Shown here one piece after another: positions 1 through 64,000 of a stretch of 64,000 nt of DNA. Positions within the stretch are counted from its first letter, which is position 1, and every line of letters begins with the position of its first letter. The stretch covers positions 2,333-66,332 of the forward strand of contig CAADYO010000009.1 of NCBI GenBank assembly GCA_900753325.1, in the 5' to 3' direction. The stretch is from Bacilli bacterium. Lineage in GTDB: Bacteria; Bacillota_I; Bacilli_A; RF39; UBA660. Under the pieces are notes generated by a model, which made no database searches, had not been told where the DNA came from, and worked only from the letters and a program-made list of their open reading frames with translations. Both the position numbers and the translations under genes were made by a program.

Positions 1-1283
1 CCTTTTTCATAACGTTCTTTAACGAAACTAATTATAGCTTTATATTTTGCCTCTTTTGTAGCATAAACTAAATCTGGTGCATCTATACGGATTACTGGTC
101 TATTAGTAGGAATTTCAATAACATACATGTTATATATATTTCTAAATTCTTCTTCTTCAGTTTTTGCAGTACCTGTCATACCAGATAATTTTTTATACAT
201 TCTGAATAAGTTTTGGAAAGTGATAGTTGCAAGAGTCTTAGTTTCTTGATTTATTGTTACACCCTCTTTAGCTTCTATTGCTTGGTGTAGACCATCTGAA
301 TAAGCTCTTCCTTTCATTAAACGTCCAGTGAACTGATCAACTATTATAACTTCATCATCTTGAACTACATAGTCAACGTCTCTTTTCATTGAATAGTTAG
401 CCCGTAGAGCTTGATTTATATAATGTAGTAGTCCGGCATTTTCTATTTCATATAAATTTTTAATGTTGAATGCCTTCTCTGCTTTATCTGATCCTTCTTC
501 TGTTAAATTAACACTTTTGGTTTTTTCATCATAAATAAAGTCCTTTTCATCTTTCAAACTCTTAGCAAAACGGTCTGCATCGATATATAAATTAGCACTT
601 TTCATTTCTCCACCGGAAATAATTAAAGGTGTTCTGGCCTCATCAATTAAGACAGAATCAACTTCATCAATAATGGCAAAATTTAATTTTCTTTGAACAC
701 GATCTTCTTTATGAACAACCATGTTATCTCTTAAATAGTCAAAACCTATTTCATTATTTGTTGAGTATAAAATATCACAGTTATATGCTTCTTGCTTTTC
801 TTTTGGGGTTAGGTCTCTTGTATTAACACCAACCGTTAGTCCTAAAAATTCATGTATTTTTCCCATCCAATTGGCATCACGTGTAGCTAGATATTCATTT
901 ACAGTAATAATATGTACGCCTTCACCAGTTAAGGCATTTAAATATGCTGGTAAAACACTTGTTAATGTTTTTCCCTCACCAGTCTTCATTTCAGCTATAT
1001 TTCCATAGTGAATAGCAAGTCCGCCTAATATTTGAACATAAAAGTGCTTTTCGCCAATTACACGAAATGCAGCTTCACGAGCTGTTGCAAAAGCCTCAAC
1101 TAAAATATCATCAAGGGTTTCTCCATCTCTTAATCGATTTTTAAATTCTTCTGTTTTGTTCTGTAATTCTGTGTCTGTTAATTTTGAATATTCATCCTCT
1201 AAAGCCATTACCTTATCTGCTAAAGTAGTAAACTTTTTCATTTCTTTATATTCGTGATCGAATAATTTCCTTAAAAGGTTCAT
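1..1283 (-). CDS. secA: Preprotein translocase ATPase SecA (N-terminal part; gene runs off the window)
   Basis: Minus-strand translation from ATG at 1283 gives [14 protein letters not shown]... with the SecA motor-domain signature (Walker [25 protein letters not shown]). No stop occurs before position 1. Confidence 0.85.
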
Positions 1284-1374
1284 TCTATCAGCTCCTTCAA
1301 CTTATTATTTTATCAAAAAAAAAGAAAGAATAAAAGTAATATGCTTATTTTCTTCCTTTTTTATGTCTTTTTAT

Positions 1375-1905
1375 TTATTCTGATTCAATAACTCCATAGT
1401 TACCATCATTTCTCTTGTACACAACAGCAGCTTTATTACTTTCACTGTCTTTATACATATAGAATTGGTGTCCAAGTAATTCCATTTGAAGAATTGCTTC
1501 TTCTTCATTCATTGGTTTTACTTCTACCTTTTTTCTTTTTACAATTTTGTTTTCATCTACACTTTTATCTATTTCTATTTCACTAATGTCAAAATCATAG
1601 TTTGTCTTAACTTGTTTTGATAACATTCTTGTTTTATTTTTTCTAATTTGTCTTTCTAAGGTATCAAGAGCTTTATCTACAGCAGCATAAAAGTCATCTT
1701 TTGTTTCTTCAGCCCTTATAATATAATTTTTTAACGGAATAGTAATTTCTACTCGTTGCTCATGGTTTTTTACTTTAACTATAATATTTGCGCGAACTTC
1801 ATCGCTATCCTTTAGATACTTTTCTAGTTTTCCTAGCTTCTCTTCAATATAATCATGCATAGCATCAGTAATTTTAAGTTTGTCTCCACGTATAATAATT
1901 TCCAT
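1375..1905 (-). CDS. hpf: Ribosome hibernation promoting factor (long form, HPF/YvyD)
   Basis: 176 aa; MEIIIRGDKLKITDAMHDYIEEKLGKLEKYL matches the N-terminal S30AE/HPF domain and the long C-terminal dimerisation domain. It sits next to secA as in Bacillus. Confidence 0.85.
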   Translation of the reverse strand: MEIIIRGDKLKITDAMHDYIEEKLGKLEKYLKDSDEVRANIIVKVKNHEQRVEITIPLKNYIIRAEETKDDFYAAVDKALDTLERQIRKNKTRMLSKQVKTNYDFDISEIEIDKSVDENKIVKRKKVEVKPMNEEEAILQMELLGHQFYMYKDSESNKAAVVYKRNDGNYGVIESE

Positions 1906-1959
1906 ATATATCTTTCCTCCTTATACTTGAATTATATCACATTTCAGTAAAAAAAACTA

Positions 1960-2181
1960 CTACTTTGCAGTAGTAGTCTCTTTTACTAGTTTTACGTTTA
2001 TTGCTTGATAACCTTTACTGGTTTCTATAAGTTTAAACTCTACTAGTTGGCCTTCGGACAATGTTTTGTATCCTTCTATCTCAATTGCTGAGTAGTGAAC
2101 AAATATATCTTCATTCTCCTTAAATTCAATAAATCCATAACCCTTTTCATTATTGAACCATTTTACGCGACCAATCATCAT
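1960..2181 (-). CDS. Cold-shock protein (CspA family)
   Basis: [19 protein letters not shown] with RNP1/RNP2-like motifs, about 70 aa. A perfect 9-bp-stem hairpin (ACTACTACT..AGTAGTAGT) plus T-run immediately downstream (1963-1997, minus strand) acts as terminator. Confidence 0.9.
1963..1997 (-). terminator. Rho-independent terminator of csp
   Basis: On the minus strand, AAAAGAGACTACTACTGCAAAGTAGTAGTTTTTTTT: a 9-bp perfect stem followed by T8. Confidence 0.7.
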
Positions 2182-2352
2182 ACCTCTTACACCTCACATT
2201 TCTACCATTGTCTTCTTGGTGATTTTATTCTAGCAAAAATAAAGCGCATTTTGACATTACTTCCGTAACTTGTATCTGTACGGACATTAATTGTTGAAAA
2301 TCCTCTTTTTTCGACAAAATTCGAGTTTTTTATATTTAAAAAATACTTTATA

Positions 2353-2389
2353 TAGATTAAAAATTTAAAATAAATTTTTAATCTTATAA
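2353..2389 (+). promoter_or_regulatory. Candidate agrBD promoter region with a 13-bp inverted repeat abutting the -10
   Basis: AGATTAAAAATTT-aaaat-AAATTTTTAATCT (2353-2383) is a perfect 13-bp inverted repeat. It is immediately followed by TATAAT (2384-2389), about 20 nt upstream of the agrB ATG. All-AT composition lowers its significance. Confidence 0.3.
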
Positions 2390-2408
2390 TATAGTTGTGA
2401 GGTGAAAT

Positions 2409-3005
2409 ATGAAAAAAGCATTTCTAGAGTCATCTTTAAGTTTTATTCAAAATTATAAAGATTTTTCTGAACATGATATTGATAAGTTACGATATGGCTT
2501 GGAAGGCATTTATCTAACAATTGAAAAACTTGTAGTGATTGTTGCTGTTAGTTTATTACTGGGTATATTAAAAGAAGTTGTTATAACTTTGGTTTTGTTT
2601 AATATCATTCGTTTTACTGGATTTGGTTTCCATGCCGAAAAAAGTATTCAATGCTTATTTATTTCATTATTTCAATTTGTCTTTGTTCCATATATTTTTA
2701 TTAGCTTACATATATCTAAATATGTTATGTTAGCTATTTGTGGAATTTGTATTATTAGTTACATATTATTTGCTCCTGCTGATACTATTAAAAGACCATT
2801 ACCAAATAAAAGAAAAAGAACCATTCGCAAATGGGCAACTGTTTTGACTGGTATTATCTATACATTAATAATAGCGTTTTTCAATTCATTTTTAACACCA
2901 TTGTTATTAAGTTCATTAATCATTGAAGCTATTGTTATTAATCCTTTACTTTATATGGCATTTAATCAACCATATAATAATTATAGGAACTACGTTCAGG
3001 CTTAA
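2409..3005 (+). CDS. agrB: AgrB-family accessory gene regulator protein B (AgrD-processing membrane cysteine endopeptidase)
   Basis: 198 aa polytopic membrane protein. GFGFHAEKSIQCLFIS places His and Cys 7 residues apart, as the catalytic H77/C84 pair of staphylococcal AgrB. It is followed by an AgrD-like peptide gene and flanked by an AgrC/AgrA-like two-component pair. Confidence 0.8.
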   Translation: MKKAFLESSLSFIQNYKDFSEHDIDKLRYGLEGIYLTIEKLVVIVAVSLLLGILKEVVITLVLFNIIRFTGFGFHAEKSIQCLFISLFQFVFVPYIFISLHISKYVMLAICGICIISYILFAPADTIKRPLPNKRKRTIRKWATVLTGIIYTLIIAFFNSFLTPLLLSSLIIEAIVINPLLYMAFNQPYNNYRNYVQA

Positions 3006-3050
3006 AATATCTAATATTTTAGCATAAATTAAAAAAGGAGGACAAATATT

Positions 3051-3173
3051 TTGAAAAGTAAAATCGCGTATTTACTATCAGCAATCGCAATGTTAGCTAC
3101 AGGAGCAGCTAGTTTAGGATGTATTTGGTTTCTTGTTGATGAACCTAAAGCTATGAAAAGTCTTTGTGATTAA
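3051..3173 (+). CDS. agrD: AgrD-like autoinducing-peptide precursor (40 codons, TTG start)
   Basis: Not in the ORF track (shorter than 60 aa). RBS AAAAAGGAGGA lies 7 nt upstream of TTG 3051. Translation: MKSKIAYLLSAIAMLATGAASLGCIWFLVDEPKAMKSLCD. It has an N-terminal amphipathic leader, a Cys followed by four hydrophobic residues (CIWFL, the thiolactone-ring geometry of staphylococcal AIPs), then an acidic D-E-P-K tail like the conserved AgrD C-terminal recognition motif. It lies directly after agrB. Confidence 0.7.
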   Translation: MKSKIAYLLSAIAMLATGAASLGCIWFLVDEPKAMKSLCD

Positions 3174-3176
3174 TTA

Positions 3177-3203
3177 AAAAGTGTCCTATTTAGACACTTT
3201 TTT
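3177..3203. terminator. Bidirectional intrinsic terminator between convergent agrBD and agrAC
   Basis: AAAAGTGTC-ctattta-GACACTTTT is a perfect 9-bp stem with A-run before and T-run after. It sits between the agrD stop (3173) and the agrC stop (3186). Confidence 0.65.
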
Positions 3204-4487
3204 CTTTATTGTAATTTCTTGAATATAATATTTGTCAATTACTTCTTGCCTTTGACTTAGCCAGGGATTTTCAGAAATTAGTTTAGAAGCAAAGTACAAA
3301 CCGTTACCATGCCCTGCACCTTTTGAGGAAACACCTTTCTTATTTCTTTCATTAAAGTTCTTAGTTTTTTTAAAAGTATTGGAGAAAACAAAAGTTACAT
3401 GATCTTTTATCTCATAAACTTCAACAAGAACTTTCTTTTTTCTTGTTTCACGAGCAGCTTCAATAGCGTTATCAAAATAAATGCCAATCAGTTGACATAA
3501 TATCTTAACATCTTTTTCAGGTAGTTTTGATAACAGCGAATGCAATTCTAGACTTACATCAACAGTTAGGTCTATTTTATTCTTTTGAGCAATGGCAGCT
3601 TTATAGTACATTAAGCCTTTGATTCCACCTTTAGGTAGTGATTTAAGTTGATGAACTACCTCGCCTTCTATATTAATACTATCTTCTAATATGTCATCAA
3701 TCTTATCTTTTACTTTCTTTTCAGAGGTAAGGCAGCGTAATACGGCTAATTGATTTTTGTACTCATGACGATTTAATTGTTCTTTTTCAATCCAATCCTC
3801 AAAGTTTTGAACATATGTAAACAAATTCTCATATTCTGAATTTAATTTTTCATAATTATTTTTACCCTTTATAAAAAAGTATGATAATAAAAAGAAAATT
3901 ATCATTATCGTAATATTTACATAATAATTTGATTCCCCGGCATTTACCATTGATACGTTTTGTCCTAATGAACTCAATCCAATAATTAGCAAAACCACAA
4001 ATAATATATTTGAAACCGATTTATTTCTCGAAATACTATTGTAGAAATTTTGTAACTGACGGAGAATAAGCTTTACTTTCAATGTAATCATGCCAAATAT
4101 TGCGACTAGAATATTGCTTAATATATATAAGTATCCAGTTGAGCGAATTTGTTTTAATGTAAAACATTTCATTAATAAAAATCCACTCATTAAATCACCA
4201 AATATTGTAAGCATCATTACTATTCCACAGGCTATAAGTGATTCTTCAACTTTTAGGTTAAACATTTCTTTATAAACAATAATTTGTAGTGCAAAAATTG
4301 CAATTGTTCCAATTCCTGCATATTCCTTTTTTGATATAAATATTGTTGCTAAGCATAATACTATAATCTGAATAATGGTTTTCGGGCTCAACACCTTTAT
4401 TTCACGATTTGTTATTTTTTCTATTACAAAAATCCCAAATATTGTCATTATCAATGCACATATTAATCTAGCGCAAACCTCTAACAT
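3186..4487 (-). CDS. agrC: AgrC-like membrane sensor histidine kinase (HPK10 family)
   Basis: 433 aa. The N-terminal about 200 aa is polytopic membrane sensor. H-box NRHEYKNQLAVL matches AgrC RHDYxN. The C-terminus has the GHKL ATPase (GAGHGNGLYFASKLI). It overlaps the upstream LytTR regulator by 20 nt. Confidence 0.8.
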   Translation of the reverse strand: MLEVCARLICALIMTIFGIFVIEKITNREIKVLSPKTIIQIIVLCLATIFISKKEYAGIGTIAIFALQIIVYKEMFNLKVEESLIACGIVMMLTIFGDLMSGFLLMKCFTLKQIRSTGYLYILSNILVAIFGMITLKVKLILRQLQNFYNSISRNKSVSNILFVVLLIIGLSSLGQNVSMVNAGESNYYVNITIMIIFFLLSYFFIKGKNNYEKLNSEYENLFTYVQNFEDWIEKEQLNRHEYKNQLAVLRCLTSEKKVKDKIDDILEDSINIEGEVVHQLKSLPKGGIKGLMYYKAAIAQKNKIDLTVDVSLELHSLLSKLPEKDVKILCQLIGIYFDNAIEAARETRKKKVLVEVYEIKDHVTFVFSNTFKKTKNFNERNKKGVSSKGAGHGNGLYFASKLISENPWLSQRQEVIDKYYIQEITIKKKVSK

Positions 4488-5199
4488 ATCTTTCTAACTC
4501 CTTTCTCTTTTCTCTAGCTACGGCTTCTAGCTTTTCATTGTTTTTAAAAGTTATTACATTTAACTTAGTATCATAATGTTCTACTTGTTCAACATTTACA
4601 TATAGGCTTCTACTACATTTTATAAAACGCTTATCTAATTCTTTAGCAATTGTACTTAAACTACCTGGCATATGATAATTTCCATTAATCGTTTTAATCA
4701 TACTTATCTTTGAGTCTTGAACTTTTTCAATATAAAGGATGTGTCTCAGTTCAATATTATATGAAACATTATGATAATTATACTTTATACTTTTAAACCT
4801 TTTATCATAATGCTTCATACATATTTGAAGGGCTTCCCTTAGTCTTTTTTCACAATTATCTAGTTTATTAATAAAGTCAACTAACATCAATCTTTTTCCT
4901 AGTGCTTCGTATTTAAATTCTGAGTATGCTGTTATTATCATTATCATTGATACCCAATCATCAAATTCTTCTCTTATTCTCCTTGCGGCATCTATACCTG
5001 AACCATTGGTTGTTTTTATATCTAGTAGATATATTTTAAAATCTTTTTCACTTTTTACAAACTCTTCCCATTTGTCTGTGTAGCCTCTGAATCTATATAT
5101 CTTATACTCTGCATCATTACTCATCATAAATTTATCAATTTCGCTTATATATTTCTTGGCTAAAATATCTTCATCTTCACATATTACAAAATTAATCAT
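4468..5199 (-). CDS. agrA: AgrA-like response regulator (receiver + LytTR DNA-binding domain)
   Basis: 243 aa. N-terminal receiver (MINFVICEDEDIL...LLDIKT). The C-terminal 100 aa have LytTR-like composition. It is translationally coupled to the histidine kinase. Confidence 0.75.
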   Translation of the reverse strand: MINFVICEDEDILAKKYISEIDKFMMSNDAEYKIYRFRGYTDKWEEFVKSEKDFKIYLLDIKTTNGSGIDAARRIREEFDDWVSMIMIITAYSEFKYEALGKRLMLVDFINKLDNCEKRLREALQICMKHYDKRFKSIKYNYHNVSYNIELRHILYIEKVQDSKISMIKTINGNYHMPGSLSTIAKELDKRFIKCSRSLYVNVEQVEHYDTKLNVITFKNNEKLEAVAREKRKELERYVRGLR

Positions 5200-5237
5200 T
5201 TTAACTCCTTATTTCCATATTTTTCCAGTTAATCAAG

Positions 5238-5268
5238 TTAAGTAAAAAGAGTACTATTACTTAGTACT
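5238..5268 (-). terminator. Intrinsic terminator downstream of tagO-like gene
   Basis: Minus-strand GGAGTACTAAGTAATAGTACTCTTTTTAC: a 9-bp stem followed by T-run. Confidence 0.5.
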
Positions 5269-5278
5269 CCTTTGTAAA

Positions 5279-6391
5279 CTATTTTTTATTTTTTTTATTT
5301 AATCCTAATTTTGATTCTATTTTTTTGGTTATTTGAGGTCTTTTATCAGAAATGATTGTTGTGTGGAAGACAAACCATAAAACAATAATCAATATAATTA
5401 TATATATTATTTTTCCTATGTATGGGTCTTTTAATGTATATAGTATTGAAGCAGCTGCAAAGAGTATGTTTATACTATAAATTATTAAAACTGTTGTCTT
5501 TTGTGAAAAATTCATACCTAATAATTGATGATGTAAATGTTCTTTGTCAGCCTGGAATGGTGGTTGCCTCTTTAGCAATCTTCTTATAATAGCAAATAGA
5601 GTATCTAGTATTGGTATTCCCAGTATTGTAACGGGAACGAAAAATGATATAAGTGCCGGGCCTTTAAATTCTAGGAGTGTTATAACCGCAATTATAAATC
5701 CCATAAAGGTTGCACAGTCACCAGCAAATATTTTTGCTGGATGAAAATTATGTAGTAAAAATCCCAATGTTGATCCTAGCATAATAAATGTTAATGTCAT
5801 TACCAGGCTTCCATATCTGCCTTGATAAAAACCAATTATGCCGATTGTTAAATAAAATATACTACATATTCCACCAGACAGTCCATCTAATCCATCAATT
5901 AAATTAATTATATTAGTACAGGCGACTATGAATAAAATAGTCAGTGGGTATGAGAAAATGCCAAAGTCAATGTAAAAACCAAACGCTGTTATTTTGTCTA
6001 AGCATATTCCACCATAAAAAGTTATTACTGCAGCTGCTGCTATATGTCCCAGCAGTTTCTGATATGGTTTTATTGGTTTTATATCATCAGTGATTCCGGT
6101 TAAAATAACAATAAAACTTCCTATCAGGATAGCATTCATTCTAATACTTTGCTCACCAAAGAGCATATAACCAAACAAAAAAGCTAAAAATATACCAACT
6201 CCTCCAAGTTTGGGAGTCGCTATTTTGTGAATATGTCTGTGCCCTTCTTCATTTCTTGGAATATCTATAGCTCCAATGTGAACGGCAACTTTTTTCATTA
6301 ATATCATTATTAATGCTGAAAAAAGAAATGTTACTAGTACAATTTTACTAGCAGCTAAAATTTGCGTTCTCATATATTTCACTTCTTTCAT
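5279..6391 (-). CDS. tagO: Glycosyltransferase family 4 (TagO/WecA-type UDP-GlcNAc:undecaprenyl-phosphate GlcNAc-1-P transferase)
   Basis: 370 aa with about 10 TM segments. MraY/WecA signatures DDIKPIKPYQKLLGHI and NIINLIDGLDGLSGG are present. Confidence 0.75.
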   Translation of the reverse strand: MKEVKYMRTQILAASKIVLVTFLFSALIMILMKKVAVHIGAIDIPRNEEGHRHIHKIATPKLGGVGIFLAFLFGYMLFGEQSIRMNAILIGSFIVILTGITDDIKPIKPYQKLLGHIAAAAVITFYGGICLDKITAFGFYIDFGIFSYPLTILFIVACTNIINLIDGLDGLSGGICSIFYLTIGIIGFYQGRYGSLVMTLTFIMLGSTLGFLLHNFHPAKIFAGDCATFMGFIIAVITLLEFKGPALISFFVPVTILGIPILDTLFAIIRRLLKRQPPFQADKEHLHHQLLGMNFSQKTTVLIIYSINILFAAASILYTLKDPYIGKIIYIIILIIVLWFVFHTTIISDKRPQITKKIESKLGLNKKNKK

Positions 6392-6459
6392 CTTTAATTA
6401 TACCAAATTTAGACATTTACGCAAGAATAAAAGATAAATTACAATAAAGAAAATAGCCA

Positions 6460-7458
6460 TTACTGCTGGCTATTTTCTAAGCTTTTAATATCATCAAGAA
6501 GAATTCCGGTACCTTCTGCAACACAAGTCAATGGGGATGAAGCTATTAAAATAGGTACTTTTATTTCTTGTTCAAACAGATTAATAAGTCCTTTTAACAA
6601 AGCACCACCACCAGTTAATACTATACCTTTTTCAACAATATCTGCTGATAGTTCTGGGTCTGCTTGCTCTAAAACATTGATTGTTTCTTTTATTATTTTG
6701 TTAGTACTTTCTTTCAAAGCTTCCGTTGTCTCTTCTTGACTTACTTCAATAGTAGATGGTAAACCTGTTATTAGATTTCTTCCTTTTACTTCTCTTTTTA
6801 GTTTTCTATTTGGTTTATAAGCTGTTGCAAAGTTGATTTTAATATCTTCTGCTGTCTTTTCACCTATTAATAATTTATACTTGTCTCTTATGTATCTCAC
6901 AATATCTTGGTCAAATACATTACCTGCTAATTTAATAGATGATGAAACTACAATGCCATTTAAGGATAAAATAGCTATGTCTGTTGTTCCACCACCAATA
7001 TCTACTACCATATTGGCTGTTGGTTTTGAAATATCCATACCAGCTCCTATTGCGGCAACTTTTGGTTCTTCTTCAATATATACCTTTCTAGCACCTGTGC
7101 GCTCTGCAGCTTCTTTTATGGCGTTTTTTTCTACTTGTGTAATATTAGTAGGACAACAAATAAGTATTCTTGGTCTAGAAAACAAATTCTTAACTTTTAT
7201 TTTTTTTATAAATTCATTTAGCATTATTTCTGTTACTTCAAAATCTGCTATTACACCATCTTTCATGGGTTTTATAGCTTTTATTTTACCTGGTGTTCTG
7301 CCTAGCATTTCTTTTGCCTCAGTACCTACGGCTATAACTCTTTTTGTATCTGTCTCTACAGCAACTATACTAGGTTCGTTTAATACTATTCCTTGGCCTT
7401 TTATATATATTAAAACATTAGCAGTCCCCAAGTCTATTCCTATGTCTTTAGCTAACAT
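6460..7458 (-). CDS. mreB: Rod-shape-determining actin homolog MreB/Mbl
   Basis: 332 aa. MLAKDIGIDLGTANVLIYIKGQGIVLNEPSIVAV and VVDIGGGTTDIAILS phosphate-binding motifs. Confidence 0.9.
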   Translation of the reverse strand: MLAKDIGIDLGTANVLIYIKGQGIVLNEPSIVAVETDTKRVIAVGTEAKEMLGRTPGKIKAIKPMKDGVIADFEVTEIMLNEFIKKIKVKNLFSRPRILICCPTNITQVEKNAIKEAAERTGARKVYIEEEPKVAAIGAGMDISKPTANMVVDIGGGTTDIAILSLNGIVVSSSIKLAGNVFDQDIVRYIRDKYKLLIGEKTAEDIKINFATAYKPNRKLKREVKGRNLITGLPSTIEVSQEETTEALKESTNKIIKETINVLEQADPELSADIVEKGIVLTGGGALLKGLINLFEQEIKVPILIASSPLTCVAEGTGILLDDIKSLENSQQ

Positions 7459-7554
7459 TATAGGTCACATTCCTTTCATATTTATTTTATCATAACTTTT
7501 ACTTATAATATATTATTCTTATTATTTTTTTATTAAAAAAAGAGTAATATAGTA

Positions 7555-8190
7555 TTACTCTTCAGTCTTTGATAATTCTTTATCTAAATAAAGTGTAGGA
7601 TCAACTATTTGACCATTAGCATAAAATTCAAAATGTAAGTGATTTCCCATCTCTTTATCTAATTCATTAGTACCAGATTTACCAATTGTTTGTCCTTGAT
7701 TAATACTATCACCTTTTTTTACCGAAACTTCAGATAAGCTCTGATATACTGAAACATAACCATTATCATGCTTTACTTGAACTGTTTTTCCTAAACTTTC
7801 ATTATCACTTACGTCAGCAACTGTTCCTGGTAAAACAGCAATTACTTCAAATACATTTTGACTTATAAAATCAATTCCTGAATTTTGTAAGTATGTATTA
7901 TCATGATAGATTATAGATTTTTCTTGTTGTTCTTTTGTACCTTTATAATCATAAAAGTATTTTCCTATTGTTACTGATGGATCAGTATATGGATTTGAAA
8001 CTTTAGTACTAGTATTAATAACTGCTACATCATTATTTAAAATAGTACTTGTTACGTAGTCAACATTACTTAATTGATCATTTGCTTTACCAGATTCTTT
8101 CATACTAATTATACTTGCAAATACTCCAACTATTATTAAAAATGTTGCTATACTCGGTATTACAAAGGGTTTTAATTTTCTTTTTACCAT
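7555..8190 (-). CDS. Membrane-anchored M23/LytM-family metalloendopeptidase (SpoIIQ-like position next to mreB/mbl)
   Basis: 211 aa with an N-terminal TM segment. C-terminal LytM domain has an intact HLHFEFYANGQIVDP motif (HxH). Confidence 0.7.
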   Translation of the reverse strand: MVKRKLKPFVIPSIATFLIIVGVFASIISMKESGKANDQLSNVDYVTSTILNNDVAVINTSTKVSNPYTDPSVTIGKYFYDYKGTKEQQEKSIIYHDNTYLQNSGIDFISQNVFEVIAVLPGTVADVSDNESLGKTVQVKHDNGYVSVYQSLSEVSVKKGDSINQGQTIGKSGTNELDKEMGNHLHFEFYANGQIVDPTLYLDKELSKTEE

Positions 8191-8240
8191 TTTTTCACCT
8201 CATTATAAGTTTTTACAAAAAAAAAAGATTTATACTTCTT

Positions 8241-8438
8241 TTAAAAATTTTTTCCAGAAGTGAATAAATCCATTATAAAGTTTGTTACTAAATAAATCAT
8301 TGAAATTCCTAGTAAAAAGTAAAAAACACGAGCTTGGGCAATTTTATTTTTTTTAAAAATTTGATTTATATTTACAGAGTCAAGTGCCCAAATAACTATA
8401 ATTGTTACAGCTATATATAGAAAAAATTTTCCTGACAT
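8241..8438 (-). CDS. Small two-TM membrane protein, unknown function
   Basis: 65 aa hydrophobic ORF that abuts rpiB (its start and the rpiB stop share position 8438). No recognisable motif. Confidence 0.35.
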   Translation of the reverse strand: MSGKFFLYIAVTIIVIWALDSVNINQIFKKNKIAQARVFYFLLGISMIYLVTNFIMDLFTSGKNF

Positions 8439-8881
8439 TAATGACTTTCCTCATAGGCTTTTATTTTATTGATTCTGCGATTATGTTTTTCTAAATTTGA
8501 AAATTTTGTATTTATAAAAGTTTTTACTATTTCTAGGGCTTCTTCAAAACTTGTTTTTTCACCAAATGCTACTATATTAGAATCATTATCTATTCTTGTT
8601 ACCTCAGCTTCTTCTTTTGTTGTAACTTTAGCACAGCGTACTCCTTTTACTTTATTGCAGGCTATACTTATACCAATTCCTGAACCACAGATTGCTACTC
8701 CATAATCTACATTTTTATTTACAACGTTTTCTCCTAGTATAAAAGCATAATCAGGATAGTCTGTTGATTCTTTAGAATTAGTTCCATAGTCTATTACTTC
8801 ATAATTTTCTTTTATTAAGGCTTCTTTTAATTTTTCTTTTAATTCGTAACCTCTATGGTCACTAGCAATTCCTATTTTCAT
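8438..8881 (-). CDS. rpiB: Ribose-5-phosphate isomerase B (RpiB/LacAB family)
   Basis: 147 aa; MKIGIASDHRGYELKEKLKEAL...GSGIGISIACNKVKGVRCA. Confidence 0.85.
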   Translation of the reverse strand: MKIGIASDHRGYELKEKLKEALIKENYEVIDYGTNSKESTDYPDYAFILGENVVNKNVDYGVAICGSGIGISIACNKVKGVRCAKVTTKEEAEVTRIDNDSNIVAFGEKTSFEEALEIVKTFINTKFSNLEKHNRRINKIKAYEESH

Positions 8882-9038
8882 TTTTATTTCTCCTTGAATT
8901 TAATTTTTGAAATGACCTGGTGTTTATAAATAATTATATTCCAAATTCATATGTTAGTATCATTTCATAATGGAAAAATATTAATAACTTGTGGTATTCT
9001 TCCTATTTGAATATATCATAAAAGCAAAATAAAAGCTA

Positions 9039-9257
9039 CTATTTAGCAGCTTCTGTTTGATTTAGACCATATTTCCTATTAAATTTGTCAACTCTACCAG
9101 CACGAGATGCTCTACTTTGTTTTCCTGTATAGAATGGATGACATTTTGAACAAACTTCTACACTGATTTCTGGTTTTGTAGATTTAACAGTAAATGTTTC
9201 TCCACATGCACATGTAACTTTACAATCTACCATTTCTGGATGTATATCTTTTTTCAT
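9039..9257 (-). CDS. rpmE: 50S ribosomal protein L31 (Zn-ribbon type A)
   Basis: 72 aa; [22 protein letters not shown]...[10 protein letters not shown] contains both CxxC pairs. Confidence 0.9.
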
Positions 9258-9317
9258 ACTATCTCTCCTTCCGCCATGACAACACTTGTCATAGTAATTA
9301 AATGCGTTATTAGTATA

Positions 9318-10061
9318 TCAGCTATTTTGAATTGGGTCAAGTTTTTTTGATATTTTATCAATGATTTCTACTGATATTGCTTGATATCCATAACGATTTG
9401 GATAAATACTTTGTTTTCTAGAACGATAACTTTTGTTATTTTTAAATATAGAATATGTATCAATATAAATTACATCTTTATTTTTTCTGAAAATATCATT
9501 TAACTTTATTATGCCTTTATTTTGTGGGCTATTATTATCATAAATATTATAATAACCTATTACATATATATCATATTGATAGTATTTTTTTATTTCAATT
9601 ATCAATTCTTTAAAAGACTTTTCAATATTGTTTATTATTATATCAATATTATTATTTGTAACATTATCACTTATACTTAATTGATATAGTAGATCGTTTA
9701 AACCGATTGACAATGTTAGAATTGTACTTTCTCGTAATGTTTGTCTTATATTTAACTCATGATTGTTTAAATTTATTTTTTTATTAGTTCCTATCATTTC
9801 TTTTAAACTGGTTATGGACATAGTTTCCTCTGAAAATGATTTTATATATTTATTCAAATAATTATTTTTTTGTAGATAATCTTTTACATAATCACTATAA
9901 CCATAATCTATTTGTCCATAGGAGTCTTTTCCTAGAGCAAAACCATCTCCTAATGAAAGATAACTTTGATTATTTTGATTGTTTATTTTGAATATTAAAA
10001 ATATTAAAATTATTACTAATATAGTAATTATTAATTTATAATGTTTTTTTAGGAACTTCAT
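9318..10061 (-). CDS. SGNH/GDSL-like hydrolase-fold lipoprotein (block I Ser replaced by Gly; possibly non-catalytic)
   Basis: 247 aa with N-terminal TM/signal. LSLGDGFALG resembles GDSL block I but has G instead of the nucleophilic S. GLNDL resembles block III GxND. Confidence 0.4.
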   Translation of the reverse strand: MKFLKKHYKLIITILVIILIFLIFKINNQNNQSYLSLGDGFALGKDSYGQIDYGYSDYVKDYLQKNNYLNKYIKSFSEETMSITSLKEMIGTNKKINLNNHELNIRQTLRESTILTLSIGLNDLLYQLSISDNVTNNNIDIIINNIEKSFKELIIEIKKYYQYDIYVIGYYNIYDNNSPQNKGIIKLNDIFRKNKDVIYIDTYSIFKNNKSYRSRKQSIYPNRYGYQAISVEIIDKISKKLDPIQNS

Positions 10062-10096
10062 ATGGCCTCCAAATAAAAAGAAATATAACTATTAAA

Positions 10097-11350
10097 TTAT
10101 ATTTCTTTTATTTGTATTTTAGCACCTACTTCAGATAATTTTTCAACTATATCTTCATAACCTCTCAATATATGTTCAGCATTTGTTATTACTGTTTTTC
10201 CTTCGGCTTTTAAGCCTGCTGCAACCATAGCAGCTCCGGCTCTTAAGTCTGTAGCAACCACTTGACAACCTGTTAATTTTGTTGGACCTAATATTGTTGC
10301 GGTTTGATTTTTTACAGTAACATCAGCGCCTAACTCTTTTAGATATGGAATATGCATAAATCTATTTTCCCAAATTGTTTCAATTACTTTTGACTTTCCT
10401 GCACATTGTGTTAAAAGTACAGTAAACGGCTGTTGAAGGTCCGTTGGAAAACCTGGATATACAGCTGTTTTTATTGTGGTAGACTTATATTTGTCTTGGC
10501 TATTTATTATTACGTAGTCTGAACCCAACTCTAGATTTACACCAATTTCTTCTAATTTTGAAAGAAGGGCATCTAGGTGTTCTGGAATAATATTATCAAT
10601 TTTTAGTGGAGCACCAATTAAAGCACCAATTATAATATAGGTTCCAGCTTCTATACGATCCGGTATTACTTCGTGAAAGCATTGATGGAGATAATCTACT
10701 CCTTCTATTTTTATAGTTGATGTACCAGCTCCTGTAATTTTTGCTCCCATATTATTTAGGAAAGTTGCGACATTTACAATTTCTGGCTCTTTAGCAGCAT
10801 TATCGATAATTGTTTTACCTTTAGCTTTAACAGCTGCTAACATAATATTTATAGTTGCTCCAACTGATGCGATATCTAAATAAATATTTGCTCCTTTTAA
10901 TTCTTTAGCCTCTACTGTATACTTGTTCTTATCAACTGTTACAGTAGCACCTAAAGCTTCAAAACCTTTTAAGTGTAAGTCTATTGGCCTTGCACCTATT
11001 GAACAACCTCCTGGAAAATACATTACGGCTTTTCCATATTTTCCAAGTAGTGCTCCCATAAAGTAGTATGATGCTCTTAGCTTTTTAGAAAACTGTTCTG
11101 TTATTTCAATGTTTTTCATATTTGCTGGGTTAATTATTATGCTTTCACTAGCTCTTTTTATATCAACATTTAGTGTTTTTAAAATTGCACATAAATCATT
11201 GGTATCTGTTATTTCTGGGACATTACAAATCGTTACTTCTTCATCTGATAAGACTGCGGCCGGTATAAGGGCAACTGTTGCATTTTTTGCTCCGGATACT
11301 CTTATTGATCCAGTTAATTTGTGTCCTCCATCAATTTCGATAATTTTCAT
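10097..11350 (-). CDS. murA: UDP-N-acetylglucosamine 1-carboxyvinyltransferase MurA
   Basis: 417 aa; MKIIEIDGGHKLTGSIRVSGAKNATVALIPAAVL is full-length EPT-fold. Confidence 0.9.
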   Translation of the reverse strand: MKIIEIDGGHKLTGSIRVSGAKNATVALIPAAVLSDEEVTICNVPEITDTNDLCAILKTLNVDIKRASESIIINPANMKNIEITEQFSKKLRASYYFMGALLGKYGKAVMYFPGGCSIGARPIDLHLKGFEALGATVTVDKNKYTVEAKELKGANIYLDIASVGATINIMLAAVKAKGKTIIDNAAKEPEIVNVATFLNNMGAKITGAGTSTIKIEGVDYLHQCFHEVIPDRIEAGTYIIIGALIGAPLKIDNIIPEHLDALLSKLEEIGVNLELGSDYVIINSQDKYKSTTIKTAVYPGFPTDLQQPFTVLLTQCAGKSKVIETIWENRFMHIPYLKELGADVTVKNQTATILGPTKLTGCQVVATDLRAGAAMVAAGLKAEGKTVITNAEHILRGYEDIVEKLSEVGAKIQIKEI

Positions 11351-11377
11351 TCTACACCTCCATTTACCTAATATATT

Positions 11378-12232
11378 TTATATCTTTGTACCAAATAAGG
11401 TTACAATTTCCGCTATTTTTTCTTTTATTGCACTTTCACCTGAGGAAATAATTTTTCTTGGGTCATAGACAGTTTCATTTTCTTTTAAATATTTTCTTAC
11501 AGCTTTACTCCATACTGATTGTAATTCGGTATTAATATTGATTTTTGATATACCTGATGAGATAGCCTTTCTTATTTTCTCCTCTGGTATTCCTGTTCCT
11601 CCATGTAATACTAATGGTATAGGTAAATTGTTATTTATTTCTTGCATTGTTTCAAAGTCTAAATTAGCCTCACCTTTATAAAAGCCATGAACGCTTCCTA
11701 GAGCTGGAGCTAATGAATCTATGCCAGTATTTTCATATAGAGTAATGCAATCTTTTAAGGTAGCATTGGTAGCGGCACTTGTAATATTATCCTCTGTTCC
11801 GCCTATATGACCAACTTCAGCTTCTACACTAATACCTCTTTGATGAGCATACTCCACTACTTCTTTTGTTATTTTTATATTTTCTTCTAATTCATGTCTT
11901 GAGGCATCTATCATTACGGAAGTAAATCCAGCATCTATTGCTTTAATACAATTTTCAACACTACTTCCATGATCTAAATGTAGGCAAACGGGAATTTTTA
12001 TATCTAATGTTTTAATAAGGGCATCTACCATATTACTTACTACTAGATAGCCACCCATATATTTTGCAGCACCTTCGCTTACTCCTAAAATTACTGGTAC
12101 ATTTAATTCATTACATTTTTCTAATATGTATTTTGCCCATTCTAAATTATTAATATTTAAATGGGGAACGGCATAATGATTTGTTTTAGCTTTTAATAGC
12201 ATTTCATTAAAGTTTACTAGCACGCTTATCAC
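11378..12232 (-). CDS. fba: Class II fructose-1,6-bisphosphate aldolase
   Basis: 284 aa; VPVILGVSEGAAKYMGG and HLDHGSS zinc-binding motifs. Confidence 0.9.
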   Translation of the reverse strand: MISVLVNFNEMLLKAKTNHYAVPHLNINNLEWAKYILEKCNELNVPVILGVSEGAAKYMGGYLVVSNMVDALIKTLDIKIPVCLHLDHGSSVENCIKAIDAGFTSVMIDASRHELEENIKITKEVVEYAHQRGISVEAEVGHIGGTEDNITSAATNATLKDCITLYENTGIDSLAPALGSVHGFYKGEANLDFETMQEINNNLPIPLVLHGGTGIPEEKIRKAISSGISKININTELQSVWSKAVRKYLKENETVYDPRKIISSGESAIKEKIAEIVTLFGTKI

Positions 12233-12308
12233 CCAATTAAATCATAAAAAAATATGATTGTTTTGTCAATCATTTAGGCTAATTATTAAGTAAATATCCG
12301 TAAATTCT

Positions 12309-12839
12309 TTAGATAAAGAAATATTTTAGGGCTAATAGAAATAAAATTACTATTCCAAAATAAATTGCTTTTTTTTCGAATTTTTTTGATAGGTATTTTC
12401 CAATGAGTAATCCTAGTAGTGTAAATATTGCGCTTGTTATGGAAAAAATAATAAAGGCTAAATATAAATTGTTATTTAGCAAGCTTAAAGCTAGACCTAC
12501 GGAAAAACTATCTAAACTTACGGTAAGAGAAAAGAATATGATTGATAATATATTAGTAATTGGACATTTTATTTCTTCATCTTTTGATAAATACATTTCT
12601 ATTGCTAGAATTAAAAATATCATTCCAACTATTATATTGGAACTATTAATAATAAAGTCTAACTTTTTACCAACTATTGATCCTATTAAGGGCATGGCAT
12701 AATGGAATAAACCTACTGACATACTTAACATTATTGTTTTTTTCATACTTATTCCATTTGTTGCATAAGCAATAGCTAGAGAAAAGGCATCCATGCTTAG
12801 ACCTACTGCAATAAAAAAATATATAAGTGCTTGATACAT
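12309..12839 (-). CDS. mntP: Manganese efflux pump MntP family (DUF204)
   Basis: 176 aa with 6 TM segments and two internal repeats: GLSMDAFSLAIAYATNG and VSLDSFSVGLALSL. Confidence 0.7.
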   Translation of the reverse strand: MYQALIYFFIAVGLSMDAFSLAIAYATNGISMKKTIMLSMSVGLFHYAMPLIGSIVGKKLDFIINSSNIIVGMIFLILAIEMYLSKDEEIKCPITNILSIIFFSLTVSLDSFSVGLALSLLNNNLYLAFIIFSITSAIFTLLGLLIGKYLSKKFEKKAIYFGIVILFLLALKYFFI

Positions 12840-12872
12840 TATATCACCTTATATATTTTATTCTTTTAATTA

Positions 12873-13394
12873 TTAAAAATACTTATCTATTATCTCTTTA
12901 ATAAATGATGTATATTCTACATCGTCTTTTTCTGTTTCTTCTGCTTCTAATAAGCATAATGGTGGGAATAATACACACCAGAAATTATCACCTAGGCCGT
13001 CGCCTAATGTTATTACAAGAGACTCATATTCTCCCTCTTCATAGACGATATTTTTATATTCTTTTTCTGGAAAATAATTTTTTCCATAATTGATACTATA
13101 ATTATCTTTATATGACTCATTAGAAATTGTTTGCTCTACTACTTTTTCAAAATTATGAATATTTTTATTAATTATTTCCCTAGAAGTTTTTATATTCTTA
13201 GAATAGTTATTAATAGTGCGAATTTCATTTTGAAGGTTGTTTACGACTTGTTTTTTTACTTGTTGATCGTTTTCACTGTTACTATTAGCAATTACTCTAA
13301 ATCTTATGGAGTTTTTGGGTATAATAGTTTTTTCACTCTTTGTAAATGATAATAGTGCAATTAATATGCTTAAAATTATTATGGCTTTTTTCAT
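12873..13394 (-). CDS. spoIIR: SpoIIR-family secreted signalling protein (stage II sporulation protein R-like)
   Basis: 173 aa with signal peptide. IRFRVIANSNSENDQQVKKQVVNNL matches the hallmark RLHVIANSDSxxDQxLK block of SpoIIR, and WCVLFPPLC matches its C-terminal conserved region. Confidence 0.6.
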   Translation of the reverse strand: MKKAIIILSILIALLSFTKSEKTIIPKNSIRFRVIANSNSENDQQVKKQVVNNLQNEIRTINNYSKNIKTSREIINKNIHNFEKVVEQTISNESYKDNYSINYGKNYFPEKEYKNIVYEEGEYESLVITLGDGLGDNFWCVLFPPLCLLEAEETEKDDVEYTSFIKEIIDKYF

Positions 13395-13440
13395 ATTAAA
13401 ACCTCACTTTCATTTTAATAGTGAGGTCATTTTATTTTTT

Positions 13441-14265
13441 TTATACAAGATTTTTAAAAATAAATATCATACGGTCTCTTTCAGATAAATCTTTATAAAC
13501 TTCTACTTTTACGTCTTCTAAGTTTTCAGCTATTATTCTTTTGATGTTTTCGGCTTGGGTCATCCCTATTTCAAAAGCTACTAGGCATTTGTCTTTCATA
13601 TGACTTTTTATGGACTTAAGTATTTTTCGGTAGCAATCTAGGCCATCTTCTCCTGCATATAACGCAATACTTGGTTCATTATTTTTAACTATTGCCTCTA
13701 TTTCTTCAGTCGTTTTTATGTATGGTGGGTTACTGATAATTATGTCATACTTTTTGTCCACATTTTCAAACATGTCACTGTGGATTAAATTGGCCTTTGA
13801 ATTTAGTTTTACACAGTTTTGGTGGGTAACTTCTAGGGCTTTTTCACTAATATCGACTAAATCCACAGAATTTGTGGAAAGTTTTTTTTCTAGAGTTAGC
13901 CCTATTGCTCCTGTACCTGTTCCTAAATCTATTATATCCACAGGTTTTGTGAAAAACTTTTTTGAAAAATTAATTGTTTTTTCTACTAATTCTTCTGTTT
14001 CATATCTTGGTATTAGAACATTTTCATTAACAATGAATTGATTTCCATAAAAGTTAACATAGCCAATTACATATTGTAAAGGTTTACCTTCTTCTAAAGC
14101 CTTAACTGCTTCTTTATAAAGTTTTGTTGTTTTTTCATCCACTTGATAGTCTAAATAGTTTAATAATTCTAGAGCATTTTTATGTAGTAATTCTGCTAAT
14201 AATAGTTTAGCATGATCTGAATGAATGTGTTGCTTAGCAAAAAACAGAAGATCTTCTACTGTCAT
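13441..14265 (-). CDS. prmC: Release-factor glutamine N5-methyltransferase PrmC (HemK)
   Basis: 274 aa; SAM motif DLGTGTGAIG and NPPY. It is translationally coupled to prfA (shared ATGA). Confidence 0.85.
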   Translation of the reverse strand: MTVEDLLFFAKQHIHSDHAKLLLAELLHKNALELLNYLDYQVDEKTTKLYKEAVKALEEGKPLQYVIGYVNFYGNQFIVNENVLIPRYETEELVEKTINFSKKFFTKPVDIIDLGTGTGAIGLTLEKKLSTNSVDLVDISEKALEVTHQNCVKLNSKANLIHSDMFENVDKKYDIIISNPPYIKTTEEIEAIVKNNEPSIALYAGEDGLDCYRKILKSIKSHMKDKCLVAFEIGMTQAENIKRIIAENLEDVKVEVYKDLSERDRMIFIFKNLV

Positions 14266-15332
14266 TATTCTTCTGTTTCTCCTTTTAGTTTACGTTTTTG
14301 GTCTTCTTGGATTAAAGCATTAATAATATCGTCAAGATCTCCATCCATAACGCGATCTAGATTCTTCGTAGTGTAGCCAATTCTATGGTCTGTTACACGA
14401 TTTTGTGGATAATTATAAGTCCTTATTTTTTCGGCACGATCACCAGTACCGATTTTACTACGTCTTTCGGTTCCTTCTTCTTCTAATTTTTTTTGCTGCT
14501 CTAGCTCATAAAGCCTTGTTTTTAATACTTTCATAGCTTGTTCTTTATTTTGAATTTGACTACGTTCATTTTGGCATGTTACAACGGTATTTGTTGGTAG
14601 ATGGGTAATTCTAACTGCAGAGTCAGTTGTATTTACTCCTTGTCCTCCACAACCCGATGAACGATAAATATCGATTCTTAAATCATTTGGATTTATTTCA
14701 ATATCGATATCTTCGTCAGCTTCTGGCATTACTAATACTGTTGCAGTTGATGTTTGTAATCTTCCGTTTGACTCTGTAACTGGTACTCTTTGTACTCTGT
14801 GTGAACCTGACTCATATTTTAAAAGCGAATACGCATTATCGCCTTTTATAATTAATTCAATTTGACTGAATCCTCCAGCCGTTCCTTCTACAGAGTTATA
14901 TACTTGATATGAAAAGCCTTTCTTTTCAGCATATCTTGTATACATTCTAAATAAATCACCAGCAAAAATATTAGCTTCATCTCCACCGGCTGCTCCTCTT
15001 ATTTCCATAACAACATTTTTATCATCGTTAGGATCCTTTGGTATTAATAAAACTTCTAATTCACTGTCTAGTGCAGTCTTTTCTTCTTCTAGTTGTTTTA
15101 GTTCTTCTTTAGCCATTTCACCAATTTCTGGATCCTTAAGCATTTCCTTAGCTTGGTTAATATCTTCTAAGACTTTTTTATATTTTTTATAGCAGGTAAC
15201 AATTTCTTCTAAGGAAGCCATTTCTTTAGAATATTCTCTTGTTTTTTTGATATCACTTAGAACTTCTGGTTTAGTTAATTCTTGTTCTAGTTGTTCATAC
15301 TTTTCTAAAGTTGCCTCTAATCTTTCTATCAT
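14265..15332 (-). CDS. prfA: Peptide chain release factor 1
   Basis: 355 aa; GGQ loop (RSSGCGGQGVNTTDSAVRITHLPT) and RF1-type PxT region. Confidence 0.9.
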   Translation of the reverse strand: MIERLEATLEKYEQLEQELTKPEVLSDIKKTREYSKEMASLEEIVTCYKKYKKVLEDINQAKEMLKDPEIGEMAKEELKQLEEEKTALDSELEVLLIPKDPNDDKNVVMEIRGAAGGDEANIFAGDLFRMYTRYAEKKGFSYQVYNSVEGTAGGFSQIELIIKGDNAYSLLKYESGSHRVQRVPVTESNGRLQTSTATVLVMPEADEDIDIEINPNDLRIDIYRSSGCGGQGVNTTDSAVRITHLPTNTVVTCQNERSQIQNKEQAMKVLKTRLYELEQQKKLEEEGTERRSKIGTGDRAEKIRTYNYPQNRVTDHRIGYTTKNLDRVMDGDLDDIINALIQEDQKRKLKGETEE

Positions 15333-15401
15333 TATATTTCACCCTTTCTCGGCTGTTTCAGTTGTATTATAGCATACTTTCCTTGAAAAAAAAACTAGAT
15401 G

Positions 15402-15845
15402 TTATTGCTCTAGTTCTAATTCATCTTCATCAATTATGACTAAATCTTTTAATTCTTCGTTTGTATCATCATTATAGTCATCATCGTCCGTATCGTCATA
15501 TGAATCTTCTTCAGTTTCATCTTGTTCATCTGGCTCTTCTTTAGTCTCTTCTATTTCTTCATCTTCTTCGTCAGTTACTTTTACGACTTTATCTGATGTA
15601 TGGCGACTACGTAAATCCCATTTACCATCTGATAGGAGAATAAATCTCTTATCTGTTGCTAGGGCTGTATAATAATCAGCTATCTTAGATTCAAACGTAC
15701 TATCTGGTAATTCTAATAATTTTATAATCTTTTTGAATAAATCTGCCGTATTCATTGACTTTTTACTTTCTTCTAATATTAAATTGGTTATATCTTTATT
15801 TGATAATAATTCTAATTCTTCTTTTGTCATTTTTTTTATGCTCAT
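15402..15845 (-). CDS. rpoE: RNA polymerase delta subunit (RpoE)
   Basis: 147 aa. N-terminal HARE-HTH-like domain, then an extremely acidic D/E-rich C-terminal tail typical of Firmicute delta. Confidence 0.7.
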   Translation of the reverse strand: MSIKKMTKEELELLSNKDITNLILEESKKSMNTADLFKKIIKLLELPDSTFESKIADYYTALATDKRFILLSDGKWDLRSRHTSDKVVKVTDEEDEEIEETKEEPDEQDETEEDSYDDTDDDDYNDDTNEELKDLVIIDEDELELEQ

Positions 15846-15956
15846 ATAGACCTCCTATATATTCAAAACATTATATGTATAAGTTCTGTTTTTTGACTGG
15901 GTAAAAAAATTACCAATAAACTTATAACATATATCTTTATTAAATACAACACTTTT

Positions 15957-17705
15957 TTACATTTTTTCTGGTACTGGTATTCCTAGTGTATTTAATAGTA
16001 ACATGTTTATATTATAAACAGTTTTTGTTAATACTAACCAAGATTCTCTTATATCAGCATTTTCCTCAGTAATTATTTTATGTTCGGCATAAAACTTATT
16101 GTATTGTGATGTCAATTTATATATATATTCAGCTATATCGTTTAAAGACCTTGCATCTAAAGACTTATTTAAAACTTGTGATAAGTTTAGAAGAGTTAAA
16201 ATGATATCTTTTTCACTTTGTGTAGTTATTTCTTTTACTTCTTCTTTTCTTAGGTCTTTAGCTCTATTTAAAAGGGATTTCATTCTAATAGTTGAATATA
16301 GTAAATATGGTCCGGTTTTTCCTTCTAAGTCGGCAAACTTTTCTACTTCAAATATGTAATCTGTTCCACGATATGGTAAAAAGTCAGCATACTTTAATGT
16401 CGCTATGGCAATTGTTTCAGCGACTTGGTCTTTTTCTTCTTTAGAAACTGTTTCTTCATTTATTCTTTTTAAAGTTTCTTCTTTTACAAGTTGAATTAAT
16501 CCTTTTAATGACATAACTCCACCATCACGTGTTTTAAAAGGCTTGCCGTCTTTTCCATTCATAGTACCAAAACCAAACCAGTCTAGCTTAGTATTTTCAT
16601 CTACTAAATTAGCCTTCCTAGCAGCTCTAAACACTTGAATAAAGTGTAATTCTTGTCTGGCATCGGTGCAATACCAAATTTCATCTGGGTTGTAGTTTTT
16701 CTTTCTTTCAAGAATGGTTGCTAAATCTGTTGTTTCATAGGAAAGGGTTCCATTTGATTTTACAAATAATAACGGTGGCATTGGTGATTTATCAGTTTCT
16801 TCTTTAACTTCTACAATTTTTGCTCCATTACTGTTTACTAATACATTAGCATCTTCATATATTTTTTCTAGTTCCTCAAAATATTCTGCAGCATCACTTT
16901 CTCCCTGCCATAATTCGAAGTGAACATTTAGTAAGTCATATACTTTTTTGATATCAGCTTTTGAAATTTCAACTACTTTTTTCCAGACATCATAGTATCC
17001 TGGAACATGATTTTGAATTTTAGCGGTAATATCTCTGGCCTCTTCTAAATAGGCCTCATCTTCTTTACTTTTTCTAGAAGCTTCTGGATAGATTTGTTCC
17101 AAGTCGTCGTTAGTAATTGGTAATTCTATTTCTTGATAATTTCCGGTATAAGTTTCATCAAAATAAGGCAGATTTGGGTAACGTTTTTTTATTTCTAAAA
17201 CGACTAAGCCTAATGGTCTTCCATAATCTCCTAAATGGGCATCTCCTAGCACTTCGTATCCTAATAAAATTGCTAGTCTTTTTAAAGCCTCGCCTATATT
17301 AGCACTTCTTAAATGTCCTACATGTAGGGCTTTAGCTACATTTGCTCCACCATAATCTAATATGACCTTCTTTTTTTCTCTTTTATCTATGACTACATTA
17401 ACATCTGTATTAATCATATTTAGTAATTTCCGTAAATATTCGTCCGTTAAAGTAATATTTATAAAACCAGGACCAGCTATATTTAAATTAGTAAATCTTG
17501 CATCTTTTTCTAATTCATTTTTAATATCTTCAGCTATCTCATGAGGATTTTTATGATAAGTTTTAGCTAAAGACATAGCATCATTTATTTGATAATCACC
17601 AAGATCTGGTCGTGATGATGGTTGCAATGTAAATTTTTCTAGGTTGTATCCTGCCTTTTCTATAATATTTTTAATATCTTTTTCTAAATCTTTAATAATA
17701 CTCAT
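15957..17705 (-). CDS. argS: Arginine--tRNA ligase
   Basis: 582 aa; class I HIGH variant HVGHLRSANIGEAL and the ArgRS anticodon-binding C-terminal domain. Confidence 0.9.
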   Translation of the reverse strand: MSIIKDLEKDIKNIIEKAGYNLEKFTLQPSSRPDLGDYQINDAMSLAKTYHKNPHEIAEDIKNELEKDARFTNLNIAGPGFINITLTDEYLRKLLNMINTDVNVVIDKREKKKVILDYGGANVAKALHVGHLRSANIGEALKRLAILLGYEVLGDAHLGDYGRPLGLVVLEIKKRYPNLPYFDETYTGNYQEIELPITNDDLEQIYPEASRKSKEDEAYLEEARDITAKIQNHVPGYYDVWKKVVEISKADIKKVYDLLNVHFELWQGESDAAEYFEELEKIYEDANVLVNSNGAKIVEVKEETDKSPMPPLLFVKSNGTLSYETTDLATILERKKNYNPDEIWYCTDARQELHFIQVFRAARKANLVDENTKLDWFGFGTMNGKDGKPFKTRDGGVMSLKGLIQLVKEETLKRINEETVSKEEKDQVAETIAIATLKYADFLPYRGTDYIFEVEKFADLEGKTGPYLLYSTIRMKSLLNRAKDLRKEEVKEITTQSEKDIILTLLNLSQVLNKSLDARSLNDIAEYIYKLTSQYNKFYAEHKIITEENADIRESWLVLTKTVYNINMLLLNTLGIPVPEKM

Positions 17706-18058
17706 TTTAGCACCTCTATTATATATATTATTTCTTCATCTTCTACCTTAAATTTTAACTCTTTTTTAGTATCACTTATATCATATTTTATTGTTTCAAT
17801 ACTTAGATTTAAGTATTTATTTAACTCTTTTACTTCAATATTTCCAATAGTCTTATTATTTAAGTCAAATGGATATGTCATTAGTATGTCTGAATTATTT
17901 CTTATTAACAAATTATTTTTCCAGTCAAAGATTACTTTAGTATTTTTTTCATCTTTCTCATGATAAATAATTTTTTCTTCGTTCATTATTGCTTTTATTT
18001 TATATGAATCTTTATTTTCATTTGAACCTACAGTTACCTTAATATTTATTTTTGGCAT
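17702..18058 (-). CDS. DUF1934 (YwiB-like) beta-barrel protein co-transcribed with argS
   Basis: 118 aa. Its stop overlaps the argS start (ATGA). Same ywiB-argS arrangement as in Bacillus. Confidence 0.55.
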   Translation of the reverse strand: MPKINIKVTVGSNENKDSYKIKAIMNEEKIIYHEKDEKNTKVIFDWKNNLLIRNNSDILMTYPFDLNNKTIGNIEVKELNKYLNLSIETIKYDISDTKKELKFKVEDEEIIYIIEVLK

Positions 18059-18166
18059 TATACCACCGCCTTAAATTTATAGTTAAGATTATAGCACAAT
18101 TCATATAAATTTGATACATATTTTATTTTTTTCATTTAATACTAATTAAAGAAGGGAGAGATTTAC

Positions 18167-27896: not shown

Positions 27897-29251
27897 TAAA
27901 TACCCTCCTTATTTTCTTTTTCTCTTTTTAAATTTAAGAAAGTTGATGTGTTTTTCTTAAATAGTAATTCTATTGTAGTAGTTGGTCCATTACGATGCTT
28001 TCCTATTATTAATTCACTAATACTTGTGTTATCTTCATTCCTTGCTTCTTTATTATAGTAATCATCTCGATATAAGAAAGCAACGATATCAGCATCTTGT
28101 TCAATAGATCCAGACTCTCTTAAGTCACTCATTAATGGCCTTTTATCTTCTCTTCCTTCTACACTACGAGAAAGTTGTGATAAGGCTATTATTGGAACAT
28201 TTAATTCCATGGCTAAGGTCTTAAGGCTACGGGAAATATCTGATACTTCTTGTTGACGATTTGCCCCATAGTTTTTTCCGCCTGATATTAGTTGCAAATA
28301 ATCAATCACAACTAAACTAAGTCCATTTTCACTACTGGCTAGACGACGACACTTGGCTCTTATTTCACCTATTGTGATACCTGGAGTATCATCTATTACA
28401 AGATTTGTATTTGACAATTGGGATACTGCTTCATTTATCCTTTTCCAATCATTATTCATTAAATTTCCGGTACGTAGTTTAAAGCCTTCTAATTGACCAA
28501 GTGATGATAGAATACGTAAAGCTAACTGTTCAGCACTCATTTCTAGGTTAAATACGGCAACACTTTTTTGTTGGGTCATTGCAACATGCGTTGCAAGATT
28601 CAAGGCAAAGGCTGTTTTTCCCATAGCAGGTCTCGCAGCAATTATAATAAATTCATTAGGATGTAAACCTGTTGTTAATTTATCAAAATCATACCATCCT
28701 GTTGCTAGTCCTGTAATTTCATTTTTATTTTCTGATAAAATTTCTAGATCTGATTGAGTTTTTAATAATACTTCTTTTATAGTTCTAAACTCACTAGACT
28801 TACGATTTTTTACAATACTTAAAATTTTCTTTTCTGAATTATCTAATATTTCATTTACTGTTTCATCTGTTCGATATCCTTCTGTTGCAATATCGTTTGC
28901 TGTTTCAATCAACTTTCTTAAAATAGCATTTTCTTCTACTGTTTGAATATAATAATCAACATTACTGGCTGTTGGAACAAAATTTAAAACTTCTGTTAAA
29001 TATTCAACACCGCCAACTTCGTTTAATTCATTTTTCTTTTTTAAATAACTAGTTATTGTTGTTAAATCTATTGGCGTTTTTTCTTCTGTAAGTGCAATCA
29101 TAGAAGAAAATATTTTAGCATTTTTTTCATTATAAAATGACTCTGGTGCTAAATTTTCTGTTGCTTTTTGTAGGGCATACTTTGATAAGAAACAAGCTCC
29201 TAAAACAGATTCTTCTGCTTCTAGATTATTAGGCATTACTTTATTTGCCAT
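27896..29251 (-). CDS. dnaB: Replicative DNA helicase DnaB (DnaC in Bacillus)
   Basis: 451 aa; Walker A AARPAMGKTAF, RecA-like core, N-terminal helical domain. Confidence 0.9.
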   Translation of the reverse strand: MANKVMPNNLEAEESVLGACFLSKYALQKATENLAPESFYNEKNAKIFSSMIALTEEKTPIDLTTITSYLKKKNELNEVGGVEYLTEVLNFVPTASNVDYYIQTVEENAILRKLIETANDIATEGYRTDETVNEILDNSEKKILSIVKNRKSSEFRTIKEVLLKTQSDLEILSENKNEITGLATGWYDFDKLTTGLHPNEFIIIAARPAMGKTAFALNLATHVAMTQQKSVAVFNLEMSAEQLALRILSSLGQLEGFKLRTGNLMNNDWKRINEAVSQLSNTNLVIDDTPGITIGEIRAKCRRLASSENGLSLVVIDYLQLISGGKNYGANRQQEVSDISRSLKTLAMELNVPIIALSQLSRSVEGREDKRPLMSDLRESGSIEQDADIVAFLYRDDYYNKEARNEDNTSISELIIGKHRNGPTTTIELLFKKNTSTFLNLKREKENKEGI

Positions 29252-29261
29252 ATTATCTACC

Positions 29262-29702
29262 TCACTTTACTAGGTGTACTTTGATTGTTGCAACTATTCC
29301 TGCATATAGGTTTATATCTACATTATGAAAACCAAGTGAGGAAATTTGTTTACTGCTATCTATTTGGCTTTTTTCAATTTTATATCCTTCGGCTTGTAGT
29401 CCGTCTTTTATCTGTTTTGGACTGATGCTACCAAATACTTTATCACCTTCACCAGTTTTTACTTTAAATTCAAGAACTACTTTATCTAGCTTTTGTTTTA
29501 GTTCTTCAGCTATTTTTTTGTTTTGTAAATCCATTTCTTTTTTCTTTTTATTATCATGTTCTAGTTTAGCAAGATTTTCTTTTGTTTTGGCAACAGCATA
29601 ACCAGTTTTAATTAAATAATTCTGTGCGTAGCCATCTTTTACATTTTTAATTTGACCTGCTTTACCTTGATTTTTTAAATCTTTGATAAATATTACTTCC
29701 AT
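29262..29702 (-). CDS. rplI: 50S ribosomal protein L9
   Basis: MEVIFIKDLKNQGKAGQIKNVKDGYAQNYLIK; start taken at the MEV methionine. Confidence 0.85.
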   Translation of the reverse strand: MEVIFIKDLKNQGKAGQIKNVKDGYAQNYLIKTGYAVAKTKENLAKLEHDNKKKKEMDLQNKKIAEELKQKLDKVVLEFKVKTGEGDKVFGSISPKQIKDGLQAEGYKIEKSQIDSSKQISSLGFHNVDINLYAGIVATIKVHLVK

Positions 29703-29703
29703 T

Positions 29704-30693
29704 TTATTCACCCTCCTGATTTTCTATTTCTTTTTTTAACATCTGTTCTACTTTGCTTATAGTGGTTTTTTCAAATTTGGCGGCTCCATTGTATGTGTCA
29801 CCACCACCACCAAGATTTTCTAGTATCTTACTGATATCGTAGTTTCCTAAACTTCTGGCACTTATACCTACTGTATCTTTACCAATTTTTCCTATTACAA
29901 AAGATGCTTCTATATTATTAAAGAATAATAATGTGTCTGCTACTTTGGCTAAGTCTTCACGACGATAAATTGTATATGGCGTTGCTTTTGTAAAGGCGAT
30001 TCTATTATTTATTGTTTCAATATCGGCTAATAGTTTCTGACGTTCTGTATATTCCATAATATCCTGTTTTAGAAGATATTGAACTTTTTTGGCACTAGCT
30101 CCTAAACTAGTCAAATAGTAAGCTGAGTAAAATGTTTCAGCAGTTGTTTTTAGTGTAAAGTTATTTGTATCTAGAACTATGCCAGATAGTAAAACAGTTG
30201 CATAATATGGTTCAAGATCTACATCATAAAACTCCACTAGTTCTGTAATCATTTCACATGTACTTGAGACTTCGTTGTCTATAATAGAAACACAATCTTT
30301 GATTGTTGTTTTTGAAATGTCATGATGATCTATAACAACTTTTCTATTAAATCTTTTTAACAAGTCTTTATTTTGAACTAATTCTGGCTTGTTAGTATCT
30401 AATATTATTAAGAGGTTTTTTTCTAACTTAGGATATAAATATCTTTCTATATCACAACTTTTTATTATCTTGATGCAACCTTCTAGTTCTCTTAAGACTT
30501 TTTCTACACCAAGTTCATGGTTTTTATCATCAATTATTATATAACAATTTTTCTTTTTTTGACTCAATATTGTACTTAATCCAATACAACTTCCTAGAGC
30601 ATCTAAATCTAAGTCTTTATGAGCCATTAAAAATACATTTTTACTTTTACGGATACTTCTATTAAATTCTCTTCGTTTATCAATAATTCTCAT
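29704..30693 (-). CDS. DHH/DHHA1 phosphoesterase (GdpP/NrnA-like; lacks TM, PAS and GGDEF modules)
   Basis: 329 aa. DHH motifs LMAHKDLDLDALGS and VIDHHD; DHHA1 GGGG motif near the C-terminus. It occupies the yybT(gdpP) slot between rpsR and rplI. Confidence 0.75.
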   Translation of the reverse strand: MRIIDKRREFNRSIRKSKNVFLMAHKDLDLDALGSCIGLSTILSQKKKNCYIIIDDKNHELGVEKVLRELEGCIKIIKSCDIERYLYPKLEKNLLIILDTNKPELVQNKDLLKRFNRKVVIDHHDISKTTIKDCVSIIDNEVSSTCEMITELVEFYDVDLEPYYATVLLSGIVLDTNNFTLKTTAETFYSAYYLTSLGASAKKVQYLLKQDIMEYTERQKLLADIETINNRIAFTKATPYTIYRREDLAKVADTLLFFNNIEASFVIGKIGKDTVGISARSLGNYDISKILENLGGGGDTYNGAAKFEKTTISKVEQMLKKEIENQEGE

Positions 30694-30755
30694 ATAGCCT
30701 CCTGTTAAATGTCAACTATATTATATAATATTTTATATGTTTTGTCTAATAAAAA

Positions 30756-30785
30756 AGCATACCAGTTCTGGTACACTTTTATCTT
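30756..30785 (-). terminator. Intrinsic terminator after rpsR
   Basis: Minus strand GTGTACCAGAACTGGTATGCTTTTTT: a 7-bp stem plus T-run. Confidence 0.5.
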
Positions 30786-30997
30786 GTATAAGGCATTAAT
30801 GCAATTGCACGTGCTCTTTTAATTTGTTTTGATATATATCTTTGATGTAGGGCACAATTACCAGTAACACGTCTTGGTACAATTTTACCCTTTTCATTTG
30901 TATATCTTCTTAAAGTTTCTGGGTCTTTATAATCAACTACTGCATTTTTTGTGCACATCATACAAACTTTTTTCTTTCTACGATTAAACTCTGCCAT
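30779..30997 (-). CDS. rpsR: 30S ribosomal protein S18
   Basis: [12 protein letters not shown]...[32 protein letters not shown]; start moved to the MAEF methionine. Confidence 0.9.
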
Positions 30998-31013
30998 TGT
31001 ATATCCTCCTTTT

Positions 31014-31490
31014 TTAGAATGGTAATTCATCATCACTTATTTCAATACTTGAGCCAAAGTCAGCAAAAGGATTGCTATCTACGTTTGTTCCTTTTGGCTC
31101 TGGTGTTGTTCCAAAGTCATATGGAGTCGGCTCATTATTACTTGATGATGTATTATTTGAATTATTTGAGGAAGATTTTGATCCTAAGAATTCAACATTG
31201 TCAGCAATTACTTCTGTCACATATCTTTTTTGACCATTGTTATCATCATATGTTCTTACTTGAAGACGACCTTCTATTGCTGCTTGGCTACCTTGTGTTA
31301 AATAATTTTTAACATTTTCGGCTTGTTTTCTCCATACTACAATATTAATAAAATCAGCTTCTCTTTCTCCTGATTGATTTGTAAATGGTCTATTTACTGC
31401 TAGAGCAAATGTTGCTACTGGTGTATTATTACCAGTGTATCTTAATTCTGGATCTCTTGTTAATCTTCCTATTAAAAATACCTTATTCAT
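31014..31490 (-). CDS. ssb: Single-stranded DNA-binding protein
   Basis: 158 aa; OB fold [19 protein letters not shown] and acidic tail ending DDELPF. Confidence 0.9.
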
Positions 31491-31506
31491 AATATACCTC
31501 TTTTTC

Positions 31507-31794
31507 TTAGTCTTCTACTTTTACAACTAAATGACGAAGTAGGCTTTCATTGATTCTAGCAACACGGTCGAATTCTTTTACTGCAGAACTATCAGATTCT
31601 ACTACAAATAGATAATAATAACCTGTCTTGAACTTATTAATTTCATAAGCTAATTCTTTTTGACCTAATGCCTTTTCTTCTAAAAGTTTTGCTTTCTTGT
31701 CAGTTAATACCTTTTTCATATCTTCAGCAGTTTTCTTGATTTCTGCTTCTTCCATGTCTGGTCTAACTATAAATGTAATTTCATATTTATTCAT
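31507..31794 (-). CDS. rpsF: 30S ribosomal protein S6
   Basis: Start at MNKYEITFIVRPD with RBS GGAGGTG; the ORF-track extension upstream is not used. Confidence 0.85.
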   Translation of the reverse strand: MNKYEITFIVRPDMEEAEIKKTAEDMKKVLTDKKAKLLEEKALGQKELAYEINKFKTGYYYLFVVESDSSAVKEFDRVARINESLLRHLVVKVED

Positions 31795-31895
31795 TTTTAC
31801 ACCTCCTTTTGGACTGTTCGGCTGTAAATACAGCAAGGAGTATTTTAAATACTCGGTTGTATTATAACAAATGTATATTGTTTTGTCTATAAGTT

Positions 31896-32774
31896 TTAAT
31901 TATTTTTCTTAACCTTTTGTATGGGTGGACTTAGGGTAATTATGTTAGCACTTGGTTTAAAAAAGCTATTTATAGTTGGAGACTCTACTCTTGTATTTAC
32001 GGCACCATTAATTACAAATGATGTTTCTCCTTCTTCAAGAACACCATGCGCGTACTTAGGAAATAATTCTCGTGATGGTGAGAATAGACCCGCATTTTTA
32101 AATAACGGTATTAGTCCATTATGCATATGTCCTGATACTACTAAGTCTGGGTTTGTTTCCAAAAGACTGATTTGTTTTTTGAATAAATTAATTATAGATT
32201 TGGGTGCATGAGTTAATAAAATGTTATATTCATCCGAATTAAAAAGATCATAGTCCATTTCTTTCATAAATTCATCCAGATAAGCTTCTTCACTTTCTTT
32301 TTCTAACTCATAATAAGAATATGCTGGTGAAAAGGCTGATATTGATACTTCTCCAATATTTTGTTTTTCTGAATCTTCCAAGACCGTTACATTAGGAAGA
32401 GGTTTTAATACTTCTTTTAAAAGACTTCTAGAACCCATTTGCCAGATATTTGAATTATTCTTTGTCATCTGATCATGATTTCCGTAAGATATAAATGTTG
32501 GTTTTCCTCGAGTTAAGGTTTCTAATTCAAAAGTTAAAAATCTTGTAAAGTCACTATTTTCTAGGTCTTGTGTATCGTTAATAATATCACCAGGTATAAG
32601 TATAAAATCAATGCCGTCCATTTCTTTTAATAATTCTTTTTCTAGAACACTTAAGTTTGTTAGACCTGGTGTTGTACCTTTTTTATTCGTTCTATGTATG
32701 TCAGATAATGTTAATATTCTTTTACTGCTTAATATCTTTGGCGAATAGATTTCAATTTTCTTAATAATTCCCAT
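31896..32774 (-). CDS. Calcineurin-like metallophosphoesterase
   Basis: 292 aa; LSDIH, GDIIND, GNHD and GHMH motifs in canonical order. Confidence 0.7.
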   Translation of the reverse strand: MGIIKKIEIYSPKILSSKRILTLSDIHRTNKKGTTPGLTNLSVLEKELLKEMDGIDFILIPGDIINDTQDLENSDFTRFLTFELETLTRGKPTFISYGNHDQMTKNNSNIWQMGSRSLLKEVLKPLPNVTVLEDSEKQNIGEVSISAFSPAYSYYELEKESEEAYLDEFMKEMDYDLFNSDEYNILLTHAPKSIINLFKKQISLLETNPDLVVSGHMHNGLIPLFKNAGLFSPSRELFPKYAHGVLEEGETSFVINGAVNTRVESPTINSFFKPSANIITLSPPIQKVKKNN

Positions 32775-32855
32775 GGTATCACCTCTTTTATTAGAAGCAT
32801 ATTATAACAGACTTTGAAAGATTTCGCAACTTAAAAGATAGTACTTTTACTATCT

Positions 32856-33626
32856 TTATTCTGTATAATATGCCCCTACAAAGTTTTGACCTATAGGTTT
32901 TGATTCTTTTTTCACTTCGGCTAAATGTGAATAATAGTTTGGATCTTTATATGTATCAATAGGGCTTATTTTAATATTTTCCTTTGGGATTTTTAATTGA
33001 TTAATTATTGCTGTTACTAGGTCAATGTGATAGAGGCTGCCTTTTTTTTCTATACAATCTTTCCAAACTGAATCATTTGTTGCCCAGTTTGGATAACAAT
33101 CATAAACATATGATTCTTTTTTTATGCAACTGCCAATGTAGACAAAAATGTCATATGGATTACTTTTTACTTCAGTTTGAAGAGCTTTTATTGTATACAT
33201 CGGAACTTTTCGATTTATCTGTAGTGCTCCACAGTGAGAAATTGCTACTATATGTTTCTTTCTATCTTCGGCTATTATAACTGGACAATCGGCCATTCTG
33301 TGTCCGATTACAATGTTTGGATAATTTGAATCTATCATTAAAATATCAGCTGGTATCTTTTCATTCCATAAATCTTTTGGGATTAGGTATGAATTATCGA
33401 TACGTTTGTATGTTCCGTCTGGATAAGTAACATTTTGTTCTACATCTTTTTGAGCTGGTTGAAGAATTTTTAAACCATCAATATTATATTTTTTTCCAAT
33501 TTTGATTCTTGTTTTTTTAAATTCCTCATCAATTTCTCTTTCTGTATACGATGCTGGGTAAAATTTCTTACTTTTACTCATAATACCATCTTTGTTATTT
33601 GTTTCAAAAATTATAAGTTTTTTCAT
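32856..33626 (-). CDS. Hypothetical protein, possibly distant PgeF/YfiH (DUF152) family
   Basis: 256 aa. MADCPVII and AISHCG resemble the Cys/His zinc ligand blocks (ADCLPV, AHAGWRG) of PgeF. The match is weak. Confidence 0.3.
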   Translation of the reverse strand: MKKLIIFETNNKDGIMSKSKKFYPASYTEREIDEEFKKTRIKIGKKYNIDGLKILQPAQKDVEQNVTYPDGTYKRIDNSYLIPKDLWNEKIPADILMIDSNYPNIVIGHRMADCPVIIAEDRKKHIVAISHCGALQINRKVPMYTIKALQTEVKSNPYDIFVYIGSCIKKESYVYDCYPNWATNDSVWKDCIEKKGSLYHIDLVTAIINQLKIPKENIKISPIDTYKDPNYYSHLAEVKKESKPIGQNFVGAYYTE

Positions 33627-33655
33627 GACTTTTTAACTCCTATAGTAGTAAACAA

Positions 33656-34756
33656 TTAAACATTAAATCTAAAATGACAGATATCGCCGTCCTGCATTAA
33701 ATAATCTTTTCCTTCTAGTCTTGCTTTTCCGGCTTCTTTTACTTTTAGTTCACTTCCACATTCTATCAAGTCAGTATATGAAATAACCTCAGCACGAATG
33801 AAGCCTTTTTCAAAGTCAGTATGAATAATACCGGCACATTGTTTGGCATTCATTCCTTTTTTAAAGGTCCACGCTCTAACTTCGTCTTTACCTACTGTAA
33901 AGTATGTTGCAAGACCTAGAATATCATAGGTTGCTGTTATTAATTTATCAAGTCCAGAGCCATCTAACCCTAGTCCCTCTAACATTTCTTTTTTATCTTC
34001 TTTAGTCATTTCACTTAATTCTTCTTCTACTTTGGCGCATAGACTTACAACTCTTGCATTTTCCTTTTCTGCATATTCTTTTACTAGTTTTACATACTCG
34101 TTATCGGGATTGCCTAATTCACTTTCTTTTATGTTGGCTAAGTATATGATTGGTTTTAGAGTTAGAAAACTATACGACTTAATTAATTTTTTTTCTTCTT
34201 CAGTTAAGGCAAGTTGTCTTAATGGCTTGTTCCCTTCTAAGGCTTTTTTGCATTTTTCTAATATTTCAGCTTCCATTACATCGTCTTTATTTTTTGTTGT
34301 ACGAGCTTTTTTGGCAACTCGCTCTAGTCTGTTATTTATAACATCTAAATCAGCTATTGCTAGCTCTAGATTTATGGTTTCAATATCTCTGATTGGATCT
34401 ATATTTCCTTCTACATGAATAATTTTTCCATCATCAAAACATCTTACAACTTCTACTATGGCGTCTACTTCACGTATATGTGATAAAAACTTGTTACCCA
34501 ACCCTTCTCCTTGGGATGCACCTTTTACTAGTCCTGCAATATCTGTAAATTCATATGCAGTTGGAATAAATCTATTTGGTTCATACATTTCCTTTAGTTT
34601 ATCCATTCTTTCATCTGGAACTGTTACTACTCCAACATTTGGTTCTATTGTTGCGAAAGGATAATTTTCTGCTAAAATTTTTTGGTTTGTTATTGCATTA
34701 AATAATGTTGATTTTCCTACATTTGGTAGACCAACTATTCCTGCTGTTAAACTCAT
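33656..34756 (-). CDS. ychF: Ribosome-binding ATPase YchF (Obg family)
   Basis: 366 aa; MSLTAGIVGLPNVGKSTLFNAIT, TGS domain at the C-terminus. Confidence 0.9.
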   Translation of the reverse strand: MSLTAGIVGLPNVGKSTLFNAITNQKILAENYPFATIEPNVGVVTVPDERMDKLKEMYEPNRFIPTAYEFTDIAGLVKGASQGEGLGNKFLSHIREVDAIVEVVRCFDDGKIIHVEGNIDPIRDIETINLELAIADLDVINNRLERVAKKARTTKNKDDVMEAEILEKCKKALEGNKPLRQLALTEEEKKLIKSYSFLTLKPIIYLANIKESELGNPDNEYVKLVKEYAEKENARVVSLCAKVEEELSEMTKEDKKEMLEGLGLDGSGLDKLITATYDILGLATYFTVGKDEVRAWTFKKGMNAKQCAGIIHTDFEKGFIRAEVISYTDLIECGSELKVKEAGKARLEGKDYLMQDGDICHFRFNV

Positions 34757-34849
34757 ATTAGTACCTCTTTTCTTTATGTAGATATTATATCATAAGTTTG
34801 TAATTATGTTTAATTATTTGTTTTAAAGAAAAAAACACCTTAATTGGTG

Positions 34850-36445
34850 TTATAAAGTTGGAGATACTCCAGGTCCTATTGGCAAGCCTGTAATATACCA
34901 ACCAACTATTAATAATATCCATGTTAATGATATTAATAAGAAGTATGGTGTAATCATTTTTAGTGACTTAGAAATTGTATAGGGACGTTTTTTATTTAAG
35001 TTATATATGTTTAAATATCCTATATATATTACAAAGGCTGCTAATAAAGGAGTAAATCCTTTTGTCATTGAGTCACCTGCTCGCATTACTATTTGAGCAA
35101 ATTGGGGACTTATATTTGATTGAATAAATACTGGTACAGCTACTGGAGCAAAAATCATCCATTTTGTTGCAGTACCTGTTAAGAAAAGATTTGATATAGC
35201 TATTAGGATTAATGTTATAACTATTAATGGTATACCAGAAAAGTCTAACATTCCTAATAGGTTGGCTAACCAGCTTGTTATAACAACTCCTATATTAGTC
35301 TTTTTAAATACAGCTATAAATTGAGCAGCTATAAACATTAAAATAAACATACTTCCTAATTTTGAAAAATTTTCACTAGCCTGCTCAATTATTTTTTTGT
35401 CACTATTTATGGTATGGGCTCCAATACCATATGCAATTCCTGTTATGAAGAAAAATAATGATACTATATATGTGAATGAATCTTGAAAATAGGCATTTTC
35501 GCCAAATACTTGATTTAGATATGTCGACTCATTCATATCTAGTAACAATCCTGAATATGGTAGATTTGGTATTAGTGCCCAAACAAATAGTAGAAAAAAT
35601 ATAGTTGCTGTTACAAGTGCATATTTTAATCCTGTTTTTTCTCTTTTTTCTTTTTCGAGCGCTGCTTGTTCATTGACTTCTTCTGTTATAATGCTGTATT
35701 TTTCAGTTTGAGCTAGTTCTTCATCTTTTTTATACTTTCCTATCTTTGGAGCAATAATCTTTTCAATAATTAAAGTACCAACTATTGATAAAATGATTGA
35801 AGCTACTATAATAAAGAATAAGTTTGATGTTAGGGAAATATGAATTGTATCATATATTAATAATGACGCATTTTTGGTATATTCAATTAATGTAGCCTCC
35901 ATTGTACCAACAAATATTGAAACTCCATATCCAAATGCAACTCCACAAAATGCTGTTATTATACCAAGAATTGGATTTCTTTCATTCATAAAATATATTA
36001 AAGCAGCTAAAGGAATTAAAATAGCATAACCAACTTCATTGATTAATGATGAAATTGTTGCAATAAATATTAATATGAATGTTAATACATTTTTAGGAAT
36101 TTTTTTTAGTTTTCTTCTGGTAATTGTTTCTAAAAGTCCTGTTGCTTCAGCTACCGTCAAACCAATTAATGCAATCAATAGTGTTCCTAATGGCGCAAAA
36201 CTGATAAAGTTCTTGGTAGCATTACTTATTATATATTTCATGCCATCAAAACTTAATAAGTTTTCAACTGCAACTAGTGTTGGTTCTAATTCTTTGTTAT
36301 TAACATTTACAGTATTATATGTTGCTTGCATTTCAAGTCCTGAAAGGCAGGCACTTAATATAACTAAACCGATTGTTAATAATAAGAAAGCTGTTGCGGG
36401 ATGGAAATAAAACTTTTTTAGCCTAAGTTTCTTTTTTTGAAACAT
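34850..36445 (-). CDS. AbgT-family transporter (p-aminobenzoyl-glutamate/antimetabolite exporter family)
   Basis: 531 aa polytopic. The C-terminus WYITGLPIGPGVSPTL closely matches the AbgT signature WYLVGLPIGPGIYP. Confidence 0.7.
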   Translation of the reverse strand: MFQKKKLRLKKFYFHPATAFLLLTIGLVILSACLSGLEMQATYNTVNVNNKELEPTLVAVENLLSFDGMKYIISNATKNFISFAPLGTLLIALIGLTVAEATGLLETITRRKLKKIPKNVLTFILIFIATISSLINEVGYAILIPLAALIYFMNERNPILGIITAFCGVAFGYGVSIFVGTMEATLIEYTKNASLLIYDTIHISLTSNLFFIIVASIILSIVGTLIIEKIIAPKIGKYKKDEELAQTEKYSIITEEVNEQAALEKEKREKTGLKYALVTATIFFLLFVWALIPNLPYSGLLLDMNESTYLNQVFGENAYFQDSFTYIVSLFFFITGIAYGIGAHTINSDKKIIEQASENFSKLGSMFILMFIAAQFIAVFKKTNIGVVITSWLANLLGMLDFSGIPLIVITLILIAISNLFLTGTATKWMIFAPVAVPVFIQSNISPQFAQIVMRAGDSMTKGFTPLLAAFVIYIGYLNIYNLNKKRPYTISKSLKMITPYFLLISLTWILLIVGWYITGLPIGPGVSPTL

Positions 36446-36446
36446 T

Positions 36447-36641
36447 TTATTCCTCCTCGGTTATTATTTTTTTTATTTTTTTGTTAAATTCTATTCTAGG
36501 TATTAATACTGTTCTACCACAATTTAAACATTTTATTTTTATATCGGCACCTAGTCTTGTTATTTCCCATTCGTTTGTACCGCATGGATGTGGTTTTTTC
36601 ATTATTACTTTTGTGCCAAGTGTATATTCTTTATTTTCCAT
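36447..36641 (-). CDS. DUF951 small protein (YyzM-like)
   Basis: 64 aa with two Cys pairs (HPCG ... CLNCG). Same origin-proximal position as Bacillus yyzM. Confidence 0.55.
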   Translation of the reverse strand: MENKEYTLGTKVIMKKPHPCGTNEWEITRLGADIKIKCLNCGRTVLIPRIEFNKKIKKIITEEE

Positions 36642-37449
36642 TGTGTACCTCTAATTGTGGATATGGTATTGATATATTGGCTTTATCTAGAGCTATTTTT
36701 ATTTCTCTACGTAGGATTCTTTCTACAGTATATTGTTGCATTGGTTTAACTGGTAAAGTTAGACGATATTCTACAGAAGACTCTCCTAATTTATTGATAC
36801 CTAAAACTTCGAGTTTTCCGGTTGCATTAGCAATCTTTCCATTTAAATCTTCGGATAGTTTATTTAAAACTTTTTCAACATCTTCTGGTTTATTTTCATA
36901 TCCTACACCAATATCTATGACAACTAATGCATCATGAAGACTATAGTTTATAATTTTATCCATATTATGATTTGAAATTATTTTGGTAGCTCCTTTAAAA
37001 TCACGTATCTTAGTTGTTTTTAGGCCTAAAGAAATTACTTCGCCCATAAAGCCATCCACTTCAATTGTGTCTCCTACTTCATATTGATTTTCTGTAATTA
37101 TTGATATTCCAGCAATAAGGTCTTTGGCAAGATCTTGAAAGGCCAAACCTATTATGGCTGTTGTTATTCCTAGTCCAGCTAATATTGACTTTATATTTAT
37201 TCCATAGGCAGATAGAATCGCTAGAATAACCAAAATTACTGTTATATATTTAATTATATTTGCAAGAAGCATTTTTATTGTCTCTGCTCGTTGTTTATGG
37301 GCTTTTAAAGTTATTTTATTTACATTAATACTCTTTTCAATTATTCTTTTTAATAACTTGTATACTATCATACCTATCAAAACATAAATAATAGGTATGA
37401 TAACGTGTTGAAATAAATTAAATTCAATATTTTCTGTTAATTTCAACAT
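36631..37449 (-). CDS. mscS: Small-conductance mechanosensitive channel (MscS family)
   Basis: 272 aa with 3 TM and the MscS beta-domain (GDTIEVDGFMGEVISLGLKTTKIRDF). Confidence 0.8.
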   Translation of the reverse strand: MLKLTENIEFNLFQHVIIPIIYVLIGMIVYKLLKRIIEKSINVNKITLKAHKQRAETIKMLLANIIKYITVILVILAILSAYGINIKSILAGLGITTAIIGLAFQDLAKDLIAGISIITENQYEVGDTIEVDGFMGEVISLGLKTTKIRDFKGATKIISNHNMDKIINYSLHDALVVIDIGVGYENKPEDVEKVLNKLSEDLNGKIANATGKLEVLGINKLGESSVEYRLTLPVKPMQQYTVERILRREIKIALDKANISIPYPQLEVHNGK

Positions 37450-37452
37450 AGA

Positions 37453-38358
37453 TTACCTCCCTGATTCTAAGTTCATTATTTCTAGTAGTCTATTTAAATC
37501 ATTACCGTTAACAAAACTAATTTCAATTTTATTATTTTTAATTTTTACTTTAGTTCCTAATTTTTCGCAAAGTTCCTCTTGCAAGTATTCATATTCTGGA
37601 ATAATCTTCTTTGGTTTTCTTTTTATCTCATGAACACGTAAAAACTTTTCATTTGATTGAGTCATATTTTCTAACTCGCGGACACTTAAACCTTCTTCTA
37701 CAACTTTTTTAGCAAGGTCTATCTGCTGTTCTGTATTTTCTAGTTTGCTTATTATTCTAGCATGTCCCATACTTAAACTTTTATTGCTAAGACTTTTTTG
37801 TACCTCTTCTGGTAGAGTTAATAAACCTAGCATGTTGGTTATATGGCTTCTACTTTTTCCTAATCTATTTGCTAATTCTTCTTGAGTTAGGGATAATGAT
37901 TCTAATAATTTTTTATAGGCAGTTGCTTCTTCTATGGCATTTAGATCTTCTCTTTGAAGATTCTCTAATAAAGCAATTTCCATCATTTCATCATCTGAAA
38001 AGTCACGTATAATAGCCGGTATTTCATCTAATCCAGCTATTTTAGAAGCTTTTACTCTTCTTTCTCCAGCAATTATTTCATAACCTTTAATACTTTTTTT
38101 TATGATTATTGGTTGGAATACTCCATGTTCCTTTATTGATGCTGCTAGTTCATTTAAAGCTGTTTCATTAAATACTTTTCTAGGCTGATATGGATTACTT
38201 CTTAATTCAGAAATTTTTACTAGTTTTATTTCTTCTTTTGGGGTTTCTGTTAAAATTTTTTCTTCTACTTTGCTATAATCAATTGGTTCATTGTAGAATA
38301 GTTCTTCTAATCCTCTTCCTAGTGCTCTTCTTTTATTATTGTTCTCCATTTCTTTCAA
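37453..38358 (-). CDS. parB: Chromosome partitioning protein ParB/Spo0J (parS-binding paralog)
   Basis: 301 aa; GERRVKA arginine patch. HTH recognition region RLGKSRSHITNMLGLL is Spo0J-type (R...N), in contrast to the Noc-type paralog at 39216. Confidence 0.85.
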   Translation of the reverse strand: MKEMENNNKRRALGRGLEELFYNEPIDYSKVEEKILTETPKEEIKLVKISELRSNPYQPRKVFNETALNELAASIKEHGVFQPIIIKKSIKGYEIIAGERRVKASKIAGLDEIPAIIRDFSDDEMMEIALLENLQREDLNAIEEATAYKKLLESLSLTQEELANRLGKSRSHITNMLGLLTLPEEVQKSLSNKSLSMGHARIISKLENTEQQIDLAKKVVEEGLSVRELENMTQSNEKFLRVHEIKRKPKKIIPEYEYLQEELCEKLGTKVKIKNNKIEISFVNGNDLNRLLEIMNLESGR

Positions 38359-39124
38359 TCACTTCCTTTGCTAAATTTAAGTATGCTTCTGATCCTCTAC
38401 TTTTTGGATCGTATACTATAATAGGTTCTCCATGCGATGGAGCCTCTGTTAATCTAACTAATCTAGGAATAATTGTATTATATACTTTTTCTTTAAAGAA
38501 TTTTCTAATGTCTTCAACTACTTCAAATCCTAAGTTCGTTCTAGAATCTAGCATTGTTAGTAAAACTCCTTCTATTACTAAATCTGGATTTAACGTCTTT
38601 TGAGCAAGCATGATTGTCTTTAAAAGCTGAGTTATTCCTTCTAGTGCAAAAAATTCACATTGTACTGGAATTATAACTGAGTTTGACGCTGTTAGAGCAT
38701 TTGTTGTTATGACGCCTAGTGATGGTGGACAATCTATAATTATATAGTCAAATCCATCTTTTATTTCTGATATATGTCTTTTTAATTGCTCACCTTTTTG
38801 AAAGCCACTTTCTTGTTTACTTTTTTCTACTAGTTCAATGTCTAGTCCAGCTAAATTAATTGTTGCTGGTAAAACATAAAGATTTTTATATTTTGTTTTA
38901 ATCATGGCTTCTGTAATTGTACATTCATCTATTAATACATCATAGATACTTCTTTCAATATCACCTTTGTTTATTCCGACACCAGTAGTTGTATTTCCTT
39001 GTGGATCTAAATCTATTAATAAAACTTTTTTCCCTAATACTGCTAATGATGCAGAAAGATTGATACTAGTTGTTGTTTTTCCTACTCCGCCTTTTTGATT
39101 TACTAATGATATAACCTTTCCCAT
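38336..39124 (-). CDS. parA: ParA/Soj partitioning ATPase
   Basis: 262 aa; deviant Walker A KGGVGKTT. Confidence 0.9.
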   Translation of the reverse strand: MGKVISLVNQKGGVGKTTTSINLSASLAVLGKKVLLIDLDPQGNTTTGVGINKGDIERSIYDVLIDECTITEAMIKTKYKNLYVLPATINLAGLDIELVEKSKQESGFQKGEQLKRHISEIKDGFDYIIIDCPPSLGVITTNALTASNSVIIPVQCEFFALEGITQLLKTIMLAQKTLNPDLVIEGVLLTMLDSRTNLGFEVVEDIRKFFKEKVYNTIIPRLVRLTEAPSHGEPIIVYDPKSRGSEAYLNLAKEVIERNGEQ

Positions 39125-39191
39125 CTAATCACCCATTTTCAATTTTACTTAATCATTGTATCAAATAAATGACTTTTTTTAAACGGTTTTG

Positions 39192-39217
39192 TTAAAAAAA
39201 AGTAGATTTCTCTACTT
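39192..39217 (-). terminator. Intrinsic terminator after noc-like gene
   Basis: AAGTAGA-tttc-TCTACTT is a perfect 7-bp stem with T-run on the minus strand. It overlaps the stop codon. Confidence 0.5.
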
Positions 39218-40559
39218 ATTTATCTATTTTAATTATTACTTGATAAGCTGTTGCAAAATCCATTTCATCAAACGTTACTTTTCCACCATGATTTTCAATA
39301 TCTTTAACAACTTCACGAATTTTGTTAATAATTTGAGGCAAATCATAATTTCCAGTTGGAGCTTCAACTTGTGGGTTTGGAATATTTAATATACTACTTT
39401 GTTGTGTCGCTGCTGGTTGTTGAGTTGAAGAAATATTTTGTGGTAAATCTGTTGCTTTAATATTTGGCATATTAAAGTAATCCTTGATTGACTCTTCTTC
39501 TGCAGTAGCATCTCCCTTAACAATTGCTTCTGCTGGTGTTAAGTATTTTTGTTCTGATGGTTCTTGAGACTTTTGCTCATTGTTTTGACTAACAACTGGC
39601 GTAATATTTAATAAACTATCTAAGTCAGCTATTGGTTCATTTTGAATTGGTTTTATATCCATAGCATTTTCCTTTATTGTACTAACATCTACTGGTTGTA
39701 CTTCTACTTCATTATAATAAGAATCTTTTGGTTCTTCTACTGCTTCCTTATCTATTTCTCCGTAATTAATAAATTTTTGAACTGTTTGATTATTATTTTC
39801 AGTTGGTGGAGAAATTGTTACTTGTCCGTAATTCATAGGATTTGATGGCATAGCCGATGGTGTTGTTGAAGTACCAATAGTGGCATTTGCCGCAACTGAT
39901 GGTATTGTTTCACTTGCTTGGGTCATTTGAAATCCTTGTGATTCTCTTTTTGGACTTATTTTAGCTATTTCTTCCTCTACTGCTCTTACTGTCATTTTAT
40001 TTGTTATTATTTTCTTTAATAATTCTTTTTGTTGCTTAGCGTCTGGTAAATTTAGTAAGGCTCTTGCATGTCGTTCTGATATTTGTTCTTTTAAAAGTGA
40101 ATCTTGGACTTCATCTGGTAAGGCTAACAAACGTAATTTATTAGCAACAGCTGACTGACTCTTACCCATCGTTTTAGCTAGTTCATCTTGTGTCATTTGG
40201 TCAAGCTCCAAGATCTTTTGATATGTTCTAGCTTCTTCAATTGGATTTAGATTTTTTCTTTGAAGATTTTCTAGTAGAGCAACTTTAGAACTTTCTTTGT
40301 CATCAAGATCTCTTATTATTGCAGGGATTTTTGTCATACCAGCTAATGCTGAAGCTTTATAGCGACGTTCTCCGGCAATTATTTCATATTTACCATTAAC
40401 ACGTCTAACAATAATTGGTTGAATTACACCATGTTCTTTTATTGATAAAGCGAGTTCTTTTAAAGCTCTTTCATCAAATACTTCTCTTGGCTGGAAACGA
40501 TTTGGAATTATATCATCTAAGTATAAGTATACAACTTCATCTTTAGTTTCTGTATTCAT
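39216..40559 (-). CDS. noc: Noc-like ParB-family protein (NBS-binding paralog) with long low-complexity C-terminal extension
   Basis: 447 aa. The N-terminal about 255 aa align closely with B. subtilis Noc (IIPNRFQPREVFDE..ALKELALSIKEHGVIQPIIVR). The recognition helix GKSQSAVANKLRLL is Noc-type (Q..K), unlike Spo0J R..N. It sits in the conserved noc slot between rsmG and parA. There is no N-terminal amphipathic membrane peptide. Residues about 260-400 are Q/P/S/T/N-rich. Confidence 0.75.
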   Translation of the reverse strand: MNTETKDEVVYLYLDDIIPNRFQPREVFDERALKELALSIKEHGVIQPIIVRRVNGKYEIIAGERRYKASALAGMTKIPAIIRDLDDKESSKVALLENLQRKNLNPIEEARTYQKILELDQMTQDELAKTMGKSQSAVANKLRLLALPDEVQDSLLKEQISERHARALLNLPDAKQQKELLKKIITNKMTVRAVEEEIAKISPKRESQGFQMTQASETIPSVAANATIGTSTTPSAMPSNPMNYGQVTISPPTENNNQTVQKFINYGEIDKEAVEEPKDSYYNEVEVQPVDVSTIKENAMDIKPIQNEPIADLDSLLNITPVVSQNNEQKSQEPSEQKYLTPAEAIVKGDATAEEESIKDYFNMPNIKATDLPQNISSTQQPAATQQSSILNIPNPQVEAPTGNYDLPQIINKIREVVKDIENHGGKVTFDEMDFATAYQVIIKIDK

Positions 40560-40661
40560 TTTATCCCATCCCTCTATTCTTATTCTATTTTATTATAAAC
40601 TAATTTTATTAATCTTTCAACAGTATTTTTTAGAAGAAAAATATACCTATTAAGGTATATT

Positions 40662-41300
40662 CTATATTTTGTTTGTTATGACAAGTAAACTTCTTTGACT
40701 ATTTTCATATGGTAGGAGAAATTGTTCTATTTTTACAATGTTATATTTTTGACTTATTTTCTTTCTTGTTAAATCATTTAGTTCTTCTGAAATATTACCT
40801 TTCATAGCTATAAATACTCCATTTGGTGCTACTAAATGCATTGTATATTTTAGTAATTTTTCAATATTGGCTACAGCTCTTGCTGTTACAACATCATATT
40901 TTTCTTTTAGGTCTTCTCCTCTTGCGTGAATCGCAGTTATTCCATCTAAATTTAACTCTTTAATAATTGTATTTAGGTAATTTACTCTTTTTTGAAGAGC
41001 ATCAACTAATGTTATTTTTAAATTTGGATAAACTATTTTTAAAACTATTCCTGGAAAACCAGCACCTGTTCCAACATCACATAATGTTTTAGAGTTTTTT
41101 AAGTTTATTACTTTAGAAATTGTTAAACTGTCATAAAAATGTTTTAAATATACTTCTTCTTTAGATGTTATTCTAGTTAAATTTATTTTTTCATTCCATT
41201 CTATCAATAAATTATAAAACTGTTCTAATTGATTTATTTGTTTATCTGTTAGTTTTATACCTAACTTACTTGTTTCAATAATAAATTCTTCTTTAGTCAT
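40662..41300 (-). CDS. rsmG: 16S rRNA (guanine527-N7)-methyltransferase RsmG (GidB)
   Basis: 212 aa; SAM motif [10 protein letters not shown]. Confidence 0.9.
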
Positions 41301-43152
41301 TTTTACCCTTTCTTAAATATACCATTAGTATTGAAATATCAGCTGGATTTACACCGGATATTCTTGAAGCTTGACCTAGTGTTGTTGGACGAATTTCAGC
41401 TAATTTTTGGCGGGCTTCGCTAGCTAAATTTGGAATTTTACTATAATCTATATCTTCTGGAATTTTTTTTGCTTCTAAAGATAACATTTTTTCGGCTTCT
41501 TTGTTTGCTTTTTTAATATAACCTTCATATTTTGTATTAATTTCAACTTGTTCTTTGACTTCTTTTGAAAATGGTATTTCAACAAAATGCTCTAAATCAT
41601 TAATTTTTATTTCTGGTCTTTTTAGAAATTCATATAATGACATTCCATCTTTTAATGGAGTTGAGGAAATTGATTCTATGTAGTCATTTGTCGCTTTCTT
41701 AGGTGTTATTCTTGTAGTCTTTAATAGTTGAAATAGGCTGGCTATGTCATTTAATTTTTGTTCAAATTGAAGATATTTTTCTTTTGGTAATAGACCTACT
41801 TCATATCCATATTTTCTTAATCTTATGTCAGCATTATCATTTCTTAGTAATAGACGATATTCTGCACGAGATGTTAGTAAACGGTATGGGTCTTTTACAC
41901 CTTTTGTTACTAGGTCATCAATAAGAACACCTATATATGATTCGTTTCTTTTTAAAATTAATGGTTCTTTTCCCTCTAATTTTAAGGCGGCATTTATTCC
42001 AGCTATTAAACCTTGACCAGCAGCTTCTTCATAACCTGATGTTCCATTTATTTGTCCAGCTGTATATAATCCTTCAATAATTTTTGTTTCAAGTGACCTT
42101 TTTAATTGTGTTGGATCAATAGCATCATACTCTATTGCATAAGCGTATTTTAAGATTTGGGCATTTTCTAATCCTGGGAGGCTATGAACCATTTCTTCTT
42201 GAATATTATGTGGCATACTTGTTGAAAAACCTTGTAAATATATATCATCATAATAGATACTTTCTGGTTCTAGAAACAGTTGATGACGTTCCTTATCACT
42301 GAATCTTACAACTTTATCTTCTATAGATGGGCAGTATCTTGGTCCTACACCTTCGACATAACCACCATACATACTTGATTCTTTTAGGTGACGCTTAATA
42401 ATATCATGAGTTTTTGGTGTTGTATAAATTAAATGACATGGTACTTGATTTTTATAATCATAATATAATTTATTATCAAAAGAAAATGTTAATGGCTGAT
42501 CATCACCTGTTTCTAATGATGTTTTACTATAATCTATAGAATTTTTGGCTATTCTTGGTGGTGTTCCTGTTTTTAATCTTAATATTTTGAAACCTAATTC
42601 TTTTAAATTTGTGCTTAAGTATTTTGATTCTTTTTCTCCATGTGGTCCGCCTGGATGTTTTGATGAACCGGCTAGGATTACTGAACGAAGATATGTTCCA
42701 GTTGTTAAAACTACAGATTTGGCATAAATATTTGTTCCATCTGATAAAGTTACGCCTTTTATTTTATTCTTTTCTACAATTAGTTTTTCAACCATTGCCT
42801 CTTTTATTTCTAGTTTTTTTTCTGATTCTAGTGTTTTTACCATTTCTTTTGGATACGTAATTTTATCTGCTTGAGCCCTTAATGCTTGTACCGCTGGACC
42901 TTTTTTTGTATTTAGCATTTTTATTTGAAGAGCTCCTTTATCGGCATTTCTTCCCATTTCTCCACCTAGAGCATCTATTTCACGTACAACTATGCCTTTT
43001 GCCGGGCCACCAATTGATGGATTACAGGGCATATCAGCAATATTTTTTTTATTTCCTGTTATTAATAAGGTTTTATGACCTATTCTTGAGGCGGCTAAAG
43101 CTGCTTCACATCCAGCATGGCCAGCACCTACTACTATTATTTCATATTCCAT
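41293..43152 (-). CDS. mnmG: tRNA uridine 5-carboxymethylaminomethyl modification enzyme MnmG (GidA)
   Basis: Start moved to [23 protein letters not shown] (FAD-binding GxGxxG). Confidence 0.9.
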
Positions 43153-43163
43153 GTTTTCACTTC

Positions 43164-44516
43164 CTATTTTCCTACACAAAAATGTTCAAATAAATTATCA
43201 ATTATTTCATCACTATATGTTACTCCTATTATTTCTCCTAATAAGTCAAAACAATCCTTTAAATCTATTTCTACCATATCTATTGGTAAGTCATTGTTTA
43301 AACCAACTTCTGCTGATAATAAGCTTTGGTATGCTTTTGTTGCTAGAGAAATTTGTCTACTATTACTTAGATACGTATAATCTTTAGTTTGTAATTTTTC
43401 CAAATTGAACATTTCCTTTATTTTTTCGACCAATGGTTTTATTCCGTCTGGTGTATTAGTATTAGTTTCAACTGTATTTTCTATAGTACTTGGTAATTTT
43501 ATCTTTTTATCTAAATCCGTTTTATTTATAACTATTATTCTTTGTTTGTCTTTTGTTTTTTCCAATATTTCTTTATCTTCTTCTGATAAGTCTTCATTAT
43601 TGTTTAAAACTACAATTATTAAATCAGCTTCATCGATTGCTTTAATACTTTTTTCAACACCTATTTTTTCAACAACATCTGTTGTTTTCCTTATTCCTGC
43701 TGTATCTATAAAATTTATTAGAATTCCATTAATATAGGCTTCACCTTCGACAATATCTCTTGTTGTACCAGCAATATCTGTTACAATGGCTTTATCTTTA
43801 TTTAATAATTTATTTAGAATACTACTTTTACCTACATTTGGCTTACCTAGTATTGCAATATTTAAACCTGTTTTTATAATTGATGTGGCTTTAGATGCTG
43901 ATATTAATTCTTGTAAATCTTTTTTCATTTTTGCAACTTCTTCTTTGATTTTTTTCTTGGTAATTACTTCTATGTCATAGTATTCTGGATAATCTATATT
44001 TACTTCTATTGAAGATAATAGTTGTTTTAAATTATCTCTAAAATTTGTAATTAATCTGGATAATTCACCATTTAGTTGTGATAATGCTAGCTTTTTTGCC
44101 TCTTCACTTTTACTTTCAATTATGTCCATTACGGCTTCACTTTCAACTAGATCAATTCTACCATTTAAAAAAGCTCGTTTGGTAAATTCACCTGGTTCTG
44201 CTAAGCGAGCTCCTTTACTTAACATTAATTCTAAAATTTGTTTTGTTGGGATTATTCCGCCATGACAATTAATTTCTACAACGTCTTCTGCAGTAAATGT
44301 CTTTGGTGATTTCATGACTGAAACTAATACTTCATCAAGTAATTCTTTATTATTTTTAATAAAACCATAATGAATTGTATGTGTTGGGACCTTGGTTAAG
44401 TCTTTTCCTTCAAAACAATCATTGACAATTTTTATGGCATTATTTCCCGATAATCTTACTATTGATATAGCACCGACCCCTAATGCTGTTGATATTGCAA
44501 CTATTGTATCGTTCAT
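43164..44516 (-). CDS. mnmE: tRNA modification GTPase MnmE (TrmE)
   Basis: Start moved to [24 protein letters not shown] with RBS GGAGGGA; G-domain [10 protein letters not shown]-terminal CVGK. Confidence 0.9.
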
Positions 44517-44787
44517 GGTATCCCTCCTTTTTCTTCGTATATTATAGCACATTTATTTAGAAATTAAAGTAGTATTTGTGATTAGATTAGATTTATTTTT
44601 TTATTTTTATTTGCTACAAAGTTGATTCTATAGTTTACTCCTCTATTATTTCTATGTGCAGAAAAAATGAAATTTTTTTAAATACACGATAATAATACTG
44701 GATACTCTTAAAAACTTTTATGATTAACTTTTTATTGAAAAATAAAACATCCGGTTACTTACTAGATGTTTTATTATAAAAACTAAA

Positions 44788-45402
44788 TTAATCTTCTTTA
44801 GGTTTAATTACTACGTAACGGTTTGGCTCCTCGCCTTCACTTTCAGTATATACTGTTTTACTATTAGTTAAAGCATTATGAATAATTCTTCTTTCGTATG
44901 AATTCATTGAGTCTAATTTTGCTTCTACTTTTGTATTTGCTACTTCTCTAGCAATTCTTCTTGCTAGTGATTCTAGGGACTTTTCTCTTTTTTCTTTGTA
45001 AGAATTGATGTCAATTATAAATTTGAAGTTTCTTCCTAATTCGTTAAGTAAGTGCTGACTTGTTAGTATTGATAATGCTTTTAAATTTTTTCCATTTTTT
45101 CCTATTAGTAGTCCATCATTATCTGAATAAATTGTATATGTTGGTATTTCTTCTTTATTTTTGATTTCAATATTTGCTGTAAAGCCAAGGTTTTTTAGTA
45201 ACTTATTTAAATACTCTTTAATATATTTTACAACTTCTCTTTTTTCTATGACTTCTATTTCTACCTTTTTACTTTTAAATAGCCCACCTTTTATTTCTTC
45301 TAGTTCTTTTATTATTAGGTTATCTTTTGTTTCTTGTAAATCTATTGTTGCATTTGAAATTGCTTCCTCTTTTGTTTTTCCAGTATATTTATGCTTTTCC
45401 AT
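44788..45402 (-). CDS. jag: Jag/KhpB RNA-binding protein (KH + R3H domains)
   Basis: 204 aa; C-terminal R3H (SMNSYERRIIHNAL). Confidence 0.85.
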   Translation of the reverse strand: MEKHKYTGKTKEEAISNATIDLQETKDNLIIKELEEIKGGLFKSKKVEIEVIEKREVVKYIKEYLNKLLKNLGFTANIEIKNKEEIPTYTIYSDNDGLLIGKNGKNLKALSILTSQHLLNELGRNFKFIIDINSYKEKREKSLESLARRIAREVANTKVEAKLDSMNSYERRIIHNALTNSKTVYTESEGEEPNRYVVIKPKED

Positions 45403-46333
45403 TTACTTCTTTACTCCTTTTAACAATAATATTTTGAACTATAGTGAATACATTTGATGTTACCCAGTATATACCTAAGCCTGATGGCATAAATATTCCT
45501 GTTACTACAAACATAACTGTCATCATAGTTGGCATCATCTTCATTGTTGGATCTGACATATTAGCTGATGAGTTCATTTTTAATGAATAATAGGTCGTTC
45601 CAGCTATTAAAATTATTAAAATTCCGTAAGCTAACCAGTTATTTGTAAAAATACCAACTGATGGTGTTGTTCCTAATTGTAATGTTAAAAATTTGTCTTC
45701 AAATATTGATGGTGTTCTTTGAACTGCTTCAAAGAAAGCTATAAACAATGGTAATTGTAAGAATGAAAATAAGCATCCAGACATTGGATTGATATTGTGT
45801 TTCTTGTATATCATCATCATTTCTTGATTTTGTTTTAACATTGACTCTTGATCTGTTTTATTTTGATATTTTTTCTTTAATCTATCAAGTTCTGGTTGTG
45901 CTTGTTTTATTAATTCTGATTGCATAGCTGTCTTTTTTGTTACTGGATAAGCTATTAATCTTATTATTAATGTAAGAATTATTAATGATATTGCATAATT
46001 TCCAACTGTCTTACCAAAAAATATTAGAACAAAGGCTAATGGTTTTACAAAGAATGCAGTCCATAGTCCTTCATATTTACCTGATGTAATTTTAAAGTTT
46101 TCGCATTTTGGTAATTTATCTATATTTACTTTATTTTTCTTATATAATTCTCTTGTTTTCTCATTTGTTGGTTGACAAATAATATTTTTTGTTAAATTTT
46201 GTCCAGTTACTTCGTTTCTTACAGGTTTATTATTTTTATCTGTTAGTGATGTTGTACAGCCTGTTGTGATTAGTAATAATAATACTATTAAAATTATTTT
46301 AATTTTATTTGCTCTACTCTTTTTTTGCTTCAT
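45389..46333 (-). CDS. yidC: Membrane protein insertase YidC/SpoIIIJ (lipoprotein type)
   Basis: 314 aa; lipobox LLITTGC; 5-TM YidC core. Confidence 0.85.
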   Translation of the reverse strand: MKQKKSRANKIKIILIVLLLLITTGCTTSLTDKNNKPVRNEVTGQNLTKNIICQPTNEKTRELYKKNKVNIDKLPKCENFKITSGKYEGLWTAFFVKPLAFVLIFFGKTVGNYAISLIILTLIIRLIAYPVTKKTAMQSELIKQAQPELDRLKKKYQNKTDQESMLKQNQEMMMIYKKHNINPMSGCLFSFLQLPLFIAFFEAVQRTPSIFEDKFLTLQLGTTPSVGIFTNNWLAYGILIILIAGTTYYSLKMNSSANMSDPTMKMMPTMMTVMFVVTGIFMPSGLGIYWVTSNVFTIVQNIIVKRSKEVNGKA

Positions 46334-46334
46334 T

Positions 46335-46679
46335 CTATATATCCTTTCCTATATTATTAATGAGTGCAACATAGTCTTTTTCCAGTTCTTGGTATGTTTT
46401 ATTTTTCGCACTTCCTCTTAATATTATAATATAATCTTTTTTATTTATATAGTCTTTTTTTAAATTATCAATAATGGCACGTATTTTTCTTTTATATTTA
46501 TTACGATATACAGCATTTCCTAACTTTTTCCCTACGGAAATTCCATAACGATTATATGGTAAATTACTTGCTTGGTAATAGATGATAAAGCTTTTATTTT
46601 TAACAATTTTGCCTGTTTTGATTATTTTTTCAAAGTCTCTGGCACTTTTTACTATATATAATTTACGCATATAGTTCAC
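46335..46679 (-). CDS. rnpA: RNase P protein component
   Basis: 114 aa basic protein with RNR-like motif (ILRGSAKN); between rpmH and yidC. Confidence 0.85.
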   Translation of the reverse strand: MNYMRKLYIVKSARDFEKIIKTGKIVKNKSFIIYYQASNLPYNRYGISVGKKLGNAVYRNKYKRKIRAIIDNLKKDYINKKDYIIILRGSAKNKTYQELEKDYVALINNIGKDI

Positions 46680-46724
46680 CTACCTTAAATTGTAAGAGTA
46701 AAAAACCACTGTTGATGCAGCGGC

Positions 46725-46847
46725 TTATTTGCAAAGTAATTTACGCCCTTTGCGACGACGACGATTTAATATATTTGTTTTTTTGCGTGCAAAAAAGCCT
46801 AGTTTCTTTGCTTTTTTACGGTTGTTTGGTTGATATGTTCTTTTCAT
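46725..46847 (-). CDS. rpmH: 50S ribosomal protein L34
   Basis: True start is the internal MKRTYQPNNRKKAKKLGFFARKK...; the upstream 20 codons of the track ORF are spurious. Confidence 0.85.
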   Translation of the reverse strand: MKRTYQPNNRKKAKKLGFFARKKTNILNRRRRKGRKLLCK

Positions 46848-46934
46848 TTGCTCCACCTCCAGACATAAATCTACATTATTATAATAGTAATACTTGGAAT
46901 TTGTCAATTAAAATGTACTATTTTTGTTTTTTAA

Positions 46935-47065
46935 ACAGTTTCCACAGATATGTGGAATATTAAAATAAGGTGTGTGGAATAAAAATTGTGGAAAATGTGG
47001 AAAAGTTATTTTTATTATTTTATATCAATAGTTTTATTTGTGGAAAAAATTGTGGATTGTGTGTT
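46935..47065. promoter_or_regulatory. oriC part 1: DnaA-box cluster and dnaA promoter region
   Basis: At least six 9-mers within 0-2 mismatches of TTATCCACA/TGTGGATAA (TTTCCACAG, TGTGGAATA x2, TGTGGAAAA x3, TGTGGATTG) in 130 bp upstream of dnaA. Confidence 0.7.
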
Positions 47066-47155
47066 GAAAAAAATTTTTACAATAAAATTGTTTATTTTTT
47101 TCACAATTTAATGTACACTAATCGTAGTTTATTTATCTTGTGGGGAGATGGTGGA

Positions 47156-48523
47156 ATGAATGTCGATATTATATGGACCAAATTTTTGGACCAAATAAAA
47201 GATGAACTTACTTCATTATCTTTCGATACTTGGTTTGCTGATACTACGTTGCATAGATTGGAAAATGGTAAAGCATATATAATTGTTCCAATGCCAATTC
47301 ATAAGAAACATTTAATTGATAATTATTCTGATCTCATTGTAAAAACGTTAAATGAGATTACAGGTACAAATTTTGAATTGGTATTGATTTTAAAAGAAGA
47401 AATAGAGGATGTTTTGCCTAAAAAAGTGGAAATTGAACCTGAGTTAGAAGGTGTTCCTAATAATAAAATTCAGTCTAATTTAAATGTTAAATATACTTTT
47501 GATAATTTTATAGTCGGTAATAGTAACAAATTTGCTCATGCAGCAGCTCTTTCTGTGGCTGAAAATCCTGGCAAAATGTATAATCCTTTATTTATATATG
47601 GAAATAGCGGATTAGGTAAAACTCATTTAATGCACGCAATTGGTAATTATATATTAGAAAATACTAATAAAAAAGTTTTATATGTTACGTCTGATCAATT
47701 TACACAGGATTTTATAAAGGTTAATAAAAAAGATGATTCTGGCACTAATTTTAATTATATTGATTTTTTTAAGAATAAATATCGCAATATTGATGTTCTT
47801 ATTATTGATGATATTCAATTTTTAGGTGGAGCTACTAAGACTCAACAGGAATTTTTCCACACCTTTAATTCTTTATATAATGATAGTAAACAAATAATTA
47901 TTTCCTCTGATAGATCTCCAGATGATTTAAAATTACTGGAAGATCGTCTAAGAACTAGATTTTGTTGGGGATTAACTGTTAACATATTTCCACCTGATTT
48001 TTCTTTAAGAATGCAGATTTTAAAGAAAAAAATAATTGGTGGTAATTTTGAAAAAGAAATATCTGAAGATGTTATTGAGTATATTGCATCTAATATTGGC
48101 ACTGATGTTAGACAATTGGAAGGTTCAATAACAAGGCTTATTGCTTATTCAACAATAATGGGTGGAGCAGAAATAACACTTGATTTAGCAATAGAGGCAC
48201 TTAAGGACTTTATTAGCAAGGGAATGAGCGAAAAAAATGACATTCAAAGAATTCAAAAAATTGTATCCGAATATTTTCAAATATCAGTTGAGGATATTAG
48301 AAGTAAAAAGCGGAGCTCTAATATTTCTTTTCCAAGACAAATTGCTATGTACCTGTGTAGGAATATGACAAATGAATCATTTCCTAAGATAGGAACAGAA
48401 TTTGGTGGAAAAGATCATTCAACAGTAATGCATTCAGTGGAAAAGATTGAAAATGAGATAAAAGTTAATAAAGATTTAGCTAATATAATAGAAAAGTTGA
48501 AAAAGGATATAGGTATTGTGTAA
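47156..48523 (+). CDS. dnaA: Chromosomal replication initiator DnaA
   Basis: 455 aa from ATG 47156 (RBS GGAGATGG). The track ORF starts 62 codons upstream and runs through the DnaA-box region. AAA+ Walker A GNSGLGKTHL; domain IV HTH. Confidence 0.9.
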   Translation: MNVDIIWTKFLDQIKDELTSLSFDTWFADTTLHRLENGKAYIIVPMPIHKKHLIDNYSDLIVKTLNEITGTNFELVLILKEEIEDVLPKKVEIEPELEGVPNNKIQSNLNVKYTFDNFIVGNSNKFAHAAALSVAENPGKMYNPLFIYGNSGLGKTHLMHAIGNYILENTNKKVLYVTSDQFTQDFIKVNKKDDSGTNFNYIDFFKNKYRNIDVLIIDDIQFLGGATKTQQEFFHTFNSLYNDSKQIIISSDRSPDDLKLLEDRLRTRFCWGLTVNIFPPDFSLRMQILKKKIIGGNFEKEISEDVIEYIASNIGTDVRQLEGSITRLIAYSTIMGGAEITLDLAIEALKDFISKGMSEKNDIQRIQKIVSEYFQISVEDIRSKKRSSNISFPRQIAMYLCRNMTNESFPKIGTEFGGKDHSTVMHSVEKIENEIKVNKDLANIIEKLKKDIGIV

Positions 48524-48539
48524 AACTTTAAGTTATTGA

Positions 48540-48654
48540 ATTTTTATCCACAAGTAAATGTTAACAAAAATGAATGATAAATAAAGAAAAAAATAAGTTT
48601 TCAACTTTTTCCACAGTAATAATATAAATAATAAAAGAAAGAAGGAATATATAT
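48540..48654. promoter_or_regulatory. oriC part 2: DnaA boxes plus AT-rich unwinding region between dnaA and dnaN
   Basis: Perfect TTATCCACA at 48544-48552 and TTTTCCACA near 48606. The stretch between them is more than 85% AT. Confidence 0.6.
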
Positions 48655-49782
48655 ATGAAATTTACAATTAAGAAAGATTTATTATTAGATGCTTTAAATA
48701 AAGTTGCTAGAGCAATTTCTACAAAAAACTTAATTCCAGTATTGGCAGGTGTTAAGTTTGATTTAAAAAAGAAAAAATTAACATTAACAGCAAGTGATAA
48801 TGATATTACAATTCAAACTGTTATTGAAAGTAATAATGAGGATGACTTTAAAATAGAAAATGAAGGAAGTATTATTATACAAGGTAAGTATATTCTAGAT
48901 ATTGTTAGAAAATTACCAGATAAATATATTAATATAGAAGTAGTTGATGAATTAAAAATATTGATTTACACAGAAAATAGTGAATTTAATTTAAATGGAA
49001 TTAGTGAAAGTGAATATCCTAATATAGGACTTGAAGAAAGTAAGAAAAAAGTTAGTATTAATGCTGGAATTTTTAAAAATATTGTTAATCAAACTGCTTT
49101 TGCTTCTTCAAATGAAGAAAGTAAACCTGTTCTTACGGGAATTAATTTTAATATAGTAGGGGATGTTTTAGAGTGTAATTCAACAGATTCTTATCGTTTA
49201 GCTAGAAAAATAGTTAAATTAGATAAGGAAAGTGAAGAAAATTATAATATTGTAATTCCAAGTCATAATATAGTAGAATTTTGTAAGATTTTAACTGATG
49301 ATGATGAAACTGTTGAATTACATATATTTAATAATAAAATATTATTTAAAACTGGTAATTTAAAATTTGAATCAAGGTTAATTAATGGTACATATCCTAA
49401 TACTTCAAATTTATTACCAGATGATTCTTTATTAGTAGTTAGTACAAATCTTAACGATTTTTATGATGTTATTGATCGTGTAAGTATTTTAACTAGCGAT
49501 AAAGAAAAAAATATTGTTACTTTAGAAACTGTTGATGATGTATTGATTCTTAGAAGTAGTTCTGCTGAGATTGGTAGAGTTGAAGAAAAAATGCCAATTA
49601 CCAAAAATAATAATGAAAATATTAAAATTTCATTTAGTGCAAAATACATGATGGAAGCATTAAAAAGTTTTTCCACAGAAACTGTTGATATTCATTTTGT
49701 AGGTGAAATTAAACCAATTTTAATTAAATCTAGTGAAGATACAAGTCTTACTCAATTAGTTTTACCTATAAGAACTTATTAA
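48655..49782 (+). CDS. dnaN: DNA polymerase III beta sliding clamp
   Basis: 375 aa; MKFTIKKDLLLDALNKVARAIS. Confidence 0.9.
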   Translation: MKFTIKKDLLLDALNKVARAISTKNLIPVLAGVKFDLKKKKLTLTASDNDITIQTVIESNNEDDFKIENEGSIIIQGKYILDIVRKLPDKYINIEVVDELKILIYTENSEFNLNGISESEYPNIGLEESKKKVSINAGIFKNIVNQTAFASSNEESKPVLTGINFNIVGDVLECNSTDSYRLARKIVKLDKESEENYNIVIPSHNIVEFCKILTDDDETVELHIFNNKILFKTGNLKFESRLINGTYPNTSNLLPDDSLLVVSTNLNDFYDVIDRVSILTSDKEKNIVTLETVDDVLILRSSSAEIGRVEEKMPITKNNNENIKISFSAKYMMEALKSFSTETVDIHFVGEIKPILIKSSEDTSLTQLVLPIRTY

Positions 49783-49943
49783 TTTTATGTGGTAAAAGTA
49801 ATATTTTTGCTAATAATATTAATAGAAGATTACAAAAATCTTCTATTTTTTTGTTTGTTCTATATATTTTGACAAAATTTGACAAGAAGATTTGCTATAT
49901 TTGTGAGTGAAAACGCACAGTTTTCATTTAAGGGGGAATTTAT

Positions 49944-50390
49944 ATGAAATACGAATTTAGTAAAGGAACATTAGCAATTGTTCCAAATGAAAATGAAAGT
50001 AGTTTGGTCTATGAAGACGACGATAGATATATCATTGATCAAACACCATTTAAAATAATGGAGGAGAGCTGTAAGTATTTTGGTAGTACTTATGCTGGAC
50101 GAAAAGATAGTGCACGATCTATTTTAGGAGCTGAATATAAGGTACCTATTATTGTAGAAGATAGTGATAATTTAATTGTTTTTCCAACAACTTCGCCACA
50201 GTCTACTGATTGTACATGGGTATCATTGAAAAGAATTAAATCGTTTGTAAAAATTGACTCAAGTAATACAAAAATAATTTTTGATAATGGTAAAGAGATT
50301 ATTGTTCCATGTTCATATAGAACAATAGAAAACCAAGTTTCGAGGGCTTCTAGATTAGATTTAATTATGCGTAGTAGAAAAAATCGTTAA
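49944..50390 (+). CDS. comK: ComK-family competence transcription factor
   Basis: 148 aa; aligns along its whole length with B. subtilis ComK. LAIVPNEN / ATIAVLPEE; SCKYFGSTYAGRK / SCRFFGSSYAGRK; VPIIVEDSDNLIVFPTTSPQSTDCTWVS / PPIMVDPSNQIFLFPTLSSTRPQCGWIS; FDNGKEIIVPCSYRTIENQVSRASRL / FSNGKTMELPISYNSFENQVYRTAWL. Confidence 0.8.
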   Translation: MKYEFSKGTLAIVPNENESSLVYEDDDRYIIDQTPFKIMEESCKYFGSTYAGRKDSARSILGAEYKVPIIVEDSDNLIVFPTTSPQSTDCTWVSLKRIKSFVKIDSSNTKIIFDNGKEIIVPCSYRTIENQVSRASRLDLIMRSRKNR

Positions 50391-50524
50391 AATTTAGAAA
50401 AAATAGTTATTTATAACTATTTTTTAGTGCTTTATTTGGCCTCTTATGATATAATATGTATGTGTGTATAGGAATACTGAAATAGGGGATAGGTGAAGCA
50501 TATGTGGCTTTTTTACGGATTTAA

Positions 50525-51637
50525 ATGAAAATATCAAAAATTAATTTAGTAAATTTTAGAAATTATTCTAATATTACAGTCACTTTTAGTGATAAAATGA
50601 ATATTTTTATTGGTGATAATGCTCAAGGTAAGACAAATATTTTAGAATCTATTGTTATTTTGGCACTTACTAAATCACATCGTGTTGGTAATAATCCTAA
50701 TATAATTCAATTTAATAAGAGTAAGTGTACAATAAAGGGAACAGTAAAAAATAATAATATAACTTCTAAATTAGGGATTATAGTTACACCTGATAGTAAA
50801 AAAATTATGATTAATCAGACCGATATTAAAAAAGTTGCTGATTATATTTCTAATCTTAATGTTATTATTTTTACGCCTGATGATTTGGATATAATTAAAA
50901 GTTCTCCTAATATTAGAAGAAATTTACTTAATATTCAATTGTCGCAAATTTCTAAAGTTTATTTGAATACTTATAATGAATATAATAAAATTTTAAAGAC
51001 AAGAAATGAGTATTTAAAGATACTTTTTAGTAGTAGTGTAGCTGATAAAAATTATTTAGATATTATTACTGATAGATTAATAGAAAAGGCTGTTATTATT
51101 TATAAAAAACGAGAAGAATATTTAAATTTAGTTAATGAAAAGATAGATTACTATTTCAGAGAAATTTCTAATACATCTGGTTTAAAGATTATTTATTCAC
51201 CAAATGTTTCATTTCAAAAATATGATATATTGGATATGAAAAATACTTTAAAGAATATTTTTGAAAAAAATTATTATAAAGAATTGAACTATGGTATGAC
51301 TTTGTTTGGTCCACATAGAGATGATTTTATTTTTAAGTTTAATGATTGTGATTTAAAATACTTTGGGTCTCAAGGTCAGCAAAAACTAGCCGTTTTAGCT
51401 TTTAAATTGGCAGAAGTTGATATTTTTGAGACTATGTCTGGTAGCTATCCAGTATTATTGTTGGATGATATATTTAGTGAGTTTGATTTAAAGAAACAAA
51501 ATAAACTACTAAAATTGATTAATAGTAAAAATATTCAAAGTATTTTAACTACAACAAATTTAAAGGGAATAAATAAAAAGTATTTAGATGATTCTTATAT
51601 ATATAAAGTAGAAAATGGGAAAATTGAAAGAAAGTAG
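50525..51637 (+). CDS. recF: DNA replication and repair protein RecF
   Basis: 370 aa; Walker [16 protein letters not shown]-like signature. Confidence 0.9.
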
Positions 51638-51645
51638 GTTATAAA

Positions 51646-53574
51646 ATGAATGATGAAAAAGTACAAGGATCTTATGATTCATCATCAATACAAGTTCTTG
51701 AGGGATTAGAGGCTGTTAGAAAACGTCCAGGTATGTATATTGGTAGTACTAGTTCTCGAGGTCTTCATCATCTTGTATGGGAAATTGTAGATAATGCTAT
51801 TGATGAGGCTTTAGCTGGTTATTGTAAACACATTGAAGTAACTATAGGAAAAGATAATAGTATTACTGTAAAAGATGATGGTCGTGGTATTCCTGTTGAT
51901 ATACATCCAAAGACTGGTAAAAGCACTGTGGAAACTGTTTATACTGTATTACATGCTGGTGGAAAATTTGGTGGAGGAGGCTATAAAGTTTCTGGTGGAC
52001 TTCATGGAGTAGGAGCTAGTGTTGTTAATGCTTTGAGTGACTGGTTAGAAGTAAAGGTTTATAAAAATGGGAATGTTTATTATCAAAGATTTAGTCATGG
52101 TGGACATCCTGATGATAGTTTAAAAATTATTGATAAATGTGATGATGATAGGACTGGAACAACTGTTCATTTTTTACCTGATGATGAAATTTTTACAGAA
52201 ACAACAGTTTTTGATTATGATATTTTAATGAAGAGATTGAGAGAATTGGCTTTTTTGAATAAGGGTTTGAGAATTTCTTTGTATGATGAAAGAGAAGCTG
52301 ATAAAAAGGACACTTTTTGTTATGAGGGTGGAATTAGCGAATATGTTGCTATGATTAATTCTAATAAAAATCCTATTCATGAAACAATAGTTGATATTTC
52401 TGGAAAAGATAATGATATTAGTGTTGAAATTGCTTTGCAATATAATGAAACATATAATTCTTGTATTTATTCATTTGTTAATAACATTACTACTCCTGAA
52501 GGTGGTACTCATGAAGATGGTGCTAGAAGGGCACTAACTAGAGTGTTAAATAAGTATGCTGTATCTGCAGGAATTTTAAAACAAAATGATGATCCTTTAA
52601 CAGGTGATGATGTTAGAGAAGGCTTAACTATGATTGTTTCAGTTAAACATCCTGATCCTCAATTTGAAGGTCAGACTAAGACAAAACTTGGAAATAGTGA
52701 GGTCCGTGGAGTTGTGGATAAAATATTTTCTGAGGCTTTTGAAAGATTTTTGATGGAAAATCCGGATCAAGCTAAAATTATTTTAGATAAATCTATGACT
52801 GCTAGTAGAGCTCGTGTTGCTGCAAAAAAAGCAAGGGAATTAACTAGACGAAAAGGTGATTTGGATGTTACTAATTTTTATGGAAAATTATCTGATTGTA
52901 AGAGTAAGGATGCATCTGTTAGTGAAATATTTTTAGTCGAGGGTGATTCTGCAGGTGGATCTGCTATTAAAGGTAGAGATAGTATGACTCAAGCTATTTT
53001 ACCATTAAGAGGTAAAATTTTAAATGTTGAAAAAGCTAGACTTGATAGAGCTTTATCTAATGAAGAAATAAGAACTATTATTACTGCATTTGGTACTGGT
53101 ATTGGTGATGATTTTGACTTAAGTAAATTACGTTATCATAAAATAATCATTATGACTGATGCTGATGTTGATGGTAGTCATATTCGTGTTTTATTATTAA
53201 CTTTATTTTATCGTTTCTTTAGACCTATTGTTGAGGCTGGACATGTTTATGCTGCTCAACCACCGTTATTTGTTATTAAACATGGTAAAACTATTAAATA
53301 TGTTCTAAATGAACAGGAAAGAGATGAATATTTAGCTACTCTTTCTCCTAATACAAAATATGATATAGCTCGTATGAAAGGTTTAGGAGAAATGGATGCT
53401 GAAGAATTAAATGAAACTACCATGGATATTCATAAGCGTGTTTTAAGACAAATTACTGTTGCAGATACATTTGCAGCTGATGAAGTATTTTCTAAGTTGA
53501 TGGGTGAAGATGTTGGCCCTAGACGAGAGTTTATTGAAACAAATGCTACTTATGTAGAAAATTTGGATGTATAG
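51646..53574 (+). CDS. gyrB: DNA gyrase subunit B
   Basis: 642 aa; GHKL ATPase, Toprim EGDSAGG, QPPLF / [12 protein letters not shown] motifs. Confidence 0.95.
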
Positions 53575-53588
53575 GAATGGTGGTTTAG

Positions 53589-56039
53589 ATGGATAGATTA
53601 GAAAAAAATAATATTGTAAAAGAAGTCCAAGACTCTTTTTTAGAGTATTCAATGAGTGTTATTGTTGCTCGTGCACTTCCTGATTTAAGAGATGGTTTAA
53701 AGCCAGTTCACAGAAGAATTCTTTATTCGATGTATGAATCTGGATATACACCTGATAAGCCTCATAAGAAGAGTGCAAGAATTGTTGGAGATGTTATGGG
53801 TAAATATCATCCTCATGGTGATTCTAGTATTTATGAGGCTATGGTTAGAATGGCTCAGGACTTTTCTTATCGTTATATGTTAGTCGATGGTCATGGTAAT
53901 TTTGGTAATATTGAAGGTTATGGTGCTGCTGCAATGCGTTATACAGAGTCTAGGCTTTCAAAAATTTCCTTGGAATTACTTAGAAATATAAATAAAAATA
54001 CTGTTGATTTTAGTCCTAACTTTGATGAAAGTGAAAGAGAACCAGATGTTTTACCTTCACGCTTTCCTAATATTTTAGTTAATGGTACAACGGGTATTGC
54101 TGTTGGTATGGCTACTAATATTCCTCCACATAATTTAAGCGAAGTAATAGACGGTTGTGTTGCTTATATTGATAACCATGATATTACTTTAGATGAATTA
54201 ATGCAGTATATTAAAGGTCCTGATTTTCCAACTGGAGCAACAATTTTGGGTAATAGTGGCATTCGTAAGGCATATGAAACTGGACGTGGTACGATTACTA
54301 TTAGAAGTAAGGCTCGAATTGAAGAAAAAGATGGAAAACATTATATTATTATTGATGAAGTTCCTTATGGTGTTAATACCTTAGAATTAAAGAATAAAGT
54401 AGCTGAACTTGTTCATAATAAGACAATTGAGGGTATTGCTGATTATCATTCTGATTTAAAAGATGGTATTAAAATTACAATTACTTTGAAAAGAGATGCT
54501 AATGCACAAGTTATTTTAAATAAGTTATATAAGCATACAGCTTTTCAAACTACTTATGGAATAATTTTCTTAATGTTGGATCAAGGTGTTCCTAAGACAT
54601 TAGGTTTAAAAGATATTATTGTTAAGTATATTGATTTTCAAAAGGAAGTTATTATTCGTCGAACTAAATATGATTTAGATGTTGCTGAAAAGAGAGTTCA
54701 TATTTTAGAGGGCTTAAAGATAGCTTTGGATAATATTGATGCTGTTATTAAACTAATTCGTGCGGCTAAATCTGATGATGAAGCTAGAACTGGTTTAATG
54801 AATAATTTTAAATTAACTGAAATTCAGGCTAATGCTATATTAGAAATGAAATTACGCCGTTTAACCGGCTTAGAACGTGAAAAGATAGAAAATGAATTAA
54901 ATGACTTATTGAAATTAATTGAAGAATTACGTGGCATTTTAGCTAGTGATGATAAGGTCTTAGAAGTAATTAAAAATGAACTTCTTGAAATTAAGGATAA
55001 ATATGGTGATGAACGCCGTACTAATATTGATATGACGGCCATTGAATATATTGAAGATGAATCTTTAATTCCAAATGAAGATGTAATAATTACTTTGACT
55101 AGAAATGGTTATATTAAGAGACTTAGAACTGATACTTACAGGACTCAAAATCGTGGTGGTGTAGGTGTTAATGGTATGACTACAAATGAAGAGGATTTTG
55201 TTGAACAGTTAGTTTCTATGAAAACACATGATTATATTTTATTCTTCTCAAACAAGGGTAGAGTTTATAGAATGAAAGGTTATGAAGTACCTGAGTTTTC
55301 AAGACAATCTAAAGGTTTACCTATCATCAATTTACTACAATTAGATAAAAATGAGAACATTAGTTCGATTGTTGAAATTTCTGCTGATAGTAGTGAGATT
55401 AAATATTTGGTATTTACTACTAGAAATGGAATAGTTAAGAGAACTAATATTTCTGAATTTGATAGTATAAGAAAATCTGGTAAGATTGCTATTGTTTTAA
55501 AGGAAAATGATGAGTTAATATCTGTAAGAAAGACTTGTGGAAATGAGGAAATTGCTATTGGTGCTAACAATGGTAGAATGGTGAGATTCTCTGAAGATGA
55601 AATAAGACCTATGGGTAGAAGCAGTTCTGGTGTTAAGGGTATTGATCTTGATGATAGTTTTGTAGTTGGTGCTGAAGTTGTAATACCTGGTCAAACTATT
55701 CTTATTGTTACCGATAATGGTTATGGTAAGAAAACTGTTATTGATGAATATAGGTTAACTCATAGGGGCAGTAAGGGTGTTAAAGCTCTTAATATTACAG
55801 AAAAAAATGGTACTATGGTTGCACTAAAGTGTATTGATGATAAAGAATATGATGTAATTATTGTTACTGATAATGGTACTGTTATGAAAATGCCATTAGA
55901 TCAAGTTTCTACTTTAAAACGTGCGACTCAGGGTGTAAGACTTATTAATTTAAAAAATAATGAAAAAGTATCAACTGTTGCAATAGTTGAAAAGGAAACT
56001 ACTGGTGAACTTGTTGATGATTTAAATAAAGAAAGTTAA
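53589..56039 (+). CDS. gyrA: DNA gyrase subunit A
   Basis: 816 aa; active-site region AAMRYTE, GyrA box QRGGVG-like (NRGGVGV), C-terminal beta-pinwheel repeats. Confidence 0.95.
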
Positions 56040-56047
56040 AATTATTT

Positions 56048-56076
56048 AAGGCGACTTTAATTGTCGTCTTTTTTTG
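56048..56076 (+). terminator. Intrinsic terminator of gyrA
   Basis: AAGGCGAC-tttaatt-GTCGTCTT followed by TTTTTTG. Confidence 0.6.
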
Positions 56077-56296
56077 TAAACTTTTATAACTTTTATGTAA
56101 AATTTTACTTGTGGAAAAAAATTTTTTGTTTTTAATATTTTTTTATTAAATAATCTTATTACTAATTATTTGTTTAAAATATGAATATATAATTTAATTC
56201 TATTTTATATATGTTATTGATTGTGAATATTTTATATATTTTTTATTTATTAAAATATAATTTGTACTGTTAACTTACTTGATTTTAATTCAATTT

Positions 56297-56312
56297 ATTT
56301 CCTGGGAAATAA
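56297..56312. promoter_or_regulatory. Noc-binding site (NBS) variant, TATTTCCTGGGAAATA
   Basis: One central substitution (C to T) relative to the 16-bp NBS palindrome TATTTCCCGGGAAATA. Confidence 0.55.
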
Positions 56313-56362
56313 TTTGTCACTATATTTTATTATCAGTTCTACTTATTTTTTTTATAGTTTTA

Positions 56363-56378
56363 TGTTTCACGTGAAACA
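56363..56378. promoter_or_regulatory. parS: parS site, perfect 16-bp palindrome TGTTTCACGTGAAACA
   Basis: Exact match to the Firmicute parS consensus tGTTtCACGTGAAACa; flanked A/T, which extends the palindrome to 18 bp. Confidence 0.8.
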
Positions 56379-56483
56379 TTGTATTATTTTCATACTTGGA
56401 TTTTTTTTGCTCTAAAAAAACATTACATTTTTACAGAATTATATTTTATGTATGTTTATTTTAGTTATATTCATCCAAAAATT

Positions 56484-56499
56484 ATTTCCCGGGAAATAA
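56484..56499. promoter_or_regulatory. Noc-binding site (NBS), perfect TATTTCCCGGGAAATA within a 28-bp perfect palindrome
   Basis: AAAAATTATTTCCCGGGAAATAATTTTT (56477-56504). CCCGGG is very rare in a 27% GC genome. Confidence 0.75.
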
Positions 56500-56556
56500 T
56501 TTTTAATGTATTTTATGTCTATTTTACTCATTTGTAATTTTTGCCTATTTAATTAA

Positions 56557-56572
56557 TATATCACGTGAAATA
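56557..56572. promoter_or_regulatory. Chimeric parS/NBS-like palindromic site TATATCACGTGAAATA
   Basis: The central CACGTG core is parS-type. Outer positions 2 and 15 (A and T) are NBS-type. Position 4 (A) matches neither consensus. Confidence 0.45.
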
Positions 56573-56776
56573 TTGCAATGGTGTATGTGGTCATTTTATT
56601 TATTTTATAATGATAGATTTTTGTTTACGATAATCGCATAGTGTTATATAAGTTTTTTTGCATAAGTATTTTACGAAAATATATCTAATATTTTATATTC
56701 TTATAAAAATCTAAATTTTGATAATATTATTTTAAAGTTATTTTCTTGGAGATACTTTTAGTAATGCATGTGCTTA

Positions 56777-56792
56777 TGTTTCACGTGAAACA
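56777..56792. promoter_or_regulatory. parS: parS site, perfect TGTTTCACGTGAAACA
   Basis: Identical 16-mer to the other two intergenic parS copies. Confidence 0.8.
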
Positions 56793-56886
56793 TATAATTT
56801 ACTTTGATTTATTATTATTGATCTTTATTTTATGTTTTAACTAATATTTTATAATATTTAAATATTTGATTAATTTTTTATAAAAT

Positions 56887-56902
56887 TATTTCCCGGGAAA
56901 TA
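56887..56902. promoter_or_regulatory. Noc-binding site (NBS), perfect TATTTCCCGGGAAATA
   Basis: Embedded in the 24-bp palindrome AAATTATTTCCCGGGAAATAATTT (56883-56906). Confidence 0.75.
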
Positions 56903-56936
56903 ATTTATTATGGCAAGTATCTTTAATATATATTAA

Positions 56937-56952
56937 TGTTTCACGTGAAACA
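56937..56952. promoter_or_regulatory. parS: parS site, perfect TGTTTCACGTGAAACA, 11 bp upstream of the ffs -35
   Basis: The 20-bp palindrome AATGTTTCACGTGAAACATT (56935-56954) sits immediately upstream of the ffs promoter TTTACA-17-TAGAAT. Confidence 0.8.
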
Positions 56953-56963
56953 TTAAAATTTCA

Positions 56964-56992
56964 TTTACAAAAAGTTACATATATATTAGAAT
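56964..56992 (+). promoter_or_regulatory. Sigma-A promoter of ffs (SRP RNA)
   Basis: -35 TTTACA (56964-56969), 17-bp spacer, -10 TAGAAT (56987-56992); transcription start about 6-8 nt downstream. Confidence 0.6.
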
Positions 56993-56998
56993 AATATC

Positions 56999-57079
56999 GT
57001 GCAATGAAAGCGGTGGAAACAGGTCAGGATTGGAAAATAGCAGCCTTAACATTAAACTTTCATGTGCACTTTTTATTTT
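56999..57079 (+). ncRNA. ffs: Small (4.5S-type) signal recognition particle RNA
   Basis: ACAGGUCAGG-AUU-GGAA-AAU-AGCAGCC reproduces the universally conserved SRP RNA domain IV (helix 8): symmetric loop AGG / AGCAGCC closed by a 3-bp stem and GGAA tetraloop. The terminal stem GUGCAAUGAAAG / CUUUCAUGUGCAC closes the hairpin. A U-tract (TTTTTATTTT, 57070-57079) follows. The ORF-track N-terminus of the tadA ORF (57004) overlaps this RNA and is spurious. Confidence 0.65.
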
Positions 57080-57090
57080 GGGTGATTATT

Positions 57091-57546
57091 ATGAATATGA
57101 AATATATGAAAATTGCTTTTGAAGAGGCAAAAAAAGCTTTTGATGAAGATGAAGTGCCTGTTGGTGCTGTTATAGTTAAAAATGGAGAGATTATTGCTAG
57201 AGCACATAATAAAAAGGAACAGCAAAATTGTGCTTTATATCATGCTGAAATTTTGGCTATAAAAGAGGCTTGTAAAACTGTTGGTAATTGGCGTCTTAAT
57301 AATTGTGATTTATATGTTACTTTATCTCCTTGCCCTATGTGTGCTGGCGCAATTAAACAGTCTCGAATTAAAAATGTGTATTCTGGTTTATCTAATTTAG
57401 ATATATCTAATTTGAATATTGTTAGGAAAATATTTATCTCTGATGATGTTAACCCAACTGTTAATTTTATTGATAACTTGTATTCTGAAGAAGTGAATAT
57501 GTTGTTGAAAAAGTTTTTTGAAAATAAAAGAAGTACAACTAAATAG
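57091..57546 (+). CDS. tadA: tRNA-specific adenosine-34 deaminase TadA
   Basis: Start at MNMKYMKIAFEEAKKA (RBS GGGTGA). Zinc ligands HAEILAI and SPCPMCAGA. Confidence 0.9.
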   Translation: MNMKYMKIAFEEAKKAFDEDEVPVGAVIVKNGEIIARAHNKKEQQNCALYHAEILAIKEACKTVGNWRLNNCDLYVTLSPCPMCAGAIKQSRIKNVYSGLSNLDISNLNIVRKIFISDDVNPTVNFIDNLYSEEVNMLLKKFFENKRSTTK

Positions 57547-57590
57547 ATTTTATAATATATGATATAATTAATTTGATGGTGGGTGAGAAT

Positions 57591-59297
57591 ATGTATCATG
57601 CTTTATATAGAAAATATAGACCTCAAACATTTGATGATGTTGTAGGACAGAACTCTATTGTTACAACGCTTAAAAATTCGATAATCAATAAGACTTTTTC
57701 ACATGCTTATATGTTTTTTGGACCGAGAGGTACTGGAAAAACAACAGTTTCTAAAATTTTTGCTAGATCTATTAATTGTTTGAGTCCAGTTGATGGCTGT
57801 GCTTGTGGAAAATGTGATGCTTGTCTTCATTCTTTTGAAAAAGAATGTGTTGATATTATTGAAATAGACGCTGCTAGTAATAATGGTGTTGACGAAATAC
57901 GTGAACTTAAGAACAAGATTTCCTTAGTACCAGCTGAACTAAAATATAAAGTGTATATAATAGATGAAGTTCATATGCTATCTATTGGTGCTTTTAATGC
58001 TTTGCTTAAAACTTTAGAAGAGCCGCCTGAGCATGCTGTCTTTATTTTGGCTACTACTGATCCACAGAAAGTGCCAGAAACTATTATTTCTCGTTGTCAG
58101 TGTTTTTCTTTTAAAAGAATTTCTGAAAACTCTATTGTGGAAAGATTAAAAAATATTACCAATAAAGAAAATATTGCTATTGATGATAGTGTCTTAAATG
58201 ATATTGCTAATTTTTCTGATGGTGGGTTACGTGATGCATTAGGTTTATTAGATAAACTTAGTTCGTACACTAATAAGAAAGTTACTGCTGATTCTTTTGC
58301 TGAACTTAATGGTACTATTACAAATGCTGAACTGGAAAAATTTTCCAATTTGGTTTTTACTGGTGATATTTCTAGTATATTATTAAGCATTGAAACTTTT
58401 AATGACTCTGGTAAAAATTTAATTCAGGTTATTACTCAATTAATGAATTATTTACGCAATTTACTATTTTTATATTATACAAAGGGAGTTGAATTGATAG
58501 CTCCAATTGATCAAGTTATTAATTTGACTAATGTTATCAATAATAAGTTATTTGATATTAAAAAGACTGGTAATCCACGTGTATATATTGAAATGTTATT
58601 GATTGAATATGTGGAAAAAAATATTTTAAAAAGTAGTAATAAAATTATTTCCCGGGAAATAATTTCAAACGAATCTGTTGAAAAAGAAGAAACTAAAGTA
58701 CCACAAACAAATGTTTGCTATAGTCAAGACGATACTGTAGTACAGGAAACTAATAATGATTCAAAAAAGAATGTTTTGAGTGAAAACGTTGATATGCATG
58801 GTAGTTCTTCTAATGAGTGCGTTATTTTAAATATTAATGAAATTATGAAGGCTCGTGTTAATAATATTATGGCTGAAGCAAATAAAAAACTATTAAATGA
58901 TGTTATTAATAGTATTGGTATATTTAATGACTATACTTTTGATACTGAGATTGGCTTTGTTGCTTGTGCTTTATTGGATGCTAAAATACGTGCTGTAAGT
59001 AATAAGGGTATTATAATTAGTTATGAATATGATTCTATTGTGAAACAAAATATTTTGAATTTGAAAAAAATAACGGAAGTTTATAATAAGTTAACTAATT
59101 CTAATTATTCATTTGCTATTATCTCTGATAGTGATTGGAATACTGCAAAAGCTGATTATATTAAAACTATAAAATCTGGTGGTACTTATGAAATTATGAT
59201 TGAACCAGCTGAAGAAATATTGGAAGTGGATAAAAAAAATGATATAATATCTAATAGTGCAATTGAACTATTTGGTGATATTGTTGAAATTGATTAA
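57591..59297 (+). CDS. dnaX: DNA polymerase III subunit tau/gamma (DnaX)
   Basis: Start at MYHALYRKYRPQTFDDVVGQ; Walker A GPRGTGKTT; Zn module CxxC-CxxC; SRC motif. Confidence 0.9.
   Translation: MYHALYRKYRPQTFDDVVGQNSIVTTLKNSIINKTFSHAYMFFGPRGTGKTTVSKIFARSINCLSPVDGCACGKCDACLHSFEKECVDIIEIDAASNNGVDEIRELKNKISLVPAELKYKVYIIDEVHMLSIGAFNALLKTLEEPPEHAVFILATTDPQKVPETIISRCQCFSFKRISENSIVERLKNITNKENIAIDDSVLNDIANFSDGGLRDALGLLDKLSSYTNKKVTADSFAELNGTITNAELEKFSNLVFTGDISSILLSIETFNDSGKNLIQVITQLMNYLRNLLFLYYTKGVELIAPIDQVINLTNVINNKLFDIKKTGNPRVYIEMLLIEYVEKNILKSSNKIISREIISNESVEKEETKVPQTNVCYSQDDTVVQETNNDSKKNVLSENVDMHGSSSNECVILNINEIMKARVNNIMAEANKKLLNDVINSIGIFNDYTFDTEIGFVACALLDAKIRAVSNKGIIISYEYDSIVKQNILNLKKITEVYNKLTNSNYSFAIISDSDWNTAKADYIKTIKSGGTYEIMIEPAEEILEVDKKNDIISNSAIELFGDIVEID
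58646..58661. promoter_or_regulatory. Noc-binding site (NBS), perfect TATTTCCCGGGAAATA, inside the dnaX coding sequence
   Basis: Embedded in AAAATTATTTCCCGGGAAATAATTT (58641-58665). It encodes KIISREIIS of DnaX. Confidence 0.65.
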
Positions 59298-59311
59298 AAA
59301 AGGAGAATATT

Positions 59312-59608
59312 ATGAATATACAAGCTATGATGAAGCAAGCTCAGGCTTTGCAAAAGGATATGATGAAAACAAAAAAGGAAATAGATGAAAAGGAATTTAC
59401 TGGTGAAAGTTCTTTGGTTAAAATAACTTTATTAGGTTCTAAGGAAGTTAAATCTGTTAAAATTGATAATTCTTCAAGTTTAGATGCTGACGACATCGAA
59501 ATGTTGGAGGATATGATTATGGTTGCTTTCAATGAGGCTATTAAGAAAATTGATGATGAGACTGAAAAGAAAATGGGAAAATTTGCTAGTATTCCAGGTT
59601 TATTTTAA
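59312..59608 (+). CDS. ybaB: Nucleoid-associated protein YbaB/EbfC
   Basis: 98 aa; MMKQAQALQKDMMKTKKEI; ends PGLF as in Bacillus YaaK. Confidence 0.85.
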   Translation: MNIQAMMKQAQALQKDMMKTKKEIDEKEFTGESSLVKITLLGSKEVKSVKIDNSSSLDADDIEMLEDMIMVAFNEAIKKIDDETEKKMGKFASIPGLF

Positions 59609-59610
59609 TT

Positions 59611-60207
59611 ATGTATCCTAATAGTATTAAGAATTTGATTGAGTCTTTTAAGTTTTTACCAGGAATTGGTGAAAAAACTGCTGAGCGTTTGGCTTTTGCA
59701 GTTCTTGATTTGGATGATGATCAGGCAACTTTTTTCTCTAATAGTATTGAAAGTATCAAAAAGAATATTCATAAATGTCCAATTTGTAATACTTTGACTG
59801 ATGATGATTTTTGTTTTGTTTGCAGTAATAAACTTAGAAATGGTGATGTTTTATGTGTTGTTGATGACACGAAAAGTGTGTTTCTTTTTGAAAAACTGGG
59901 AATGTTTAATGGTTACTATCACGTTTTAGATGGATTAATTTCACCACTTGATGGTATTAATCCTGAAGATATAGGACTTGATAAGTTGATTGATAGAATT
60001 ACAAAAGAGAAATATAAGGAAATAATATTTGCTTTTAAGCCTAGTATTGAAGGTGAAACGACTGCTTTATATATCAAAAGAATTTTGTCTGATATGGATA
60101 TTGTTGTTACAAGATTAGCTAGTGGTTTACCAATAGGTGCTGATATGGAATATGTTGATAGTTTAACTTTAGAAAGGGCCTTGGTTGATCGAAAAGAAAT
60201 TGAATAA
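59611..60207 (+). CDS. recR: Recombination protein RecR
   Basis: 198 aa; HhH, C4 zinc finger CPICNTLTDDDFCFVC, Toprim. Confidence 0.9.
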   Translation: MYPNSIKNLIESFKFLPGIGEKTAERLAFAVLDLDDDQATFFSNSIESIKKNIHKCPICNTLTDDDFCFVCSNKLRNGDVLCVVDDTKSVFLFEKLGMFNGYYHVLDGLISPLDGINPEDIGLDKLIDRITKEKYKEIIFAFKPSIEGETTALYIKRILSDMDIVVTRLASGLPIGADMEYVDSLTLERALVDRKEIE

Positions 60208-60241
60208 TAGTATTTTTATTTCATAATCTTCTATAAAGGAG

Positions 60242-60436
60242 ATGGAAATGTTGAAAAAAATATTATTTATAATTAAAAGATTGGTTTTAAGCGCGTTTAT
60301 ATTGTATGGATATAATTTAATTGCTGTTAATTTTAATATGATTGTTCCTATTAATTATTATACTGTTGGTTTTGTTACTTTATTAGGGGCTCCAGCATTA
60401 GTTGCATTAGTCTTATTTAAAATTTTGGCATTGTAG
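60242..60436 (+). CDS. bofA: BofA-like small membrane protein (pro-sigma-K processing inhibitor family)
   Basis: 64 aa with 2 TM. IVPINYYTVGFVTLLGAPALVALVLFKIL aligns with B. subtilis BofA HVPINLVTTAISGILGIPGIAALVVIKQFI. Conserved position after recR. Confidence 0.55.
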   Translation: MEMLKKILFIIKRLVLSAFILYGYNLIAVNFNMIVPINYYTVGFVTLLGAPALVALVLFKILAL

Positions 60437-60447
60437 GGAGATTAGGT

Positions 60448-61290
60448 ATGTTTAGTATAAGTAAAAAAGATAGTCAGTTTGTTGATTTTATACAAAATGT
60501 TGTTGCTAATAATAAGATTTCCCATGCTTATATTATAGAATTGTGTGACTATGATAAAGACTTATACTTGGTTAAATGTTTTATTAAATTAGTTTTGTGT
60601 AAAAATAAGTGTAATTCTATTGAAAAGTTAAATTGCGGAAAGTGTAATATTTGTACTTTAGTTGATAATCATGATTATCCTGATGTTAGATACATTGAAC
60701 CCGATGGAAAAGAAATAAAAAAAGGTCAATTATTAGATTTACAGAAAGATTATATAAATAAGTCGTTGTTAGAGAATAAAAGAATTTATATAATTAAGGA
60801 AGCTGAAAAACTCAATGTGGCTGCAGCTAACACTTTACTTAAGTTTCTTGAGGAACCAGCTGATGATGTAATTGCAATTTTACTTACTAATAATAGATAC
60901 AAAGTTATTGAGACTATTTTGTCTAGATGTCAGGTTTTGACTCTTGGTAATGAAACTATGGAACAGGAATATTCTGAGGAAATAAATAAATTACTTTCAT
61001 TTATTGTTAATGGTGATAGCTTATTTATAAATTATAGTGATATACTTAATTTAATTCCTGATAAGACTTTTGCTTTGAATTATTTTAGAAGTGTAGAAAA
61101 TATATTTTTAGTCTATTTGCGTTTAAATAATACTAGTTACGATAGTCTTACTAATGTTACTAGGGAAAAAGTTGTTTTTTATTTAGAAACATTAGAAAAT
61201 GAACTTAGTAAATTAGAATATAATGTGAATTATAAACTATGGTTAGATTCATTGTTTGCAAAGTTGATTGGTGGTGATAGTGATGATTGA
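60448..61290 (+). CDS. holB: DNA polymerase III delta-prime subunit (HolB)
   Basis: 280 aa; degenerate P-loop region, zinc module CGKCNIC, SRC motif (ILSRCQV). Confidence 0.8.
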   Translation: MFSISKKDSQFVDFIQNVVANNKISHAYIIELCDYDKDLYLVKCFIKLVLCKNKCNSIEKLNCGKCNICTLVDNHDYPDVRYIEPDGKEIKKGQLLDLQKDYINKSLLENKRIYIIKEAEKLNVAAANTLLKFLEEPADDVIAILLTNNRYKVIETILSRCQVLTLGNETMEQEYSEEINKLLSFIVNGDSLFINYSDILNLIPDKTFALNYFRSVENIFLVYLRLNNTSYDSLTNVTREKVVFYLETLENELSKLEYNVNYKLWLDSLFAKLIGGDSDD

Positions 61291-62083
61291 TGTAGTAGTT
61301 GTTTGTTTTGATAATACAAAATTAATAGCTTATTTGGCTCCAGGCGAAAACACTTTAAAGGTATCTGATAAGGTTGTTGTTAGTACAGAAAATGGATTTC
61401 AGTTAGCTACTGTTAAGAAAAATACTTACAAAGAAAAAAAAGAGAATTTAGTGTTACCTTTGGATAAGGTTGTTCGTGTTGCTACTGATGAGGATTTACA
61501 TCAATTTAATGAAAACGTTAAAAATGCTGAAAAGGCTCTTGCCGATGCTAAGAAATTTAGTAAAGACCTTGGCTTAGAAATGAATTTTTTAGATGCTTCA
61601 TATAATCTTGATAAATCACAGTTATTATTTTCGTTTTTAGCTGATGATAGAGTTGATTTTAGAGAACTTGCTAAAAAGTTAGCGCAAAAGTATAAAACAA
61701 GAATAGAGTTAAGACAAATTGGTGTTAGGGATAAAGCTAAACGAGTTGGTGGTTTAGGTCCTTGTGGGTTATTCCTATGTTGTAATTCATTCTTAACTGA
61801 TTTTAATAGTGTATCCATTAATATGGCTAAAAATCAATTTTTAGCTCTTAGTCCTTCTAAAATTAATGGTGTTTGTGGTAGACTTTTATGTTGTTTAGGA
61901 TATGAAAATGATGTTTATACTGAATTAAAAAAGGGTATGCCAAAGATTGGGTCTATTGTTGAAACTGATTATGGTATTGGAAAAGTTGTTGAAATAGATG
62001 TTTTTAGAAGAAAATATAGTGTTGACTTGAAAGAAAAAGGTATCATTGAATTTGATCAGGATGGTGTAAATGGAAAAAATTAA
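61283..62083 (+). CDS. ricT: PSP1-domain protein RicT/YaaT (stage 0 sporulation / RNase Y specificity complex)
   Basis: Start at MIDVVVVCFDN. RIELRQIGVRDKAKRVGGLGPCGLFLCC and GVCGRLLCCL Cys clusters are identical in layout to B. subtilis YaaT. Confidence 0.8.
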   Translation: MIDVVVVCFDNTKLIAYLAPGENTLKVSDKVVVSTENGFQLATVKKNTYKEKKENLVLPLDKVVRVATDEDLHQFNENVKNAEKALADAKKFSKDLGLEMNFLDASYNLDKSQLLFSFLADDRVDFRELAKKLAQKYKTRIELRQIGVRDKAKRVGGLGPCGLFLCCNSFLTDFNSVSINMAKNQFLALSPSKINGVCGRLLCCLGYENDVYTELKKGMPKIGSIVETDYGIGKVVEIDVFRRKYSVDLKEKGIIEFDQDGVNGKN

Positions 62084-62819
62084 TGATATTCTTGGTTATA
62101 AAAATAGAAAGATATTTCAGGATGATGAGTGTTTCTCTTTTTCACTTGATAGTGTTATGCTTGCTAATTTTGTTACTATAAGGTTACGCGATAGAAATAT
62201 TTTGGATTTGGGTACTGGTAATGGTGCTATACCTTTAATAGTTTCTTTGCGTACTGATAAAAATATCGTTGGTGTTGAAATTCAAAAGCGCCTTTCTGAT
62301 ATGGCTGAAAAGTCAGTTAAATATAATAATCTTAGTGAACAAATTAAAATAATTAATGTTGATATGAAAGAGTTTGTTAATTCTAATAATATAGAGTTCT
62401 TTGATGTTATTACATGCAATCCTCCTTATTTTAGAGTTAATGAAAAAAATTATTTTAATTTAAGTTTAGAAAAACTTATAGCAAGGCATGAGGTAAAAGT
62501 CACTCTTAGTGATGTTTTTTATGTTTCTAGAAAGTTACTTAAAAATAATGGTAACCTTGCTATTGTCCATCGTCCTGAAAGGTTATTAGAAATATTTGAT
62601 TTGTTTAGAAAAAATTCTATTGAACCTAAGCGAATACGTTTTGTTTATGAGAAAGCTTCTAAGGAATCAACTTTAGTTTTAATTGAGGGCCAAAAAAATG
62701 GTAGACCTGGTCTTAAAATAGAAAAGCCGTTGATTCTATACAATGAAGATGGTAGTATGACTGGTGAGTATGAAAAATTATGTGTGGAGGTTAGAATAGA
62801 TGAGTCAAAAGAGTTATGA
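62070..62819 (+). CDS. SAM-dependent methyltransferase, YabB/TrmN6-like (tRNA adenine-N6 MTase family)
   Basis: 249 aa; LDLGTGNGAIPL and NPPYF motifs. Confidence 0.7.
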   Translation: MEKINDILGYKNRKIFQDDECFSFSLDSVMLANFVTIRLRDRNILDLGTGNGAIPLIVSLRTDKNIVGVEIQKRLSDMAEKSVKYNNLSEQIKIINVDMKEFVNSNNIEFFDVITCNPPYFRVNEKNYFNLSLEKLIARHEVKVTLSDVFYVSRKLLKNNGNLAIVHRPERLLEIFDLFRKNSIEPKRIRFVYEKASKESTLVLIEGQKNGRPGLKIEKPLILYNEDGSMTGEYEKLCVEVRIDESKEL

Positions 62820-63639
62820 TAATAGTCCTAGTTTGTATTTAATACCAACTCCGATTGGTAATTTAGATGATATTACAATCAGATCTTTAAATACTTTAAA
62901 ACTTGTTGATTTTATTTTATGTGAAGATACACGAGAAACTGGTAAACTTTTAAATAAGTATAATATAAAAAAGAGACTTGTTAGTTGTCATGAATTTAAT
63001 GAGGAAAAAGTTAAAGATTATGTTGTTTCTGAATTGAAAAAGGGTTTAAATATAGGTTTAGTTACTGATCAGGGAACTCCAATTATTAGTGATCCTGGAT
63101 ATGTTATTGTTAATTATGTTGTTTCTAATGGATTTAATGTTATTAGCCTTCCGGGTGCTACTGCTTTTGTTCCTGCTTTGACATGTTCTGGAATTTCTCC
63201 GTCACCATTTTTATTTTATGGATTTTTGAATGCTAAAAGTTCTAAGCAAAAACGCGAGTTACAGGCATTGAAAACTTTAAAATATACTATGATTTTTTAT
63301 GAAGCACCACATAGACTTTCAGATACTTTGGGAAACATGTTAGAAGTTTTTGGTGATCGATACATTTCAATTTCTAGAGAAATTTCTAAGATTCATGAGG
63401 AAATATATCGTAATAAGATAAGTGAATTAATTAAAATTTCAGATACTTTAAAGGGCGAGTTTGTTTTGATAGTTGAGGGTAATCATGATAACGTTGATTA
63501 TAGTGAATTATCTATTCAAGAACATATAAAATTGTATCTTGATGATGGTCTTAGTGAAAAGGATGCTATTAAATTAGTAGCTAAAGAAAGAAATGTTGCT
63601 AAATCTGTTATTTATAAAGAATATCATGTAGGGAAGTGA
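62800..63639 (+). CDS. rsmI: 16S rRNA (cytidine1402-2'-O)-methyltransferase RsmI
   Basis: 279 aa; tetrapyrrole-methylase fold LYLIPTPIGNLDDIT...CEDTR. Confidence 0.85.
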   Translation: MSQKSYDNSPSLYLIPTPIGNLDDITIRSLNTLKLVDFILCEDTRETGKLLNKYNIKKRLVSCHEFNEEKVKDYVVSELKKGLNIGLVTDQGTPIISDPGYVIVNYVVSNGFNVISLPGATAFVPALTCSGISPSPFLFYGFLNAKSSKQKRELQALKTLKYTMIFYEAPHRLSDTLGNMLEVFGDRYISISREISKIHEEIYRNKISELIKISDTLKGEFVLIVEGNHDNVDYSELSIQEHIKLYLDDGLSEKDAIKLVAKERNVAKSVIYKEYHVGK

Positions 63640-63643
63640 TTTT

Positions 63644-64000
63644 ATGAAGTTAGTTGTGGGTCTAGGTAATCCTGGTAAAGAATATGAAAAAACTCGTCAT
63701 AATATAGGGTTTATGGTTGTTGACAACTATTTATCTAAAAAAGGTATTAATTCAATTGAGTGGAAGAGTAAGTTTAATGGATTGTATTATCAGACTGTGA
63801 TAAATGGAGAAAAAGTTGTTTTTTTAAAGCCAACAACATATATGAATTTATCTGGTACTGCTGTTAGACAATTTGTTGATTATTTTAAGATTGATGTTTC
63901 TGATATTTTAATTATTTCTGATGATCTTGATTTAAAAGTTGGTAATTTTAAATTGAAAGGGTCTGGCTCTTCTGGAGGACACAATGGTCTAAAAAATATA
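63644..64000 (+). CDS. pth: Peptidyl-tRNA hydrolase (N-terminal part; gene runs off the window)
   Basis: MKLVVGLGNPGKEYEKTRHNIGFMVVD is the canonical Pth N-terminus; no stop before the window ends. Confidence 0.85.
   Translation, partial: MKLVVGLGNPGKEYEKTRHNIGFMVVDNYLSKKGINSIEWKSKFNGLYYQTVINGEKVVFLKPTTYMNLSGTAVRQFVDYFKIDVSDILIISDDLDLKVGNFKLKGSGSSGGHNGLKNI

Follow-up and report, generated by a model that had tools for sequence, protein, structure and literature searches.

Can the parts of an agr quorum-sensing system work together when the genes that make the signal and the genes that sense it lie on opposite strands and are transcribed towards each other? To our knowledge, work on agr signalling has been confined almost entirely to cultured pathogens and a small number of clostridia. 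The locus considered here comes from an uncultured human-gut bacterium and lies in a 64-kb window (the whole stretch of 64,000 nucleotides that was analysed). Judged from its sequence it qualifies as a genuine and complete peptide signalling system of the agr type, whose component parts are ordinary and whose signal-making and signal-sensing genes are on opposite strands. Probably it is also a working cyclic-peptide system that has been split into two convergent transcription units; what such a system would control is taken up after the evidence on its genes and proteins.

Gene layout and genomic setting

The open reading frame list places agrB and agrD on the plus strand facing agrC and agrA on the minus strand, exactly at the coordinates of the initial annotation (Table 1), and the stop codons of agrD and agrC are just 12 nt apart. 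The claimed reversal of order in the second unit also holds, in that the regulator gene agrA comes first and overlaps the kinase gene agrC by 20 nt, an arrangement in which the two would be translationally coupled. Between the units lies the shared bidirectional terminator that had been proposed (initially at 3177-3203), a hairpin of 10 pairs that is flanked by an A-run and a T-run and covers the final codons of agrC, with a folding energy of -10.1 kcal/mol on the plus strand (z -2.9) and -12.0 kcal/mol on the minus strand (z -4.9). Most related loci have an A-run, hairpin and T-run with a different stem sequence at the same junction. Since agrBD and agrAC would end at this one bidirectional terminator, they could share no common transcript. 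With units on opposite strands, a terminator between them and the regulator first, this is not the canonical B-D-C-A arrangement read as a single P2-type transcript, as the initial annotation had argued.

Table 1. Features of the agr locus and its flanks, in window coordinates.
Feature	Position	Strand	Basis
csp, encoding a cold-shock-domain protein of 73 aa, divergent from agrB	1960..2181	minus	Pfam CSD, E 3.7e-25
Candidate extended -10 of csp promoter, TGCTAGAAT on minus strand	2227..2235	minus	conserved block, 72 aligned spacers
Imperfect direct-repeat pair, 21-bp period, candidate LytTR (AgrA) boxes	2262..2297		offset scan
Conserved tandem TTCGAC-N4-TTCGAG, 10-bp period	2310..2325	plus	unique in window
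Perfect 14-bp inverted repeat, AGATTAAAAATTTA / TAAATTTTTAATCT, abutting agrB -10	2354..2384		computed
Candidate agrB -10, TATAAT, without recognisable -35	2385..2390	plus	ATAAT block conserved, 72 spacers
agrB, predicted membrane cysteine endopeptidase/cyclase for AgrD	2409..3005	plus	Pfam PF04647, E 2.8e-28
agrD, 40-aa precursor MKSKIAYLLSAIAMLATGAASLG-C-IWFLV-DEP-KAMKSLCD	3051..3173	plus	ORF; TIGR04223, E 0.0045
Intrinsic-terminator-like hairpin, bidirectional, common to agrBD and agrAC	3176..3202		A-run/hairpin/T-run
agrC, polytopic HPK10-type sensor histidine kinase	3186..4487	minus	HATPase_c_5, E 4e-9; AgrC model
agrA, REC + LytTR response regulator	4468..5199	minus	LytTR, E 1.5e-13
Tandem extended -10-like elements, TGGAAAAATATGGAAA, candidate agrAC promoter	5212..5227	minus	conserved motif, unique in window
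Terminator hairpin of upstream tagO-like gene	5245..5273	minus	folding energy -13.3 kcal/mol

The setting among core genes was likewise confirmed, with hpf, csp, a GT4 TagO-like gene and mreB verified by Pfam and secA through identical metagenome contigs; the locus lies ~43 kb from the replication origin. The interval between csp and tagO houses the agr locus in all 80 related genomes fetched, which belong to uncultured gut Bacilli ('Mycoplasma sp. CAG:877', Candidatus Faecimonas), and csp is divergent to agrB in 79 of them, the one remaining contig stopping short of csp. The convergent layout was found in 69 of the 80 loci; nine other contigs are too short, two have no AgrC match though the sequence continues, and no alternative arrangement of the agr genes was seen across the 80. 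In this large group of gut Bacilli, uncultured and with small genomes, a complete agr system belongs to the core genome, where it is fixed and inherited vertically.

Proteins of the signalling circuit

All four proteins have the right domains and the conserved catalytic or phosphorelay residues, in agreement with the claim of a complete gene set. The AgrB residues H75 and C82 align with H77 and C84 of Staphylococcus aureus, bearing out the suggested catalytic pair at the staphylococcal spacing, and are invariant in 22 homologues and at least 95% conserved in 81. A PDB sequence search gave no solved relative of AgrB, its PsbH matches being chance.

The reading frame of the 40-codon AgrD precursor begins 45 nt past agrB with a TTG start and a Shine-Dalgarno sequence (AGGAGG, 3036-3041), and start codon, ribosome-binding site and frame are conserved in related loci. 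Although the window AgrD scores slightly under the TIGR04223 cut-off (17.1 against 19 bits), the model is matched by 26 of 50 AgrD orthologues (best E 2.8e-7). An orthologous frame right after agrB is present in 76 loci, with an invariant cysteine in the motif Cys-X5-[DEG]EP, and these 76 have 73 different X5 segments. Nearly every species has a hydrophobic, Trp-containing peptide of its own. AgrB (His75, Cys82) would cut the acidic C-terminal tail from AgrD and close a thiolactone between Cys24 and the new C-terminus, and the signal-peptide-like leader would be removed by a second protease. The sequence is compatible with a ring of five or six residues, but a six-membered ring, C-I-W-F-L-V, appears most likely because the Cys-X5-DEP spacing is invariant; six-membered rings are also predicted for AgrD of the C. 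acetobutylicum type (PMC10301443).

The LytTR regulator and HPK10 kinase assigned to the minus strand were verified by domains, H-box and phosphorelay residues. Residues 20-423 of the kinase are collinear with the AgrC model, and among solved structures the best match is the kinase module of S. aureus AgrC (PDB 6e52, E 8e-9). It has the make-up of an AgrC-like HPK10 kinase, with a polytopic N-terminal sensor (~6 hydrophobic segments in residues 1-208), an H-box (NRHEYKNQL, residues 239-247) in which at least 95% of 59 orthologues keep H241, and a GHKL (HATPase_c_5) domain; N340, G390, G394 and G396 are also conserved. It reaches 46 bits against a cut-off of 500 in the NCBIfam equivalog for staphylococcal AgrC, and is therefore AgrC-like but no orthologue of the staphylococcal protein. 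The regulator has quorum_RR_AgrA as its top NCBIfam match and AgrA LytTR domains as its top PDB matches. Its REC domain scores 23.3 bits, under the Pfam cut-off of 30.2, and D9, D60 and K112 are conserved and aligned with S. aureus AgrA, giving the phospho-acceptor aspartate and LytTR domain of an AgrA-like protein. The hypervariable membrane half of AgrC would bind the peptide, after which the kinase may autophosphorylate at His241 and pass the phosphate to Asp60 of AgrA.

Promoters and candidate regulatory elements

A promoter consensus scan gave 32 matches against 25.6 ± 6 in shuffled sequence, no excess, and the promoter calls therefore rest on conservation. Upstream of agrA most species carry TGGAAAAATATGGTAAAAT in place of the window's motif, and of the 60 upstream regions listed the majority have the element in this place. 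The predicted tagO terminator leaves only ~17 nt before it and would shield agrAC from read-through, and relatives have a hairpin and then a T-run in the same place. Because this extended -10 promoter lies directly past the tagO terminator, agrAC is probably expressed constitutively from a promoter of its own. A search for LytTR repeats had been suggested both upstream of agrA and upstream of agrB. In the 60 upstream regions listed none was found ahead of agrA, where there is no room, whereas the csp-agrB spacer does hold a repeat with a 21-bp period, though one placed for csp.

The boxes of this repeat are TCCGTAACTTGTATC (2262-2276) and GACATTAATTGTTGA (2283-2297), or ACAAGTTAC and ACAATTAAT as read on the minus strand. 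An offset scan of 72 spacers gave a mean of 5.9 matches in 12 at +21, 4.7 at +22 and ~3.9 at other offsets, figures that overstate independence, the sequences compared sharing a phylogeny. One related locus has a perfect 13-nt repeat in this spacer; the window's own pair is weak (7/16 identical), weaker than those of many relatives. From the candidate csp -10 to the first box there are 25-26 nt in 54 of ~70 loci, whereas the length of the csp 5'UTR varies. The core of the proximal box is 31-32 nt from the csp -10, where S. aureus P2 has 31 nt and P3 has 33 nt in the same read direction (PMC4227749), and the geometry of the pair, as measured on one related locus (L090), agrees with P2/P3. The predicted agrB start is ~100-135 nt away. 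No canonical site for agrBD autoinduction was found in the csp-agrB spacer, and the agrB -10 has no LytTR-like pair 30-33 nt ahead of it. A scan of related loci with the AgrA consensus of S. aureus ([TA][AC][CA]GTTN[AG][TG], pairs 20-22 bp apart) was set aside, since ~0.75 background pairs per 230 nt are expected in AT-rich DNA and the scan cannot discriminate. With a position-weight matrix built from the clade's own boxes, no other pair in the 64-kb window came near the score of the csp-agrB pair, and hence no more regulon members were found.

Two further elements lie on the agrB side. The TTCGAC tandem is present in 48 of the 80 loci. In most of these it lies 96-116 nt ahead of the agrB ATG, in one at 124 nt; all loci together have only four further matches. 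Its distance to the agrB -10 is 74-76 nt in 33 of the 48. A CodY box was rejected as its identity, a match of ~10/15 to AATTTTCWGAAAATT by eye being too weak. The 14-bp inverted repeat is retained in close relatives, one of which has matching changes in both arms, and could be an operator or a 5' hairpin.

Proposed wiring

In the wiring we favour, agrBD would make the signal and agrAC would sense it, and phosphorylated AgrA most likely binds the 21-bp-period repeats of the csp-agrB spacer, which are placed and oriented as would suit activation of the divergent csp promoter. Feedback on agrBD could run through these distant boxes, through the TTCGAC tandem, or not occur.

The last of these options might be the whole story: phosphorylated AgrA would act only on the csp promoter, and agrBD would be driven independently, for example by other regulators on the TTCGAC tandem and the palindrome, so that peptide output followed growth or nutrient state with no self-feedback. 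Such a loss of classical autoinduction is possible but somewhat doubtful. It would account for a box pair that is rigidly spaced to the csp -10 and faces csp, and for an agrB -10 that lacks a pair at the expected distance, and the P2-P3 spacer of S. aureus also has sites for other regulators such as SarA (PMC4227749). However, Clostridium plasmids with the same layout place their 21-bp repeats directly on the agrB promoter, which makes autoinduction of agrBD the family norm, and the TTCGAC element is fairly fixed relative to the agrB -10 and shares TTCGA with the plasmid repeat unit, a similarity that is not statistically significant.

A bolder extension is that csp is the direct agr output throughout the lineage, its RNA chaperone replacing RNAIII as the post-transcriptional effector arm, with signal production and reception uncoupled in the two convergent units. 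Phosphorylated AgrA would then switch on csp from boxes whose centres are ~49 and ~70 nt ahead of the predicted csp start, and read-through of the weak terminator could make each unit antisense to the other. This we regard as unlikely; if the csp link is true, a protein RNA chaperone would act as a quorum-sensing effector. An RNA effector of the RNAIII type was not found, the 227-bp spacer being taken up by two predicted promoters and the divergent gene being csp, and Rfam gave no RNA family in the locus at the gathering threshold.

Diversification of peptide and receptor

In species pairs with TagO and MreB 94% identical, the sensor half of AgrC is 41% identical, the kinase half 85% and the AgrD X5 segment 33%; the sensor half and the peptide, almost always distinct between species, are the two fastest-evolving parts of a neighbourhood that otherwise evolves slowly. 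This is the classic pattern in which pheromone and receptor diversify together.

The same data bear on whether AgrBD and the LytTR two-component system are partners at all. The kinase might instead sense another signal, as in bacteriocin-type ComDE/PlnBCD-like systems, while AgrD acted elsewhere or were a non-signalling ribosomal peptide, and there is a parallel in C. difficile agr1, which has no kinase or regulator and in strain R20291 relies on AgrA2 from agr2 (PMC4453554, PMC4992976). Identity in the AgrC sensor and in the AgrD X5 segment show a partial correlation of no more than 0.25, in keeping with such independence. Against it stand the four genes, inseparable in the 69 complete loci and on unrelated Clostridium plasmids, a kinase that is collinear with AgrC and closest to solved AgrC, and the rapid evolution of just the sensor half and the peptide, and mere neighbourhood is very improbable.

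That the locus is a decaying relic, non-functional in this species, is scarcely credible and already largely refuted, for although one related species (L069) is without agrA, two others (L008, L015) have 1.3-1.4 kb insertions within the locus, and the window's terminator and boxes are weaker than many relatives', the window has four intact reading frames with every catalytic residue present, the start, ribosome-binding site and frame of agrD are conserved, and contigs encoding an identical AgrC protein turned up in 32 blocks of the collection (23 of the contigs were read), drawn from several independent samples.

Significance

In ~80 related species the system occupies the same fixed position of the core genome, while the peptide differs in almost every one of them. 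The ~75 natural peptide/receptor pairs are a ready panel for specificity, cross-talk and interference among gut commensals, and could serve the design of synthetic peptide probes for organisms not yet culturable.

Comparison with known systems

The window and S. aureus agrBDCA share the same four protein families, an HPK10 kinase, a LytTR regulator and a hypervariable sensor half and peptide, as well as a ~150-165-nt spacer between divergent -10s, repeats with a 21-bp period and a proximal box 31-33 nt from a -10. The proteins are only 24-27% identical, however, and one operon in S. aureus is replaced by two convergent units with agrA first. The divergent partner is RNAIII/hld in S. aureus and a cold-shock protein gene here, with only one recognisable box pair in the window, unlike S. 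aureus, and with Cys-X5-DEP in AgrD where S. aureus has Cys-X4-DE.

In the fsr system of E. faecalis the regulator gene has its own weak constitutive promoter and the signal genes are separately controlled. The fsr gene order is given as fsrABDC (PMC3754575). This resembles the window, where the regulator likewise stands under its own predicted promoter apart from the signal genes, but the fsr genes are all co-oriented, the kinase is co-transcribed with the signal genes, and a lactone whose ring has 9 residues serves as signal. C. acetobutylicum has agrBD and agrCA as split operons and is similar in separating signal production from reception, in having no RNAIII-like effector and in using a neighbouring protein-coding gene as effector (PMC10301443). 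There, though, agrBD, agrCA and the effector gene are successive separate units with the kinase before the regulator, and the effector is a LanM-like protein encoded downstream. C. difficile agr2 is no precedent for the window, given its order A-C-D-B and possible single transcript (PMC3754575).

A literature search found no described convergent agr locus, yet the layout is not unprecedented, being already annotated, though uncharacterised, on plasmids pCEST-001C of C. estertheticum and pCM022-183 of C. tagluense. Both have agrB and agrD converging on a GHKL kinase and a LytTR regulator; as in the window, the regulator gene comes first and overlaps that of the kinase, and their AgrD has the same C-X5-EEP...PKSLL pattern. 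Their AgrBs are the top plasmid matches to the window AgrB (35% identity), while kinase and regulator are only 24-25% identical. The plasmid loci adjoin radical-SAM/SPASM or ABC-transporter genes instead of occupying a core-genome slot, and have strong 21-bp tandem repeats right at the agrB -35, with no repeats ahead of agrA. Their repeat unit TTCGATACAATT agrees with TTCGACAAAATT of the window in 10 of 12 positions and, as its reverse complement, with the second box of a relative in 11 of 13, a hint only, since by our estimate ~1 such match is expected by chance. Other annotated agr loci have several further gene orders, and the operon picture drawn from S. aureus is one among several natural agr wirings.

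An agr locus in a conserved core-genome position

The initial annotation is right in its description and its interpretation, and the four agr-type genes that it placed on the two strands are borne out by open reading frames, domains and catalytic residues alike. Pfam recovers AgrB (E 2.8e-28), a HATPase_c_5 domain in AgrC (4e-9) and a LytTR domain in AgrA (1.5e-13), with the REC domain match of AgrA falling below threshold, and the top NCBIfam models are AgrB-like, AgrD (17.1 bits, cut-off 19), staphylococcal AgrC (collinear over residues 20-423) and AgrA. Among solved structures, the kinase is nearest to the S. aureus AgrC kinase module and the regulator to the AgrA LytTR domain. H75 and C82 of AgrB are invariant and correspond to H77 and C84 in the S. 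aureus alignment, while conservation among orthologues is at least 95% for AgrC H241 (within NRHEYKNQL), N340 and the G-box and for AgrA D9, D60 and K112; AgrC residues 1-208 contain about six hydrophobic segments. At the protein level the locus thus carries every feature by which agr membership is judged and, to judge from its sequence, would work like agr. What it lacks is only the operon layout of staphylococci, and that layout is not a defining trait of the family.

Features of the agr locus and its flanking control regions
Feature	Position	Strand	Details	Basis
Candidate csp extended -10	2227-2235	- (reverse complement)	TGCTAGAAT	72-spacer alignment
box1 (candidate LytTR repeat)	2262-2276		TCC[G/T]T[A/T]AAnTTGTAT	72-spacer alignment
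box2 (candidate LytTR repeat)	2283-2297		second copy at 21-22 bp	72-spacer alignment
TTCGAC tandem	2310-2325		TTCGAC-N4-TTCGA[C/G], 10-bp phasing	72-spacer alignment
Inverted repeat	2354-2384		perfect, 14 bp, AT-rich; adjoins agrB -10	
Candidate agrB -10	2385-2390	+	TATAAT, without -35	72-spacer alignment
agrB	2409-3005	+	198 aa	ORF list
agrD Shine-Dalgarno	3036-3041	+	AGGAGG	
agrD	3051-3173	+	40 codons, 45 nt past agrB; TTG start	
Shared terminator hairpin	3176-3202	both	AAAAAGTGTC-N7-GACACTTTTT; between and over the stop codons	
agrC	3186-4487	-	433 aa	ORF list
agrA	4468-5199	-	243 aa; 20-nt overlap with agrC	
Candidate agrAC promoter	5212-5227	-	TGGAAAAATATGGAAA; ~17 nt beyond tagO terminator hairpin	
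tagO terminator hairpin	5245-5273	-	past tagO stop; -13.3 kcal/mol	

The window AgrC protein is present, identical, on human-gut metagenome contigs, and a profile search with AgrB yielded 80 species-representative loci from uncultured Bacilli that were deposited under names such as 'Mycoplasma sp. CAG:877', Candidatus Faecimonas (Bacilli incertae sedis in the NCBI taxonomy) and 'uncultured Tenericutes'. Searching these loci by tblastn with the window proteins returned a single gene order throughout, hpf<- csp<- agrB-> agrD-> <-agrC <-agrA <-tagO <-mreB, so that the convergent arrangement of agrBD and agrAC first proposed for the window, with agrA ahead of agrC, is shared by its relatives. It was found in 69 of the 80 loci; the contig stops before agrC in nine, and two have no AgrC match despite ~0.8-1.1 kb of contig beyond agrB. 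No alternative agr arrangement occurred among the 80, and in 79 of them csp and agrB diverge. The surroundings had likewise been read as core genes rather than an island, and this reading holds: hpf, csp, a GT4 TagO-like gene and mreB are recognized by Pfam in the window, and secA lies on the metagenome contigs identical to it. Identity to the window falls as low as 39% for AgrB and is 57-96% for Csp, TagO and MreB in nearly all loci (MreB is lower in two). One gene order with conserved neighbours argues that the locus has long occupied this core-genome slot and been inherited vertically, rather than being an island.

The replication origin falls within the window too, with yidC and jag (-) followed by dnaA and dnaN (+) at 44788-49782; the origin lies at ~46.4-46.9 kb, and between 46 and 48 kb the whole-window GC skew changes sign, from roughly -0.1 to +0.3. 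Some 43 kb separate the agr locus from oriC, with agrBD oriented head-on to replication and agrAC, csp and tagO co-directional. Individual related loci show local changes: agrA is missing between agrC and tagO in L069 (8080-8209), ~1.4 kb is inserted between agrD and agrC in L008 (6765-8168), and ~1.3 kb between agrC and agrA in L015 (8119-9434). Elsewhere in the window, Rfam matches an L31 ribosomal-protein leader (9265-9294, -) and a small SRP RNA (56990-57085, +), and GC falls to ~0.20 across 9300-10200, over a GDSL-lipase-like gene (9318-10061).

The AgrD peptide and diversification of its probable receptor

In 76 loci the stretch from agrB to agrC holds an AgrD-like ORF, at a constant position and with an ATG, TTG or GTG start, and all 76 place a Cys precisely six residues ahead of (D/E/G)EP. 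The five intervening residues (X5) are hydrophobic, with Trp at the second position in 55 and a distinct segment in 73 of the 76. The AgrD model TIGR04223 matches 26 of 50 orthologues (top E 2.8e-7). The gene is missing from the gene calls of the metagenome assemblies that carry the locus, and catalogues built on those calls therefore miss the peptide.

For AgrDs of the C. acetobutylicum type, rings of six members have been predicted (PMC10301443), and by analogy we infer that the window peptide would form a six-membered ring, C-I-W-F-L-V; a five-membered ring, C-I-W-F-L, is a possible alternative. The Cys-to-acidic spacing of S. aureus AgrD (C-DFIM-DE) is one residue shorter than that of the clade, whereas the C. 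tagluense plasmid AgrD (AC-IGYGL-EEP) has an equal spacing. In the related locus L084 (AgrD at 6652-6765), Thr replaces the Cys six residues ahead of DEP, a variant that suggests a possible lactone.

The AgrD leader (3051-3122) is signal-peptide-like, with MKK, a hydrophobic stretch and A-S-x-G preceding the invariant Cys. In the window and its orthologues it looks like the signal peptide of a lipoprotein, the ring Cys taking position +1, and the NCBIfam model NF038029 'LP_plasma lipoprotein' matches 2 of 50 AgrD orthologues. Such a leader raises the question of which peptidase cuts it and whether the product is tail-less. Where a leader is cut right before the Cys, an S-to-N acyl shift is predicted to turn the product into a homodetic cyclopeptide (Gless 2021 and Molloy 2021, cited in PMC11953309). 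Such a product would be expected here should the AgrD leader be cleaved at that site.

The receptor is unevenly conserved, the majority fraction along AgrC being 0.39-0.55 for residues 1-200 and 0.56-0.84 for the greater part of the kinase half. Among 88 species pairs with a mean TagO and MreB identity of 94%, the sensor half of AgrC averages 41% identity and the kinase half 85%, with AgrB at 76%, AgrA at 79% and the AgrD X5 segment at 33%. When housekeeping identity is controlled, the partial correlation of sensor with X5 identity is modest (0.25; kinase half 0.15). As a pattern of sequence divergence, that of the sensor half and X5 is the signature of the staphylococcal agr specificity groups, and it suggests that the peptide and AgrC work as partners.

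Candidate control regions

Transcription units and control regions were deduced here from sequence conservation. The agrD and agrC stop codons are 12 nt apart, and the bidirectional terminator proposed for the two units is supported by a hairpin spanning both, which folds at -10.1 kcal/mol on the plus strand and -12.0 on the minus strand, both well under shuffled sequence. An A-run, hairpin and T-run occupy this junction in most related loci, but their stems vary by species, and it is therefore the structure rather than the sequence that is conserved. Upstream of agrA, the motif in most species is TGGAAAAATATGGTAAAAT, made up of two TGnTAAAAT-like extended -10 elements in tandem; it occurs nowhere else in the window and is kept even where AgrA identity to the window is only ~32-35%. 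There is no room upstream of agrA for a 30-40-bp LytTR site, and so the agrAC promoter is probably constitutive, as is that of fsrA.

The csp-agrB spacer is near-constant in length (226-257 bp in most loci), and alignment of 72 such spacers yielded most of its tabulated elements. Twelve-mers anchored at box1 have a mean of 5.9 matches at +21 and 4.7 at +22, against ~3.9 at all other offsets. Box sequences vary across species with both copies changing in concert; identity between copies is 12/16 in four loci (L008, L039, L045 and L046), and L084 has a perfect 13-nt repeat. On the minus strand the window boxes read ACAAGTTAC(GG) and ACAATTAAT, and those of relatives ACAAGTTAAGG and CCAGTTAAGG, similar to the AgrA box of S. 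aureus, ACAGTTAAG.

The boxes of S. aureus point toward the promoter they control (PMC4227749), and those of the window point toward csp. In the S. aureus record the proximal box lies 31 nt (P2) and 33 nt (P3) from the -10 hexamer, and in the window 31-32 nt separate the core of the proximal box from the csp -10. The gap from the csp extended -10 to box1 is constant, at 25-26 nt in 54 of ~70 loci, despite a csp 5'UTR that ranges over 38-72 nt, whereas the boxes precede the predicted agrB start by ~100-135 nt. The LytTR-type repeat thus appears to be placed for the divergent csp promoter and not for agrBD. This geometry and its conservation hint that csp might be an output of agr, which we regard as rather unlikely.

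Of the 80 loci, 48 have the TTCGAC tandem, which mostly precedes the agrB ATG by 96-116 nt (by 124 in one); across ~0.7 Mb of locus sequence, or 1.4 Mb with both strands counted, it matches at just four other places. Its spacing to box1 is constant, as is its spacing to the agrB -10 in two-thirds of loci. AgrA might have its second site here, with a 10-bp phasing that would be unusual, or the tandem may serve another regulator, comparable to SarA at S. aureus P2-P3. One locus, L018, has three copies. The nearest relatives retain the inverted repeat, as does L016, and in L011 both arms change in step; it may serve as the operator for a repressor or form a 5' hairpin.

Relation to known agr systems

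Published agr wirings include BDCA in staphylococci, fsrA with fsrBDC in Enterococcus faecalis, A-C-D-B in C. difficile agr2, BD-only loci, and separate agrBD and agrCA operons (PMC3754575, PMC3901668, PMC10301443). We found no paper describing a convergent agr locus, and AgrB homologues of this clade are already named 'accessory gene regulator B family protein' at NCBI. What the present loci add is a constant core-genome position throughout a large uncultured gut lineage, a wide radiation of peptide and sensor variants, and a LytTR-type repeat apparently positioned for the divergent csp promoter instead of agrBD.

Plasmid precedents were sought by tblastn of PLSDB with the window AgrB. The two top matches, C. 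estertheticum pCEST-001C and C. tagluense pCM022-183, have exactly the layout of the window (agrB->agrD-> <-GHKL kinase<-LytTR regulator), with the regulator first and overlapping the kinase and every gene annotated by PGAP; other plasmids have the layouts BDCA, <-A D->B->C-> and D-C-B-regulator. The agr-type locus on pCEST-001C (L086, 863-3998) adjoins genes for radical-SAM and SPASM proteins plus a 52-aa ORF divergent from agrB, and six tandem gallidermin/nisin-family lantibiotic genes adjoin an agr-type locus on pCF007-B (L089, 6883-7982), which suggests that agr may control neighbouring ribosomal peptides on those Clostridium plasmids.

Both convergent plasmid loci carry a strong 21-bp tandem repeat adjoining the TTGACA -35 of agrB and none upstream of agrA, which supports a general design in which the receptor unit would be constitutive and the signal unit regulated. 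Since the plasmid loci share both the layout and the C-X5-(D/E)EP form of AgrD, the convergent locus is not a new kind of system but an existing, uncharacterised agr subtype.

What the first reader, a model, noticed from the sequence alone, without database searches (positions are those of the whole stretch)
3051..3173. Unannotated AgrD autoinducing-peptide gene with predicted five-residue thiolactone core CIWFL
The 40-aa ORF (TTG start, strong RBS) is too short for the ORF track. It has the three-part AgrD architecture: an amphipathic leader MKSKIAYLLSAIAMLATGAA; a core SLGCIWFL in which Cys is followed by exactly four hydrophobic residues, the ring size of all staphylococcal AIPs; and an acidic or proline-containing recognition tail VDEPKAMKSLCD. 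That tail resembles the conserved D-E-x-E-V-P-K-E-L of AgrD.

The mature signal is probably a short tail plus the cyclo(CIWFL) thiolactone. The W-F-L ring is unusually aromatic and hydrophobic.
Basis: partly seen in the sequence, partly recalled or inferred. Interest (0 to 1): 0.6.

Follow-up and report, generated by a model that had tools for sequence, protein, structure and literature searches.

The report
Uncalled AgrD quorum-sensing peptide gene
A real but never-annotated 40-codon gene in an uncultured, small-genome gut bacterium (order RF39) encodes the precursor of a cyclic quorum-sensing peptide of the well-known agr type; it exists in at least five variants within the species, each paired with its own receptor variant, and the ring is probably six residues, not five.

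Summary
The ORF at 3051..3173 (+) is present as described and is a genuine agrD gene. It lies 45 nt after agrB, has an AGGAGG site 9 nt upstream and is followed by a terminator. A convergent agrC-agrA pair faces it.

- **Conservation:** all 41 related loci keep the frame, the start position, an invariant Cys and an invariant Glu-Pro.
- **Coding signal:** substitution patterns are those of a coding sequence, and all five other frames are closed.
- **Family membership:** the peptide scores just below NCBI's AgrD cutoff (17.1 against 19 bits), but relatives pass and one is named "cyclic lactone autoinducer peptide".
- **Annotation:** the gene was not called in any of 18 conspecific public loci, so "unannotated" holds.
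- **Pherotypes:** the species carries at least five agrD alleles. Divergence starts at the Cys codon and runs through agrC, whose sensor half is 51-89% identical and kinase half 93-96%. agrB and agrA stay at about 99%.

- **Ring size:** the ring is more likely six residues (CIWFLV), as in C. acetobutylicum.
- **Leader:** it is signal-peptide-like, not amphipathic.
- **Trp/Phe ring:** it is ordinary among clostridial AIPs (C. perfringens has CLWFT).

Verdict: a new member of a known kind, of moderate interest.

The parts
2266..2295 (+). Candidate AgrA (LytTR) binding site: two boxes, TAACTTGTA (2266-2274) and TTAATTGTT (2287-2295), with starts 21 nt apart
   Evidence: The pair sits at the same position (-143/-146) with 21-nt spacing in the 9 closest relatives. 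It is unique in the window; weaker matches are within chance. Binding by AgrA is inferred from the geometry, not shown.
2310..2324 (+). Conserved TTCGACAAAATTCGA element (TTCGA[C] repeated with a 10-nt period) upstream of agrB; role unknown (promoter element or operator)
   Evidence: Invariant in the 11-sequence alignment and recognisable in most of the wider clade. There is only one exact copy in the 64-kb window.
2409..3005 (+). agrB: membrane cysteine endopeptidase that removes the AgrD follower and forms the thiolactone
   Evidence: Pfam AgrB scores 99 bits against a cutoff of 23. H75 and C82 (FGFHAEKSIQC) are invariant in 41 sequences. There are several hydrophobic segments.
3036..3041 (+). 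Shine-Dalgarno AGGAGG of agrD
   Evidence: Read directly. An AGGAG(G) site lies at the same distance in all relatives.
3051..3119 (+). agrD leader, residues 1-23 (MKSKIAYLLSAIAMLATGAASLG): signal-peptide-like membrane-targeting leader
   Evidence: Positions -11 to -1 before the Cys are highly conserved (entropy 0-1.7 bits). The nucleotides are identical in 4 of 5 conspecific alleles. The leader has 2 charged residues and a low hydrophobic moment.
3120..3137 (+). agrD core: Cys24 plus the variable cassette I25-V29 (CIWFLV); predicted macrocycle (6 residues favoured, 5 possible)
   Evidence: Cys is invariant in 154/154. Entropy at +1, +3, +4 and +5 is 2.5-3.3 bits, and +2 is Trp in 143/154. In the cassette there are 94 synonymous against 1116 nonsynonymous differences. 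Allelic divergence within the species starts at the Cys wobble base.
3138..3173 (+). agrD follower D30-D40 (DEPKAMKSLCD) plus stop: AgrB recognition tail, removed on cyclisation
   Evidence: Position +6 is D/E in 152/154, and E31 and P32 are invariant. hhalign places it on the YEPK follower of characterised AgrDs.
3176..3202 (.). Hairpin terminator between the convergent agrBD and agrCA units; it overlaps the agrC stop codon
   Evidence: Stem of 10 pairs followed by a T-run. The hairpin is kept, with compensated changes (GTGTC/GACAC to GCGTC/GACGC), in other alleles.
3186..4487 (-). agrC: sensor histidine kinase with an N-terminal polytopic sensor (about residues 1-210) and a C-terminal kinase
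   Evidence: Pfam HATPase_c_5 scores 36.7 bits, and NCBIfam AgrC matches full-length but weakly. There are 6-7 hydrophobic segments in residues 4-206 and an H-box RHEYKNQ with invariant H241. Sensor conservation is 0.41-0.60 against 0.66-0.90 for the kinase. The sensor co-varies with the agrD allele.
4468..5199 (-). agrA: LytTR-family response regulator
   Evidence: Pfam LytTR scores 51.2 bits, and NCBIfam AgrA matches full-length but weakly. D60, E8/D9 and K112 are invariant.

Best explanation
The ORF at 3051..3173 is agrD. It encodes the ribosomal precursor of the autoinducing peptide of a complete agr-type quorum-sensing circuit: agrB-agrD, facing a convergent agrC-agrA pair. The host is an uncultured RF39-order gut bacterium.

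**Proposed mechanism**
1. The signal-peptide-like leader takes the 40-aa precursor to the membrane.
2. AgrB (His75/Cys82) cuts off the follower DEPKAMKSLCD and joins the new C-terminus to Cys24 as a thiolactone.
3. The leader is then removed, probably directly before Cys24.
4. A tailless thiolactone would rearrange spontaneously (S-to-N acyl shift) to the all-amide cyclopeptide.
5. The released macrocycle binds the polytopic sensor of the strain's own AgrC.
6. AgrC phosphorylates AgrA on Asp60.
7. AgrA activates transcription, probably through the 21-nt-spaced boxes upstream of agrB.

The most likely macrocycle is cyclo(CIWFLV). The less likely alternative is cyclo(CIWFL).

**Shown here**
- The gene is real and under purifying selection, and it belongs to the AgrD family.
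- The partner genes carry their catalytic residues.
- The peptide core and the receptor sensor co-diversify within the species, giving at least 5 pherotypes.

**Inferred**
Ring size, N-terminal cut site, S-to-N rearrangement, the AgrA boxes, autoinduction and the regulon.
For: **Context**
- agrB: Pfam 99 bits. AgrC-like HATPase_c_5 kinase and LytTR regulator next to it.

**Conservation**
- 41/41 loci keep the ORF, RBS and start position.
- C24, E31 and P32 are invariant.
- Coding-type substitution pattern, with all other frames closed.

**Family membership**
- TIGR04223 AgrD: the window scores 17.1 bits.
- 35/47 family members hit the model (best E = 1.1e-7), and two tested members score above the cutoff of 19 (21.0 and 24.5 bits).
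- hhalign against characterised AgrDs gives E = 6.5e-5, with Cys and E-P in register.
- NCBI names member P0072 'cyclic lactone autoinducer peptide'.

**Enzyme and receptor residues**
- AgrB H75/C82, AgrC H241 and AgrA D60 are invariant.

**Ligand-receptor coupling**
- In strains with AgrB at least 99% identical there are five agrD alleles: CIWFLV, CIWVLV, CMWIVI, CMWFVM and CSWIIV.
- Each allele is paired with its own AgrC sensor half. Identity to the window's sensor is 100, 89, 51, 60 and 52% respectively, while the kinase half stays at 93-96%.
- Nucleotide identity is 99-100% up to the Cys codon. It is divergent through agrC and returns to 99-100% from the agrC/agrA junction.
- The species pair L003/L031 shows the same pattern.

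**Ring size of six**
- The C-x5-[DE]-E-P spacing equals that of C. acetobutylicum (C-VLVTL|YEPK), whose AIP is a detected 6-membered tailless macrocycle. Listeria (C-FMFV|YEPK) makes a 5-ring (PMC12312760; PMC8251862).
- The boundary between variable and conserved positions lies between +5 and +6.

**Tailless product**
- All clostridial AIPs detected lack an N-terminal extension (PMC8251862).
- The C. thermocellum leader is cut directly before the ring residue (PMC5322536).
- The N-flank is invariant, and allelic divergence begins at the Cys.
Against: - The window's own peptide is below the curated AgrD cutoff (17.1 against 19 bits). Pfam's AgrD model gives nothing.
- The hhalign probability is only 64%.
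- No expression, peptide or binding data exist; the organism is uncultured.
- The ring-size rule rests on three calibrators. S. aureus and C. thermocellum lack the first Pro, so they cannot test it.
- The follower also varies after D-E-P within the species. This weakens the argument that the variable cassette equals the ring.
- The candidate AgrA boxes are conserved only in the 9 closest relatives.
- The most conserved upstream element, TTCGACAAAATTCGA, does not have LytTR-type spacing.
Confidence: 0.9

Rival explanations
1. It is agrD as above, but the first reader's chemistry is right. AgrB would cut between L28 and V29, giving a five-membered ring CIWFL with or without a short N-terminal tail. 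The signal would remain a thiolactone.
For: - Five-membered rings are the commonest among characterised AIPs: staphylococci, Listeria, C. perfringens and L. plantarum (PMC12312760 Table 1).
- CIWFL is close to the C. perfringens ring CLWFT.
- Position +4 is always hydrophobic enough to serve as the acyl donor.
Against: - With a 5-ring, the first follower residue (+5) would be hypervariable (3.27 bits; V, I, S, A, F, L, M, W). In characterised systems the first follower residue is conserved: Y, H or D.
- The spacing to E-P-K matches the 6-ring C. acetobutylicum precursor, not the 5-ring Listeria one.
- hhalign needs a one-residue gap to align the family with the mostly 5-ring templates.
- A persistent thiolactone needs an N-terminal extension, and no clostridial AIP detected so far has one (PMC8251862).
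Confidence: 0.3
2. The ORF encodes a tiny lipoprotein or lipopeptide. The leader plus A-S-L-G-C would be a lipoprotein signal peptide, processed by Lgt and signal peptidase II. That would leave a 17-residue lipid-anchored peptide unrelated to AgrB.
For: - The leader has a basic N-terminus, a hydrophobic core and a small-residue/Gly-Cys junction.
- There are weak NCBIfam lipoprotein-signal hits in 9/47 members (LP_plasma, best E = 0.0011; P0072 scores 18.1 bits against a cutoff of 24).
- The leader is signal-peptide-like rather than amphipathic.
Against: - All lipoprotein hits are below cutoff.
- The ORF lies about 50 nt after agrB in 41/41 genomes.
- The conserved D/E-E-P follower and the AgrD model hits have no place in a lipoprotein.
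- The residues after the Cys are hypervariable and co-vary with the AgrC sensor, which a membrane anchor would not explain.
- C. perfringens AgrD has the same kind of leader (..ATSAC) and is an established AIP precursor.
- No lgt or lsp gene was found among the 20 additional window ORFs scanned against Pfam. That is only a small part of the genome.
Confidence: 0.03
3. It is a chance ORF or a non-coding spacer between agrB and the terminator.
For: - Short ORFs are frequent in AT-rich DNA.
- Gene callers did not call it in 18 conspecific loci.
- It has a TTG start.
Against: - The frame, start position and RBS are conserved in 41/41 loci.
- Invariant residues use synonymous codons, and there is a third-position excess.
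- The five other frames are closed in 25/25 sequences.
- A profile search finds 642 homologous peptides with E at or below 0.01.
Confidence: 0.01

Closest known systems
Clostridium acetobutylicum agrBD / agrCA and its AIP [CVLVTL]
   Same: - agrBD and agrCA are separate transcription units (PMC12312760 Table 1).
- The precursor has the same spacing, C-x5-(Y/D)-E-P-K (P0139).
- The product is a 6-membered macrocycle without an N-terminal extension (PMC8251862). That is the model adopted here.
   Different: - The C. acetobutylicum leader is long, charged and amphipathic (10 charged residues, hydrophobic moment 0.57). Here it is a short hydrophobic signal-peptide-like leader.
- Its follower has the P-x-x-P pair, whereas this family has a single Pro.
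- The ring here is rich in Trp and Phe.
- agrCA is convergent with agrBD here.
Clostridium perfringens AgrD and AIP [CLWFT]
   Same: - Same type of leader: MKK.., a hydrophobic stretch and small residues before the Cys.
- Similar size (44 aa).
- C-x-W-F in the ring, and an E-P-K in the follower (P0141).
- The likely AIP is tailless (PMC7300355).
   Different: - C. perfringens has C-x4 before H-Q-P and makes a 5-ring.
- Its locus lacks agrCA, and VirS/VirR has been proposed as its sensor (PMC7300355).
- Its Agr-like operon is described as highly conserved among strains (PMC7300355). This species has at least 5 alleles.
Staphylococcus aureus agrBDCA specificity groups I-IV
   Same: - Within-species allelic variants in which the AIP-coding part of agrD and the AgrC sensor diverge together while AgrA stays conserved (PMC12312760; here).
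- AgrB His/Cys pair with H-x6-C spacing. The S. aureus numbering His77/Cys84 is from memory.
- The follower begins with D-E.
   Different: - S. aureus has a single operon plus RNAIII. Its hypervariable tract includes the agrB 3' part, and its AIPs are 5-rings with 2-4 residue tails.
- Here the units are convergent and agrB is about 99% conserved among pherotypes.
- The divergent tract runs from the agrD Cys codon through the whole of agrC.
- No RNAIII-like gene is evident.
Ruminiclostridium cellulolyticum Rc-AIP1 (cAIP, CWFWSY)
   Same: A six-residue, Trp/Phe-rich, tailless macrocycle. It forms as a thiolactone and rearranges to a homodetic cyclopeptide (PMC8251862). That is the chemistry predicted here if the leader is cut before the Cys.
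   Different: - A different lineage (Clostridia).
- Its function (sporulation control) has been shown experimentally, whereas nothing has been tested here.

Membership tests
AgrD family cyclic (thio)lactone autoinducer peptide precursors (NCBIfam TIGR04223 / Pfam PF05931) | Match to the curated family model above its cutoff | tested here: inconclusive
   - The window peptide scores 17.1 bits on TIGR04223 against a cutoff of 19 (E = 0.0045), and gets no Pfam hit.
- The family straddles the cutoff. 35/47 members hit the model (best E = 1.1e-7), two tested members pass (21.0 and 24.5 bits), and conspecific alleles score 15.6, 17.7 or nothing.
- The C. acetobutylicum control scores 38.8.
- hhalign against characterised AgrDs gives E = 6.5e-5.
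AgrD family cyclic (thio)lactone autoinducer peptide precursors | Small ORF (about 40-55 aa) immediately adjacent to, and co-oriented with, an agrB gene | tested here: met
   The 40-aa ORF starts 45 nt after the agrB stop on the same strand. The same arrangement is found in 41/41 related loci.
AgrD family cyclic (thio)lactone autoinducer peptide precursors | Tripartite build: membrane-targeting leader, core with a conserved Cys (or Ser), and a charged follower with a conserved Pro | tested here: met
   - Cys24 is invariant in 154/154.
- The follower has D/E at +6 and invariant E-P at +7/+8.
- The leader is conserved and hydrophobic.
- The leader is of the C. perfringens (signal-peptide-like) type, not the amphipathic staphylococcal type.
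AgrD family cyclic (thio)lactone autoinducer peptide precursors | Processed by AgrB to a (thio)lactone macrocycle that is secreted | not testable with these tools
   This needs mass spectrometry or heterologous agrBD expression. Predicted masses are given.
agr-type quorum-sensing circuit (AgrB-AgrD-AgrC-AgrA) | AgrB endopeptidase with the catalytic His and Cys | tested here: met
   Pfam AgrB scores 99 bits. H75 and C82 (H-x6-C) are invariant in 41 sequences.
agr-type quorum-sensing circuit (AgrB-AgrD-AgrC-AgrA) | Cognate polytopic HPK10-type histidine kinase and LytTR response regulator in the locus | tested here: met
   - Kinase: HATPase_c_5 domain, 6-7 hydrophobic segments and invariant H241.
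- Regulator: LytTR domain with invariant D60.
- Scores against the staphylococcal equivalog models are far below their cutoffs (46 against 500; 54 against 400). These are therefore homologues, not orthologues in the strict NCBIfam sense.
agr-type quorum-sensing circuit (AgrB-AgrD-AgrC-AgrA) | Peptide and receptor sensor domain co-vary (specificity groups) | tested here: met
   There are five agrD alleles within one species, each with its own AgrC sensor half (51-89% identity). Kinase identity is 93-96% and AgrB 99%. The tract boundaries are sharp.
agr-type quorum-sensing circuit (AgrB-AgrD-AgrC-AgrA) | Autoinduction through AgrA binding to direct repeats upstream of agrB | tested here: inconclusive
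   Boxes TAACTTGTA and TTAATTGTT lie 21 nt apart and are conserved in the 9 closest relatives only. A different element (TTCGACAAAATTCGA) is the one conserved across the clade. No binding data exist.
Bacterial lipoprotein signal peptide (lipobox) | Match to lipoprotein signal models above cutoff, and a mature lipoprotein domain after the Cys | tested here: not met
   Only sub-cutoff hits were found (LP_plasma 18.1 against 24 bits; 9/47 members). Only 16 residues follow the Cys, and 11 of them match an AgrD follower.

The most novel reading that the evidence does not exclude
The RF39 peptides are Trp/Phe-rich six-membered macrocycles (here CIWFLV) that closely resemble the C. perfringens signal CLWFT. 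They resemble even more the synthetic six-membered analogue 6-R (CLWFTH), which inhibits C. perfringens Agr signalling and toxin production in some strains (PMC7300355).

The most novel reading not excluded is that these abundant, uncultured, small-genome gut commensals do two things:
- They run a strain-level 'pherotype' recognition system, with at least 5 alleles in one species and 132 distinct cores in 154 peptides.
- Their secreted cyclopeptides cross-inhibit the Agr/VirS signalling of clostridial pathogens in the gut.
Probability: 0.1. Interest if true: 0.75.

Novelty: new member of a known kind. Interest (0 to 1): 0.45.

Why it matters
**Annotation**
- A real signalling gene is missed in every public assembly of this species. 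It is short, starts with TTG and scores just under the curated model's cutoff.
- The same probably applies to many agrD genes in metagenome-assembled genomes.

**Biology**
- RF39 bacteria are uncultured gut organisms; the longest contig carrying this exact AgrB is 1.13 Mb.
- They keep a complete, syntenic agr circuit about 44 kb from dnaA.
- They have diversified it into multiple pherotypes within a species. This suggests that strain-level peptide signalling, or interference between strains, matters to them.

**Practical use**
- The predicted peptides are small and easy to synthesise.
- They could serve as probes or growth cues for cultivating RF39.
- They could also be tested for cross-talk with C. 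perfringens.
- The 5- versus 6-residue ring question decides which molecule to synthesise.

Tried and rejected
- **Pfam scans.** Scanning the peptide and all 47 family members gave no AgrD hit. Pfam's model is too staphylococcus-centred to be informative.
- **Repeat finder upstream of agrB.** It reported only a window-specific 10-mer pair 30 nt apart (GACATTACTT / GACATTAATT) and AT-rich palindromes. These are not conserved in relatives, so I dropped them in favour of the boxes seen in the alignment.
- **Promoter scan.** It found 27 sites against 22 expected, so it is not informative. I could not place the agrB promoter.
- **Regulon search.** Searching the window for further copies of the AgrA-like boxes or the TTCGAC element gave nothing beyond chance.
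- **Supplementary tables.** Those of PMC8251862 and PMC11953309, wanted for precursor sequences and to see whether this family had been mined, are not held.
- **Literature.** No paper links RF39 with agr or AIP signalling. Absence from this library does not prove it is unpublished.
- **Leader peptidase.** I scanned 20 further window ORFs against Pfam for one (Lsp, Lgt, SPase I, CPBP/MroQ type). None was found. The window is only about 6% of the genome, so this says little.
- **Alternative Pro alignment.** I considered aligning P32 with the second, 'highly conserved' Pro of the P-x-x-P motif. That would imply a 3-residue ring, so I rejected it.
- **Structure prediction.** I did not use it. A single-chain model of a 40-aa precursor would not resolve the cleavage site, and an AgrB-AgrD complex cannot be submitted.
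Full report
**1. The observation**

Window 3051..3173 (+) is an open frame. It starts with TTG and ends with TAA, and it encodes MKSKIAYLLSAIAMLATGAASLGCIWFLVDEPKAMKSLCD.
- AGGAGG lies at 3036-3041, 9 nt upstream.
- A 10-pair hairpin with a T-run follows at 3176-3202.
- Upstream on the same strand is a 198-aa protein that matches Pfam AgrB at 99 bits (cutoff 23).
- Downstream, on the opposite strand and converging on the same terminator, are a 433-aa histidine kinase (HATPase_c_5; weak full-length match to AgrC) and a 243-aa LytTR response regulator (weak full-length match to AgrA).

**2. Is it a gene?**

A 40-codon ORF in DNA of 28.8% GC proves nothing, so I used comparative data.
- A scan of one genome per species found 41 agrB loci with 43-75% AgrB identity. 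All come from uncultured gut 'Bacilli', 'Tenericutes' or 'Mycoplasma sp. CAG:877' metagenome bins.
- In 41 of 41 there is a 38-41 aa ORF about 50 nt after agrB.
- Each has a Shine-Dalgarno site and a start codon at the same position: 27 ATG, 9 TTG and 6 GTG, counting the window. This fixes the TTG at 3051 as the start.
- A13, A20, G23, C24, E31 and P32 are invariant in 47 sequences.
- Across 25 gapless members, leader codons differ mainly at third positions (1005/445/2318).
- The invariant residues use synonymous codons.
- The other five frames contain stops in all 25.

It is a coding gene under purifying selection.

**3. Is it AgrD?**

- The curated NCBIfam model TIGR04223 matches the window peptide over residues 4-38 at 17.1 bits, just under its cutoff of 19. 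Pfam's AgrD model finds nothing.
- At family level, 35 of 47 members hit TIGR04223 (best E = 1.1e-7).
- In a spot check, two members pass the cutoff (21.0 and 24.5 bits). The window's conspecific alleles score 15.6, 17.7 or nothing, and the C. acetobutylicum control scores 38.8.
- A profile search finds 642 related peptides. NCBI names one of them (P0072) 'cyclic lactone autoinducer peptide [Bacilli bacterium]'.
- I fetched characterised AgrDs from the database, using remembered sequences only as bait. The family profile aligns with them at E = 6.5e-5, with Cys on Cys and E-P on E-P.
- The partner proteins carry the expected residues, all invariant across the clade:
  - AgrB: H75 and C82 with H-x6-C spacing.
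  - AgrC: H241 in RHEYKNQ, behind 6-7 hydrophobic segments.
  - AgrA: D60.

**4. The strongest functional evidence: pherotypes**

The window's exact AgrB is on 70 public contigs. I fetched 18 loci whose AgrB is at least 99% identical. They carry five agrD alleles.

| Core | Loci | AgrC sensor identity to the window |
|---|---|---|
| CIWFLV | window and 8 others | 100% |
| CIWVLV | 2 | 89% |
| CMWIVI | 2 | 51% |
| CMWFVM | 5 | 59-60% |
| CSWIIV | 1 | 52% |

- The kinase half stays at 93-96% in the intact genes.
- At nucleotide level, identity to the window is 99-100% from hpf through agrB and the agrD leader.
- Identity breaks exactly at the wobble base of the Cys codon. It is 55-73% in the agrC sensor half and about 91-93% in the kinase half.
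- It returns to 99-100% at the agrC/agrA junction.
- The species pair L003/L031 shows the same pattern.
- Across 154 unique family peptides there are 132 distinct cores.
- In the cassette, nonsynonymous differences outnumber synonymous ones 1116 to 94.

This is the signature of a ligand and its receptor diversifying together, as in the S. aureus agr groups (PMC12312760). The layout differs: agrB is not part of the variable tract, and the tract spans the whole convergent agrC.

**5. What is the mature signal?**

*Ring size*
- The family pattern is G-C-x5-[D/E]-E-P. Positions +1, +3, +4 and +5 are hypervariable (2.5-3.3 bits).
- Position +2 is Trp in 143/154. Position +6 is D/E in 152/154.
- The database sequences of characterised precursors read as follows:

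| Species | Precursor around the ring | Ring |
|---|---|---|
| Listeria | ..KA-C-FMFV\|YEPKSP | CFMFV, 5 residues |
| C. acetobutylicum | ..GK-C-VLVTL\|YEPKMP | CVLVTL, 6 residues, tailless, detected by MS |
| C. perfringens | ..SA-C-LWFT\|HQPEEPK | CLWFT, 5 residues |

- Rings are taken from PMC12312760 Table 1, PMC8251862 and PMC7300355.
- In all three the ring ends two residues before the first Pro. Applied here, that gives C-IWFLV|DEPK, a six-membered macrocycle.
- The boundary between variable and conserved positions lies at +5/+6.
- In S. aureus (from memory), D-E directly follows the ring.
- I put about 0.65 on the 6-ring and 0.3 on the 5-ring.

*N-terminal end*
- All clostridial AIPs detected so far lack an N-terminal extension. 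They rearrange by S-to-N acyl shift to all-amide cyclopeptides (PMC8251862).
- In C. thermocellum the leader is cut directly before the ring residue (PMC5322536).
- Here the flank before the Cys (A-T-G-A-A-S-[L/M]-G) is almost invariant, and allelic divergence starts at the Cys. This suggests the flank is a processing site rather than part of the specificity-bearing signal.
- A tailless product that rearranges to a homodetic cyclo(CIWFLV) is therefore the most likely outcome. This is inference.

*Other details*
- The leader has two charged residues and a hydrophobic moment of 0.27. The Listeria and C. acetobutylicum leaders score 0.48-0.57. It is signal-peptide-like, as in C. perfringens, not amphipathic.
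- The W-F-rich ring is not unusual among clostridial AIPs (CLWFT, CWFWSY, CPWII).

**6. Regulation**

- Upstream of agrB, TAACTTGTA (2266-2274) and TTAATTGTT (2287-2295) start 21 nt apart. That is the geometry expected for LytTR regulators. The pair is conserved in the nine closest relatives.
- The element conserved across the clade is a different one, TTCGACAAAATTCGA(C) at 2310-2324.
- Both are unique in the window.
- Autoinduction is plausible but unproven.

**7. Rivals**

- The leader plus A-S-L-G-C resembles a lipoprotein signal, and a few members give sub-cutoff lipoprotein hits.
- Four things argue against this: the fixed position after agrB, the AgrD-type follower, co-variation with the AgrC sensor, and the same leader type in the established C. 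perfringens AgrD.
- A chance ORF is excluded by section 2.

**8. Organism, annotation status and novelty**

- The related bins include Candidatus Faecimonas, which is GTDB genus CAG-877, order RF39, family CAG-611 (PMC8035907).
- The block hpf-csp-agrB-agrD followed by convergent agrC-agrA is syntenic across the clade.
- The exact peptide is absent from the protein collection. No gene is called at this position in any of the 18 conspecific loci.
- The closest called homologue, P0001 (88% identical), has an ATG start.
- Gut AIPs have already been mined at scale (PMC11953309). I found no paper linking RF39 with agr.

This is a new, unannotated member of a known kind. The added value is the within-species pherotype series and the corrected ring prediction.

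Noticed in passing
window 3121-4490 (agrD core through agrC), compared with L048-L059: There is a within-species allelic tract with at least five agrD/agrC pherotypes and razor-sharp boundaries. The left boundary is the wobble base of the agrD Cys codon and the right one is the agrC/agrA junction. Unlike in S. aureus, agrB lies outside the variable tract.
   Followed up: yes
window 2310-2324 (+): TTCGACAAAATTCGA(C) is TTCGA(C) repeated with a 10-nt period. It is conserved upstream of agrB across most of the RF39 clade, more strongly than the LytTR-like boxes. There is a single copy in the window. Its binder or role is unknown.
   Followed up: partly
L049, L052-L055 (about 3600-4400); L003 4800-6100: The gap between the convergent agrD and agrC is an insertion hot spot. 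An IS200-type Y1 transposase fragment (90 aa) sits there in the CMWFVM-allele strains, and L003 has an insertion of about 1.35 kb. In L055 the agrC reading frame is disrupted, so that strain may be signal-blind.
   Followed up: partly
window 12873-13394 (-): A SpoIIR (stage II sporulation protein R) homologue scores 135.6 bits on Pfam, in what appears to be a genome of about 1.1 Mb. agr systems control sporulation in several Clostridia, so sporulation is a candidate output of this circuit.
   Followed up: no
window 44788-49782: This is the replication-origin neighbourhood: jag and yidC on the minus strand, dnaA (46970-48523) on the plus strand followed by a 375-aa ORF (not scanned), and a switch in gene strand at about 46.7-47.0 kb. 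The agr locus lies about 44 kb from dnaA.
   Followed up: partly
window 5200-5278 (-), upstream of agrA: The short intergenic region has a hairpin (GGAGTACT..AGTACTCT plus T-run) after the glycosyltransferase gene. After it comes ACTTAACTTGATTAACTGG, which contains a TAACTTG motif like box 1 upstream of agrB. This may be a separate agrAC promoter or operator.
   Followed up: no
window 56990-57085 (+) and 9265-9294 (-): Rfam finds a small bacterial SRP RNA (51.7 bits) and an L31-Firmicutes ribosomal protein leader (34.7 bits). No rRNA was found in the window.
   Followed up: no
window 3165-3167 (Cys39) and relatives: A second Cys near the C-terminus of the follower (..SLCD) is conserved in the window's genus but replaced by N or K in most of the family (C in 27/154). 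It lies in the part removed by AgrB, and its significance is unknown.
   Followed up: no

What the first reader, a model, noticed from the sequence alone, without database searches (positions are those of the whole stretch)
39216..40559. Noc paralog lacks the N-terminal membrane-targeting helix and carries a ~190-aa low-complexity C-terminal extension
The N-terminal 255 aa are clearly Noc-like: they sit in the conserved noc position and have the NBS-type recognition helix GKSQSAVANKLRLL. The protein starts only about 17 residues before the ParB-box region, at MNTETKDEVVYLYLDDIIPNRFQPR. It has no basic amphipathic peptide like the B. subtilis Noc N-terminus (MKHSFSRLFGLGEK...) that tethers Noc to the membrane.

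Instead the C-terminus is extended to 447 aa. It has a Q/P/S/T/N-rich disordered segment, then a final block of about 45 aa: GNYDLPQIINKIREVVKDIENHGGKVTFDEMDFATAYQVIIKIDK.

Membrane association is essential for nucleoid occlusion in the Bacillus model. This protein may therefore act differently, for example as a second centromere-binding or condensing factor on the NBS array. Alternatively it may reach the membrane or divisome through the new C-terminal module.
Basis: partly seen in the sequence, partly recalled or inferred. Interest (0 to 1): 0.65.

Follow-up and report, generated by a model that had tools for sequence, protein, structure and literature searches.

The report
Headless Noc with long acidic linker
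This gene encodes a Noc-lineage DNA clamp that lacks the membrane-anchoring N-terminal helix held to be essential for Noc function. It carries a ~200-residue acidic disordered linker instead, and the same form is found across a very large clade of uncultured gut Bacilli, next to origin-proximal arrays that mix Noc and ParB binding sites.

Summary
ORF 39216-40559 (-) encodes a 447-aa protein in the rsmG-noc-parA-parB position. It starts about 20 residues later than canonical Noc, and no upstream start is possible. One correction: the final 45 aa are not a new module. They are the canonical Noc C-terminal domain (profile-profile probability 97.8%, E 7e-13, against 0.4% for the ParB CTD). The "extension" is therefore a ~200-aa expansion of the linker between the DNA-binding domain and the CTD, which is about 11 basic residues in Bacillaceae.

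The same architecture appears in all 384 relatives sampled, including 150 clusters at 50% identity. None has an N-terminal membrane-targeting sequence. In the 133 cluster representatives whose linker could be delimited, it is 88-544 aa and always net-negative, with conserved short motifs.

Phylogeny, specificity residues (Q-K-A-R) and perfect NBS sites place the protein in the Noc lineage. In the window the NBS sites sit with parS sites in one array between gyrA and dnaX, about 8 kb from dnaA. The same syntenic mixed array occurs in 104 metagenome contigs.

Best reading: a CTP-gated, NBS-loaded clamp that shares a composite centromere with ParB and acts through the motif-bearing disordered linker rather than through direct N-terminal membrane binding. 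I rate it a new variant of a known kind. The function is inferred, not shown.

The parts
39216..40559 (-). noc-lineage gene, 447 aa (stop codon 39216-39218)
   Evidence: ORF list and sequence. Best solved-structure matches are Noc 7nfu, 7ng0 and 7ol9. TIGR04285 scores 297 bits.
40260..40532 (-). ParB/Noc N-terminal CTPase domain (res 10-100) with FQPR, GERRYKA and ENLQR boxes
   Evidence: Pfam PF02195, E 1.1e-34. These residues are invariant across the family. pLDDT 73-88.
39957..40256 (-). HTH DNA-binding domain (res 102-201). The recognition helix GKSQSAVANKLRLL lies at 40125-40166. Specificity residues are Q-K-A-R.
   Evidence: Pfam PF17762, E 1.2e-35. Foldseek matches Noc DBD-NBS 6y93 with TM 0.89-0.90. 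Specificity residues were read against PMC7383237.
39354..39956 (-). Expanded acidic disordered linker (res 202-402, net charge -16)
   Evidence: No Pfam hit. pLDDT below 50 except at short motifs. Composition and charge. The canonical linker is about 11 aa with charge +5.
39603..39695 (-). Bipartite linker motif A+B (res 289-319): PVDVSTIKENAMDI ... ADLDSLLNI
   Evidence: Motif A occurs in 49 of 133 linkers of 50%-identity cluster representatives, against 0.1 expected by shuffling. The composite A+B motif is found almost only in Noc ORFs (36 hits against 1 elsewhere). Motif A forms a short helix with pLDDT about 71.
39459..39491 (-). Linker motif C (res 357-367): SIKDYFNMPNI. This is the local form of the family motif [KR][FY]F[ND]..
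   Evidence: Conserved in the close family. [KRG][FY]F[NDKQE] occurs in 35 of 133 linkers, against 3 expected. Sequence contexts are listed.
39219..39353 (-). Canonical Noc-type C-terminal dimerisation domain (res 403-447; helix, strand, strand)
   Evidence: hhalign against the Bacillaceae Noc CTD gives probability 97.8%, E 7e-13. Against the ParB CTD of the same genomes it gives probability 0.4%. pLDDT 68-88.
40565..40595 (-). Ribosome-binding site (GAGGGATGGG, 40565-40574) and double in-frame TAA (40590-40595) that rule out a longer N-terminus
38336..39124 (-). parA/soj
   Evidence: Pfam AAA_31, CbiA and ParA
37453..38358 (-). Canonical parB/spo0J (301 aa, N-terminal RRALGRGLEELF motif, ParB_C)
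40662..41300 (-). rsmG (gidB), upstream neighbour that defines the noc position
   Evidence: The order rsmG-noc-parA-parB holds in 71 of 80 related genomes.
56297..56952 (.). Composite array. NBS at 56297-56310 (1 mismatch), 56484-56497 and 56888-56901. parS at 56363-56378, 56777-56792 and 56937-56952. A hybrid site at 56557-56572.
   Evidence: Chance expectation is 2.9 NBS-like and 0.27 parS-like matches at up to 3 mismatches in the whole window. The same syntenic array occurs in 104 metagenome contigs.
58647..58660 (.). Fourth NBS (perfect), inside dnaX

Best explanation
The gene encodes this lineage's Noc ortholog, a ParB-family CTP-gated DNA clamp.

The proposed mechanism:
- The clamp loads at NBS sites.
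- It dimerises through a canonical Noc C-terminal domain.
- In this lineage the NBS sites seen here are concentrated with parS sites in one composite array about 8 kb from dnaA. Noc and ParB clamps would then be loaded side by side onto origin-proximal DNA.
- The N-terminal membrane-targeting helix has been lost.
- The short basic linker between the DNA-binding domain and the CTD has been replaced by a 90-540-aa acidic disordered linker. It carries conserved short motifs: A 'VDINxIKxNAxDI', B 'ADLDSLL' and C '[KR][FY]F[ND]'.
- I infer that the effector function has moved to this linker. On this reading the linker recruits one or more partners, or possibly the membrane through motif C, to the Noc/ParB nucleoprotein complex at the origin. 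The protein would not press bulk chromosomal DNA directly against the membrane as B. subtilis Noc does.

Shown: domain identities, loss of the MTS, the nature and conservation of the linker, cognate sites and their arrangement.

Inferred: CTP clamping, NBS binding, what the motifs do, and the cellular role.
For: **Noc lineage**
- The best solved-structure matches are Noc structures by sequence and by fold.
- TIGR04285 scores 297 bits for this protein against 242 for the local ParB.
- An NJ tree of the NTD+DBD core separates ParB from canonical plus headless Noc in 100 of 100 bootstraps.
- The CTD is Noc-type and not ParB-type.
- The order rsmG-noc-parA-parB holds in 71 of 80 genomes.
- The specificity residues are Q173, K179 and R201.
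- CTPase boxes FQPR, GERR and ENLQR are invariant.

**MTS loss**
- 0 of 384 family members have an MTS-like N-terminus, against 115 of 120 canonical Noc proteins.
- Stop codons lie upstream in the window and in the 80 related genomes.

**Linker**
- Two AlphaFold2 runs predict it disordered.
- All 133 measured linkers are net-negative and 88-544 aa long. The canonical linker is about 11 aa with charge +5.
- The motifs are strongly enriched over shuffled linkers, and the composite A+B motif is specific to Noc ORFs.

**Sites**
- The window holds 3 perfect NBS, 1 near-perfect NBS and 3 perfect parS sites. All but one NBS lie within 656 bp between gyrA and SRP RNA/tadA/dnaX.
- 104 metagenome contigs carry the same syntenic mixed array, with up to 18 alternating sites.
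- Only two discrete palindrome classes occur in these arrays.
- Only 1 NBS (up to 1 mismatch) is found in 1.42 Mb flanking noc in 80 genomes.
Against: - No experiment or complex prediction links the linker motifs to any partner.
- AlphaFold2 gives no sign that the motifs dock on the folded domains.
- The genome-wide NBS distribution is unknown. Only the 64-kb window and homologous flanks were seen, so NBS sites could also be scattered elsewhere as in B. subtilis.
- The excess of NBS-parS alternation over label shuffling largely disappears once one seed pair per contig is discounted: 295 observed against 287 expected.
- Array-bearing contigs and headless-noc contigs could be linked directly only in the window itself.
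- The protein scores below the TIGR04285 cut-off (297 against 315).
- K184 is missing.
- At least one relative (L185) has no parAB beside it.
Confidence: 0.5

Rival explanations
1. Relocated membrane anchor. The protein is still a DNA-membrane tether. Linker motif C is an internal amphipathic membrane-targeting sequence that replaces the lost N-terminal helix, and the long linker simply provides reach. Motif C reads '[KR]PG[KR]FFN[FL][LF]' in distant members and 'KDYFNMPNI' here.
For: - The motif C core [KR]FFx[LF] resembles the canonical MTS core FS[RK][FL]FG[LI]G.
- It is enriched in linkers, 35 of 133 against 3 expected.
- Like the canonical MTS, it is followed by acidic residues.
Against: - The window's own version (KDYFNMP) is degenerate.
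- The motif sits in a strongly acidic segment, which should be repelled by anionic membranes.
- AlphaFold2 predicts no helix there, with pLDDT about 30-40.
- The strongest amphipathic segments in the protein are the CTD helix and core helices, not the linker.
- The resemblance is a lead from inspection and not a test.
Confidence: 0.15
2. Partner-independent physical role. The long acidic disordered linker acts as an entropic or electrostatic bristle, or enlarges the clamp lumen. It would tune ParB/Noc condensate properties or exclude other factors from origin DNA without any specific binding partner.
For: - All 133 linkers are net-negative, with very variable length and sequence (88-544 aa) and some tandem repeats or N-rich tracts.
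- This pattern suggests selection on bulk properties.
Against: Motifs A, B and C are conserved in sequence and order across deep divergence. Selection on bulk properties does not explain that.
Confidence: 0.15
3. Degenerating or vestigial Noc in reduced, fast-evolving genomes. The MTS loss would be loss of function and the linker would be neutral junk. A mis-called start or assembly artefact is a related possibility.
For: - The clade has reduced, fast-evolving genomes (PMC10868615).
- The protein scores below the NCBIfam cut-off.
Against: - The NTD, DBD and CTD are highly conserved, with dozens of invariant catalytic and DNA-contact residues across 150 clusters.
- Perfect NBS palindromes are maintained in a 29% GC genome.
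- The architecture is identical in 384 independent sequences and 80 species genomes, with stops upstream.
Confidence: 0.04
4. Independent, convergent ParB duplicate. The protein would not be a Noc ortholog but a lineage-specific ParB paralog that converged on NBS-like specificity.
For: Over the NTD+DBD the window protein is as similar to its own ParB (52.6% identity) as to B. subtilis Noc (48.5%).
Against: - Tree split, 100 of 100 bootstraps.
- Shared Noc-type CTD that has no similarity to the ParB CTD.
- Same synteny as B. subtilis noc.
- Same 14-bp NBS core.
Confidence: 0.05

Closest known systems
Noc (nucleoid occlusion protein) of Bacillus subtilis, Geobacillus thermoleovorans and Staphylococcus aureus (TIGR04285; PDB 7nfu, 7ng0, 7ol9, 6y93)
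   Same: - ParB-type CTPase N-domain and HTH DNA-binding domain, 48-55% identical.
- Noc-type specificity residues Q173, K179 and R201.
- The same NBS core, ATTTCCCGGGAAAT.
- A Noc-type C-terminal domain.
- No LG[RK]GL ParA-binding motif.
- The same chromosomal position between rsmG and soj-spo0J.
   Different: - It has no N-terminal amphipathic membrane-targeting helix. Adams et al. 2015 found that helix in all homologues they examined and showed it is required for function.
- K184 is replaced.
- The ~11-aa basic linker is replaced by a ~200-aa acidic disordered linker with conserved short motifs.
- The NBS sites seen here are clustered with parS near the origin rather than scattered.
- It scores below the NCBIfam cut-off.
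Chromosomal ParB/Spo0J
   Same: Same fold and CTP-clamp boxes. The loading sites lie in the same origin-proximal array, and the gene is adjacent to parA.
   Different: - It has a Noc-type recognition helix and CTD.
- It has no N-terminal ParA-stimulating peptide.
- It has a long acidic linker.
- A separate canonical ParB is encoded 1 kb away.
Geobacillus NocNdelta26 (engineered truncation lacking alpha1/alpha2; PDB 7ng0)
   Same: The natural protein starts at almost the same position as this laboratory truncation, which still forms the CTP-type N-domain dimer (PMC8429893).
   Different: This is a natural, conserved form with a full CTD and an added linker. The engineered form is non-functional for membrane binding in the Bacillus system.
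KorB (RK2) and other ParB-CTPase proteins with effector regions outside the clamp
   Same: It is a ParB-fold clamp whose downstream function depends on interactions other than ParA stimulation, and a flexible region separates the DBD from the dimerisation domain.
   Different: KorB is a plasmid transcriptional regulator with a different CTD and partner (KorA). There is no sequence relationship beyond the shared fold.

Membership tests
Noc (nucleoid occlusion protein, TIGR04285) | ParB/Srx-type N-terminal CTPase domain with FQPR, GERRxR and ENLQR boxes | tested here: met
   PF02195, E 1.1e-34. The boxes are invariant in the family alignments. The fold matches 7nfu. CTP binding itself was not tested.
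Noc (nucleoid occlusion protein, TIGR04285) | HTH with NBS-specificity residues Q173, K179, K184 and R201 (Jalal 2020) | tested here: met
   The window protein reads Q-K-A-R and the clade reads Q-K-x-R. PMC7383237 reports that a lysine at 179 or 184 is sufficient as the permissive residue. K184 itself is absent.
Noc (nucleoid occlusion protein, TIGR04285) | Cognate NBS sites (ATTTCCCGGGAAAT) present in the genome | tested here: met
   Three perfect sites and one with a single mismatch. No shuffle of 100 reached the observed count.
Noc (nucleoid occlusion protein, TIGR04285) | NBS sites scattered around the chromosome and depleted at the terminus | not testable with these tools
   Only 64 kb plus homologous flanks were visible. 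What is visible is clustered with parS near the origin.
Noc (nucleoid occlusion protein, TIGR04285) | N-terminal amphipathic membrane-targeting helix (residues 1-10/15) | tested here: not met
   The protein starts at the equivalent of Geobacillus residue ~20-23. Residues 2-12 have charge -2 and hydrophobic moment 0.12. 0 of 384 relatives have an MTS-like N-terminus, against 115 of 120 canonical proteins. No upstream start exists.
Noc (nucleoid occlusion protein, TIGR04285) | Noc-type C-terminal dimerisation domain | tested here: met
   hhalign probability 97.8%, E 7e-13, over the last 45 residues. The control against the ParB CTD gives probability 0.4%.
Noc (nucleoid occlusion protein, TIGR04285) | Score at or above the curated NCBIfam cut-off (315 bits) | tested here: not met
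   297.3 bits. Only model positions 1-207 of 255 align, because the linker expansion separates the CTD.
Noc (nucleoid occlusion protein, TIGR04285) | Gene between rsmG (gidB) and soj-spo0J | tested here: met
   The order holds in 71 of 80 related genomes.
Noc (nucleoid occlusion protein, TIGR04285) | Phylogenetic placement with Noc rather than ParB | tested here: met
   The NJ split has 100 of 100 bootstrap support. Sampling was limited: canonical Noc came from Bacillaceae only, and ParB from this clade only.
Noc (nucleoid occlusion protein, TIGR04285) | Recruits DNA to the membrane and blocks Z-ring assembly over the nucleoid | not testable with these tools
   This needs localisation, liposome and genetic experiments.
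Canonical chromosomal ParB | N-terminal ParA-stimulating LG[RK]GL peptide, parS-type specificity residues (R173, G201) and a ParB_C domain | tested here: not met
   The motif is absent from the N-terminus. The residues are Q173 and R201. The CTD does not match the ParB CTD. The neighbouring 301-aa gene meets all three criteria.

The most novel reading that the evidence does not exclude
A very large clade of gut Bacilli has repurposed Noc. In Bacillus it tethers DNA around the chromosome to the membrane. In this clade it would be the second clamp of a two-protein composite centromere, in which alternating NBS and parS sites load Noc and ParB side by side next to oriC. Its output would be delivered by short motifs in a long acidic disordered linker, for example origin anchoring or positioning, or control of division or replication initiation from the origin. 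That would be a type of bacterial centromere organisation and a Noc mechanism not previously described.
Probability: 0.3. Interest if true: 0.8.

Novelty: new variant of a known kind. Interest (0 to 1): 0.62.

Why it matters
The current model of Noc rests on simultaneous DNA and membrane binding through a 'highly conserved' N-terminal helix that is switched by CTP (Adams 2015, Jalal 2021).

A deep, abundant natural clade contradicts the assumed universality of that mechanism. It keeps the clamp, the NBS specificity and the CTD. It has dropped the helix and reversed the linker from short and basic to long and acidic.

This gives the field a natural experiment on what Noc does without membrane binding.

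The mixed NBS/parS arrays suggest direct functional coupling of Noc and ParB at the origin. That bears on unexplained observations that Spo0J and Noc act together (PMC6852036) and that Noc affects replication initiation in S. aureus (PMC5540599).

All components are small and can be tested in vitro or in B. subtilis, even though the hosts are uncultured.

Tried and rejected
- **Hidden upstream start or separate small ORF encoding the helix.** Rejected. There is a double stop 10 codons upstream, only about 100 bp of intergenic DNA, and the same picture in 80 genomes.
- **New C-terminal module.** Rejected. It is the Noc CTD.
- **Plain HMM of the Bacillaceae CTD against the window protein.** Only weak (9.6 bits). 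The link needed profile-profile comparison and intermediates from the family.
- **Folded domain hidden in the linker.** No Pfam hit. Two AlphaFold2 runs with 18 and 52 sequences leave it disordered and show no docking of the motifs.
- **Taxon names for distant members.** Cluster look-up and a profile search returned no organism names. Only the close family could be placed: uncultured Bacilli / 'Tenericutes' / Mycoplasma sp. CAG:877 / Ca. Faecimonas. The assignment to the RF39 order rests on my own knowledge of GTDB and was not tested.
- **NBS or parS near noc in relatives.** Essentially none within +/-10 kb, so array and gene could not be linked on the same fetched locus outside the window.
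- **Strict alternation statistic.** It is weakened by how the contigs were selected.
- **Motif B as a beta-clamp-binding, FtsZ-tail-like or ParA-peptide-like motif.** Considered from memory. The sequence fits are poor or untestable here, so nothing is claimed.
- **Literature.** Searches found no description of headless Noc or of NBS/parS arrays.
Full report
**1. The observation**

The ORF at 39216-40559 on the minus strand is real and encodes 447 aa. Its ATG follows a GAGGGA ribosome-binding site. Upstream in frame there are ten codons with no ATG, GTG or TTG, and then two TAA stops at 40590-40595. The gap to rsmG is about 100 bp. A longer N-terminus is therefore impossible.

All neighbours are on the minus strand: mnmE, mnmG, rsmG, this gene, parA, parB, an MscS-like gene and DUF951. 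On the other side lie jag, yidC, dnaA, dnaN, recF, gyrB and gyrA. This is the classical Bacillus origin region, and the gene sits in the noc slot.

**2. Domains**

- Pfam finds ParB_N at residues 10-100 and HTH_ParB at 102-201. It finds nothing after residue 201.
- NCBIfam TIGR04285 (Noc) is the best model at 297 bits, below its 315-bit cut-off. Only model positions 1-207 of 255 align.
- The best solved-structure relatives are Noc of Geobacillus and B. subtilis, by sequence (E 9e-63) and by fold (Foldseek E 5e-22, 54% identity).
- Query residue 4 aligns to Geobacillus residue 23 and query residue 5 to B. subtilis residue 26. In Geobacillus Noc, residues 1-10 form the membrane-targeting helix alpha1, followed by alpha2 and an 8-residue loop (PMC8429893).
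- The natural protein is therefore equivalent to the laboratory N-delta-26 truncation.
- Its first residues are acidic and not amphipathic.

**3. The C-terminus is not new**

Two AlphaFold2 runs, with 18 and 52 aligned sequences, agree:
- NTD and DBD are confident.
- Residues ~205-402 are disordered, apart from short helices at 292-298 and 342-348.
- Residues 407-446 form a confident helix-strand-strand unit.

A profile of this terminal block from the family aligns to the last 45 residues of Bacillaceae Noc (SRDTRIAMNTIRQSL...YIQLTIRIPK) with probability 97.8% and E 7e-13. Against the ParB CTD of the same genomes the probability is 0.4%.

The extra length is therefore an expansion of the DBD-CTD linker. 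In canonical Noc that linker is about 11 residues with charge about +5 (QGKRKPKPRRKA in B. subtilis). Here it is about 200 residues with charge -16.

**4. Distribution**

- A search of 5.8 billion proteins gave a dense family of 394-477 aa at 57-100% identity.
- A profile search of 1.84 billion cluster representatives gave 150 best clusters at 50% identity. They are 221-798 aa long, the shortest being contig-end fragments. Apart from a few probable mis-called starts they begin within a few residues of the ParB box.
- 0 of 384 family members have an MTS-like N-terminus, against 115 of 120 canonical Noc proteins. The proline of PNRFQPR is at about position 17-19, against 37-57 in canonical Noc.
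- In the 133 cluster representatives whose linker could be delimited, it is 88-544 aa (median 238) and every one is net-negative, from -10 to -85.
- In one-genome-per-species contigs, 409 stretches encode close relatives. The 80 retrieved are uncultured gut and rumen 'Bacilli', 'Tenericutes', 'Mycoplasma sp. CAG:877' and Ca. Faecimonas MAGs.
- 71 of those 80 show rsmG-noc-parA-parB, and none hides an upstream helix.
- One more distant member (601 aa) lies after rsmG but is followed by uvrB, with no parAB next to it.

Loss of the helix and gain of the long acidic linker therefore co-occur without exception in what was sampled.

**5. Is it Noc?**

- On the NTD+DBD core, an NJ tree separates this clade's ParB proteins from canonical plus headless Noc in 100 of 100 bootstraps.
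- Specificity residues are QKKR in canonical Noc, QKxR in the headless clade (QKAR here) and RMxG in the local ParB.
- Jalal et al. 2020 showed that Q173 and R201 read the NBS-specific bases and that a lysine at 179 or 184 suffices as the permissive residue.
- The CTD is a shared derived Noc character.
- Raw identity to the local ParB (52.6%) is no lower than to B. subtilis Noc (48.5%). The tree, the CTD and the synteny therefore carry the argument.
- I file the protein in the Noc lineage, but not as a canonical Noc, because the defining membrane-targeting helix was tested and is absent.

**6. Cognate DNA sites**

The window (29% GC) contains three perfect ATTTCCCGGGAAAT sites, one with a single mismatch, and three perfect parS sites (TGTTTCACGTGAAACA). 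Both counts are far above the shuffle expectation.

Six of these seven sites, plus one hybrid site, lie within 56297-56952 in the order NBS, parS, NBS, hybrid, parS, NBS, parS. This stretch is the gap between gyrA and SRP RNA/tadA/dnaX, about 8 kb from dnaA. The fourth NBS is inside dnaX.

A metagenome scan for an NBS within 25-55 bp of a parS found 104 contigs (GC 0.20-0.33):
- Nearly all show the same gyrA-array-tadA-dnaX synteny, with GyrA 52-93% identical.
- They carry up to 18 strictly alternating sites.
- Across them there are 298 NBS and 395 parS sites.
- 75% of neighbouring pairs are mixed, with a median spacing of 50 bp. The excess over label shuffling is modest once the selection criterion is discounted.
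- Only the two discrete palindrome classes occur.

Only one NBS is found in 1.42 Mb flanking noc in 80 genomes. This differs from B. subtilis, where NBS sites are scattered and parS sites are separate (PMC8429893, PMC7383237). The genome-wide picture could not be obtained here.

**7. The linker**

Within the close family there are conserved islands:
- NYGxVTIxPP
- KFINYGEID
- PVDVxxIKENAxDI
- ADLDSLLNI
- TPAEAIVK
- KDYFxxPN

Three of these extend across the wider clade, in conserved order:
- Motif A, [DN][IVL][DNSE]x[IML]xxx[AS]x[DE][IL], in 49 of 133 linkers against 0.1 expected.
- Motif B, (A)DLDSLL-like, 8-15 residues after motif A.
- Motif C, [KR][FY]F[ND].

The composite A+B motif is essentially confined to Noc ORFs. 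In distant members motif C reads '[KR]PG[KR]FFN[FL][LF]..acidic', which resembles the core of the canonical MTS (FS[RK][FL]FG[LI]G). This is a lead only. AlphaFold2 does not dock any motif on the folded domains.

**8. Mechanism**

Shown:
- An intact ParB-type clamp module with Noc-type DNA-recognition residues.
- A Noc CTD.
- Loss of the helix.
- An acidic, disordered, motif-bearing linker.
- Cognate sites interleaved with parS next to the origin.

Inferred:
- The protein loads at NBS as a CTP-gated clamp beside ParB.
- Its output runs through linker motifs, either by recruiting a partner or, less likely, through a relocated membrane anchor.

Rivals are a bulk-property role of the linker, a vestigial protein and a convergent ParB duplicate. 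The last two are poorly supported.

**9. Literature**

- Adams et al. [quoted passage not shown]
- Jalal et al. 2021 built the CTP-switch model on that helix.
- The 2025 survey of the ParB-CTPase fold lists Noc as retaining the canonical architecture.
- I found no paper describing headless Noc, long-linker Noc or mixed NBS/parS arrays.
- The hosts probably have peptidoglycan walls and may sporulate (PMC10868615). Loss of the helix is therefore not explained simply by a wall-less lifestyle.

**10. Verdict**

The protein is a new variant of a known kind, it is widespread, and it is coupled to an undescribed site arrangement. Function remains inferred.

Interest 0.62.

Noticed in passing
window 56297-56952 and 58647-58660; loci L081-L184: An interleaved array of Noc-binding (NBS) and ParB-binding (parS) palindromes lies between gyrA and SRP RNA/tadA/dnaX. 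The same syntenic array occurs in 104 metagenome contigs. Some arrays alternate strictly, up to 18 sites in L132. The median NBS-parS spacing is 50 bp.
   Followed up: yes
window 56557-56572: A hybrid palindrome, TATATCACGTGAAATA, has the NBS-type outer base and the parS-type inner base. Such hybrids are very rare in the other arrays: about 10, against 330 parS and 255 NBS.
   Followed up: partly
protein P0211 (221-aa contig-end fragment from the representative library): A ParB N-terminus (KRRALGRGLEELF...NPYQPRKVF) is fused in frame to a Noc-type body (GKSQSAVSNKLRLL, SERHAR). It is either an assembly chimera across the shared QPR-VFDE box or a natural parB::noc recombinant.
   Followed up: partly
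locus L185 10001-11806 (GCA_016283075.1): A 601-aa headless Noc lies after rsmG but is followed by uvrB, with no parA/parB beside it. No NBS or parS site was found within the 19 kb held.
   Followed up: partly
window 56990-57085 and 57004-57546: A bacterial small SRP RNA (51.7 bits) overlaps the first ~27 codons of the mechanically called 180-aa ORF. The real gene is a tadA-like deaminase that probably starts at 57082.
   Followed up: partly
window 9265-9294 (-): A match to the L31-Firmicutes ribosomal-protein leader, just above its gathering score.
   Followed up: no
window 46970-48523 (+): dnaA is called as 517 aa from a GTG, and its DnaA_N domain starts only at residue 68. Either the N-terminus is unusually long or the start is called too early.
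   Followed up: no
linkers of distant family members (e.g. P0225, P0178, P0190): Some linkers contain tandem peptide repeats (PEFNFVNQEPE repeated 9 times in P0225) or Asn-rich tracts of more than 400 residues. The linker evolves by repeat expansion.
   Followed up: no

What the first reader, a model, noticed from the sequence alone, without database searches (positions are those of the whole stretch)
49783..50390. ComK-family competence regulator inserted between dnaN and recF
Between dnaN and recF, Bacillus carries the small S4-domain gene yaaA. Here that slot holds a 148-aa protein that aligns block-for-block with B. subtilis ComK. The matches cover the FFGSSYAGRK and PTLSSTRPQCGWIS equivalents. 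This protein is shorter and lacks the C-terminal about 40 aa of ComK.

A master competence regulator placed in the most conserved replication-gene cluster, right next to the recombination mediator recF, is an unusual location. The 160-bp upstream region has tandem TTGACA hexamers and a cre-like TGAAAACGCACA element. These may provide regulation.
Basis: partly seen in the sequence, partly recalled or inferred. Interest (0 to 1): 0.5.

Follow-up and report, generated by a model that had tools for sequence, protein, structure and literature searches.

The report
Origin-side short ComK with Spo0A-box promoter
The gene between dnaN and recF is a real, conserved, short ComK-type DNA-binding regulator that sits next to the replication origin across a whole group of uncultured gut bacteria (order RF39), and its promoter looks wired to the sporulation master regulator Spo0A rather than to sugar (cre/CcpA) control.

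Summary
ORF 49944..50390 (148 aa) matches Pfam ComK over the full profile (146 bits, E 8.5e-43). It is 34% identical to B. subtilis ComK residues 12-157 and lacks that protein's last 35 aa.

The location is not an oddity of one genome. dnaA-dnaN-comK-recF-gyrB-gyrA holds in 80 of 80 related species-level genomes (order RF39 and allies) and in 10 more distant contigs. One contig has dnaN-comK-spoIIGA-sigE instead. The gene is under purifying selection (dN/dS about 0.12) and sits between two terminator hairpins, so it is probably monocistronic.

The two TTGACA hexamers belong to a conserved array of 2-5 TTCGACA units at 10-bp spacing. This is the reverse complement of the Spo0A box TGTCGAA with the known 3-bp spacer. 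The array precedes an extended -10 element. A metagenome scan found the same triple array upstream of spo0A genes.

The "cre-like" element is not a cre site. It is the 5' arm of a hairpin that starts the mRNA and shows compensatory base changes between species.

Not shown: Spo0A in this genome, any DNA-uptake genes, or ComK targets. The competence role remains an inference. Interest is moderate.

The parts
48655..49782 (+). dnaN (DNA polymerase III beta clamp), the upstream neighbour
   Evidence: Pfam DNA_pol3_beta, _2 and _3 domains. The neighbour is syntenic in all related loci.
49821..49854 (+). dnaN intrinsic terminator: 11-bp hairpin (49821-49847) followed by a run of 7 T
   Evidence: RNA fold -10 kcal/mol, z -4.75, 0 of 200 shuffles fold as well. 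A hairpin plus T-run is seen in many relatives.
49858..49884 (+). Array of three units at 10-bp spacing: TTCTATA (degenerate), TTTGACA, TTTGACA. Clade consensus is TTCGACA, the reverse complement of the Spo0A box TGTCGAA, with 3-bp spacers.
   Evidence: In 931 kb of related loci the strict tandem motif occurs 12 times, always upstream of comK. The same triple array lies upstream of spo0A genes in metagenome contigs.
49893..49901 (+). Extended -10 promoter element TGcTATATT. There is no -35 at 16-18 bp.
   Evidence: TGnTAnnnT is found at the equivalent place in 57 of 77 species. The canonical sigma-70 scan finds no 16-18 bp spaced promoter here.
49905..49929 (+). Hairpin at the predicted 5' end of the comK mRNA: 10-bp stem, 5-nt loop. 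It contains the 'cre-like' string.
   Evidence: -9.5 kcal/mol, z -4.65. A G...C-anchored stem of at least 6 bp is present in 51 of 77 species, with loops of 3-10 nt (one outlier of 18) and compensatory pair changes at stem positions 2, 5 and 7.
49932..49936 (+). Shine-Dalgarno GGGGG, 7 nt before the ATG
   Evidence: AGGGGGA is present in 62 of 77 upstream regions.
49944..50390 (+). comK: 148-aa short-form ComK-family DNA-binding protein
   Evidence: Pfam ComK 146 bits. 34% identity to B. subtilis ComK. AF2 model pLDDT 94.7. LytTR domains are the top structural matches. dN/dS about 0.12.
50398..50425 (+). comK terminator hairpin: 12-bp A/U-rich stem whose 3' arm is a U-run
   Evidence: -8.5 kcal/mol, z -3.35. 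An equivalent hairpin is present in relatives.
50447..50455 (+). recF operon promoter, extended -10 TGaTATAAT
   Evidence: TATG[GA]TATAAT is nearly invariant in the 80 loci.
50465..50477 (+). Conserved recF leader element TGTATAGGAATAC, at a fixed 57 nt from the recF ATG
   Evidence: Present in 78 of 80 loci, 67 of them at exactly 57 nt. No Rfam hit. No stable fold.
50502..50528 (+). 8-codon upstream ORF (MWLFYGFK) with its own AGGTGA ribosome-binding site. Its TGA stop overlaps the recF ATG.
   Evidence: An equivalent uORF is present in 77 of 80 loci, and the stop overlaps the start (ATGA) in 73.
50525..51637 (+). recF, the downstream neighbour, with its own promoter and leader
   Evidence: Pfam SMC_N. 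Syntenic in 90 of 91 loci.

Best explanation
The ORF encodes a functional short-form ComK-family transcription factor. It has a LytTR-like beta fold followed by one long C-terminal helix.

It is a core gene of the uncultured, reduced-genome gut order RF39 and its relatives. In these bacteria it occupies a fixed slot about 3 kb from oriC, between dnaN and recF.

It is its own transcription unit. The dnaN terminator precedes it. Its promoter has an extended -10 but no properly spaced -35. Two to five phased TTCGACA units overlap the -35 and spacer region. The mRNA begins with a hairpin, followed by a strong ribosome-binding site, the gene, and a terminator.

Inferred: the phased units are Spo0A boxes. 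comK expression would then be gated by phosphorylated Spo0A, meaning entry into stationary phase or sporulation, as at B. subtilis PcomK. The geometry also resembles Spo0A-dependent promoters such as spoIIG.

Inferred: the 5'-terminal hairpin stabilises the transcript.

Inferred, more weakly: the protein controls DNA-uptake and recombination genes. Its position beside the origin would make its dosage track replication status, as for pneumococcal comCDE. Because it lacks the C-terminal tail that B. subtilis ComK needs for activation, it may act as a simpler dimeric activator or as a repressor.
For: Family and fold.

Selection: dN/dS median 0.12 against 49 relatives. There are 18 invariant residues across sequences only 34-86% identical.

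Synteny: 80 of 80 species-level genomes, 6 of 6 distant short ComKs, and 4 of 5 contigs found by DNA motif alone.

Unit boundaries: hairpins with z scores of -3.4 to -4.8.

Promoter array:
- Units are spaced at 10 or 20 bp in 25 of 27 cases.
- In the alignment anchored on the -10 element, the G, A, C, A of the unit core are conserved in 45-55 of 67 sequences in both proximal units.
- The tandem motif occurs only at PcomK in 931 kb of related loci.

Identity with the Spo0A box:
- The published core is TGTCGAA, with protein contacts at G2, C4 and G5 (PMC3485338).
- Functional sites consist of two boxes 3 bp apart (PMC2731898).
- The triple array retrieved four contigs (two lineages) where it lies about 130-190 nt upstream of spo0A itself. 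It also retrieved spoVS and two histidine kinases.
- In L090 the array-comK unit directly precedes spoIIGA-sigE.

Sporulation genes in this genome: spoIIR (135.7 bits), a weak BofA match and SpoVT.

Literature:
- RF39/UBA660 genomes carry spo0A, and RF39 is predicted to form spores (PMC11536998, PMC10868615).
- Spo0A~P binds B. subtilis PcomK directly (PMC3297582).
- Competence switches located beside the origin are dosage-sensitive (PMC5034851, PMC8394987).
Against: - Spo0A was not found in this genome or in any RF39 contig I could read. I rely on the literature for its presence, and one classifier gave RF39 a 0% sporulation probability (PMC12536801).
- The window's own boxes are TGTCAAA. This is the G5-to-A change that lowered Spo0A affinity about 10-fold in C. 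difficile gel-shift assays (PMC3485338).
- The least conserved position of the clade motif is that same contact base.
- Boxes overlapping the -35 region are repressive at B. subtilis PcomK (PMC3297582), so the sign of regulation is unknown.
- No transcription start site data exist.
- No com genes, K-boxes or ComK targets were seen.
- The missing tail abolishes activation in B. subtilis ComK, and the naturally truncated B. cereus ComK2 lowers comG expression (PMC3128618).
Confidence: 0.6

Rival explanations
1. Classical reading: a master competence activator like B. subtilis ComK. It would be autoregulated through K-boxes, subject to catabolite control through a cre site, and would switch on comG, comE and comF.
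For: Clear ComK family membership and conserved core motifs. Reduced-genome gut lineages are reported to carry DNA-uptake genes (PMC12306168, though for a different lineage).
Against: The cre consensus is not matched, and the half-site spacing varies between species. The protein lacks the 35-aa tail; removing 25 aa abolishes activation in B. subtilis ComK (PMC3128618). No com genes lie in the window or within 10 kb either side. The repeat array does not fit AAAA-N5-TTTT by my reading. No K-box scan was run.
Confidence: 0.2
2. The phased TTCGACA units are bound by something other than Spo0A. Candidates are ComK itself (positive autoregulation with a diverged site), the LytTR response regulator of the agr-like module in the window, or DnaA.
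For: In low-GC contigs the triple array is found mainly at comK itself: 5 of about 10 hits. That is what an autoregulatory site would look like. ComK has a LytTR-like fold, and LytTR proteins bind direct repeats. The locus is next to oriC.
Against: The same array occurs upstream of spo0A, spoVS and histidine kinases in 58-64% GC contigs (spo0A, kinases) and a 34% GC contig (spoVS), none with a ComK gene nearby; whether those organisms encode ComK is unknown. LytTR sites are 9-bp repeats about 21 bp apart (own knowledge), not 10. DnaA boxes in this genome are canonical TTATCCACA/TTTTCCACA, clustered at 46987-47047 and 48544-48615. The repeats have GACA where DnaA boxes have CACA. No tandem units were found in the dnaA-flanking regions of 80 loci.
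Confidence: 0.2
3. A ComK-fold protein repurposed for a chromosome, replication or sporulation-entry role. It might regulate recF-gyrBA or sigma-E activation rather than DNA uptake, and the invariant linkage to dnaN and recF would reflect that function.
For: Linkage holds in 90 of 91 loci, across lineages whose DnaA is only about 46-57% identical to the window's. One lineage has comK 43 nt upstream of spoIIGA-sigE with only a weak hairpin between them. The family's short form has no characterised member that activates com genes (PMC3128618).
Against: comK is insulated from recF by a terminator, and recF has its own highly conserved promoter, leader and uORF. Gene order near oriC is generally very stable, so linkage alone is weak evidence of a functional tie.
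Confidence: 0.15
4. A decaying or non-functional remnant of ComK (truncated pseudogene).
For: It is shorter than the B. subtilis protein.
Against: It covers the full Pfam domain. dN/dS is about 0.12. Length is conserved at 147-154 aa in almost all of about 80 species. The structure model is confident. Proteins of 145-157 aa make up a large share of the 150 best representatives of the family, which has 1309 representatives in all.
Confidence: 0.02

Closest known systems
Bacillus subtilis ComK (COMK_BACSU, 192 aa), competence master regulator
   Same: Same Pfam family. 34% identity over the whole core. The FGSSYAGRK-type and PT.S...C.WIS-type blocks are conserved. In B. subtilis, Spo0A~P binds the comK promoter directly at several 0A sites (PMC3297582), which is the wiring proposed here.
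   Different: The window protein lacks the last 35 aa and the first 9 aa. The tail is needed for transcription activation in B. subtilis (PMC3128618, citing Susanna 2006). B. subtilis comK is not next to oriC (own knowledge). The B. subtilis promoter has K-boxes plus Rok, CodY, DegU and AbrB inputs; none of these were detected or tested here. The boxes here form a regular 10-bp array directly abutting the -10 element.
Bacillus cereus ComK2 (BC5250), naturally C-terminally truncated ComK
   Same: A ComK paralogue lacking the C-terminal activation region (22 aa). It is the only characterised short ComK (PMC3128618).
   Different: ComK2 coexists with a full-length ComK1 and lowers comG expression. 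In RF39 the short form was the only ComK seen in the regions examined, and it is a syntenic core gene. Its regulatory sign is unknown.
Spo0A-dependent promoters (abrB, spo0A, spoIIG, spoIIE; 0A box TGTCGAA)
   Same: Same 7-bp core and the same 3-bp spacer between tandem boxes (PMC2731898, PMC3485338). Boxes overlap a -35-like hexamer set about 21 bp from the -10, as described for spoIIG (own knowledge). In contig L090 the array-comK unit is followed by spoIIGA-sigE.
   Different: The boxes are in reverse orientation relative to the gene, compared with the spo0A-upstream arrays found here. The window's boxes carry the G5A deviation. Binding is untested.
Streptococcus pneumoniae comCDE, an origin-proximal competence switch
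   Different: comCDE is a two-component quorum-sensing system with a peptide pheromone, not a stand-alone factor. No dosage effect has been shown for RF39 comK.
yaaA/rlbA (S4-domain gene) in the dnaN-recF slot of Bacillus
   Same: Same chromosomal slot between dnaN and recF (own knowledge of the B. subtilis map).
   Different: No sequence or fold relationship. There is no S4-domain ORF here.

Membership tests
ComK family (Pfam PF06338) | Full-length match to the family profile above the curated threshold | tested here: met
   146.2 bits against a cutoff of 22.3; profile positions 3-150 of 152.
ComK family (Pfam PF06338) | Conserved core motifs alignable with experimentally studied ComK | tested here: met
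   34% identity, E 2e-33, to verified COMK_BACSU. Invariant C43, G47, S48, G52, R53, P81, T82 and W92 in a 50-sequence alignment.
B. subtilis-type (long) ComK activators | C-terminal extension of about 25-35 aa required for transcription activation and tetramer formation | tested here: not met
   The protein ends at the position equivalent to ComK residue 160, so 35 aa are missing. The functional importance of the tail is from PMC3128618.
B. subtilis-type (long) ComK activators | Binding to K-boxes (paired AAAA-N5-TTTT) and positive autoregulation | not testable with these tools
   The repeat array upstream of comK does not fit a K-box. Chance K-boxes are too frequent in 29% GC DNA to be informative. 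This needs binding assays.
Competence regulon master regulator | The genome encodes a DNA-uptake machine (comEA/EC, comF, comG, dprA) controlled by the factor | not testable with these tools
   None found in the 64-kb window or within 10 kb either side.
Spo0A-controlled promoter | 0A box core TGTCGAA | tested here: inconclusive
   Exact TTCGACA occurs in 28 of 77 related promoters and is the clade consensus. The window itself has TGTCAAA twice, one mismatch at contact base G5 (PMC3485338).
Spo0A-controlled promoter | Tandem boxes separated by 3 bp (10-bp period) | tested here: met
   Spacing is 10 or 20 bp in 25 of 27 successive unit pairs. Window units are at 49868 and 49878. The 3-bp spacing of functional sites is from PMC2731898.
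Spo0A-controlled promoter | The same array is found at accepted Spo0A targets | tested here: met
   The triple array lies about 130-190 nt upstream of spo0A in L093 and in L088/L139/L185. It also precedes spoVS (L162) and histidine kinases (L134, L136), and comK-spoIIGA-sigE in L090.
Spo0A-controlled promoter | Spo0A encoded in the same genome | not testable with these tools
   Indirect only. spoIIR, a weak BofA match and SpoVT are present. RF39/UBA660 genomes are reported with spo0A (PMC11536998, PMC10868615). One classifier scored RF39 as non-sporulating (PMC12536801).
cre site (CcpA operator) | Match to WTGNAANCGNWNNCW with abutting half-sites | tested here: not met
   No hit at 49900-49930 even with one mismatch; 16 hits in the window against 24 expected by chance. 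The half-sites are separated by loops of 3-10 nt (one outlier of 18) across species.
LytTR DNA-binding domain (Pfam PF04397) | Sequence match to the profile, and structural similarity | tested here: inconclusive
   [not shown]

The most novel reading that the evidence does not exclude
In RF39 and related reduced-genome gut Bacilli, the short ComK is part of the Spo0A regulon and acts as an origin-tethered developmental switch. Its promoter reads Spo0A~P, and its position beside oriC reads replication status through gene dosage. Its output links entry into sporulation to DNA uptake and recombination, or directly to sigma-E activation as the comK-spoIIGA-sigE arrangement in one lineage hints. 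This would be a different use of ComK from the Bacillus paradigm.
Probability: 0.25. Interest if true: 0.7.

Novelty: new variant of a known kind. Interest (0 to 1): 0.5.

Why it matters
ComK is understood almost entirely from Bacillus and a few other cultured Firmicutes, all of which have the long form.

This work shows that a short form is a syntenic core gene beside the replication origin across a whole order of abundant, uncultured human and animal gut bacteria. It also gives a conserved and testable promoter design: a Spo0A-box array, an extended -10 element and a 5' hairpin.

If the wiring is real, these organisms couple a ComK programme to sporulation entry and possibly to replication status. 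Possible outputs are DNA uptake for gene exchange or for nucleotide scavenging in auxotrophs.

The work also supports the view that lineages labelled "Mycoplasma" or Tenericutes in databases keep a Spo0A-centred developmental circuit. It supplies concrete DNA probes for binding assays without needing to culture the organisms.

Tried and rejected
- **cre/CcpA site:** rejected.
- **DnaA boxes as the identity of the repeats:** rejected. Canonical boxes cluster elsewhere, and the core differs (GACA against CACA).
- **K-box reading of the repeats or the hairpin:** the spacing does not fit, and the loop length varies.
- **Known RNA family for the comK 5' hairpin or the recF leader:** no Rfam hit better than E 3.5.
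- **Canonical sigma-70 promoter or GC-rich terminator scan:** found nothing at the relevant places, because the elements are non-canonical and AT-rich. Folding was used instead.
- **Solved ComK structure:** none in the PDB by sequence.
- **AlphaFold database search (afdb50):** the library was unavailable.
- **NCBIfam:** no model hit for the protein.
- **Literature on comK between dnaN and recF, RF39 competence, or com genes in RF39/UBA660:** nothing relevant found. Two of these searches were poorly constrained and wasted.
- **Susanna 2006 paper:** not held, so it is cited through PMC3128618.
- **Finding Spo0A or com genes of this genome:** Looking up the window-edge proteins gave only 10 kb on each side, with no com genes and no spo0A.
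- **Pseudogene hypothesis:** rejected.
Full report
**1. What is at the coordinates**

The window is about 29% GC, and its GC skew changes sign near 46.5 kb. The gene order is rnpA-rpmH, then dnaA-dnaN-X-recF-gyrB-gyrA.

- X is ORF 49944..50390: 148 aa, ATG start, with GGGGG 7 nt upstream.
- Canonical DnaA boxes cluster upstream of dnaA (46987-47047) and between dnaA and dnaN (48544, 48607). X therefore lies about 3 kb from a typical bipartite oriC.
- No S4-domain (yaaA-like) ORF lies between dnaN and recF.

**2. Identity of the protein**

- Pfam ComK (PF06338) matches end to end: 146.2 bits, E 8.5e-43, profile positions 3-150 of 152. NCBIfam has no model for it.
- I recalled the B. subtilis ComK sequence from memory and verified it by exact look-up as COMK_BACSU.
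- BLASTP gives 34% identity over 146 residues (E 2e-33), aligning window residues 3-145 with ComK 12-157. The window protein therefore lacks the last 35 and first 9 residues of the B. subtilis protein.
- This short form is not exceptional. The family has 1309 representatives at 50% clustering, and among the best 150 a large share are 145-157 aa and the rest about 185-200 aa.
- An AlphaFold2 model built on 50 homologues is confident (pLDDT 94.7, pTM 0.89). It shows a mostly beta core and one long C-terminal helix, residues 125-147.
- No ComK structure has been solved.
- A 2026 preprint groups ComK with AgrA-LytTR and RemA on structural grounds (PMC13232269), so this resemblance is not new.
- dN/dS against 49 relatives has a median of 0.12, so the gene is under purifying selection.

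**3. Organism and conservation of the location**

- The closest relatives are uncultured gut genomes labelled Mycoplasma sp. CAG:877, Bacilli or Tenericutes.
- GTDB places genus CAG-877 in order RF39, family UBA660 (supplement of PMC10868615).
- In all 80 species-level loci retrieved, the order dnaA-dnaN-comK-recF-gyrB-gyrA is kept wherever the contig extends far enough. ComK identity is 52-86% and RecF identity is 56-79%.
- I then searched with a profile of distant short ComKs and looked up six of the hits. In the three I compared with the window, DnaA is only 51-57% identical and ComK 40-45%. All six have dnaN-comK-recF.
- Five more contigs found purely by a DNA motif (section 5) carry ComKs 30-75% identical to the window's. 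Four have dnaN-comK-recF.
- The fifth, L090 (24% GC), has dnaA-dnaN-comK followed after 43 nt by spoIIGA (Pfam Peptidase_U4, 152 bits) and the N-terminus of pro-sigma-E.
- Tally: 90 loci with recF downstream and 1 with the spoIIG operon.
- The location is therefore the conserved norm of a large clade, not an insertion peculiar to one genome.
- I found no paper describing it.

**4. Anatomy of the transcription unit**

- dnaN ends with an 11-bp hairpin plus seven T (49821-49854; -10 kcal/mol, z -4.75).
- comK ends with a 12-bp A/U hairpin (50398-50425; z -3.35). comK is therefore probably monocistronic.
- Aligning 77 upstream regions shows the same layout in nearly all of them:
  - (a) Two to five direct repeats with consensus TTCGACA at a 10-bp period. 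The window has TTCTATA, TTTGACA and TTTGACA at 49858, 49868 and 49878.
  - (b) An extended -10 element, TGnTAnnnT, about 11 bp after the last repeat. It is present in 57 of 77 species; in the window it is TGcTATATT at 49893-49901.
  - (c) An inverted repeat immediately downstream.
  - (d) GGGGG.
- The two window hexamers lie 11 and 21 bp from the -10, so neither is a normal -35. The canonical promoter scan finds nothing there.

**5. What the repeats are**

TTCGACA is the reverse complement of the Spo0A box TGTCGAA. Published work supports three points:

- Spo0A contacts G2, C4 and G5 of the box (PMC3485338).
- Functional sites are often two boxes 3 bp apart (PMC2731898).
- Spo0A~P binds the B. 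subtilis comK promoter directly at five sites (PMC3297582).

In the anchored alignment the bases equivalent to G2 and C4 are conserved in 45-50 of 67 sequences, in each of the two proximal units. The G5 equivalent is the consensus base but varies. Unit spacing is 10 or 20 bp in 25 of 27 cases. In 931 kb of related loci the strict tandem motif occurs 12 times, always upstream of comK and never in the oriC flanks.

As an independent test I scanned public metagenome contigs for TCGACA-N4-TCGACA-N4-TCGACA. The scan stopped at 120 rows, and many of these are simple satellite repeats. Among the others:

- Five low-GC hits are comK promoters.
- Four hits, from two lineages, lie about 130-190 nt upstream of a full-length spo0A gene, reading TGTCGAA-N3-TGTCGAA-N3-TGTCGAG on the coding strand.
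- Other hits precede spoVS, two histidine kinases and soj.

Arrays of this kind therefore exist at a gene known to be Spo0A-autoregulated, in contigs where no ComK gene is nearby. This favours Spo0A over ComK as the binding protein.

The window and its flanks also encode spoIIR (135.7 bits), a weak BofA match and SpoVT. RF39/UBA660 genomes are reported to carry spo0A and are predicted to form spores (PMC11536998, PMC10868615). One machine-learning tool scored RF39 as non-sporulating (PMC12536801).

I could not verify spo0A in this genome. The window's own boxes also carry the G5A change, which lowers affinity about 10-fold in vitro. The Spo0A link is therefore well supported for the clade and only inferred for this genome. 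Its sign, activation or repression, is open.

**6. The 'cre-like' element**

- TGAAAACGCACAGTTTTCA is part of a 10-bp-stem hairpin at 49905-49929 (-9.5 kcal/mol, z -4.65).
- It begins a few bases after the -10 element, that is, at the predicted 5' end of the mRNA. No transcription start data exist, so this placement is inferred.
- Stems of at least 7 bp occur in 57 of 77 species, against about 35% of shuffled controls.
- In the 51 species with a G...C-anchored stem, loops are 3-10 nt (one outlier of 18). Pairs 2, 5 and 7 show double changes, such as A-U to G-C.
- The cre consensus does not match here even with one mismatch. At that stringency the window holds 16 matches against 24 expected by chance.
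- A CcpA operator cannot tolerate variable half-site spacing.
- The best reading is an RNA hairpin at the 5' end. In Firmicutes such hairpins typically protect transcripts from 5'-end-dependent decay (established knowledge, not tested here).

**7. Function**

*Shown:*
- a selected, full-domain ComK-family protein with a DNA-binding-type fold
- its own promoter and terminators
- a fixed position beside the origin.

*Inferred:*
- control by Spo0A~P
- transcript stabilisation by the hairpin.

*Weakly inferred:* control of DNA-uptake and recombination genes.

- No com genes lie in the window or within 10 kb either side. The rest of the genome was out of reach.
- The missing tail matters. Deleting 25 C-terminal residues of B. 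subtilis ComK keeps DNA binding but abolishes activation. The naturally truncated B. cereus ComK2 lowers comG expression (PMC3128618). The RF39 protein may therefore work differently from the textbook activator.
- The origin-side position has a precedent. Pneumococcal comCDE lies at about -1 degree from oriC, and replication stress raises its dosage enough to trigger competence (PMC5034851, PMC8394987). The same logic could apply here but is untested.
- RF39 genomes are reduced and auxotrophic (PMC12306168). DNA uptake for nucleotide salvage is therefore a plausible payoff, but this is speculation.

**8. Side observation on recF**

- The comK-recF spacer is more conserved than the coding DNA. 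It holds an extended -10 (50447-50455) and TGTATAGGAATAC at a fixed 57 nt from the recF start, the latter in 78 of 80 loci.
- It also holds an AGGTGA ribosome-binding site and an 8-codon uORF with consensus M-[GCS]-L-[FL]-x-[GV]-F-K.
- The uORF's stop overlaps the recF ATG in 73 of 80 loci.
- recF has no ribosome-binding site of its own, so it is probably translated by coupling to the uORF.
- The leader has no Rfam match and no stable fold.

**9. Verdict**

The interpretation needs three corrections:
- The location is a clade-wide conserved feature.
- The cre idea is wrong.
- The TTGACA repeats are best read as a Spo0A-box array.

The competence role is plausible but untested. Overall this is a new variant of known kinds: ComK, Spo0A-gated comK, and origin-proximal competence switches. 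It is of moderate interest and has clear experiments available.

Noticed in passing
window 50431..50528: The comK-recF spacer is more conserved than the coding DNA across about 78 of 80 species. It holds an extended -10, the element TGTATAGGAATAC at a fixed 57 nt from recF, an AGGTGA ribosome-binding site, and an 8-codon uORF (MWLFYGFK) whose TGA stop overlaps the recF ATG. recF lacks its own ribosome-binding site, so it is probably translationally coupled to the uORF. No Rfam match and no stable fold.
   Followed up: partly
L090 (metagenome contig OIZX01002034.1), reverse-complement coordinates 8066..9481: In one 24% GC lineage the order is dnaA-dnaN-[3 x TTCGACA]-comK, then after 43 nt spoIIGA and sigE instead of recF. 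comK appears to head the classic Spo0A-dependent spoIIG operon there. Its nearest relatives have the usual dnaN-comK-recF.
   Followed up: partly
window 12873..13394 (-), 60242..60436 (+); L205 15607..16137: Sporulation-specific genes occur in a lineage labelled Mycoplasma or Tenericutes in databases: spoIIR (Pfam 135.7 bits), a small membrane protein with a weak BofA match, and SpoVT (MazE + SpoVT_C) just beyond the right edge of the window.
   Followed up: partly
window 2409..5199: An agr-like quorum-sensing module: AgrB-family protein (2409..3005, +), GHKL histidine kinase (3186..4487, -) and LytTR response regulator (4468..5199, -). No AgrD-like peptide gene was looked for.
   Followed up: no
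[not shown]
   Followed up: partly
L098 1545..1570; L162 8601..8626; L134, L136: Triple phased TTCGACA arrays also lie upstream of soj/parA in a 26% GC contig, spoVS in a 34% GC contig, and two histidine kinases in 62-64% GC contigs. These are candidate Spo0A targets in uncultured spore formers.
   Followed up: partly
window 22107..24413 (-): A 768-aa ORF with only a weak HopA1 effector-family match (23.9 bits) and a long low-complexity, acidic C-terminal half. Its function is unclear.
   Followed up: no
window 46987..47047 and 48544..48615: Canonical DnaA-box clusters (TTTTCCACA three times upstream of dnaA; TTATCCACA and TTTTCCACA between dnaA and dnaN) mark a bipartite oriC. The longest ORF for dnaA (GTG at 46970) overlaps the boxes, so the true start is probably the internal Met near 47153.
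   Followed up: partly
window 56990..57085; 9265..9294: Small SRP RNA (51.7 bits) lies between gyrA and a deaminase/tadA-like gene. An L31 ribosomal-protein leader (34.7 bits) was also detected.
   Followed up: no
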